DNA of 31,724 nt from Thermomicrobiales bacterium (GCA_038238655.1 JBBSFO010000001.1:1-31724), one strand, 5' to 3'; shown: positions 1-31,724, counted from the first letter of the stretch. Numbers and translations are program-made. Notes: a model not told the origin generated them from the sequence alone.

Positions 1-1373
1 GCCTTCGCCCCAAGACAGGTATTGAGTTGTACCGGTGTGACGATCGCACCGTAATAATTGAGCAACATCGCTGTCGCGGTGACTGCGCATCCGAACCGAC
101 CAATCGTATCGCCGCTCGACTGCATGATGACACTACGCCACGCCGGATCATTCTGACTGAAGACCGGCAGACCGCAATTGACGCCGCCTGCCGGTGCGGC
201 GGGCGCGGCCGGTGCGGCGTCGCTGGCGGTGAGCGGAAAGGCGAGTTCTTCCGTCGCCCCGGAATGAATGTCTACCGCGATCTGCCGTGGAACGCCCGGA
301 TCCGTAGTGACCGCAGACGTTTGCCCTGAGCCCGTAGCGCGCGTGCCCTGATCGGTCGGCGACGACGTGCGCGTGACGCTGGCGAAGATGACGCTCTGGT
401 TGTCCTGCGCCCAGCAAAGCGGTTGCGTGGTCGAACCATAGAAACCGTCGGGCCGCAGTTCGGGCGGCGCGGCGACCTTGCGCGCTTGTCCGCCGATTTC
501 GGCAACCCAGAGTTCGAGCTGACTCTGGCTTGCGGCGGCCTGCTGGTCGTTGAAACGCAAAAACGCGATCTGCTTATTGTCCGGTGACCATGACGGCCGA
601 ACAAGCCAGAGACCGCGTGGGACACTGGCGAGTTCCTGCCGCTGGGCTGGATTCGCGACATCGAGCGACCAGAGATGCGCGTTGTCGAGTGCCTCGTTGC
701 CTGCAGTCACATAAACGAGGTGCGTGCCGTCGGGGGAAAGCGACAGAAGCGACGAAAAGAGCGGCGACAACGTATCGGCAGGTTCGGCGCGCAAAATACG
801 CACGTCCGACGCATCGCCGTCCGAAATGCGAATAGCGGTCGTTGCGTCATCACTGTAGAGATCCACGACTTTGGTTGATTCACTTGCGCATTCCGCCGTG
901 CGTTGCGGCACCGGGGCGACGTGGCGGCGGCGCACCGCGAATATCCCGACCGTACCGGCGATCAGCAGAACGCCAACGGCGATCAGCGCAAACTGCTGCC
1001 ACCCGAGGCGGCGCTTCGCCCGAGACTTCCCCGTCGCAGCTGCCGTCGTGCTCGTCAGTCGTACGGAGAATCGTGCTTCGGCTGCAGCATTCGCACCATC
1101 CCCCGCCGCCCGCACCGTCAGGACGAGGTCCGCCGCCGGTGCACCGACCGGCGGCGCGAGCAGGAGCGTCGCCGTCGCCTGCCCGCCCGCCGCGACACTT
1201 AAGGTAGGCGGCAACAAAGTCGCCCATGCCGCATCAACACCACGAACACTGAGTGCGTACTCCGCCGGTTCGGGGGAATCATGGGTGAGGACGGCGGTGA
1301 GCAGGATCGTACCGCCCGCCTTTACCTCGGATTGATCGGCGGAAAGTGTCAGTGTAGGAGGGGACGTTGCCAA
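1..1373 (-). CDS. Partial (3'-truncated) bitopic membrane protein: Ig-like domain, TM helix, TolB/PD40-like beta-propeller, Peptidase C39-like domain
   Basis: Not in the ORF track. Manual translation of the - strand from TTG at 1373 (GGGGG 7 nt upstream) is open to the window edge, about 457 aa: MATSPPTLTLSADQSEVKAGG...; TM FALIAVGVLLIAGTVGIFAV (nt 933-992); LSPDG and WSPD propeller motifs; FSQNDPAW...IGRFGCAVTATAMLLNYYG (Q-x-D-x-x-W and GC motifs of C39-like peptidases, Cys at nt 87-89). Confidence 0.85.
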   Translation of the reverse strand, partial: MATSPPTLTLSADQSEVKAGGTILLTAVLTHDSPEPAEYALSVRGVDAAWATLLPPTLSVAAGGQATATLLLAPPVGAPAADLVLTVRAAGDGANAAAEARFSVRLTSTTAAATGKSRAKRRLGWQQFALIAVGVLLIAGTVGIFAVRRRHVAPVPQRTAECASESTKVVDLYSDDATTAIRISDGDASDVRILRAEPADTLSPLFSSLLSLSPDGTHLVYVTAGNEALDNAHLWSLDVANPAQRQELASVPRGLWLVRPSWSPDNKQIAFLRFNDQQAAASQSQLELWVAEIGGQARKVAAPPELRPDGFYGSTTQPLCWAQDNQSVIFASVTRTSSPTDQGTRATGSGQTSAVTTDPGVPRQIAVDIHSGATEELAFPLTASDAAPAAPAAPAGGVNCGLPVFSQNDPAWRSVIMQSSGDTIGRFGCAVTATAMLLNYYGAIVTPVQLNTCLGAK

Positions 1374-1883
1374 CCTGAGACCCCCGGAAAACGCACCCCA
1401 CACCGGGGGCAAACAAGACAAGACACCCGCACGGCGAGCATTGACCATTCAACTACCGATCCGACACAATCGGATCACACGGATCACTGACTGCGTCGGT
1501 TCAACGACGCGTGGGCGTGCATCACGGTTCGGAGACGCCTCTGCAGGACAGGGCGCGTCTTGTCCGGGCCACCTCAACGTTGCAATACATGAACAAATTA
1601 GGTGGATAAGCAGCAAAATCTTCTTAGACTGATGTACAATGAAACTGACGTTTACGAGGCGACACGGGGATGTTGCGATCGTGGGGAGTATTGTTCCGGC
1701 TGCATGCATTTGGTATCTTCTCTATACAAGTGAATAATCACATCATGAGGAGAATAGGCAGTATAGAAAACGGTGGCGGGAGAGACGTACGTAGTCGCGG
1801 CGGCGACGGGGCGCGAGGTGGGGAAACGTCTGCGTGCGTTGTCTACAATCACGAAGTGGCTGTTCGACGGGGGAGGGGGACGT
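1374..1883. promoter_or_regulatory. Divergent promoter region between the membrane peptidase gene and the SARP/BTAD regulator
   Basis: 510-nt non-coding gap between divergent genes. AT-rich stretch at about 1580-1770 with -10-like hexamers TACAAT (1635-1640) and TATACA (1723-1728). No convincing -35 seen. Confidence 0.5.
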
Positions 1884-2972
1884 ATGGGCTCGTTGGAAAT
1901 CCGCGTGTTCGGATCGTTGCGGTTGCAAGACCGTGAAAGTGGTCAAATCCGCCCGCTGAACGGGAAGGTCCGAGATCTCTTCTCCTACCTTCTCATCGCG
2001 CGCGAGGTCGCGCATTCGCGCGAACAGCTTGCGGGCATCTTTTGGGGCGACCGTGACAGCGAGAAAGCTCGCCATTGCCTTAATACCACGTTGTGGCGGT
2101 TGAACCGTTCACTTGCGCCGAATGGCGCGAGCAATCACCTTCGGATCGGCGCATACCATATCGGCTTCAACCTGTCCAACGAGTGCTGGATTGATGTCGT
2201 CGAGTTCGAAACGCGATTCAACTGGGCCGAAGCGGCCGGTGATGTGCCGCCGGAGCAGCGCGCTCTCTTCTATAGCCAGGCGGTGGCGTTCTACGATGGC
2301 GACCTGCTCACCGATTGCTATGAAGACTGGTGTGTCATCGAGCGTGAACGACTGCGTTGTTTGTACTCGCGCGCCTTGAAGTGGTTGATTACCTATCACA
2401 TTTCTCGCCGCGATTATGCTCCCGCAATTGAATACGCGCGCCGCGCACTGGCCTGCGATCCCCTGTATGAGGAAGTGCATCGCCAACTGATGCAGATATA
2501 TCTGGCGATGGGACAACCCAATGACGCCTTGCGTCAATATCGCGCTTGCGAGGATATCGTCAGGCGCGAACTCGCGCAGGAACCGATGCCCGAAACACAG
2601 TCGTTTCTTCCGCTGATTCTGGGCATCACACCGAACATGACTCCCGTTGTACCCGATCAGCCACCCTTCTCCGCTGCCATGTCATATGCGCGCGACACTG
2701 CTACAGCGCTGGTCGCCGCAGCCTCGAACCTTTGCGACGCGGCAGAAACCCTCGAAAGCAGCCACGCGCATATCCAGCGTGTCTCGGCGCTCCTGCAAGA
2801 GACAATCCGAGAGATGACGACAACGATTTCCGCACTCGAAGAAACAGCGGCCTGGCGGCAATGTTCCACGCGACTCGCGCGTGCCAACGACGTCCTCGCG
2901 GCGATCTCCGGTTCCGGTGCGGAAACATTGCGGGCAGTCGTCAGTCCGACACCAATTCGCCTGGTGCAGTGA
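1884..2972 (+). CDS. AfsR/SARP-family transcriptional activator (winged helix + BTAD), about 362 aa
   Basis: LEIRVFGSLRL...KVRDLFSYLL...SREQLAGIFW...ARHCLNTTLWRL (SARP wHTH); FYDGDLLTDCYEDWCVIERERLR...AIEYARRALACDPLYEEVHRQLMQIYLAMGQPNDALRQYRAC (BTAD). ATG 1884 preferred over 1773 because GGAGG lies just upstream. Confidence 0.93.
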   Translation: MGSLEIRVFGSLRLQDRESGQIRPLNGKVRDLFSYLLIAREVAHSREQLAGIFWGDRDSEKARHCLNTTLWRLNRSLAPNGASNHLRIGAYHIGFNLSNECWIDVVEFETRFNWAEAAGDVPPEQRALFYSQAVAFYDGDLLTDCYEDWCVIERERLRCLYSRALKWLITYHISRRDYAPAIEYARRALACDPLYEEVHRQLMQIYLAMGQPNDALRQYRACEDIVRRELAQEPMPETQSFLPLILGITPNMTPVVPDQPPFSAAMSYARDTATALVAAASNLCDAAETLESSHAHIQRVSALLQETIREMTTTISALEETAAWRQCSTRLARANDVLAAISGSGAETLRAVVSPTPIRLVQ

Positions 2973-3085
2973 CTCGTGTGACCGTTCGGTGTTCGTGCTC
3001 CGTTTTACTCCCGTTACGCTGTGCCAAGTCCGTTGTCGTTTGTTGAGGCGACGTTGGTGCATCCGCTAAGGAGTGAAACGTCGCG

Positions 3086-3988
3086 TTGGATACCCATGAA
3101 TCGGGATTTGTCGTACGGGTGTGGGAGGAGCGGCGCGCCGATCGAAACGTGCGCGCGGTTTGGCGTTTGTCGGCAACGAATGTCAAAGGAAAAGCCGCCG
3201 TCTATTTCACGTCCATCTCGTCGTTGTGCGACTACCTCGCGCGGGAGTCGGGGGTGGAAATCACGTCCGCCCCCGTATTCGCGCCAATGATCGGAGAACA
3301 TCCGAATGGAACGGACGCACGATCGGATAGTGCTGGCACGGTCGTCCTTTTTCCGACGGACAGCCTGGGGGCGACGATGAACAGCCCGCTGGCACTCGCG
3401 GCGATGACCTTCATTCTCAAGGATTTGTTGGACAACCGAATCGTCCAGCGGGGGGTGACCGCAGACGTCGGGAGCGTTGCGATCACCGCGTTGCCACCCG
3501 ACCGTATCCCGACCGGGAGCGATGAACGGAGTCAACTCAACATCTTTTTGTATCGTGTCACACCGTACACTGCGTGGCGAAACAACGGATCGCTGTTGTC
3601 GGAACGCCGCGAGGACCGGCCCGCGCCGATGTGCCTCGATCTCCATTATCTCGTTTCGGCGTATGGCGAGCACGACTTTCATGCCGAGATATTGCTCGGC
3701 TACGCGATGCAGATTCTCCACGAGACGCCCATCCTTGCCCATGACGAGATCACCCGCGCGCTCGCGTCCATTGCGCCTACCGCAGGGAGCGCCTTACCGC
3801 CTGCATATCAGGCAATCGCTGGCGCGAATCCGGGCAACTCGCTGTCCGAGATTCATATCAGCCCCGAATTCCTCAATGCCGAAGAAACATCCAAACTCTG
3901 GTCCGCGTTGCAGGCTCGCTATCGCCCGTCGCTGACCTATAAGGTCTCGGCGGTGCTGATCGAAGCCGATCGGCCAGTCGCGCGGTGA
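3086..3988 (+). CDS. DUF4255/Pvc16-family CIS sheath terminator/cap protein #1, with a 97-aa N-terminal extension (alternative start ATG 3377)
   Basis: From ATG 3377: MNSPLALAAMTFILKDLLDN...ITALPPDRI...QLNIFLYRVTPYTAWRN...LDLHYLVSAYG...EILLGYAMQILHETPIL...KLWSALQARYRPSLTYKVSAVLIE is typical DUF4255. In-frame upstream TTG 3086 has AAGGAG at 3068-3073. Confidence 0.88.
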   Translation: MDTHESGFVVRVWEERRADRNVRAVWRLSATNVKGKAAVYFTSISSLCDYLARESGVEITSAPVFAPMIGEHPNGTDARSDSAGTVVLFPTDSLGATMNSPLALAAMTFILKDLLDNRIVQRGVTADVGSVAITALPPDRIPTGSDERSQLNIFLYRVTPYTAWRNNGSLLSERREDRPAPMCLDLHYLVSAYGEHDFHAEILLGYAMQILHETPILAHDEITRALASIAPTAGSALPPAYQAIAGANPGNSLSEIHISPEFLNAEETSKLWSALQARYRPSLTYKVSAVLIEADRPVAR

Positions 3989-6009
3989 GCGTCGCAATGC
4001 TCCGGCCGCACCAGCGGGTAGACTGGATCGCGTCGAACCAGCATTATCTGTATACGGCGATCGAGACGGTCCGCGCGTCATTGATCCGCCATTTTCGGCA
4101 CGACACCGACCAGGACGAAGCGGCGGCATTCGAGCGCGCGGCACGAGACCGTATGGAAGCGGCCGAGTTTGATATGCCCGCATCTTCCGCGTTGGCAACG
4201 CTCTGTCGTGCCTTCGCGCTGTCGCCGTTCGAGCGCGACATCGTTCTCTTTTGCGTGGGCGCGGAACTCGACGGAGGATTCCTGTCTACGTATGCAGCGC
4301 ACAGCGATGGCGCGCGACCGTTTCCGACCTTCGGCGCGGCAATCGCGGCATTCCCCGATGCGCATTGGGCTGCCCTCGCGCCCTCGTCGCCGCTCCGCTA
4401 TTGGCGGTTGATCCATATGGAAGCCGGACGGTCGCTCGTGGATAGTCCATTGCGCATTGACGAGAGCATCCTGCATTTCCTGATGGGTTTGCCGGAGTCG
4501 AATGCACACCTGCTCGAACTGGCGATGCCGCTTCACGGTATCGGCAAACTTGTGCCGTCGCATGCCGCGCTGGCGGAACAGATCGCGGAATGCTGGAGTG
4601 ACGAACAAACGCGCGCGCAGGCCGCGATTCAACTCGTCGGCGACGACCGCAGCGCGAAGCAGGGAATCGCCGCCGCCGCTTGTGCGATTGCCGGTTTCAA
4701 ACTCACCGTGATTGCTGCCGAGCACATGCCGCTCGAGTACAGCGAACTTGACACGCTCGCGCGCCTCTGCGAGCGGGAGGCAATCCTGAGGGGAACGACC
4801 GTACTACTGGATTGCGACAATCTCGATACCGCCGATGCGGTGCGTAATCATGCGGTCACGCGATTCATCGAAGACATGAACGCGCAACTGATCGTCGGTA
4901 GCCCGGACCGCCGCCGCCCCCGCGACCGGAGCTACACAACATTCGAAGTGGCACTGCCGACGCGCGACGAGCAACGCGGAATGTGGCACGCCGGCCTGGA
5001 CACAACGATCCCGCTGCTTTCCGGAGAGATTGATGCCCTTTCGACGCAGTTTCGGTTCGACGTACAGGAGATAGAGAGCATTTGTGCGGCAGTCGCGCAC
5101 GAATATCAGGCAATGGCGCGGGGTGCGGCGGGCGATGTCGGCCAGTTGCGGCGCACGCTCTGGGGAGCGTGCCGCATGCAGACCCGTAGCGGGATGGACG
5201 ACCTAGCGCAACGCATTGGGGTTGCTGCGACGTGGGAGGATTTCGTTCTGCCAGAGGCGCAAAAAGAGATTCTGCAAGAGATCGCCGCACATGTGCGCCA
5301 ACGCAGTCTCGTCTACGATACGTGGGGATTTGCCAACAAAGGGACACGCGGCCTCGGCGTCACGGCGCTTTTCGCGGGGGACAGCGGCACCGGCAAAACA
5401 ATGGCCGCCGAAGTGCTCGCGGGCGAACTCAACCTCGATCTCTATCGGATTGACCTGAGCGCTGTCGTCAGCAAATACATCGGCGAAACGGAAAAGAACC
5501 TGCGGCGCGTCTTCGATACCGCCGAAGGTGGCGGCGCGATCCTCTTATTCGATGAGGCGGACGCACTCTTCGGCAAGCGGAGCGAAGTGAAGGACAGCCA
5601 CGACCGCCACGCGAATATCGAAGTTTCGTACCTATTGCAGCGAATGGACGAGTATCGCGGCCTCGCGATCCTCACATCGAATCTCAAGAGTTCGCTCGAC
5701 CACGCATTCCTGCGGCGTATTCGATTCGTCGTACATTTTCCATTCCCGGACGCCGCGCACCGGGCGCAGATTTGGGCGCACATCTTTCCCGCCGAAACAC
5801 CGACCGAAGGGCTGGACCCGATGCGACTGGCCCAGTTGAACATCGCCGGTGGAAACATCCGTTCGATTGCCCTCCGTGCCGCATTCCTCGCTGCGGACAC
5901 GGGCGAACCGGTGCAAATGACGCATGTTTTGCGCGCCGCACGGAGCGAGTACAGCAAACTGGAAAAGCGTCTGACCGATGGGGAAACGCATGGTTGGCTT
6001 ACCGTCTAG
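3985..6009 (+). CDS. CIS-associated AAA+ ATPase (Afp15/Pvc15-like), 674 aa
   Basis: N-terminal FALSPFERDIVLFCVGAELD helical domain; degenerate first AAA module; Walker A GDSGTGKT; Walker B ILLFDEADALFGKRSEVKDSHDRHANIEVSYLLQRM, a signature of eCIS ATPases. GTGA start/stop overlap with the upstream gene. Confidence 0.95.
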   Translation: MSVAMLRPHQRVDWIASNQHYLYTAIETVRASLIRHFRHDTDQDEAAAFERAARDRMEAAEFDMPASSALATLCRAFALSPFERDIVLFCVGAELDGGFLSTYAAHSDGARPFPTFGAAIAAFPDAHWAALAPSSPLRYWRLIHMEAGRSLVDSPLRIDESILHFLMGLPESNAHLLELAMPLHGIGKLVPSHAALAEQIAECWSDEQTRAQAAIQLVGDDRSAKQGIAAAACAIAGFKLTVIAAEHMPLEYSELDTLARLCEREAILRGTTVLLDCDNLDTADAVRNHAVTRFIEDMNAQLIVGSPDRRRPRDRSYTTFEVALPTRDEQRGMWHAGLDTTIPLLSGEIDALSTQFRFDVQEIESICAAVAHEYQAMARGAAGDVGQLRRTLWGACRMQTRSGMDDLAQRIGVAATWEDFVLPEAQKEILQEIAAHVRQRSLVYDTWGFANKGTRGLGVTALFAGDSGTGKTMAAEVLAGELNLDLYRIDLSAVVSKYIGETEKNLRRVFDTAEGGGAILLFDEADALFGKRSEVKDSHDRHANIEVSYLLQRMDEYRGLAILTSNLKSSLDHAFLRRIRFVVHFPFPDAAHRAQIWAHIFPAETPTEGLDPMRLAQLNIAGGNIRSIALRAAFLAADTGEPVQMTHVLRAARSEYSKLEKRLTDGETHGWLTV

Positions 6010-6037
6010 GCCTGCGCCCGCCAAACGAGGGGGAACG

Positions 6038-7609
6038 ATGGAAGCGGTTGCCGAAGAGATTATCGGGGAGCACACCTATCTTGTCCTGGAGGACGAACAG
6101 CCCTTCGCCACGTCGCGGCTCTGGGAGCTGCAACGGCGCTACTTCGAGAGCATGGGCGTCGAGGCATGGCGTCGGGGCGAAGTGCCGCACTACGTGACCA
6201 GCAATCCGCGGATGGCCAATAGCTACGCGGAGATCGCCTTCGCCCTGTTTCGCGACCGGCAACGCCTGGCACCCATTGGCGAACCGTTGACGATTTGCGA
6301 ACTCGGCGCGGGGTCGGGGCGGTTCGCATTCCACTTTCTCAGCCGCCTCAATCGCCTGTGCGACGATGCGGCGGTTCCGCTCACCTCGTTCCGGTATGTC
6401 CTCACCGACCTCGCGCAGAGTAATCTCGATTTTTGGCGGGCGCACCCCCGCTTCCAACCATACTTCGACGTCGGTGTCCTCGACTACGCACGCTTCGACA
6501 TCACCGATTCATCTGCACTCACGATGGAGCAAAGCGGCAAGACGATCCGACCGGGCAGTCTGCAGCAGCCACTCATCGTGATCGCTAATTACGTATTCGA
6601 CAGTATCCCCCAGGACCTCTTCCACATTGACGAACATGCGGTCGAGGAATGTCTCATGACGATGGTCGTGCGCAAGGACGAGCAGACGGAGACGATCGCG
6701 GATCTCGTCGGCGCGCTGAAATGCAAACTAACGCAAAAGCCACTCGTGGAATCGCCGTACGACGAAGCGTATCTTCAGCGATTACTCGCGACGTATCGGG
6801 AAACGCTCGTGAATACTCATCTCCTGTTTCCCGCGACGGGGCTGCGCTGCGTGCGTCGCCTGCAGGATTTGTCCCAGGCAGGCGTCGTGCTGCTCTCCGC
6901 CGACAAAGGTGAGCATCACTTGTCCGCACTCCAAGGGCGACCGGCGCCGGGCCTCGTGCGCCACGGCGGTGCCTTTTCCATCTATGTGAATTACCACGCA
7001 TTCAAGGAAATGTGCGAACGCGGCGGAGGGATTGCATTGTTCCCGACTGCCCAATACCGCAGCGTAAACGTCTGCTGCCTGATTATGGTCGCGGACGCCG
7101 CCAGCCATCGCGATACCCGCAGCGCCTATCGGCGGTATGTGGAAGAGTTCGGCCCGGACGACTTTTTCAGCATCACGCGGACTGCGAACGAGCAGATCGG
7201 TGCGATGTCGGTGGAAAACATCGTCGCCTATCTCCGACTGAGTTACTACGACGGCCAGCAACTGTCGCGCTGCATCCCGCGATTGATCGAACTCGCGCCT
7301 GATTTCGGGGAGGGGGACCGCGACGCGGTACTCACCGCTGCCGAACAGGCATGGGAGTTGCAGTACCCGCTGGGCGAAGGACTCGATCTCGCCGGTCAGA
7401 TCGCCGGATTGTGCTACGCGCTCGCCGATCATGCGCGCGCCCTCACCTTTCTTCAGTATTCTATTGCGACCTACGGCGAAGAGCCGGGTACGCTCAGGAA
7501 CATGGCCCTGTGCTACCAACAACTCGGCGATAGCGAGCGGGCAGAACAGATTCTGGCATCACTCCCGTCGTCGGATGCGACGGAACAGAGCGGAACGACC
7601 GTCGCTTAA
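6038..7609 (+). CDS. SAM-dependent methyltransferase (MidA/NDUFAF7-like) with C-terminal TPR, about 523 aa
   Basis: YVTSNP, motif I ICELGAGSGRF, and IVIANYVFDSIPQD resembling the MidA NElfDalP motif; C-terminal TPR-like helices (HARALTFLQYSIATYGEEPGTLRNMALCYQQLGDSERAEQIL). ATG 6038 follows GAGGGGG. Confidence 0.8.
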   Translation: MEAVAEEIIGEHTYLVLEDEQPFATSRLWELQRRYFESMGVEAWRRGEVPHYVTSNPRMANSYAEIAFALFRDRQRLAPIGEPLTICELGAGSGRFAFHFLSRLNRLCDDAAVPLTSFRYVLTDLAQSNLDFWRAHPRFQPYFDVGVLDYARFDITDSSALTMEQSGKTIRPGSLQQPLIVIANYVFDSIPQDLFHIDEHAVEECLMTMVVRKDEQTETIADLVGALKCKLTQKPLVESPYDEAYLQRLLATYRETLVNTHLLFPATGLRCVRRLQDLSQAGVVLLSADKGEHHLSALQGRPAPGLVRHGGAFSIYVNYHAFKEMCERGGGIALFPTAQYRSVNVCCLIMVADAASHRDTRSAYRRYVEEFGPDDFFSITRTANEQIGAMSVENIVAYLRLSYYDGQQLSRCIPRLIELAPDFGEGDRDAVLTAAEQAWELQYPLGEGLDLAGQIAGLCYALADHARALTFLQYSIATYGEEPGTLRNMALCYQQLGDSERAEQILASLPSSDATEQSGTTVA

Positions 7610-7769
7610 TCGCGTCGCGCAAGGCGCTATGCATTGAAGCAACCGTACCGTATACTCGTCTCAGTACTGCGTGTGAACTGGGTCCATGAATACTACATCA
7701 GTCCAATACTGTTGTTTCGGGTGGAATACGCGAGGTAACCGTTCCGGTACGGCGCAATAAGGAGTCTGT

Positions 7770-15307: not shown

Positions 15308-15730
15308 ATGGTTGAGAACGGCTATCCGACGGCGCGTTTCTACATCGAAATTGATGGCGTCAATAACGCGGTTTTCACCGAGGCCGAGGGGCTTCAAATC
15401 GAGGTGGATATCACCGAGTACAAAGAAGGTGGCAGTAACGGTTTCGTCCATCGCCTGCCAGGCCGCGCCACGATCAGCAATTTAACGCTGAAGCGTGGCC
15501 TTGTCCAGTCGAACCAACTGTTCAAGTGGCAACTTGAGGTCGCGCAGGGCAAAGTTACGCGACGCAATGTGTCCGTCGTCATGTACGACCCGGCTGGGAT
15601 CGAAGTGCTCCGCTGGAACCTCATCAAAGCCTATCCGGTGCGGTGGATCGGTCCTGCATTTCGCGTCACCGACACAGTGATCGGCATCGAGACGCTCGAA
15701 CTTGCCCATGCCGGGCTAGAGATGGGATAG
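15308..15730 (+). CDS. Tail tube protein #3 (T4 gp19-like, Afp5-like position)
   Basis: RFYIEIDG...FTEAEGLQIEVDITEYKEGGSNGFVHRLPGRATISNLTLKRGL...RRNVSVVMYD...RWNLIKAYPVRWIGP...IETLELAHAGL. Confidence 0.95.
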   Translation: MVENGYPTARFYIEIDGVNNAVFTEAEGLQIEVDITEYKEGGSNGFVHRLPGRATISNLTLKRGLVQSNQLFKWQLEVAQGKVTRRNVSVVMYDPAGIEVLRWNLIKAYPVRWIGPAFRVTDTVIGIETLELAHAGLEMG

Positions 15731-15734
15731 GCGT

Positions 15735-18700
15735 ATGCTGCAAAGCGGATTCCTCGCCCATGCCGCACGTCAATCCAGATTCTCGCGATGGCTCGCCCAA
15801 CGCCAGGCAGTGTTGCTCCACCATCCGGCTCCCAGCTCACAGCGATCCTTTATCTCCCCTCGACCACTTTCGTCCGACCGAAGGGGCATGTATACGCCGC
15901 TGTACGCATTGCCACCCACCCAACCCTTGGACGCTCTCACACTCTTCGATGAACACGGATCAGCACCAAATTTCGACGATGAAACATTCGAAGGCGCGCC
16001 GGACTACCTCGATACGATTGTCGCGTCACGAGGTGACCCTTCATTCAATGATCCGCCCCCTCCCATTGGCGATCTGTCACAAGATACCGTGTCGGCGGCA
16101 TCGCCCGCCGTCGAGGTGATACAAAACGTTGTGTCCGCTGTTGCCACCCCAACCGATGTTGGTCGCACGCCGCCCACGAGACGCACGGCCCAGCATATGG
16201 ATGCGACAGGCACGCTGTCTGGTCGGCACATGCCCGATCCGCAACAATCGTCACCGTCCGGTGACGGGACAGCGCCGCGACCGATGTATGAGGTTGGCGA
16301 ACGATCCGGCAGCCGTAACGTCGTCGCTATGCATCCTCCCGAGTCGGATCGTGCTCTTCCATCTACACGCGAATTCACGCCTGATCGTGATACGTCGGCG
16401 TTACCCACCGGGGGGGCCGCCGGACAAGAGACGGGGTTATTCGAGCCGACAGGCGTCGTCGAGCCTATGCCGGGGTATCCGTTGTCAGGCGGCGCGGCAG
16501 ATGAAGAGCAGACGACTGCACCCCCCACAGCGAGCAGTGGCGACACTGCGATTCCGAGCACCGAACAACGCGTCGGCACTGCCGTAGGCTCACTGCCGCA
16601 CGAGAGACGTGATCGAAATCGAGCCGCGCCGCCGCCCGAGCGGCACAATGCGCGTGCGACCATGTCCACTGCGGAGGCACCTAGCATCGAGACGCCGTGG
16701 CAACACGCGCGCCGTGTGATCCGCGAGCGGCTATCGAGCAGAAGCGCCCGACCAACGCGTGCATCGTCGCAGGTGCCGCAATTGCGGGGCACAGAATCCC
16801 ACGGGTACGTCGCGCCACCGACAGCCGCGACCCCGCCGCCCTTCTTGCGTGGGGCGATGCAATCTCCAGATTTCGTTGTGCCGGTCTCGACGGTTCCGCC
16901 AGCCACTCTCGTATCCCCTACCCACGAACCAGGAAGTGAACGCGAGGATCGTGGAAACACGACAATGTCCGTGTCGGCGCAGAGCGGCGCGCCGTCGTCT
17001 GCAATTGCCTCCAGTCGCCGTACAGCCCTCCTCCGATCGGACGGGCGAATGCCAGACGTGCGCGACAACGGGCCATCTGCCGGCGAAACGCCGGTACCAG
17101 AGGAGTCACAATCTGTGGCGCGCGCCGAGCAACACCGGGCGCAGAACGCGGCGGCAACGACACCGACGATCGGCACCACGGTGTCGCCCGATTTGTCACG
17201 ACCGATTTCGCCATCACCGGAGTCCGAGGCTGCGGAAGACATCGCGGCCTCAATGAACACCCCCCGCAAACCAACGTTACAAACCGAGATTGACACAACC
17301 AATGGTGTTCTCCCGGCTGCGGAGGAAGCCCCGATCAATCCTGTCACGAGTGAGACTGTTGCGGCGAACCGAAGTGACGCAGATGACGGCACGGCCATAT
17401 TTGCCGTTCCCAATGGTCGTCCGCGCTACGACGCGGCACGCACCGTCGGCGAGACCACGACAGGACCGCCGTCGCACGTTGTACTACCGATTGCAATGGC
17501 CGCTGAACCCACGATACCAAACGATGTCGGGTCGCTCGTGCAGCCGCCTCTGGTTGAGCCGACCGCCCCAAAGTCGCTGTCTTCGCCGCCACTCGATCCA
17601 TCAAGTGCGCCGTCCGCCGTCGTGCGTGTCGAGCGCCCGATTGACAGCGCCTCTGGCGTTGCGACACAGCGATCCACTCCGATTTCACCACAGCAATCAC
17701 CGCTATCGTCGGCTACACCTGCAGAGTCGCAGACCGAACAGCAACGCGAGATCATGTCCCGATCTCCCGAGCAAACCGATCTCCTGGCGGATGCTTCGAT
17801 GCCGCCGCGCGCGCAACTGGCGGCAACGTCGTTGGCGCACGCCCCATCTCCGTCTCCTCCGCTATCGCACGTAGCCAGCGGCGTGGTCGGCGCGGTAACA
17901 ATCCAACCCGATCGGTCACCACAGGAAGTGGTGCAGAAGCAAACGCCGACGTCTCCGACCGATATACGTGCAGCCATCGGCGCGTGGCGGGTGCCCACCC
18001 CTCCCCACGTTGCGCGCACCGTGACCGCGTGGCTAACAGCGAAACCACGTTTCGGACGCGCGGCACAATCCGCACCGAATCAGTCCGCTGATCCAATCAG
18101 CGCGGCACCTCCTTCATCGCCAACCATCGAACAACGTGAGGCAGACATCCGCCGGCACGTCGCGCCTGCCGCGAGTCAGCAACCGGCACAAGCAACCGAT
18201 TCCCCGTCTGCGACACCAGACGGCACAACCATTCCCCCGCATGGGCCAACCGAAATGTCACATGCGTTCGAACAATCCATTGCAGAAGATGCCGAACCAG
18301 CGGGAACGGAACCGGCGATCACTGCGCTGGTCTACCCGTCCGGCCCGGATCGGCTCGGTAATTCTGAGGAACGACCCGCGTCATCGGCCACACGATTGCC
18401 GGATATTTCGGTCCAAGAGGATGTCATTTCCGATGCACCAGACGCTGCACGAATCGCGCCTGCCTCGATCGTGCAGTCCAGCGAAACCGCGCCGATACCG
18501 ACGCTCCCGACATCGGGACAAGAGTCGCCGACCCGTCGTCAATCAGCCCCCGTTCAGCCGCTGAATGTCGAAGTGATTGATGGGAGATCAATCCTCCCGG
18601 AGATTGCGGGGTCGCATCGCGTCCCTGACCCTGCGTCAGTCTCTGAGGCGACTAGCCCACGGGGATTACGTGGCGAATCCGTCTCCCAAATAGCCTTAAA

Positions 18701-21700
18701 CGACCTGCCCGTCGGCCAGTCGCCGACTGCAGCGTTCGAGCAGTCAGGACCCGAACTATCGCCGCCGTATCAATCGAGGCCACCGCAGCACGCTGCGGAT
18801 CAGATCAGTCCGATGCCGGCACCCACACAACCGCCGGTAAATCCATCGTCTCTGCGCATCCCACAGCCAGTGACTGCGTCGGAGCGCTCCACGGATTCGC
18901 CCCGGTCGGATTCGCACCACATCTTCTCCCCTACCAATGATTCCGACGTATCGGTCTCCGGTGCGTCGGGATCAGCCCTACCGAACGCGCCTATGGCGAG
19001 CAGTAGGCAATCGGCGGTAGTGGAGAGCCTCCCTGGCGGTATCTCGACGCCCTCCACACAACTTGGGTCCGGGCAGACGCCGGGACGCTCCAGCGTCCCA
19101 GATGCGATCACGAACCCCGTCGTGGTGCCACCGCTCGTCGCTCAGCCACCTTCGAGGCCTCCGGTGCCCCGAACGGAAACGACTCACCTGCAACCGTTTG
19201 TTTCGCCGGATAGTCCGCAAGGGTCACAGACGCGCGCGCCGTGGACGCAAGGCGCGGTGCGAGACGCAACGACGCAGTTTACGCCCGCCATCGCCGCACC
19301 AACCTCGCCCGACACAACGACCGATGCAGAGCGACCCGGAGAGAAGCCGGAACGATTGTCTGAGGTGGCATCTGCCGAGGTATTCCAGTCGGAGCGACCG
19401 CAGCCAACTACCGCTCGCCGCGATCTGTCTGGGCTGCAAGACGAATCTGACACCGCCGCGCCAGATTCGGTTTCGCCGCGAGATGATACGGGAATATCGG
19501 CTGCTATGTTGCCGAGAGAAACGCCAGAACCGTCCGTCACGATGCAAACGGTCGGGCAGGCGAAACAGCCCGCAATCGCACCGTACGAGATCGCAGACGA
19601 ATCACGTCGTCAACGGTCGGTCATCGGGGAACGACTGCCAGAATCACGTGACGATGCACCATCCCTTCCGAGCGTCTCACACCGTGAGGGCATGACTGTC
19701 GCACCGACAACTCCCGTGCTCTCGACCGAACTCCACGATGTCGCGGATGCGCCGCCGAGCGAGATCGCTACCCCCGCAAGTAGCGACGCATCGCGCGACG
19801 CCCGTCTGTCCGAGTCGTCGTTTACTGACACCGCCGACAGGACGGTTGTCACGCCGCACAATCCTGTCATCGCCGCGCCGATTATCGAGTCAACACAAGG
19901 AGCATCGCTCCCTGCACACAGAGCGTCCGCACGGCCACGATCCACCAACATTCTTGTCTCACTGCCAACATTTGACGAGTATGCCACGTCAAACGATCGG
20001 GCGGTCCCGACGTTAGGCTCCTCCGACCTCCGCGACCCGCCATCTGTTGCACCACCGGATTCTTCGATCACGGGGCGCATGATTGACGTAGACGCCACGT
20101 CGGCGCCGCTGATAGCGGCGGATCGGTCCGACACGATTATTCCTTCCCGGTCAGTCGAGCAGTCCCATGTCATGCCGAAGGAAACCGCCGAAAGCCGGAA
20201 TCCCTTTCCGTCTGATGTCGTACAGATGCCGTCCGAAGGGGACGGGGAGATGTTGGCGTTCCCCGACGAATCAGCGAAGAGCGGTTCACTTGATTCTCTC
20301 GCACATCCGGTACAATCGGCCCAACTGCGTAACCCTACAGAAACAGGCACGAATTCCCCTGCCCAGGCCACGGATTGGGAACGCGACGCAAACCAACCCG
20401 AGACACGGCTCGTGAACAGCGTTACCAACGATCACGACCGATCCAAAGCACCGGAAGCAGTGAACGTCAATCACCACGATGACACACCGCGCAATGCGAT
20501 TGCGCCGGTCGAAGGCGCAAGCACCAGCGCATCTCGTTCGGGTACACCGCAAACTGTGGAGGACACGGTACGCGGAGCGATGCCCGAGACGATCCAGATC
20601 GCCAGTGACGCTGCACAGACTTTGAGCGATTTCGGGGTGCCGCCGCTGACCGCACTGCATCAACCTGACAGCCTGCGCTCCGTCGAATCCGCACGCGCTT
20701 CAGTGGAACCGAACGACGCACCATCGCCAGACAACGCCATAGACGTGCAATCGGTTGAGCAGACGACGCCGATTCACGAGGTTCGCCAGGCGCGGCGACG
20801 ACCAATCATCGCCGCCCCGCCGCCCGTCCACGAAGACGCGACCACTTTTCCCGAGCCAACGGCCGAAGAGCGTGCGGCGAAGATTAACACGCTCAAACGA
20901 CTGCGACAGATGTATTCCGTCGAGCCGGACGACGCTCCAACCGAGATCGCGGAGATTGCGGATCCGGCGCCCACCGCACCTGTGCCCGAGGTGGCTGTGG
21001 CGGTGCGTCCCGTATTGGCCGCAGAGAATTCGATCATGCAGGACGAAACGCCGGTTCCTGCGCAGGGATCGTCGCCGGCCACACAACCGGAACCGACTCC
21101 GGGTTACTCCGGTGGCCGTGACAGGGCGCCGACCCCTCTGTCGCTGCCTGAATCCGCCCATCGGTTTCTCCGGCCACTCGTCGGATTCGACACACGCACC
21201 GTACCGATCTACCGCGACACCGCTGCGGACCACGTGACGACAGCGCACAATGCCGATGCCGTGACAGATGGCTACGCGGTCGTGATGGCGTCGTCCAACA
21301 CTGCCTTAGACCGACCAGAGACGCTCGGCTTGCTCGCGCACGAGTTCACGCATGTCGCCCGGCGTCAACAAGCCCGATTCGTCCCACCGATTGCGCGGCC
21401 CGCGCGCCCGCAAGCCCAAACGGCGCAACGCAGCGTGCGCGAGGACCGGATTGTGGCGTCGCTCGCGGAGGAGGCGCTCGCCCAACGCGTCGAAGATCGC
21501 GTCGTACAAGCGGCACGAGCCGCCACAGTACATCCATCTCCGCCCCCGACGCAGGCCGTGACAACACCGCGCGCGGAATCGCCACGCGCGGCATCAGCGC
21601 CGCGCTCACCGACTGCGCACGAACGGTGGGCTGGCCTGCCCGCGCCGTGGGAACCGATAAACGATTGGACACAGCACGGACCGTCCGGTCAGGCAACGAC

Positions 21701-21920
21701 TCCTGTCGAGTCACCAGGGAAGACGGCTGCCGTTGCAAACCCTGAACCGGTCGTGCAGCGCGCACTGCGGGAGCGATCGCAAACGGGCCCAGATGAAAAC
21801 GACACGCCGCCGAATGGACGCGACGCATATGCCCCGGAAGCCGACCTCGACGCGCTAGCGCGACAGGTCTATGCGATTTTGAAAGACCGCCTTTCTGTCG
21901 AACGACGACGGATGGGATAA
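15735..21920 (+). CDS. 2061-aa Pro/Ser/Thr/Ala-rich, likely disordered protein with C-terminal DUF4157-like domain and conserved helical tail
   Basis: Single uninterrupted ORF between tube #3 and the tube-initiator-LysM gene. C-terminal LPESAHRFLRPLVGFD...ADAVTDG...ETLGLLAHEFTHVARRQ (HExxH at 21339-21353), WAGLPAPWEP, VVQRA and DLDALARQVYAILKDRLSVERRRMG. Confidence 0.85.
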   Translation: MLQSGFLAHAARQSRFSRWLAQRQAVLLHHPAPSSQRSFISPRPLSSDRRGMYTPLYALPPTQPLDALTLFDEHGSAPNFDDETFEGAPDYLDTIVASRGDPSFNDPPPPIGDLSQDTVSAASPAVEVIQNVVSAVATPTDVGRTPPTRRTAQHMDATGTLSGRHMPDPQQSSPSGDGTAPRPMYEVGERSGSRNVVAMHPPESDRALPSTREFTPDRDTSALPTGGAAGQETGLFEPTGVVEPMPGYPLSGGAADEEQTTAPPTASSGDTAIPSTEQRVGTAVGSLPHERRDRNRAAPPPERHNARATMSTAEAPSIETPWQHARRVIRERLSSRSARPTRASSQVPQLRGTESHGYVAPPTAATPPPFLRGAMQSPDFVVPVSTVPPATLVSPTHEPGSEREDRGNTTMSVSAQSGAPSSAIASSRRTALLRSDGRMPDVRDNGPSAGETPVPEESQSVARAEQHRAQNAAATTPTIGTTVSPDLSRPISPSPESEAAEDIAASMNTPRKPTLQTEIDTTNGVLPAAEEAPINPVTSETVAANRSDADDGTAIFAVPNGRPRYDAARTVGETTTGPPSHVVLPIAMAAEPTIPNDVGSLVQPPLVEPTAPKSLSSPPLDPSSAPSAVVRVERPIDSASGVATQRSTPISPQQSPLSSATPAESQTEQQREIMSRSPEQTDLLADASMPPRAQLAATSLAHAPSPSPPLSHVASGVVGAVTIQPDRSPQEVVQKQTPTSPTDIRAAIGAWRVPTPPHVARTVTAWLTAKPRFGRAAQSAPNQSADPISAAPPSSPTIEQREADIRRHVAPAASQQPAQATDSPSATPDGTTIPPHGPTEMSHAFEQSIAEDAEPAGTEPAITALVYPSGPDRLGNSEERPASSATRLPDISVQEDVISDAPDAARIAPASIVQSSETAPIPTLPTSGQESPTRRQSAPVQPLNVEVIDGRSILPEIAGSHRVPDPASVSEATSPRGLRGESVSQIALNDLPVGQSPTAAFEQSGPELSPPYQSRPPQHAADQISPMPAPTQPPVNPSSLRIPQPVTASERSTDSPRSDSHHIFSPTNDSDVSVSGASGSALPNAPMASSRQSAVVESLPGGISTPSTQLGSGQTPGRSSVPDAITNPVVVPPLVAQPPSRPPVPRTETTHLQPFVSPDSPQGSQTRAPWTQGAVRDATTQFTPAIAAPTSPDTTTDAERPGEKPERLSEVASAEVFQSERPQPTTARRDLSGLQDESDTAAPDSVSPRDDTGISAAMLPRETPEPSVTMQTVGQAKQPAIAPYEIADESRRQRSVIGERLPESRDDAPSLPSVSHREGMTVAPTTPVLSTELHDVADAPPSEIATPASSDASRDARLSESSFTDTADRTVVTPHNPVIAAPIIESTQGASLPAHRASARPRSTNILVSLPTFDEYATSNDRAVPTLGSSDLRDPPSVAPPDSSITGRMIDVDATSAPLIAADRSDTIIPSRSVEQSHVMPKETAESRNPFPSDVVQMPSEGDGEMLAFPDESAKSGSLDSLAHPVQSAQLRNPTETGTNSPAQATDWERDANQPETRLVNSVTNDHDRSKAPEAVNVNHHDDTPRNAIAPVEGASTSASRSGTPQTVEDTVRGAMPETIQIASDAAQTLSDFGVPPLTALHQPDSLRSVESARASVEPNDAPSPDNAIDVQSVEQTTPIHEVRQARRRPIIAAPPPVHEDATTFPEPTAEERAAKINTLKRLRQMYSVEPDDAPTEIAEIADPAPTAPVPEVAVAVRPVLAAENSIMQDETPVPAQGSSPATQPEPTPGYSGGRDRAPTPLSLPESAHRFLRPLVGFDTRTVPIYRDTAADHVTTAHNADAVTDGYAVVMASSNTALDRPETLGLLAHEFTHVARRQQARFVPPIARPARPQAQTAQRSVREDRIVASLAEEALAQRVEDRVVQAARAATVHPSPPPTQAVTTPRAESPRAASAPRSPTAHERWAGLPAPWEPINDWTQHGPSGQATTPVESPGKTAAVANPEPVVQRALRERSQTGPDENDTPPNGRDAYAPEADLDALARQVYAILKDRLSVERRRMG

Positions 21921-21938
21921 TGCGTTGGGAGGGTGAGA

Positions 21939-22598
21939 ATGGTTGAGAAGGCTTCGATCACGAACGTCGATGCCGGCGGCGCGGCGATTGAGTGCATGTT
22001 TAATCCGACGGAATACACATTCTACAAGCAGAACCGGATTTCGTTCACCGAAGTGCCGGGGAACAGCATCCCCATTCCTGATTTCCGCAGTGGCGATCCG
22101 GCGACAATGAAATTGCAGTTGTTCTTCGACACGTACGAGGCCGCAGACAGCGCGAAAGACGTGCGCAAGCACACCGACGCGATCTGGAACCTGATGGCCG
22201 TCGAGGAAAATACAAAGGACGGAAAAACCGGCAAAGGGCGACCACCAATCGTCCATTTCCAATGGGGGCGAACTTGGTCCTTCGATGCGATGATCAGCGA
22301 CATCTCGCAGCGATTTACCCTCTTCCTCACCGATGGCACGCCCGTCCGCGCGACGCTCGATGTCACGTTTCAGCAGGTGAAGGACGGCAAGCTGTTTCCG
22401 AAACAAAACCCGACATCCGGCGGCACCGGCGGCGAACGGCAGTGGGTCGTGCAGGAAGGTGACACGCTCTCACTCATTGCCTATCGCATGTACGGCGACA
22501 CGAATCAGTGGCGTCAGATCGCGGCAGCGAACCGACTGACCCGCGTGAGAAGACTGCAACCAGGTACGGTGTTGGAGATCCCCAATGGCGCAAAATAG
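21939..22598 (+). CDS. CIS tube-initiator protein with LysM domain (Afp7-like)
   Basis: IECMFNPTEYTFYKQN...LQLFFDTYE...PPIVHFQWG...ISQRFTLFLTDGTPVRATLDVTFQQ; LysM WVVQEGDTLSLIAYRMYGDTNQWRQIAAANRL. GGAGG 6 nt before ATG 21939. Confidence 0.95.
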   Translation: MVEKASITNVDAGGAAIECMFNPTEYTFYKQNRISFTEVPGNSIPIPDFRSGDPATMKLQLFFDTYEAADSAKDVRKHTDAIWNLMAVEENTKDGKTGKGRPPIVHFQWGRTWSFDAMISDISQRFTLFLTDGTPVRATLDVTFQQVKDGKLFPKQNPTSGGTGGERQWVVQEGDTLSLIAYRMYGDTNQWRQIAAANRLTRVRRLQPGTVLEIPNGAK

Positions 22599-24273
22599 CC
22601 TCAGTCCGCTTCACTGGTATGTCAAAGTGGACGGTCAGGAAATATCGTCTACCATCTTGGACTGCCTGACAAAAATAACGGTGGAAAGTAGTCTGAATAT
22701 CCCGGCGGTTGCCGCGCTTTATCTCAATCCCCCGCCCCTCAATCACGATCCGCTGTCGTGGATTGACACCGTACAGTTTGATCCGGGGAAAAAACTGACG
22801 ATCTCCGTCGGAGAGGGAGCGACTATCACAGCGTTATTTGACGGGGAGATCGTCGAACTCGAGCCTTCGTTCGGATCAGACGGAAACCGGTTAGTTGTTC
22901 GCGCATTCGACTTGCTCCATCGGCTCTCGCGCGGTCGCAAGGTAAAGTCATTTGCCAATATGACCGACAAGGATATTATCTCTGCCGTACTGTCGAACCA
23001 TCAGATGACCTTCAACTACAGTAATAGCAAGGGGCCAGGACAGGTCCATGAGCAGGTTATGCAAAATAGTCAGACCGACCTTGATTTTGTGCGCACCCGT
23101 GCCGCGACCATCGGCTGTCATTGCTTCGCGGTCGGGGCGAAAGTGCATTGTGTTGCGCCTGTGCAACAAACGGCAGTCTTGATGATCGATCAGTCATCGC
23201 TCCTTTCGTTCCGTCCCCGATTGACAACGACCGATCAGGTGAGCAAAGTGACGGTTCGCGGTTGGAAGGAAAAGACGAAGGAGGATGTCGTCGGCACATT
23301 CGAGGGGAGCGGGGTCAAAAATACGGTAAAAGTGAGTGGCAAGAATGGCGCGGCATTCGCCGCCGCCGCCCCCGGTGGCGGTCAGGAACACCTCGTCACC
23401 GACTGGGTTGTGGACGACCAGGCACAGGCGCAATACATCGCTGAAGCCCTCGCAACCAGCGTCAGCGGGCGCTTCGTTCAGGCCGAAGGAATCACGTATG
23501 GCGCCCCCCAGATCGTCGCCGGTGCGTGGATCGAGATTAAGAATGTTGGACGATACAGTGGAACGTACTTTGTCACGAATGCCTTGCATCACTTCGATGC
23601 CCGCAGTGGCTACGAAACGGAATACACGATTTCCGGTCACGATCCAACGACACTGCTCCATTTGCTCAGTAGTGAGTCGAACGACGCTGCACGCACGGGT
23701 TTGCAGGTCGGCGTCGTCACTGAAGTAGACCCCAAACTGGCAAAGGCGAAGGTTCGCCTCCCGCATCTCGGCGATACAGCGGTCACCAATTGGGCACGAA
23801 TCGCCGCAGTGGGCGCTGGGGCCAATCGTGGCATCCAATTTTTGCCGGAAGTGGGCGATGAGGTAATTATCGGGTTCGATCGGGGGGATGTGAACTTTCC
23901 GTTCATTCTCGGTGGCCTGTGGAACGGGACGGACACACCGCCCACACAAGTTGCACTCGAATCAACAAAGGTCGCGGCGCGTGTTATCCAATCGCGCACA
24001 GGCCACGTCATCACCTTCGAAGATAAGGAAGACGGCGGGGCAATTACAATCAAAGATAAGGCGGGGGGAACGATCACCCTGAGCGCGAAGGATAAATCCA
24101 TCACCATCGAGTCGAAGAAGGATATTATCGTCAAAGCCACGGGTGACCTGACGATGTCCGGCATCAATCTCAGTATCCAAGGTACCAAGGGCGTGGACAT
24201 CAAGGGGCCGCAAGTCAAGATCAATGGCGATGCGCAGGTGGAAATCAAGGGTGGTCTGGTCAAGATCAACTGA
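22585..24273 (+). CDS. vgrG: VgrG-like central spike (Afp8-like; gp27-like hub + gp5 OB-fold + short beta-helix)
   Basis: QNSQTDLDFVRTRA; GVVTEVDPKLAKAKVRLPHL...TNWARIAAVGAGANRGIQFLPEVGDEVIIGFDRGDVNFPFILGGLWNG; SRTGHVITFEDK. No C-terminal effector extension. Confidence 0.95.
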   Translation: MAQNSLSPLHWYVKVDGQEISSTILDCLTKITVESSLNIPAVAALYLNPPPLNHDPLSWIDTVQFDPGKKLTISVGEGATITALFDGEIVELEPSFGSDGNRLVVRAFDLLHRLSRGRKVKSFANMTDKDIISAVLSNHQMTFNYSNSKGPGQVHEQVMQNSQTDLDFVRTRAATIGCHCFAVGAKVHCVAPVQQTAVLMIDQSSLLSFRPRLTTTDQVSKVTVRGWKEKTKEDVVGTFEGSGVKNTVKVSGKNGAAFAAAAPGGGQEHLVTDWVVDDQAQAQYIAEALATSVSGRFVQAEGITYGAPQIVAGAWIEIKNVGRYSGTYFVTNALHHFDARSGYETEYTISGHDPTTLLHLLSSESNDAARTGLQVGVVTEVDPKLAKAKVRLPHLGDTAVTNWARIAAVGAGANRGIQFLPEVGDEVIIGFDRGDVNFPFILGGLWNGTDTPPTQVALESTKVAARVIQSRTGHVITFEDKEDGGAITIKDKAGGTITLSAKDKSITIESKKDIIVKATGDLTMSGINLSIQGTKGVDIKGPQVKINGDAQVEIKGGLVKIN

Positions 24274-24320
24274 TCGTGGACGCGACACTATGCAACGAGG
24301 AATGGCAAAGGGGGAAGATA

Positions 24321-24719
24321 ATGGGAAAACCGGCAGCGAAACAAGGCGACCACATCGTCGGTGTGGACATCCATATTGTGATGATTCCCGCTCCACCGGC
24401 GCCGCCGGTGCCGACGCCCTTACCAAGCCCATTTACGGGAATCATCACCGGCGGTTGCATTGCATCTGTGAAGATCATGGGTATGCCAGCGGCGGTCGTC
24501 GGTAGCACTGCGGACAATATTCCCCCGCACATTCCCATCGGCGGGCCGTTTCAGAAGCAACCGACGAACAAGGGGAAAATCATGCTCGGTAGCGCGACCG
24601 TCCTGATCGGCGGCAAGATGGCCGCGCGCGCAGGCGATACGGCTATGACGTGCAATGATCCGGCGGACTTACCGAATGGAACCGTCGTCGCGGTGAGCAC
24701 CGTGCTCATCGGCGGCTAG
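24321..24719 (+). CDS. PAAR-domain spike tip protein
   Basis: MGKPAAKQGDH...VKIMGMPAAVVGS...GSATVLIGGKMAARAGD...STVLIGG. ATG 24321 follows AAGGGGG. Confidence 0.93.
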   Translation: MGKPAAKQGDHIVGVDIHIVMIPAPPAPPVPTPLPSPFTGIITGGCIASVKIMGMPAAVVGSTADNIPPHIPIGGPFQKQPTNKGKIMLGSATVLIGGKMAARAGDTAMTCNDPADLPNGTVVAVSTVLIGG

Positions 24720-24733
24720 AAAGGACGAGCGTT

Positions 24734-25141
24734 GTGGGCGATATTGTCGGATCAGGCTGGGCATTCCCAATCGGGGTTAATCCGCGCGGACGGATCGCGC
24801 TCGCGCGGCAGGAGCGCGATGTCGAAGAGGCGATCTACATGATCCTGCTGACTCCCAAAGGACAGCGCGTCATGCGTCCCGAGTTCGGCTCCCGTCTCCA
24901 CGACTTGATCTTCGCACCGAACAACGCAACGACGGCTGGTTTGGCGGCCTATTACGTCGAGGAAGCGCTCGGCATGTGGGAGCCGCGCATTCGCCTACAG
25001 AGCGTGATCGCCAATCCCGATCCGCTCAATCCGAACACGCTGCAAATCGAGATACACTACGAAATCAAGGCGACGCACGATAGCCGCGCGTTGGTCTTTC
25101 CATTTTATCGCATCCCCGGCGAAGCCGCCGAAGCATCTTAA
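24734..25141 (+). CDS. gp25/GPW-like baseplate wedge protein (Afp9-like)
   Basis: GSGWAFPI...VEEAIYMILLTPKGQRVMRPEFGSRLHDLIFAPN...EALGMWEPRIRL. Confidence 0.95.
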   Translation: MGDIVGSGWAFPIGVNPRGRIALARQERDVEEAIYMILLTPKGQRVMRPEFGSRLHDLIFAPNNATTAGLAAYYVEEALGMWEPRIRLQSVIANPDPLNPNTLQIEIHYEIKATHDSRALVFPFYRIPGEAAEAS

Positions 25142-25153
25142 GGACTGCAAAGC

Positions 25154-31724: not shown

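What the first reader, a model, noticed from the sequence alone, without database searches (positions are those of the whole stretch)
15735..21920. 2061-aa cysteine-free disordered protein in the tape-measure position, and a natural kinase substrate
Seen: about 1800 aa dominated by P/S/T/A/D/E/R with many SP/TP dipeptides, no Cys found in the whole translation, and no clear tandem repeat. Short amphipathic islands punctuate it (N-terminal FLAHAARQSRFSRWLAQRQ; TPWQHARRVIRERL at about 16692; AEERAAKINTLKRLRQMY at about 20862; WAGLPAPWEP), followed by DUF4157 and the docking-like tail. Established: Afp14-type tape measures are largely helical and set particle length. Inference: an unfolded ruler, lumen filler or tether. 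Its Thr-rich chain is the obvious substrate for the operonic kinase, which would create pThr sites for the baseplate FHA.
Basis: partly seen in the sequence, partly recalled or inferred. Interest (0 to 1): 0.72.

Follow-up and report, generated by a model that had tools for sequence, protein, structure and literature searches.

The report
Giant disordered core protein of injection machine
A real 2061-residue, cysteine-free, almost wholly unstructured protein sits where phage tails encode their length ruler in a Chloroflexota injection-machine gene cluster. It is the longest member found of a widespread, uncharacterised family with conserved ends and a free-drifting middle, and nothing in the sequence supports the idea that it is a kinase substrate.

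Summary
Window 15735-21920 (+) is one genuine gene of 2061 aa with no Cys, rich in P/A/S/T, without repeats or TM helices. Its only Pfam domain is DUF4157/eCIS_core, at residues 1804-1880.

It belongs to a large family: at least 438 clusters at 50% identity, seen in Chloroflexota, Acidobacteriota, Gemmatimonadota, Deinococcota and, more distantly, Actinomycetota. The family always occupies the slot tube / chaperone-like gene / tube / X / LysM tube-initiator / spike.

The architecture is a basic N-terminal helix, an acidic disordered spacer, a gluzincin-like DUF4157 module with invariant HExxH...E, a WGGLPAPWEP motif and a terminal amphipathic helix. Only the ends are conserved. In the nearest relative, neighbouring proteins are 83-94% identical, yet the roughly 1650-aa middle cannot be aligned although its length is kept (1952 vs 2061 aa). 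The typical family length is about 700 aa, and this protein is the longest found.

Best reading (0.5): a hub-anchored thread lying in the tube lumen, in the tape-measure slot, for which length and composition matter rather than sequence. A true disordered ruler is possible (0.25).

The kinase-substrate idea finds no support. S/T-P and T-x-x-[ILVD] counts match shuffled sequence, and the family also occurs in loci without the FHA domain or kinase.

It is a new variant of a known kind (DUF4157 cargo/Tme-like proteins).

The parts
15735..21920 (+). Whole gene: 2061-aa Cys-free DUF4157 (eCIS core domain) protein; its start lies 4 nt after the stop of the upstream tube gene
15735..15824 (+). Conserved basic N-terminal helix (aa 1-30; family motif about R-R-x-L-x-x-R-L-x-R-x-x-x-L-A-x-W-L-x-x-R-x-x-L). 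Aa 1-69 is the only part outside the C-terminal module that still aligns to the nearest relative (35% identity)
15825..20801 (+). About 1660-aa acidic P/S/T/A-rich disordered spacer. No repeats, no TM helix and no detectable similarity even to the same-genus orthologue. GC3 is 0.60-0.63 against about 0.72 in neighbouring genes
20778..20915 (+). Pre-domain island (EVRQARRRP ... AEERAAKINTLKRLRQMY, aa 1682-1727), partly conserved in relatives (W-I-E-R-L-R-R-A-E type)
21129..21539 (+). DUF4157 plus the following helix, forming a minimal gluzincin-like metallopeptidase fold. H1869, E1870, H1873, E1913 and E1920 are invariant in 25 sequences from four phyla. AF2 pLDDT is about 95
21627..21656 (+). 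WAGLPAPWEP motif (family consensus WGGLPAPWEP; L, P, P and W invariant)
21837..21917 (+). Terminal amphipathic helix (DLDALARQVYAILKDRLSVERRRMG), pLDDT about 94. It is conserved in every position-equivalent protein examined, including one without DUF4157 (L047), and in diverged form in four Streptomyces loci
14632..15075 (+). Conserved 147-aa gene two genes upstream with a C-terminal CPxCG zinc-ribbon-like motif. It matches PHROG 508 'tail assembly chaperone' and is the candidate chaperone of the big protein
15308..15730 (+). Third gp19-type tube gene (Afp5/Cis1b-like), immediately upstream and probably translationally coupled
21933..22598 (+). CIS_tube + LysM tube initiator (Afp7-like), immediately downstream, followed by the VgrG-like spike at 22585-24273

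Best explanation
This is a genuine single gene for the conserved central DUF4157 protein of a Streptomyces-like (subtype IId-like) contractile injection system in an uncultured Chloroflexota (Thermomicrobiales-like) bacterium.

What is shown:
- It occupies the slot that phage and pyocin tail clusters give to the tape measure. The order is tube, chaperone-like gene, tube, this gene, tube initiator, spike.
- It has a conserved basic N-terminal helix.
- It has a conserved C-terminal module of about 265 aa: a gluzincin-like DUF4157 with invariant HExxH...E, a WGGLPAPWEP motif and a terminal amphipathic helix.
- Between the ends lies a spacer that keeps its composition (P/A/S/T, net acidic, no Cys, almost no Lys or aromatics). 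Within sub-clades it also keeps its length, but not its sequence.

What is inferred:
- The protein is built into the particle as an unfolded thread lying in the tube lumen.
- Its C-terminal module and helix dock at the tube-initiator/spike hub, as tape-measure C-termini and the DUF4157 proteins Tme and Sle2 do.
- The acidic, Cys-free chain fills or lines the lumen. It may double as the disordered 'loading sequence' that the cluster's AAA+ ATPase recognises, and it is expelled on contraction.
- The zincin module may process the chain or act after ejection.
- The 2061-aa form is the extreme of a length range of about 600-2061 aa. It arose in the common ancestor of this genome and its nearest relative (about 1952 aa).
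For: - Locus identity and order: Pfam.
- The chaperone-like neighbour matches PHROG 508 in 18/18 orthologues, best E 1.5e-11.
- The same gene order with the same kind of protein is found in loci from Chloroflexota, Acidobacteriota, Gemmatimonadota, Deinococcota, Dormibacteria and Streptomyces.
- In all 150 best family representatives the module ends at the protein's C-terminus, and 438 clusters score E <= 1e-30.
- There are 11 Cys in 97,234 family residues.
- The ends are conserved and the middle is not. Against the nearest relative G010, afp7 is 94%, gp25 93%, kinase 87% and tube 83% identical. The C-terminal module is 49% identical, aa 1-69 are 35% identical, and the rest is unalignable at protein and DNA level. 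Lengths are 2061 vs 1952 aa.
- Members with an intact basic N-terminus cluster in length: median 704 aa, IQR 660-812.
- The spacer's net acidity is a family trait, 5.5 +/- 2.7 per 100 aa.
- Structure: DUF4157 core and terminal helix have pLDDT about 95. The N-terminal 1200 aa have pLDDT 33.
- The zincin fold matches best the VgrG2b effector domain, Z 8.2.
- Literature. AlgoCIS DUF4157 cargos sit in the tube lumen, and their disordered N-terminal domains are the loading signal (PMC8894135; bioRxiv 10.64898/2026.05.27.728243). Tme co-purifies with spike and tube initiator (PMC11126660). Sle2 binds the Afp5-like tube initiator (PMC13277306).
Against: - There is no direct evidence that the protein is in particles, in the lumen or hub-bound. 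All localisation is by analogy.
- In studied DUF4157 cargos a folded effector domain follows DUF4157. Here only about 180 mostly low-confidence residues follow.
- In Tme the DUF4157 is N-terminal, not C-terminal.
- Deleting Cgo1/2 or Sle1/2 does not disturb particle assembly, so a structural role is not implied by the domain.
- Codon bias is weaker than in neighbouring genes (GC3 0.63 vs about 0.72), which is compatible with weak constraint.
- The nearest relative's copy carries an in-frame stop, so dispensability cannot be excluded.
Confidence: 0.5

Rival explanations
1. It is the true length ruler of this CIS lineage: an intrinsically disordered, extended (polyproline-II-like) tape measure. 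It is chaperoned by the PHROG-508-like protein, anchored at the hub by its C-terminal helix, and read out at the distal end through its N-terminal helix. On this reading the 2061-aa form builds particles about 2-3 times longer than the roughly 700-1000-aa forms.
For: - Phage-type slot and chaperone-like neighbour.
- It is the largest ORF of the cluster.
- No canonical tape measure was found by Pfam or PHROGs in the window, nor downstream of the kinase in two relatives with longer contigs.
- Both ends are conserved and the middle varies only in length.
- Length clusters in the family (IQR 660-812) and is kept between G000 and G010 despite total sequence turnover.
- Streptomyces loci carry a position-equivalent 761-918-aa protein. 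Published CIS-Sc particles are uniform at 268 nm, with 'no tape measure gene' recognised (PMC12237407).
Against: - Every characterised tape measure, in phages and in Afp14/Alg14, has a mainly alpha-helical centre. Here Pro occurs every 5-7 residues and no helix is predicted.
- There is no sequence similarity to any tape-measure family.
- Same-genus loci with 55-77% identical structural proteins differ more than two-fold in length (880-1009 vs 1952-2061 aa).
- A flexible chain is a poor ruler unless it is stretched.
- Particle lengths are unknown for every carrier.
Confidence: 0.25
2. It is simply a cargo/effector of the Cgo type. The long disordered N-terminal part is only a loading signal and spacer, and the DUF4157 zincin with its short C-terminal tail is the delivered activity. 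It has no role in assembly.
For: - The architecture of disordered NTD then DUF4157 then CTD matches the general model for DUF4157 cargos (bioRxiv 10.64898/2026.05.27.728243; PMC8213781 notes linkers over 1000 aa).
- The catalytic-type residues HExxH...E are invariant.
- The fold is closest to the VgrG2b metallopeptidase effector domain.
- Cys avoidance fits a protein translocated unfolded.
Against: - Effectors in eCIS loci are variable 'cloud' genes at operon ends. This gene is a fixed core gene in a fixed central position across at least five phyla, with a conserved C-terminal helix.
- One position-equivalent protein has lost DUF4157 but kept size, composition and terminal helix (L047).
- The window has two other DUF4157 genes of the usual effector type, with N-terminal DUF4157 and a variable C-terminus, at 7770-10145 and from 31168.
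Confidence: 0.2
3. One reading: the Thr/Ser-rich chain is the physiological substrate of the operon's Ser/Thr kinase (28080-30992). Its phospho-threonines would be read by the FHA domain fused to baseplate protein gpI (27175-28083), or by the kinase's own FHA. This would couple phosphorylation to assembly, docking or firing.
For: - The kinase and the FHA::gpI fusion are in the same operon and co-occur with the family in most Chloroflexota, Acidobacteriota and Gemmatimonadota loci.
- The chain offers 180 Thr and 229 Ser in accessible disordered sequence.
- This copy is in the upper tail of the family for S and T content.
Against: - There is no motif enrichment. S/T-P is 58 vs 50.7 +/- 5.8, and T-x-x-[ILVD] is 29 vs 32.1 +/- 4.5 in shuffles.
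- No conserved Thr exists outside the zincin core.
- The Thr difference between loci with and without the kinase is within one SD, and those loci are related.
- The family exists with the same character where gpI has no FHA and no kinase was found.
- If the chain is enclosed in the tube, a baseplate-periphery FHA could not reach it after assembly.
Confidence: 0.1
4. It is not a functional gene: an assembly chimera, or a decaying pseudogene whose long open frame is kept by composition.
For: - GC3 is lower than in neighbouring genes.
- The middle is unalignable to relatives.
- There is an in-frame stop in the G010 orthologue and frameshifts in two nanopore MAG copies.
Against: - A second assembler reproduces the whole stretch with 0 differences, and a second sample holds identical pieces.
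- 2061 codons without a stop, with conserved modules at both ends in the same frame.
- Hundreds of family clusters show the same architecture.
- Family-wide exclusion of Cys and a conserved net charge indicate selection.
Confidence: 0.02

Closest known systems
Tme (BN159_7576), tape-measure-related effector of the Streptomyces davawensis CIS (PMC11126660)
   Same: It is the largest ORF of its CIS cluster and lies immediately upstream of the tube-initiator/spike genes. It contains DUF4157 and is about 70% predicted disordered. Its size is similar (2247 vs 2061 aa). Tme co-purifies with spike and tube initiator.
   Different: In Tme the DUF4157 is at the N-terminal region, whereas here it is at aa 1804-1880 of 2061. 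Tme has predicted TM helices, coiled coils, remote tape-measure homology and a C-terminal EndA-like nuclease. None of these was found here. This protein ends in a short conserved helix instead of an effector domain.
Cgo1/Cgo2, DUF4157 cargo proteins of AlgoCIS (PMC8894135; bioRxiv 10.64898/2026.05.27.728243)
   Same: The domain order is disordered N-terminal region, then DUF4157, then a C-terminal part. The Cgo proteins sit in the tube lumen, and their disordered NTD is the loading signal, dependent on the AAA+ ATPase. An AAA+ gene is present here at 3985-6009.
   Different: The Cgo NTDs are short and their CTDs are large folded effector domains. The Cgo genes are accessory genes, not in the tube-to-hub slot. 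AlgoCIS has a separate helical tape measure (Alg14), and none is recognisable here.
Phage and eCIS tape measure proteins (lambda gpH, T4 gp29, P2 gpT, Afp14, Alg14)
   Same: Shared features are gene position relative to tube, chaperone and hub genes (phage order), being the largest ORF, conserved ends with a length-variable middle, and a chaperone-like gene upstream.
   Different: The centre is not helical and no sequence homology was detected. Control of particle length by this protein is untested.
Sle2 (SLIV_17110), small DUF4157 adaptor of the Streptomyces lividans SLP (PMC13277306)
   Same: It is a DUF4157 protein that binds the Afp5-like tube initiator. Here the Afp5-like tube gene is the immediately upstream, probably translationally coupled neighbour.
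   Different: Sle2 is small, is encoded upstream of the sheath next to a helical tape-measure-like effector (Sle1), and has no giant disordered region.
CIS-Sc of Streptomyces coelicolor (subtype IId; PMC10066040, PMC12237407)
   Same: The core gene order is the same. Four Streptomyces loci fetched here carry a position-equivalent 761-918-aa P/A-rich, Cys-poor DUF4157 protein with a related C-terminal helix. CIS-Sc particles are uniform in length although no tape measure gene is recognised.
   Different: In Streptomyces the DUF4157 lies mid-protein and the gene sits one tube gene earlier. Those loci have no FHA::gpI or kinase. I did not verify which S. coelicolor gene corresponds.

Membership tests
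DUF4157 / eCIS core domain proteins (PF13699) | Pfam PF13699 match above the gathering score | tested here: met
   48.5 bits against a cut-off of 22, aa 1804-1880, profile positions 2-78 of 79
DUF4157 / eCIS core domain proteins (PF13699) | HExxH zinc-binding motif in a zincin-like fold | tested here: met
   HEFTH at aa 1869-1873. H, E and H plus two downstream Glu are invariant in 25 sequences. The model matches zincins, best VgrG2b effector domain 6h56_B with Z 8.2, rmsd 7.8 A and 111 aligned residues. Z is moderate, but the list of matches is consistently zincins.
DUF4157 / eCIS core domain proteins (PF13699) | Encoded inside a contractile injection system locus | tested here: met
   Sheath, three gp19 tube genes, CIS_tube-LysM, VgrG, PAAR, gp25, Baseplate_J, P2_I, two Pvc16_N genes and an AAA gene lie in the same window
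Tape measure proteins (phage TMP, Afp14/Alg14) | Gene between tube/assembly-chaperone genes and baseplate-hub genes (phage order) | tested here: met
   The order is tube, PHROG-508-like gene, tube, this gene, LysM tube initiator, spike. It is conserved in more than 25 loci. In Afp-type eCIS the tape measure gene lies after the baseplate genes instead.
Tape measure proteins (phage TMP, Afp14/Alg14) | Predominantly alpha-helical / coiled-coil central region | tested here: not met
   There are 275 Pro at a median spacing of 5. The longest Pro-free run in aa 31-1790 is 26 residues. AF2 predicts no helices in aa 1-1200 apart from one 5-residue helix.
Tape measure proteins (phage TMP, Afp14/Alg14) | Sequence similarity to a tape measure family | tested here: inconclusive
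   No TMP family appears in Pfam (E <= 0.01), PHROGs (E <= 1) or NCBIfam (E <= 0.1). TMPs are notoriously divergent, so absence is weak evidence.
Tape measure proteins (phage TMP, Afp14/Alg14) | Protein length sets particle length | not testable with these tools
   No particle length is known for any carrier. This needs electron microscopy of length mutants.
Tme-like effectors (as defined in PMC11126660) | Relatively longest ORF of the cluster with conserved synteny upstream of baseplate genes | tested here: met
   2061 aa against the next largest at 970 aa; directly upstream of the tube initiator
Tme-like effectors (as defined in PMC11126660) | DUF4157 at the N-terminal region | tested here: not met
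   The domain is at aa 1804-1880 of 2061. In all 150 best family representatives the module is C-terminal.
Tme-like effectors (as defined in PMC11126660) | TM helices / coiled coils and a C-terminal effector (nuclease) domain | tested here: not met
   The KD-19 maximum is 1.27. There is no further Pfam domain. The C-terminus is a 25-aa helix.
Cgo-type DUF4157 cargo | Disordered N-terminal region preceding DUF4157 | tested here: met
   here it is extreme, at about 1800 aa
Cgo-type DUF4157 cargo | Folded variable effector domain after DUF4157 | tested here: not met
   Only about 180 aa follow. Apart from two helices their pLDDT is below 50, and the segment is conserved rather than variable.
Cgo-type DUF4157 cargo | Located in the tube lumen of purified particles | not testable with these tools
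   Needs mass spectrometry and cryo-EM of particles
Hanks-kinase substrate / FHA ligand | Phospho-acceptor motifs enriched or conserved, and obligate co-occurrence with kinase and FHA | tested here: not met
   Motif counts match shuffles. There is no conserved Thr outside the zincin core. The family is present in loci without FHA or kinase. Actual phosphorylation is not testable here.

The most novel reading that the evidence does not exclude
This family may be the missing tape measure of the Streptomyces-type (IId-like) contractile injection systems. It would be an intrinsically disordered, proline-rich, acidic ruler, held extended in the tube and handled by a zinc-ribbon tail-assembly-chaperone homologue. 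Selection would act on chain length and composition rather than sequence. On this reading the 2061-aa form specifies unusually long particles. It would be the first non-helical tape measure known.
Probability: 0.25. Interest if true: 0.8.

Novelty: new variant of a known kind. Interest (0 to 1): 0.5.

Why it matters
DUF4157 is the least understood 'core' domain of extracellular and cytoplasmic contractile injection systems. In addition, the Streptomyces-type systems make particles of uniform length although no tape measure gene has been recognised (PMC12237407).

This analysis defines a large, cross-phylum family that always sits in the phage tape-measure slot behind a chaperone-like gene. It has conserved docking-type ends and a sequence-free, Cys-free, acidic spacer whose length ranges from about 600 to 2061 residues.

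That gives a concrete, testable candidate for how these machines are measured, filled or loaded. It also offers a natural series of length variants for the test. For engineering, a sequence-tolerant luminal spacer with defined end signals would be a useful handle for cargo loading.

The kinase-substrate idea would add a regulatory layer, but for now it rests on gene proximity only.

Tried and rejected
- A complex prediction of the C-terminal module with the Afp5-like tube protein and the LysM tube initiator (alignments A2-A4) gave no verdict. The score was 0.22 against a mark of 0.32. This is no evidence either way.
- PDB sequence searches with the C-terminal module profile and with the last 62 aa found nothing.
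- Foldseek against the PDB gave no hit at E <= 0.001, only weak zincins.
- No tape measure family appeared in Pfam, PHROGs or NCBIfam for this protein or for the G007 orthologue.
- The 791-aa DUF4157 protein gave only an E = 0.1 hit to a tape measure PHROG. This is not significant.
- The Uversky charge-hydropathy plot was borderline and uninformative for this low-charge, Pro-rich chain.
- TRF and self-BLAST found no repeats, so the doubling of length cannot be traced to a recent duplication.
- A search of 100 Streptomyces genomes with the L058 protein at E <= 1e-20 returned only the query itself. The threshold or candidate cap was too strict, so it says nothing about distribution.
- No RNA holder was listed among public runs.
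- An earlier-findings look-up by sequence found nothing.
- The closest C-terminal-module relative (67% identity) lies in the unpublished genome G005, on a contig that cuts the gene. No claim here rests on it.
- I did not establish which S. coelicolor gene corresponds to the Streptomyces equivalents.

Full report
**1. What is there**

The window is a whole 31.7-kb contig of a fragmented metagenome-assembled genome (969 contigs, 91% complete). Named close homologues come from Thermomicrobiales and other Chloroflexota MAGs.

It encodes a complete contractile injection system:
- a BTAD regulator;
- two Pvc16_N cap-type proteins;
- an AAA+ ATPase and a methyltransferase/TPR protein;
- a 791-aa protein with an N-terminal DUF4157;
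- the sheath and three gp19-type tube genes;
- the target gene;
- a CIS_tube-LysM tube initiator, a VgrG-like spike, PAAR, gp25 and Baseplate_J;
- an FHA::P2_I fusion and a Pkinase-FHA-Ig protein.

A third DUF4157 gene is cut by the contig end at 31168-31722.

The target ORF 15735-21920 (+) gives 2061 residues with no Cys. Composition is P 13.3, A 12.9, S 11.1 and T 8.7 %. Its start lies 4 nt after the stop of the third tube gene. Its only Pfam domain is PF13699 (DUF4157, now named 'eCIS core domain') at aa 1804-1880.

**2. Is it real**

A 2061-codon open frame at 62% GC cannot arise by chance. An independently assembled contig of the probable source run covers 15200-22400 without a single difference. 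A second sample of the same study holds identical pieces along the ORF.

GC3 (0.63) is lower than in neighbouring genes (about 0.72), and GC2 is high because of Pro, Ala, Ser, Thr and Arg codons. This points to weak codon selection, not to a wrong frame. The conserved N-terminal and C-terminal modules are in this frame here and in all relatives.

**3.

All quoted peptides are at the stated places. There is no tandem or dispersed internal repeat.

The chain cannot form long helices:
- Pro occurs at a median spacing of 5 residues.
- The longest Pro-free run between aa 31 and 1790 is 26 residues.
- No TM segment is predicted.
- AlphaFold2 on aa 1-1200 gives pLDDT 33 with essentially no secondary structure. 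This was a single-sequence run, so it is supportive rather than conclusive.

The 'many SP/TP' are what the composition predicts: 58 against 50.7 +/- 5.8. The FHA-favoured T-x-x-[ILVD] pattern also matches, at 29 against 32.1 +/- 4.5.

**4. The family**

Searching related genomes and a species-level genome collection recovered the same gene in the same place. The order is sheath, tube, a conserved gene of about 125-147 aa, tube, X, LysM tube initiator, spike, (PAAR), gp25, gpJ, gpI.

This order is found in Chloroflexota (Thermomicrobiales, Ktedonobacterales, Chloroflexia, Roseiflexus) and in Acidobacteriota (Terriglobia, Pyrinomonadaceae, Vicinamibacterales). It is also found in Gemmatimonadota, Deinococcota, Dormibacteria and, in a more diverged form, Streptomyces.

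A profile of the C-terminal module (alignment A2, 25 sequences) finds 438 clusters at E <= 1e-30 among 1.84 billion representatives. In all 150 best hits the module ends at the protein's C-terminus.

The architecture has six parts:
- (i) A basic N-terminal helix, consensus roughly RRxLxxRLxRxxxLAxWLxxRxxL.
- (ii) A P/A/S/T-rich spacer, net acidic by about 5 charges per 100 aa (family 5.5 +/- 2.7).
- (iii) A short helical island before the domain.
- (iv) DUF4157 plus a following helix. H1869, E1870, H1873, E1913 and E1920 are invariant. The module is modelled at pLDDT about 95. It aligns with zincin metallopeptidases, best the VgrG2b effector domain at Z 8.2. The same resemblance has been reported for other CIS cargos (PMC13266070).
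- (v) An invariant WGGLPAPWEP-type motif.
- (vi) A terminal amphipathic helix, DLDALARQVYxILKxRLxxERRRxG, at pLDDT about 94.

Cys is almost excluded from the whole family, with 11 in 97,234 residues. This includes the folded zincin part.

The terminal helix persists even in a position-equivalent 1405-aa protein that has lost DUF4157 (L047). It also persists as '...YDRLRSRIRQELLIDRERAG...' in Streptomyces and Dormibacteria.

**5. Evolution of the spacer**

The nearest relative (G010, same genus) has neighbouring proteins 83-94% identical to the window's, and flanking DNA 75-77% identical. Within the target, only aa 1-69 (35%) and the C-terminal module (49%) align. The roughly 1650-aa middle is undetectable by BLASTP or BLASTN.

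Total length is nevertheless retained: 1952 aa in G010 (interrupted by one in-frame stop) against 2061 aa here. Other members of the genus have 880-1009 aa.

Across the family, members with an intact basic N-terminus have a median of 704 aa (IQR 660-812). Long outliers are 1280-1824 aa. The window's protein is the longest found.

The spacer therefore behaves as a sequence-free element on which composition, charge, Cys avoidance and probably length are selected.

**6. The neighbour**

The 147-aa gene at 14632-15075 is conserved in all loci and ends in a CPxCG zinc-ribbon-like motif. All 18 orthologues match PHROG 508 'tail assembly chaperone', best E 1.5e-11.

In phages such chaperones are encoded before the tape measure and act on it. 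This is the strongest independent support for calling the target's position a tape-measure slot.

No canonical tape measure was found in the window, nor downstream of the kinase in two relatives with longer contigs. There the next gene is a 1721-aa protein with N-terminal DUF4157. That is the Tme-like architecture, and probably the full form of the window's truncated last gene.

**7. Mechanism**

Three facts are published:
- DUF4157 cargos of AlgoCIS lie in the tube lumen. Their disordered N-terminal regions are the loading signal and need the AAA+ ATPase (PMC8894135; bioRxiv 10.64898/2026.05.27.728243).
- The giant, largely disordered DUF4157 protein Tme co-purifies with the spike and tube initiator (PMC11126660).
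- The small DUF4157 protein Sle2 binds the Afp5-like tube initiator (PMC13277306).

Combined with the anatomy above, the most likely picture (confidence 0.5) is a hub-anchored luminal thread:
- The C-terminal module and helix dock at the tube-initiator/spike hub.
- The tube polymerises around the unfolded, acidic, Cys-free chain.
- The chain is expelled on firing.
- The zincin may process the chain or act afterwards.

All localisation steps are inference.

Whether the chain also measures the tube (0.25) cannot be decided here. Position, chaperone, conserved ends, length clustering and the lack of any other ruler argue for it. So does the fact that CIS-Sc particles are uniformly 268 nm without a recognised tape measure gene (PMC12237407). 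The complete absence of helical character argues against, as do the more than two-fold length differences within one genus.

A rough capacity estimate is my own arithmetic, assuming a 4-nm lumen and 134 cubic angstroms per residue. It shows that three to six copies of a 2061-aa chain would fit into a tube of CIS-Sc length. A longer protein therefore need not mean a longer particle.

**8. The kinase idea**

The FHA::gpI fusion and the kinase are real, and they co-occur with the family in most non-actinobacterial loci. However:
- No motif is enriched.
- There is no conserved Thr outside the zincin.
- Thr content differs by less than one SD between loci with and without the kinase.
- The family exists unchanged where FHA and kinase are missing.

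The idea is not excluded (0.1), but it is proximity-based only.

**9. Comparison and novelty**

The protein is a certified DUF4157/eCIS-core-domain protein. It fails defining features of:
- Tme-like effectors: N-terminal DUF4157, TM helices and a nuclease domain;
- Cgo-type cargo: a folded variable C-terminal domain;
- canonical tape measures: a helical centre.

It shares position with Tme and tape measures, and the order 'disordered region then DUF4157' with Cgo cargo.

I found no paper describing this C-terminal-module family, its conserved termini or its chaperone-like neighbour. General statements that DUF4157 proteins have disordered N-terminal regions and long linkers do exist (PMC8213781; bioRxiv 10.64898/2026.05.27.728243).

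I therefore class it as a new variant of a known kind, of moderate interest. Interest would be high if the disordered-ruler reading proves true.

**10. Caveats**

- The closest C-terminal-module relative is in an unpublished genome (G005) and was not used for any claim.
- Related genomes are not independent samples.
- Several MAG copies carry stops or frameshifts that may be sequencing errors.
- Disorder rests on composition and one single-sequence AlphaFold2 run.
- The complex prediction gave no verdict.

Noticed in passing
window 14632-15075 (+): A conserved 147-aa gene between two tube genes ends in a CPxCG zinc-ribbon-like motif. It and all 17 orthologues tested match PHROG 508 'tail assembly chaperone', and Pfam has no family for it. 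A chaperone homologue in a CIS cluster said to lack a tape measure deserves its own look.
   Followed up: partly
L021 (G010:C48) 8215-14100 (-), stop at 9238-9240: The nearest relative's orthologue is split by a single in-frame stop into 1620 + 331 aa, about 1952 aa in total. This could be a sequencing error, a nonsense mutation or read-through; it was not resolved.
   Followed up: no
window 31168-31722 (+), and L069 (G007:C121) 3448-8613 (+): The window's last gene is cut by the contig end and starts with a DUF4157 domain. In relative G007 the gene after the kinase is a 1721-aa protein with N-terminal DUF4157 (the Tme-like architecture), followed by C39-like peptidase membrane proteins.
   Followed up: partly
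L047 5885-10102 (+) (Chloroflexi bacterium isolate 7): The position-equivalent 1405-aa protein has no DUF4157 or HExxH but keeps the terminal helix (72% identical over 25 aa). The terminal helix, not the zincin, therefore seems to be the constant of this locus position.
   Followed up: partly
L051, L058, L059, L062 (Streptomyces loci), about 8.8-11.6 kb in each: Typical Streptomyces CIS loci carry a 761-918-aa P/A-rich, Cys-poor protein between tube genes, behind the same chaperone-like gene. DUF4157 lies mid-chain and the C-terminus reads '...YDRLRSRIRQELLIDRERAG...'. Published CIS-Sc work states that a tape measure gene is absent.
   Followed up: partly
window 7770-10145 (+): A 791-aa Cys-free protein with N-terminal DUF4157 lies upstream of the sheath. 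It gave a non-significant (E 0.1) hit to a tape-measure PHROG. Its position and build recall the Sle1/Sle2 effector pair of S. lividans.
   Followed up: no
L025 8448-10885 and L027 8659-10900: In two MAGs with MFD isolate labels (probably long-read assemblies) the orthologue is split by a frameshift into two overlapping ORFs (524+314 aa and 315+436 aa). This is probably homopolymer error, and gene callers will under-report the family's length in such assemblies.
   Followed up: no
window 15735-21920: Lys is nearly excluded (0.6%, against R 7.7%) and aromatics are about 2% in the spacer. The spacer is net acidic while the first 60 aa are strongly basic. This charge polarity is conserved across the family.
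   Followed up: partly
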